A stretch of DNA of 8,258 nt from positions 1 through 8,258 of IMG/VR virus record IMGVR_UViG_2609459832_000001; one strand, written 5' to 3'. Under the pieces are notes generated by a model, which made no database searches, was not told the origin of the DNA, and was given only the letters and a program-made list of their open reading frames with translations. Position 1 is the first letter of the stretch. Every line of letters begins with the position of its first letter. The translations under genes were made by a program, and so were the position numbers. Positions 1-8,258 of this stretch are shown piece by piece. Source of the DNA: a virus. Lineage: Monodnaviria > Loebvirae > Hofneiviricota > Faserviricetes > Tubulavirales > Inoviridae.

Positions 1-215
1 AAAAAAGAAAGCGTCTTATAGCCAGGGAAAGTTATAAGACGCTCCGGAAAAGCCAGGGAATTATAGGAGGCACGTCTCAACCAATGTTATGTCCGTCTCA
101 GCATGTACCATGCCCACTGCTACATAACAGGGTGCGAAAATCATAACGAGTAAAACATTACCGCCGATAACACATCAGGGCCTGTGTTTGAAAATTCCGG
201 CTCAAAAACGGCCTG
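1..215. repeat. Copy A of a ~260-bp repeat unit; a diverged second copy (B) lies at 7953-8208. Shared blocks include aaagaaa(g/a)cg(t/c)cttata..gggaaagttataa at the left end and ttgaaaattccggctcaaaa(a/g)acggcct at the right end.
   Basis: Direct comparison of 1-215 with 7953-8208: conserved blocks at both ends, a 10-bp-stem hairpin at 11-42 (gcgtcttata / tataagacgc), and two CGTCTCA motifs 21 bp apart (73-79, 94-100; in copy B 8032-8038, 8053-8059). Confidence 0.7.
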
Positions 216-436
216 TCAGTCATCAATTTCATCAAACGACTTCATCACTGACTGTCCGACTCACGTCTTGCGCCGTTCGTCTCGGTGACTGCCCGCTAAA
301 AGGCGGTCTGGCAGGCGGCGCGCTGCGCTGTTTCCTGCTGCTCTGTCATCTCTCCCCGGTTTCGGCGGGCTGACATCTGCGTCACATGAAACTTCATCAT
401 GCCGCCTTACATGTCCTGACGGACATCATCACACAC

Positions 437-1657
437 TCAGACCCGCCGGGCCTGAAGAACGACGATGATATCGGTTTTCGCACGTTCATCAGAGTCTGAA
501 CCAAACACATCCGGCAGAAATGAAAGCCCTGTCCGCGCCTTTGATGTCTTGTTCTCCGCCAGTCCGCCCAGCACAATGATATCACCGTCATTCAGACTCA
601 CCGACGTGGACACCTCGCGCTTTATCAGCGTTGGCGTGTTATTCACCCCCGTATCCGTTTTTGCAAAGTTACTCAGCTGCTGAACGATATCCAGACCTAT
701 CACATCCTGCGTCACGGTGGGTTTTACCCGAAAAATAGCCCCGCTGCTGCGGTATTCCACGGACTGCACCGGAACCTTATCCTGCCATGACACCGATGAC
801 AGAACCGGCACATCAGACCCCACGCTGAAAACCGCCTCCTTACCGGAGATAACGCGCAGACGTGGCGAACTGACCACCTGAAAACGGCTGTCTGTCCTGA
901 ATAACTCATACATTGCATCAACAGACCCCGTGCTGAGACGAATAAAGTTATCCAGCCCCGATGCGCTGCTCATGGTGATACTGAAACGCCCGGACAAAAG
1001 CTCTGCAGCCAGCGCCAGACCTGAACCGTTACGCTCACTGGTCTGGACCTCAAACACATACCCGGCAACCGAAACCTCCTGTGCCCTGACGTCAATCTGC
1101 GGCAGAAGCTGCCGGACAAGCTCCACTTCCCGGGCCGTTCCCCGGAACACAAACACATCCCCGGATGCACTGATGAACCGGGTACCACTGCTGACCGCCT
1201 GCCATGTCTGCTCACCGTTTGCCCCCTGAACCGGCTGTTGTGCGGCCGGAAGCTGACCCAGACCGGAAAGCGCCTGATGCAGATACTCCACTGTCCGGTA
1301 ACGGGGCGTGTAAACAAGGGATTTCAGCGGCTCCTCTGGTGCGGCAGGTGTATGACTGTAAATATAATCAACGCCCTTTTTACGGCTTATCCTGATATTC
1401 ATATTACCGAGATAACGGGTAATAAATTCCCGTTCATCGATATCCGGTGAAATATGCAGCGTGACGGCCCGCGGGTCATTGACCAGTTCAGGGGCCAGCA
1501 TGAACGGTGTTTTCAGGACTTCCGTCCAGAGCAGCGTCACCGCATCAGGCAGGCTCATGCGGTTAATATCCAGTTCCGTCCCGGCTGAAAACGACGGCAG
1601 CGGGAATAACAGCGCCATTGCAGGCAGCACCGGGAGAAGTAATTTTCTGATATTCAT
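437..1657 (-). CDS. Filamentous-phage secretin (pIV-like outer-membrane export channel)
   Basis: 406-aa ORF with an N-terminal signal-like segment (MNIRKLLLPVLPAMALLFPLPSFSA) and a C-terminal secretin-like region (VSLNDGDIIVLGGL...SFLPDVFGSDSDERAKTDIIVVLQARRV). It is the last gene of an Ff-order cluster, starting 10 nt after the gI stop. ATG at 1657-1655, TGA at 439-437. Confidence 0.85.
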   Translation of the reverse strand: MNIRKLLLPVLPAMALLFPLPSFSAGTELDINRMSLPDAVTLLWTEVLKTPFMLAPELVNDPRAVTLHISPDIDEREFITRYLGNMNIRISRKKGVDYIYSHTPAAPEEPLKSLVYTPRYRTVEYLHQALSGLGQLPAAQQPVQGANGEQTWQAVSSGTRFISASGDVFVFRGTAREVELVRQLLPQIDVRAQEVSVAGYVFEVQTSERNGSGLALAAELLSGRFSITMSSASGLDNFIRLSTGSVDAMYELFRTDSRFQVVSSPRLRVISGKEAVFSVGSDVPVLSSVSWQDKVPVQSVEYRSSGAIFRVKPTVTQDVIGLDIVQQLSNFAKTDTGVNNTPTLIKREVSTSVSLNDGDIIVLGGLAENKTSKARTGLSFLPDVFGSDSDERAKTDIIVVLQARRV

Positions 1658-1666
1658 ATTCTGTCC

Positions 1667-2923
1667 CTATGGTGTGGTGAGAGAAACGGACATCCCCCCG
1701 GCACCGCTGCCGGACGAACGCGACGGGGAAGGTTCACTGCCTGACCCGCTGTGAAACGTGATGTGTTCGCCATCCAGTTCCAGTACAGTAAGCAGCCCTT
1801 CATACGGCAGTTCACTGCGCACAAGCCGCGTGACGTTGCTGTTACTGCGCAGAATAAAAACCCCCTGCCCGTTACCGTCACGCATATGACCGGAAAGCCG
1901 CCAGACACGGGAAAGCGGCAGTTCTGCCGGAGATGCGACCTGTGGTACAGGCGGCGCTTTTTCAGTGGTGATTACCTGTGGTGGTGCCTGCATGACCGTT
2001 GCAGCCGGCTCATCAGGTGTGCCGGAGAAAAAATCCAGCACAAGACGTCCCCAGAACCAGAAAAACAGGCCACCCACCACAACGGACAACAGTTTTTTAC
2101 GGCGCGCCTGTTGCTGCTCCTTTCGTTCCTCTGCCGTGAAGGTCTGCGACTCCCCTTTCTCCTGCCGCTCACGCAGCCGCCGGAACTGCCGGAGGGTTCT
2201 GCCGGGCAACAGAGAATACATGGCGCGCATATCACAGACCCGCTGATGCTCACCCGTTCCGAGCAGTTCCATTCCGTCATCAAACACCATGTTCGTCGGA
2301 TGGATACCGTAAAAGGACGGCGCATAAAAAACGCGGGATTCATTGGGACGGGAATTCGCCCGGGGAACACCGATATAAATTTTTGCCGAAATCAGGTGCG
2401 GCAGAAGCCCTTTCCGGCTGCCCGTATCGCCAAACTTATCCGGCATGCAGAGTTCCAGAATATCGGACACGACCGGGACACGAATACGATCAAGACGACG
2501 ACAGCGGACAATCAGCTCCCCCGTGGATTTAAATATTTTGCTGTCAACGGCGGATTCATCCTGCACCTGAATATAAACATCCCAGCCCAGTTTCCCGGAC
2601 TGTACAAACCATTTGTAATATTCCAGGTATTCCCGGCCGGAAGATGTGCCGTTAAGCCATGTTCCGACCTCATCCAGAAATAACGCACCAAACCGCTCCT
2701 TCTCATTTTCATCACAACCACGCCCCAGCGCCCAGAAATCTTCAGGACGAGGACGGGCCGGAAGCACGGTCACCGGATGCGATGAAGCCGGGTCCATTTT
2801 TTCAGTATCAAGCGGGTAATTTGCCGCAATTCTGTGTCCGCGACGGTAAAACTGTTTTGCCACCATGGAGCAGAACAGCCCCTTCCCGTTGCGCATTTTT
2901 CCTGTCACCCAGTAAACAGCCAT
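1667..2923 (-). CDS. Assembly ATPase pI / Zot-like protein, with a single predicted TM segment (LLSVVVGGLFFWFWGRLVLDFF) and a C-terminal extension
   Basis: The N-terminus MAVYWVTGKMRNGKGL matches recalled M13 pI MAVYFVTGKLGSGKTL. Conserved blocks: ALFLDEVGTWL (Walker B-like, M13 LLVLDECGTWF), KLGWDVYIQVQD (M13 KLGWDIIFLVQD), RCRRLDRIRVP (M13 YCRRLDRITLP). ATG at 2923-2921 follows the gVI stop closely. Confidence 0.9.
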   Translation of the reverse strand: MAVYWVTGKMRNGKGLFCSMVAKQFYRRGHRIAANYPLDTEKMDPASSHPVTVLPARPRPEDFWALGRGCDENEKERFGALFLDEVGTWLNGTSSGREYLEYYKWFVQSGKLGWDVYIQVQDESAVDSKIFKSTGELIVRCRRLDRIRVPVVSDILELCMPDKFGDTGSRKGLLPHLISAKIYIGVPRANSRPNESRVFYAPSFYGIHPTNMVFDDGMELLGTGEHQRVCDMRAMYSLLPGRTLRQFRRLRERQEKGESQTFTAEERKEQQQARRKKLLSVVVGGLFFWFWGRLVLDFFSGTPDEPAATVMQAPPQVITTEKAPPVPQVASPAELPLSRVWRLSGHMRDGNGQGVFILRSNSNVTRLVRSELPYEGLLTVLELDGEHITFHSGSGSEPSPSRSSGSGAGGMSVSLTTP

Positions 2924-2930
2924 AACACCC

Positions 2931-3290
2931 CTACTTCATTAAACCCAGTGTCAGTTTTCCGAGAATGAAAGCCTTCACCCGGAAGGCAAAATACAGCGAC
3001 CATGCGCCGGTAATAATATTCAGGCAGACCGGAAGGTTATCCGGAAACAGGCTGGACACGCTGATCCAGACCGGATGCGTGAATACCGGAGAGGTCAGTA
3101 TCAGGGAAGAAAACTTTTCATTCACGAAGGAAATAAAAACGCTGTAAAACCCATACCAGCCCCCGACCGTGGTCAGCGCAATCACGGACTTGAGGAGAAA
3201 AAAACGCAGGAGGCACCGGAAAATGAACGGCACCAGAAATATCATCATATCCTTAAAAAAGACGGTCAGTCCCATAAAAACAGCTGGCAT
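2931..3290 (-). CDS. Minor coat protein pVI-like (hydrophobic membrane protein)
   Basis: 119-aa very hydrophobic ORF starting MP, like M13 pVI. Its ATG (3290-3288) lies 2 nt after the gIII stop (TAAATATG), and its position between gIII and gI is the Ff position of gVI. Confidence 0.7.
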   Translation of the reverse strand: MPAVFMGLTVFFKDMMIFLVPFIFRCLLRFFLLKSVIALTTVGGWYGFYSVFISFVNEKFSSLILTSPVFTHPVWISVSSLFPDNLPVCLNIITGAWSLYFAFRVKAFILGKLTLGLMK

Positions 3291-3292
3291 AT

Positions 3293-4618
3293 TTACCTAC
3301 CGGATAATGATTTATCAACCAGGATGACTAATGACACTGCGGTGATGACATAAATAAAAAAGCGAATAACCTCCCGCAGATAACCGTCATAAATACGACA
3401 GACACCTTCCGTGGAGAGATTAAAGGGCATTTCCTCCCCCCCGAAAGGCCGGAATGAAAAACTTAAATCCAGTGGCACACAGACATCCCTGTTATTGCCG
3501 AAGAAGCCCTGAGGAATAATGCCGGAAAAATTAAGCACAGGCACATAATCTTCAATCAGGGGAATAAGTTCCTGAATCCGGTCCTGTACGCCCTGCTCCA
3601 CTGAACTTATACCGTTCTCAATAATCCCCTGCATAGTGCTGTTAAACTGCGCCTGAGACGAAGAGTAGTTTTTATCCGGCTCTGTCAGTGCGCCAAATTT
3701 TTCATCAATGCTGTGTAAATATTTCACCTGCCTTTCTGTCATATAATCCATGGTAACAAGGGTTTTATTCTGAAGTTCAATGTAGCTGCTATGAAAACTG
3801 TCTATTTTGTCTCCGATGGCAGGCAGTCCGGCATTCAGCAGATAATATATTTTTCTTCCCCACTCATCAGAAAGACCGTCACCCCCGTTTCCGGTGTTAT
3901 TATCATTGCCGTCACTCCCGGTATTTCCACCACCGGAATTATTACCGCCCTCGCTGCCGGAATTATTATCTTCACTACCGTTGTTATCTTCCTCATTACC
4001 GTTGTCAGGAACAATTTTCCCGTCCTCAATTTTATAACCTTCCCTTAAATAACAGGTGCTTTTATAAAGGCTCTGCCAGCCGGAACCATTGGGAGTGCAG
4101 GAGTAATATTTTGCGTGAGCGCGCAACTCAGATAAAGGCATAGTTTCCCGCGGGGGATAATATCCTGAAAACGAACCACAGATTAACAGCGGATTATTAT
4201 CACACTCCTGCCTCCTCAGTGTATCCGCAAGTTCAAGCAAATAGACAGCAGAAACCTGACCGGATACAGCGTTATCATTATCATCACCGGAACTGTTGTC
4301 CCCGTTGCCGCCGCTGTTATCCCCGTCACCGCCATCACCTTCCGAAGGCTCATAAGCTGCCACAGGGATCCAGTCAGCGGCGACATCACCTGTTTCACTG
4401 CCAACAATCACACCTGTCGCCCTATAAATACAGCCATCCAGAACGGCATACCATGTATTATCACTGCGAAACGCTCCGGAAAGTGTGACCCCCTGCAGCG
4501 CCGGGCGGGAAATACAGACCTCATCAGCTTCAGTTAATTTAAAAGGCACAAATGTTCTTGTGAATGATTCAGCAGATGAAAAGAACGGAAGAAATAAAAG
4601 CAGAAATAACAGCCGCAT
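3293..4618 (-). CDS. Adsorption / minor coat protein pIII-like: signal peptide, N-terminal domains separated by Gly/Asp/Asn/Ser-rich linkers, C-terminal membrane anchor
   Basis: 441 aa. Signal MRLLFLLLFLPFFSSAESF (M13 ...PFYSHSAETV). Block GCIYRATGVIVGSETGDVAADWIPVAAYEPSEGDGG resembles recalled M13 pIII N1 CLWNATGVVVCTGDETQCYGTWVPIGLAIPENEGGGS. Two low-complexity linkers and a C-terminal hydrophobic anchor (FFIYVITAVSLVILV). SD GAGG lies upstream of the ATG at 4618. Confidence 0.85.
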   Translation of the reverse strand: MRLLFLLLFLPFFSSAESFTRTFVPFKLTEADEVCISRPALQGVTLSGAFRSDNTWYAVLDGCIYRATGVIVGSETGDVAADWIPVAAYEPSEGDGGDGDNSGGNGDNSSGDDNDNAVSGQVSAVYLLELADTLRRQECDNNPLLICGSFSGYYPPRETMPLSELRAHAKYYSCTPNGSGWQSLYKSTCYLREGYKIEDGKIVPDNGNEEDNNGSEDNNSGSEGGNNSGGGNTGSDGNDNNTGNGGDGLSDEWGRKIYYLLNAGLPAIGDKIDSFHSSYIELQNKTLVTMDYMTERQVKYLHSIDEKFGALTEPDKNYSSSQAQFNSTMQGIIENGISSVEQGVQDRIQELIPLIEDYVPVLNFSGIIPQGFFGNNRDVCVPLDLSFSFRPFGGEEMPFNLSTEGVCRIYDGYLREVIRFFIYVITAVSLVILVDKSLSGR

Positions 4619-4631
4619 AATGACCTCTGAT

Positions 4632-4652
4632 AAAAAAGGGGCGCACGGCCCC
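4632..4652 (-). terminator. Rho-independent terminator between gVIII and gIII (stem GGGGC/GCCCC, loop CGUGC, followed by U6 on the minus-strand transcript)
   Basis: Plus strand 4632-4652 is aaaaaaggggcgcacggcccc; the reverse complement gives GGGGCCGTGCGCCCCTTTTTT immediately downstream of the gVIII stop (4676-4674). Ff phages have a strong terminator at the same place. Confidence 0.7.
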
Positions 4653-4673
4653 TGTATTATTAATTAAACAGCA

Positions 4674-4949
4674 TCAGGAAGATGCCATTCTGAAGAGGGA
4701 TTTAACTACGCGGAAACCAATCATTAAAGAAACGCCAAAGCCCAGTAAAAGAAATGCTGCGGTTCCCACCACGCCCAGCGTTGACAAAATGGAGTTCACC
4801 ACCGGGTCAATCATTGCTTTACTGATAACTGCCTGTCCGGGGGTATAACTCACATCATCAGCCAGAACAGGACCGGACGCCAGCATCAGGGAAGATGCAA
4901 TGACCAGAGGTTTTTTTACGAACGTAACTGCTTTTTCACGAACAGACAT
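4674..4949 (-). CDS. Major coat protein pVIII-like precursor (signal peptide plus ~61-aa mature protein)
   Basis: The ORF-track ORF 4674..5051 is trimmed here to the internal ATG at 4949-4947, which is preceded by SD-like CAGGAG. Product MSVREKAVTFVKKPLVIASSLMLASGPVLA|DDVSYTPGQ... has a signal peptide with an A-x-A-type cleavage site, an acidic mature N-terminus, a hydrophobic core and a basic C-terminus (RVVKSLFR). This is typical inovirus major-coat architecture at the Ff gVIII position. Confidence 0.75.
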   Translation of the reverse strand: MSVREKAVTFVKKPLVIASSLMLASGPVLADDVSYTPGQAVISKAMIDPVVNSILSTLGVVGTAAFLLLGFGVSLMIGFRVVKSLFRMASS

Positions 4950-4969
4950 AATATATAACTCCTGTATTA

Positions 4970-5128
4970 TTACAAAAAAGATGAAAAAAGTGTTTTCATC
5001 AGGGAAAACACATACCCGAAGCCAAAACCGGCAAGCCAGCTGATGGCCCATATACCAAAAAGTGCAACAAGCGGAGGATAAGAACCCACGCCGGATATTG
5101 TCACAAGAAAATTTGCCTCAGAAAGCAT
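4970..5128 (-). CDS. Small hydrophobic protein, pIX-like minor coat candidate (52 aa: MLSEANFLVTISGVGSYPPLVALFGIWAISWLAGFGFGYVFSLMKTLFSSFL)
   Basis: Hand-translated and absent from the ORF track (under 60 aa). Its ATG (5128-5126) overlaps the tandem stop of the upstream small ORF (TAATAATG), which suggests translational coupling. Hydrophobic; sits in the Ff gIX position between the gVII-like ORF and gVIII. Confidence 0.5.
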   Translation of the reverse strand: MLSEANFLVTISGVGSYPPLVALFGIWAISWLAGFGFGYVFSLMKTLFSSFL

Positions 5129-5130
5129 TA

Positions 5131-5232
5131 TTAACGCCTTCCCGTAATGACTCCACCAATAAAAGCCAGTGAAAATATCAGCACTGGCACAGCGCCAAAG
5201 AGAATAAGAATAAAAAATTCCGCTACTGACAT
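5131..5232 (-). CDS. Small hydrophobic protein, pVII-like minor coat candidate (33 aa: MSVAEFFILILFGAVPVLIFSLAFIGGVITGRR)
   Basis: Hand-translated and absent from the ORF track. Same length (33 aa) and same hydrophobic-core-plus-basic-end pattern as recalled M13 pVII (MEQVADFDTIYQAMIQISVVLCFALGIIAGGQR). Located immediately downstream of gV as in Ff. Confidence 0.6.
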   Translation of the reverse strand: MSVAEFFILILFGAVPVLIFSLAFIGGVITGRR

Positions 5233-5308
5233 AATCTCATTAAGGCGAATGATAATTACAGTTTTCTTTTCTGGGAGGAATTGTGTTTTTACGGAATTCC
5301 ATAACAAA

Positions 5309-5581
5309 TCACTTCTCTGAAATAGGAGTTAAAACAATTTTGCCAACGCGTAATTTTTGAAAGTCACCAACATAAATACTAGATGGATGCAACTCATATA
5401 AACCAGCCGCATATGGAGCCTGGCCTTGTTCAAGAGGAATTTTAAATAGTTGAGGGTAATCCCCACCGAGGAAAATATAACCAGACTGTTCAGATATCGT
5501 ATATGGTTTACCAGTGCTCTTAGAAACACCACTACGAGTATCTGCAACAGCTTGAGAAGGTTTAATTTCAATCTTAATCAT
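5309..5581 (-). CDS. ssDNA-binding protein, gene V protein homolog
   Basis: The 90-aa product MIKIEIKPSQAVADTRSGVSKSTGKPYTISEQSGYIFLGGDYPQLFKIPLEQGQAPYAAGLYELHPSSIYVGDF... aligns along its length with recalled M13 gVp MIKVEIKPSQAQFTTRSGVSRQGKPYSLNEQLCYVDLGNEYPVLVKITLDEGQPAYAPGLYTVHLSSFKVGQF.... SD AGGTG lies upstream of the ATG at 5581. Confidence 0.9.
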   Translation of the reverse strand: MIKIEIKPSQAVADTRSGVSKSTGKPYTISEQSGYIFLGGDYPQLFKIPLEQGQAPYAAGLYELHPSSIYVGDFQKLRVGKIVLTPISEK

Positions 5582-5594
5582 AATACACCTAATG

Positions 5595-6710
5595 TTAAGC
5601 TACACGTAAATAAGATGGCTTTATATACCAAGAAGGAATAACACAATCCGAAACAGTTATTTCTCTTGTTTGTTTCACAACAACAGGAGAGAATTTAGAG
5701 ATATTACATTTTTGAGCAATATCAATACCAATCTTCCTTAACCTTGCTCGATGTGTCTGGACTTGCTTTTTATTTAAATCAAAAATATGGCCGTGAAACC
5801 ATTGAATTGCATACATGGCTGTAGTATTGGCAGCACGAGTAGTGTCAACAACACCACGACTAATAAGATGTTCACTAATAGTTTCAAAGTCCATAGCATT
5901 CACCGATAACTTTTCATCAAGCTCAAGAAATTCAGAATGTAACTTATTTAACAAAGAGTAATCAGAAAGTCCCCAATAGCACATGGATTTTTTTTGAAGA
6001 AAACGAGACTTTAATTTTTGCTCAAACCTGACAATGCCGTTGTCCTTGCAGTAATTAATGACATCCATTATATAATTAAATTCTTTAGAATTCTCTGAGA
6101 ATTTATTTTTGATTTTCGCAAGGCTATGCAACTCAAGCTCATGAGCTTTGTTATATACTGTTGGGTATATAAGATTGACATTGCCTTTTTTTGAAAGCCA
6201 GTCAACGGATTTCCCATTGGAATGCAACCGTGGAATACTATTCCTGTAAGGTTGAGTAGAAAGACCTGATATATAATCATCCTCATTCCCCTTCCCTACT
6301 GATTTGTTTGATGTTATATGCAGTTCTTTAATTAAAGCACCATCAGTAATCAAATGAGCTTTTTCATTCTCTTTCGATTGTCCAGGCATTAACTTTGTAC
6401 ACTTGGTAAATAAAGGTAATTTCAGTTCAGTTAGAATCTGATTAAATACCATGACACAAGCATCTACAGTCGGAAACCCAAAAAGATTATCAAGACGTCC
6501 CCAGCGGGACGGATTTCCAGTCATTTTTAACACTGAACCACGGATCGAGATTGAAACAACATCACAGAAAGAGCCACGATGCTGGAAGGTTGGTTGAGAT
6601 AATGCGCTGGCCTCCCCGCTTTCAAGATGTATACGCTGATAAGCTACATCGCTCAGTATCGGCAACTGATAGCCGAAATCCTGTTCGATAGTTAACCAGT
6701 CGTAAAACAT
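5595..6710 (-). CDS. Replication initiation protein (gpII-like rolling-circle initiator)
   Basis: The large ORF immediately upstream of gV, in the Ff gII position. Internal block VRFEQKLKSRFLQKKSM resembles recalled M13 gpII VRFEARIKTRYLKSFGL. The ORF track begins at a TTG (6722); the first ATG is at 6710-6708 (MFYDWLTIEQ...) with GAGAG upstream, and that start is used here. Confidence 0.85.
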   Translation of the reverse strand: MFYDWLTIEQDFGYQLPILSDVAYQRIHLESGEASALSQPTFQHRGSFCDVVSISIRGSVLKMTGNPSRWGRLDNLFGFPTVDACVMVFNQILTELKLPLFTKCTKLMPGQSKENEKAHLITDGALIKELHITSNKSVGKGNEDDYISGLSTQPYRNSIPRLHSNGKSVDWLSKKGNVNLIYPTVYNKAHELELHSLAKIKNKFSENSKEFNYIMDVINYCKDNGIVRFEQKLKSRFLQKKSMCYWGLSDYSLLNKLHSEFLELDEKLSVNAMDFETISEHLISRGVVDTTRAANTTAMYAIQWFHGHIFDLNKKQVQTHRARLRKIGIDIAQKCNISKFSPVVVKQTREITVSDCVIPSWYIKPSYLRVA

Positions 6711-6763
6711 AGAATCTCTCAATCATTCAAGATGAGCCGCAAGGCTCAACACTGACACTTAAC

Positions 6764-6828
6764 GGTATCAATAATGATATTATCAAACATAACAGACGTC
6801 AATGGTATTGATACTAACAAATATCAAA
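6764..6828. promoter_or_regulatory. Operator-like cluster of TATCA/TGATA half-sites in the divergent gII / HTH-regulator intergenic region
   Basis: TATCA at 6766, 6781 and 6822; TGATA at 6775 and 6809. These form the palindromes TATCAATAATGATA (6766-6779) and TGATATTATCA (6775-6785), and the near-palindrome GTATTGATAC (6805-6814). The location between two divergent genes is typical of repressor operators. Confidence 0.45.
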
Positions 6829-6905
6829 ACTGACCCTACAGATTCAGCTATGAAAAATGGAGGTTAAAATTAAGACTTTGCAATCAGCATGAGAAGGCAG
6901 CAGAT

Positions 6906-8258: not shown

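Follow-up and report, generated by a model that had tools for sequence, protein, structure and literature searches.

Pfam family PF05707 includes the gene I proteins (pI) of the Ff phages M13/fd/f1 and of If1 and IKe, the assembly ATPases of filamentous phages. In M13 pI, the Walker residues K14, D88, and E89 are required for virion assembly, C90 is essential, and the transmembrane segment is located at residues 254-270 (PMC5408679). Q126 is also essential in M13 g1p, and the V86F substitution inactivates the protein (bioRxiv 10.1101/2022.09.21.508815). The mutagenesis in these two studies contains no T15 mutant, one making no mention of T15 or threonine and the other naming T15 only as a docking contact, and R115 was not examined in either.

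The CTXphi-type Zot proteins of Vibrio cholerae and V. parahaemolyticus are pI/Zot proteins of dif-integrating prophages and possess a deviant P-loop, GxxxxYK[S/T] (PMC7541967; bioRxiv 10.1101/2022.09.21.508815). Their second loop glycine is replaced by Tyr, position 10 is Pro, and Q126 is lost. A literature search on Zot Walker A variants returned only this loop and the M13 mutagenesis of K14, D88, and E89. Neither PMC7541967 nor bioRxiv 10.1101/2022.09.21.508815 mentions a loop that ends in Gly-Lys-Gly (GKG).

UPphi901 and its relatives share Enterobacterales hosts, tandem dif integration, and an Ff-like gene order with the phage described here, and particle release from an E. coli dif-prophage has been shown for UPphi901 alone (PMC7307601). 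The UPphi loci were located by a published PCR primer. The pI of UPphi901 is 66% identical to IKe pI, 30% identical to the pI described here, and has the canonical loop GKLGSGKT. UPphi901 was rejected as the phage group under study because its pI is IKe-like with GKT.

P-loop NTP hydrolases are described as strictly conserving the Ser/Thr that follows the P-loop Lys, its replacement is reported to abolish activity, and the residue is held to be one of just two catalytic residues that every Walker NTPase requires (PMC9599734). The natural exceptions known are kinases, in which hydrolysis has to be avoided. In the nucleoside-monophosphate (NMP) kinases, e.g., adenylate kinase (GxxGxGKGT), Gly follows the Lys and water is the fourth Mg2+ ligand; Ser/Thr was lost independently several times, and this loss is argued to suppress hydrolysis by water (PMC9599734).

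The window, which is the whole 8,258-nucleotide stretch of DNA analyzed here, carries the genes of an Ff-like filamentous prophage:

437..1657, minus strand: gene IV, outer-membrane secretin and partner of pI (Pfam Secretin, E 1.8e-25)
1667..2923, minus strand: gene I, pI/Zot-family assembly ATPase, 418 aa (open reading frame, Pfam, PHROG, identity to M13 pI)
2931..3290, minus strand: gene VI-like minor coat protein, 119 aa (placed between genes III and I, as in Ff; PHROG 27651, function unknown)
3293..4618, minus strand: gene III attachment protein, 441 aa (Pfam Phage_Coat_A)
4674..4949, minus strand: gene VIII-like major coat precursor, 91 aa from an internal Met of a 125-aa open reading frame (PHROG 17608)
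5309..5581, minus strand: gene V ssDNA-binding protein (Pfam Phage_DNA_bind, E 3.9e-24)
5595..6722, minus strand: gene II replication initiator (Pfam G2P_X_C and Phage_CRI)
6906..7394, plus strand: HTH (Cro/C1-type) regulator, divergently transcribed (Pfam HTH_3)
7795..7915, minus strand: attP-like element with two inverted dif-like sites (ssDNA folding, dG -43.7 kcal/mol, z -9.9)

All phage genes in the window are intact, and genes II, V, VIII, III, VI, I, and IV are present in both the window and a Salmonella relative. As in Ff phages, gene I lies between gene VI and the phage's own gene IV secretin, an order shared by the Salmonella and Edwardsiella relatives. The start of the coat precursor follows PHROG 17608, which covers residues 35-125 of the 125-aa frame, and related records call a 91-aa gene there. 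Unlike the Ff phages, the window phage is temperate and has an HTH regulator and dif-like sites. As a single strand, the attP-like element forms one long hairpin with a bulged central region. No E. coli dif site, exact or with three mismatches, is found in the window; shorter dif-like arms are present. The end of the window is the start of a second, diverged element.

Identity with a characterized phage was rejected. A megablast search against 50,697 phage records covers 14% of the window, all of it in the If1 replication module, where the gene II region is 78% identical to If1 at the DNA level. By tblastn against phage records, pI homologues are at most 33% identical, and all those translated have GK[ST]. 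A literature search on the filamentous prophage of E. coli E24377A found nothing relevant.

Sequences that match the window at 80-99% identity are found in 97 of 5426 complete E. coli genomes from varied host sources, with a median of 2 places per genome and 23 places on plasmids; five of the 97 hold at least 80% of the window in one place. The lysogens include E. coli E24377A, and strains UTME-13 and UTAK-3 have approximately 96% of the window at approximately 99% identity. The IMG/VR relatives are prophage predictions from isolate genomes and thus give no virome evidence. A V. cholerae relative forms 2-3 tandem copies adjoining rtxA and has no secretin of its own. E. coli JNE23-001 also has tandem copies, both with a 2-nt insertion that splits gene I. 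In a stand-alone Salmonella contig of 8,108 nt (L016), no terminal overlap indicating circularity was found.

The gene I product begins MAVYWVTGKMRNGKGL and is approximately 70 residues longer than Ff pI. It matches Pfam Zot (PF05707) with 38.8 bits (cut-off 20.3) over residues 2-148, PHROG 1675, "morphogenesis (protein I of M13)", with an E value of 2.9e-36, and PHROG 197 with an E value of 6.1e-36; no NCBIfam model matches it. M13 pI, which begins MAVYFVTGKLGSGKTL, is 33% identical over 228 residues by BLASTP (E 4e-30). The two N-termini align without a gap, as the earlier note had proposed, and this places G15 of the window protein exactly at T15 of M13. The AF2 model of residues 1-250 (pLDDT 88.8, pTM 0.85) has a RecA/Zot-like P-loop fold. 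Its top Foldseek neighbors are RecA, 2R2A (the Zot N-domain of N. meningitidis), and the STIV2 B204 packaging NTPase. No PDB entry was matched significantly by sequence (all E at least 0.1), so the fold search was required to reach 2R2A and RecA.

The predicted topology is that of Ff pI, with a P-loop domain at the N-terminus, a single membrane span, and a C-terminal part that would be periplasmic:

2027..2092, minus strand: predicted transmembrane segment LLSVVVGGLFFWFWGRLVLDFF, residues 278-299, with a basic stretch ahead of it (hydropathy maximum; analogy with M13 pI)

Approximately 45 residues ahead of this segment lies D231-M232-R233, a stretch that barely varies within the main GKG clade. 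M232 is a candidate internal start for pXI, and no clear ribosome-binding site was seen upstream of it in the window.

The loop that sets this protein apart lies at its N-terminus:

2879..2902, minus strand: Walker A / P-loop, G8-K-M-R-N-G-K-G15 (codons read; conserved in homologues)
2879..2881, minus strand: codon GGG, Gly15, after the P-loop Lys where the consensus has Ser/Thr (codons read)
2891..2893, minus strand: codon CGC, Arg11, fourth residue of the P-loop, where M13 and 241 of 259 relatives have Gly (covariation with position 110)

The reverse complement of 2879-2923 reads ATG GCT GTT TAC TGG GTG ACA GGA AAA ATG CGC AAC GGG AAG GGG, which encodes MAVYWVTGKMRNGKG. The loop matches the consensus GxxxxGK[S/T] at G8, G13, and K14, and has Gly at the last position. 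The Ser/Thr hydroxyl at this position is normally the fourth Mg2+ ligand. The earlier note had read the loop codon by codon (GGA AAA ATG CGC AAC GGG AAG GGG) and reported Gly in place of Thr after the Lys; both statements hold, codon 15 being GGG where M13 has Thr. The interval it gave, 2878-2923, does contain the Walker A loop and has one surplus base, the first of the Leu16 codon. It was silent on the Arg at position 11 of the same loop.

Gly15 is fixed rather than unique. It is present in 60 of the 60 nearest homologues, which range from 98% to approximately 32% identity and come from E. coli, Edwardsiella, Salmonella, E. albertii, and four Vibrio species. In the same 60, G8, G13, K14, N35, D84, E85, W114, and Q121 are invariant. 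The cluster of the window pI at 90% identity has 374 member sequences. All four Gly codons are used across the GKG loci (GGG 19, GGC 23, GGT 5, GGA 4). An exhaustive search of 1.84 billion protein cluster representatives was also made, and the best 150 were tallied: 26 have GKG, 59 GKT, 56 GKS, and 3 GKN. With 26 of these 150 representatives being GKG, the usual Walker A consensus is too narrow for the pI/Zot family.

A neighbor-joining tree of pI, built with the tested columns masked, places the window inside a 71-member clade in which all members have Gly. A 22-member Gly clade of Oxalobacteraceae and seven small Gly clades are also observed. Changes of residue state on the tree number 12, compared with approximately 82 when labels are shuffled. 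From these sequences, Gly15 probably arose about nine times among pI lineages. The replacement of Ser/Thr by Gly would have occurred at the base of a large gammaproteobacterial clade and separately in approximately eight other lineages.

The ATPase domain is under strong purifying selection. Between the window and the Edwardsiella copy, pN is 0.10 and pS is 0.70, which is saturated, and omega is therefore at most about 0.05-0.1. The ATPase domain is also more tightly constrained than the C-terminal part in this comparison. Its conservation throughout a large set of intact phages marks Gly15 as a selected variant rather than a sign of decay.

The remainder of the nucleotide pocket combines retained and exchanged residues:

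2669..2686, minus strand: Walker B ALFLDE, residues 80-85, with D84 and E85 (D and E invariant in all aligned relatives)
2561..2563, minus strand: Gln121, closing the strand that follows Walker B, counterpart of M13 Q126 (alignment; invariant in 60 of 60)
2495..2497, minus strand: Arg143, equivalent to M13 R148, kept (alignment)
2594..2596, minus strand: Gly110 in QSGKLGWD, the site of a family-wide Arg, M13 R115 in HARKLGWD (covariation with position 11)
2390..2398, minus strand: H176-L-I178, where Ile stands in place of the family-wide His (M13 H175) and another His has appeared two residues earlier (alignment)
2291..2296, minus strand: T210-N211, equivalent to M13 T206-K207, Lys replaced by Asn (alignment)

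Lys14, the Walker B Asp-Glu pair, and the equivalents of Q126 and R148 are shared with Ff pI, and D84 and E85 are the counterparts of M13 D88 and E89, which are essential for assembly (PMC5408679). Relative to M13, the window pI has T15 replaced by Gly, G11 by Arg, R115 by Gly, H175 by Ile, K207 by Asn, V86 by Phe, and C90 by Val. Of the 24 positions with at least 95% conservation among canonical pI, the window protein has lost 6, and the nearly invariant canonical residues missing from its lineage include M13 R97, R104, R115, Q134, and H175. Unlike CTX-type Zot, the window protein retains both G13 and the Gln and has M10, but it lacks the Ser/Thr; among the CTXphi-class changes L10P, G13Y, V86F, and Q126P (M13 numbering), it shares only the Phe at 86.

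Some of these exchanges may simply follow ancestry. The H176-L-I178 pattern is typical of the main GKG clade, and the C70/E74, H176, and N211 switches are restricted to it, which makes them inseparable from shared descent. All 24 of these highly conserved positions are retained in the betaproteobacterial GKG proteins; Gly can thus substitute for Ser/Thr without other visible change. No second-site change that is always paired with Gly15 was found among GKG pI.

At positions 11 and 110, among 259 relatives, 241 have G11 with R110, 18 have R11 with G110, and none has a mixed pair. Loss of the family-wide Arg at 110 covaries perfectly with Arg11. The R11/G110 pairs fall in 7 separate clades on the tree, consistent with approximately seven independent swaps. 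By the strand order of the model, residue 110 would sit at the end of its strand that is far from the P-loop, and a contact across subunits may be favored. P-loops of the GBP1/atlastin type, GxxRxGKS, carry an arginine inside the loop at the same fourth position as R11; these are unrelated dynamin-like GTPases and serve only as a lead to the possible role of R11.

Signs of phage activity come from two contigs with a GKG pI. A contig of 7,480 nt from Janthinobacterium sp. MDB2-8 encodes a full-length protein with the loop GKLGSGKGK; its title coverage is 4404, approximately 96-fold above the 45.9 of a chromosomal contig from that assembly. Such coverage shows replication, not assembly. A metagenomic contig of 7,401 nt with a 35-nt terminal repeat, as in circular assemblies, also encodes a GKG pI. 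Among the isolated phages of the phage collection, none has a GKG pI; all those translated (M13, If1, IKe, fs2, Vaf1, a V. cyclitrophicus phage, and Ralstonia NP-2014) have GKT or GKS. The earlier note had proposed that GKG in the homologues of productive phages would make the motif a tolerated family variant. The motif is indeed shared, and productivity is indicated only indirectly.

The reading favored here, with a probability of roughly 0.6, is that the window pI is a presumably working assembly ATPase with a remodeled pocket, GKMRNGKG being a selected variant of the lineage and not a lesion. Of the three readings in the earlier note, the unusual ATPase is the one that survives. The sequencing variant has a negligible probability as an explanation: 16 of 16 independent gene I records (NCBI, ENA, Logan, and IMG/VR; isolate genomes and metagenomes) have the identical motif and codon, the protein cluster is large, and nothing was found in favor of an error or a private variant of one record. 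The note's main suggestion was an assembly-defective, domesticated, or cryptic prophage with Gly15 as part of its decay. The clade is known from prophages and contigs rather than from isolated, virion-producing phages, gene I is broken in JNE23-001, and several M13-essential residues differ in the window. Decay is nevertheless very improbable: the Ff-type gene set is complete and intact, Gly15 is fixed across a divergence that saturates synonymous sites, with turnover of its own synonymous codons, the same motif is present in approximately nine separate pI lineages, and copies of the element turn up in diverse E. coli lineages and other genera as well as on plasmids and in tandem arrays.

Alternatively, the ATPase might be inactive, with a canonical pI supplied by another filamentous phage in the same cell, a dependence already proposed for CTXphi-type Zot. 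Vibrio g1p homologues often have inactivating Walker changes, and co-infecting phages were suggested to complement them (bioRxiv 10.1101/2022.09.21.508815). The second element at the window end and the median of two places per matching E. coli genome fit such dependence, and yet a gene rescued in trans should drift, whereas no part of this protein is under tighter constraint than the ATPase domain, and Gly15 is invariant despite synonymous turnover. Most of these phages also keep a full morphogenesis set and their own secretin, the V. cholerae member being without one, and helper dependence is accordingly improbable. A stronger rival, although still an unlikely one, holds that pI of this clade binds ATP and hydrolyzes it very slowly or never, serving the pI/pXI/pIV channel as a nucleotide-gated switch or scaffold while the energy of extrusion comes mainly from the proton-motive force or host factors. 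The argument from NMP kinases that Ser/Thr loss prevents hydrolysis by water (PMC9599734), the five missing canonical residues, and the Phe of the M13-inactivating V86F type are consistent with it, and a binding-only role would likewise keep the P-loop glycines and Lys. However, E85, Gln121, and Arg143 serve catalysis rather than binding and are invariant clade-wide, and what separates the betaproteobacterial GKG proteins from canonical pI is essentially this one conserved position.

If the favored reading of a working assembly ATPase is correct, gene I would encode the inner-membrane assembly ATPase of an intact, dif-integrating, Ff-like E. coli filamentous prophage. Its catalytic core, made up of K14, the Walker B residues D84 and E85, the putative sensor Gln121, and Arg143, would still bind and hydrolyze Mg-ATP and drive virion assembly and extrusion through the pIV secretin. 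Water may replace the missing hydroxyl, as in the GKG NMP kinases. In the sub-lineage of the window, the pocket would be remodeled further, with the His shifted by two residues, Asn at M13 K207, and R115 exchanged for R11. The NMP kinases are an analogy for Mg2+ coordination only. They are phosphotransferases that have a kinase fold with NMP-binding and LID regions, lack the Walker B Asp-Glu pair, and are homologous to pI only in the P-loop fold, whereas the window protein has GKGL (Leu, not Thr), the Walker B pair, and RecA, Zot, and B204 as fold neighbors.

A bolder proposal is more tentative and somewhat short of even odds. It holds that GKG pI are fully active, water-attacking motor ATPases without the Ser/Thr hydroxyl, and that the seven-fold change from G11/R115 to R11/G115 is a repeated relocation of a catalytic Arg. 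If true, GKG pI would be a natural counter-example to the indispensability of Ser/Thr for hydrolysis in P-loop NTPases. Originally, this Arg would have stood in the loop ahead of the sensor strand, as a possible finger acting on the neighboring subunit, before shifting into the P-loop of its own subunit. The covariation singles out M13 R115 as a specific residue of interest.

A presumed hydrolytic assembly motor appears to have given up this Ser/Thr approximately nine times, and the change has been kept under strong selection. With Thr, Ser, Gly, and Asn at one position, the pI family is a natural test set, for which an M13 complementation assay exists. Calling a pI inactive because it does not fit GxxxxGK[S/T] would wrongly dismiss approximately one in six Ff-like inovirus lineages, including prophages of E. 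coli (ETEC E24377A among them), Salmonella, and Vibrio cholerae.

The filamentous prophage that the window contains is Ff-like and complete, and it lies on the minus strand. Its features are as follows.

Genes of the prophage in the window
6722-5595, minus strand, gene II (G2P domains)
5581-5309, minus strand, gene V (Phage_DNA_bind)
4949-4674, minus strand, gene VIII-like coat precursor
4618-3293, minus strand, gene III (Phage_Coat_A)
3290-2931, minus strand, gene VI-like ORF
2923-1667, minus strand, gene I (Zot PF05707; PHROG 1675, "protein I of M13")
1657-437, minus strand, gene IV, secretin
6906-7394, plus strand, divergent HTH regulator

The phage unit is ~8 kb. The right end of the window (7955-8258) repeats the left end (1-300) at ~82-88% identity and a spacing of ~7,950-7,990 nt, and the window thus extends into the beginning of a diverged second element in tandem. 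Two inverted dif-like sites are located at 7795-7915, with arms at 7807-7819 (plus strand) and 7888-7900 (minus strand) and an inner hairpin at 7832-7870. One site is AGTGCGCACAATG, and the site on the other strand is AGTGCGCATAATG...TTATGTTGAAA. As single-stranded DNA, the gene-sense strand of 7795-7915 folds into a single long hairpin (dG -43.7 kcal/mol, z -9.9) that pairs the XerC-like and XerD-like arms and has a 6-nt bulge. Paired XerC/XerD-like arms in one single-stranded hairpin are the architecture of CTXphi attP, and this resemblance suggests that the single-stranded phage genome may integrate by XerCD.

Of 5426 complete E. coli genomes, 97 have matches to the window (80-99% identity). 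ETEC E24377A is among the 97, whose sources are pigs, cattle, humans, milk, and urine. A genome has a median of two such places, 23 places are plasmid-borne, and five of the 97 genomes hold ≥80% of the window in one place. A fimbrial cluster, which adjoins the E. coli terminus, flanks the prophage in related records. The replication and regulation module (5659-7454) shares 78% DNA identity with phage If1, and in many E. coli strains only ~72% of the window is present and the annotated replication proteins are different ones. These comparisons indicate a probable exchange of this module between filamentous phages.

The gene I product, pI, is the assembly ATPase. Read as its reverse complement, 2879-2923 gives ATG GCT GTT TAC TGG GTG ACA GGA AAA ATG CGC AAC GGG AAG GGG, and the M13 pI N-terminus is MAVYFVTGKLGSGKTL. 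The two proteins align without gaps across the first 45 residues (33% identity over 228 residues, E 4e-30), which places window Gly15 exactly at M13 Thr15. The earlier note was thus correct in describing a non-canonical Walker A, GKMRNGKG, as both the reread codons and the alignment agree. The departure from the textbook pattern is confined to its final position. The profile, Walker B, sensor Gln, predicted transmembrane segment, and synteny are those of pI/Zot, and the AF2 model of residues 1-250 is a confident RecA/Zot-like P-loop domain.

Homologues were sought among 5.8 billion proteins, where 73 were found, and the nearest 60 with an N-terminus were compared. All 60 possess Gly15, at identities from 98% down to ~32%. 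Sources include E. coli, Edwardsiella tarda, Salmonella enterica, E. albertii, V. cholerae, V. mimicus, V. fluvialis, and V. parahaemolyticus; Ser/Thr is limited to the most distant of the 73 hits. Across GKG loci, the Gly is encoded by all four codons (GGG 19, GGC 23, GGT 5, GGA 4). Residues G8, G13, K14, G15, D84, E85, and Q121 (M13 Q126) are invariant in the 60, and R143 (M13 R148) is retained by ≥90% of aligned clade members. Comparison of the window with the Edwardsiella copy gives a pN of 0.10 and a pS of 0.70 for the ATPase domain. With synonymous sites saturated, omega is no higher than ~0.05-0.1. Constraint is weaker in the C-terminal part (pN 0.28). Selection acts on the catalytic Lys, the Walker B Asp-Glu, the sensor Gln, and one Arg.

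The best reading is that window pI functions as an assembly ATPase and that water would take the place of the missing hydroxyl as Mg2+ ligand, by analogy with the NMP kinases, where a GKG loop with water as ligand is documented (PMC9599734). The main rival is a pI that binds nucleotide but hydrolyzes it slowly or not at all, acting as a switch, because loss of the Ser/Thr after the P-loop Lys has been argued to suppress hydrolysis by water (PMC9599734). Dependence on a helper is less likely than this. Decay is less likely still: the defective prophage proposed in the earlier note is unsupported given Gly15 in 60/60 nearest homologues, a constrained ATPase domain, and a complete gene set. Least likely is sequencing error, as GKMRNGKG is found in 16 of 16 independent records of the gene, drawn from isolate genomes, an ENA metagenome, Logan assemblies, and IMG/VR.

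GKG is found well beyond the nearest homologues. An exhaustive HMMER search with residues 1-250 against 1.84 billion cluster representatives returned 482 proteins at E ≤0.001, and the best 150 comprise 59 GKT, 56 GKS, 26 GKG, 3 GKN, and 5 truncated or unreadable loops. The three with Asn after the P-loop Lys (GKLGxGKN; P0145, P0183, P0203) are a further natural variant at this position. When one genome per species was scanned, GKLGSGKGK was seen in a large Oxalobacteraceae group (Janthinobacterium, Massilia, Duganella, Rugamonas, and others), and Comamonas and Azospira gave further GKG examples. A neighbor-joining tree, approximate at such divergence, was built from 259 non-identical N-domains after masking the tested columns. 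On it Gly15 falls into a 71-member clade that holds the window, a clade of 22 members, and seven small clades, with 12 state changes vs. ~82 for shuffled labels. Nearest-neighbor analysis is consistent with this distribution. The betaproteobacterial GKG proteins keep 24/24 of the positions that are ≥95% conserved in canonical pI, and Ser/Thr to Gly is therefore possible without other visible change.

The window sub-lineage (E. coli, Edwardsiella, and Salmonella 446-aa proteins) is the most derived and retains 18 of these 24 positions, having lost G11, R97, R104, R115, Q134, and H175 (M13 numbering). Docking and dynamics of M13 g1p gave ATP contacts at S12, G13, K14, T15, Q126, R148, H175, T206, and K207 (10.1101/2022.09.21.508815). 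Window pI keeps G13, K14, Q126, R148, and T206 and alters four (S12 to Asn, T15 to Gly, H175 to Ile, K207 to Asn), with a new His two residues before the Ile. Both the His shift and K207N are usual throughout the 71-member clade. Window pI has Phe at the M13 V86 position (Phe82, Leu83; 2675-2680) and Val86 (2666-2668) at the C90 position; in M13, V86F inactivates g1p (10.1101/2022.09.21.508815) and C90 is essential (PMC5408679). Phe is the majority residue at M13 position 86 in the clade (49/60 proteins), and the V86/C90 effects are thus context-dependent. Members of the main GKG clade nearly all carry D231-M232-R233 (2225-2233), which most canonical pI lack. The internal pXI product may start at Met232; a clear ribosome-binding site was not seen upstream.

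A second change, on which the earlier note does not remark, is Arg at P-loop position 11 (GKMR11NGKG; 2891-2893). Position 110 (2594-2596) is Gly in the window (QSGKLGWD) and R115 in M13 (HARKLGWD). The two positions covary without exception among the 259 sequences: 241 have Gly11 with Arg110, 18 have Arg11 with Gly110, and none is mixed. Arg11/Gly110 occurs in seven separate clades of the masked tree, two in GKG and five in GKT/GKS backgrounds, and the nearest relatives (67-69% identity) of V. cholerae P0054 and of Rhodocyclales locus L040 carry the canonical pair. No third column among the 259 aligned sequences tracks the swap. Such perfect, repeated covariation is strong evidence that the positions share one function. 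In the model, residue 110 is in the loop between helix 97-108 and sensor strand 114-120, at the sheet end opposite the P-loop; the canonical Arg would therefore more likely reach the nucleotide site of a neighboring subunit. The swap would relocate the guanidinium into the P-loop of the same subunit. GBP1 and atlastin have Arg at the same P-loop position. No description of 11/115 covariation was found in the literature searched.

Several GKG phages show signs of activity. The Salmonella relative has a full gene set with secretin, both in the chromosome and on a stand-alone 8.1-kb contig. In V. cholerae (L017-L019; GCA_019092965.1 and GCA_019092835.1), a 6.2-kb GKG prophage that lacks a secretin is present in two or three tandem copies directly adjoining rtxA. 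Upstream is another element, which carries Rep_trans and DUF1293 genes. E. coli JNE23-001 has two tandem copies. Gene I of both (L005 8380-9638 and 16822-18080) carries a 2-nt insertion near codon 241 that splits it into an ATPase-domain ORF of 317 aa and a C-terminal ORF of 108 aa, near where pXI is expected to begin. Janthinobacterium sp. MDB2-8 (L072 and L074) encodes a full-length GKG pI on a 7,480-nt contig with a labelled coverage of 4404, and its 568-kb chromosomal contig, labelled 45.9, carries an 87%-identical integrated relative, which suggests a high-copy episomal inovirus beside a related prophage. Another GKG pI gene lies on a metagenomic contig of 7,401 nt that has a 35-nt terminal repeat. 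The tandem copies, stand-alone contigs, and coverage show replication and spread, not virion assembly as such. UPphi901, an E. coli dif-prophage, sheds DNase-protected DNA (PMC7307601); its pI is GKT and it belongs to another phage group. The earlier note had reasoned that GKG in homologues of productive phages would make it a tolerated family variant; the nearest homologues all share Gly15, but GKG is absent from the isolated phages in the collection searched.

Deviant Zot forms have been described, namely GxxxxYK[S/T] (10.1101/2022.09.21.508815; PMC7541967) and L10P, V86F, and Q126P (10.1101/2022.09.21.508815). These differ from the GKG form, of which no description in pI/Zot was found in the literature searched. 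The unusual ATPase suggested by the earlier note is supported in this sense: window Gly15 is a selected, recurrent variant within a known family, pI/Zot. Approximately one-sixth of the sampled family representatives fail the last Walker A position, as window pI does.
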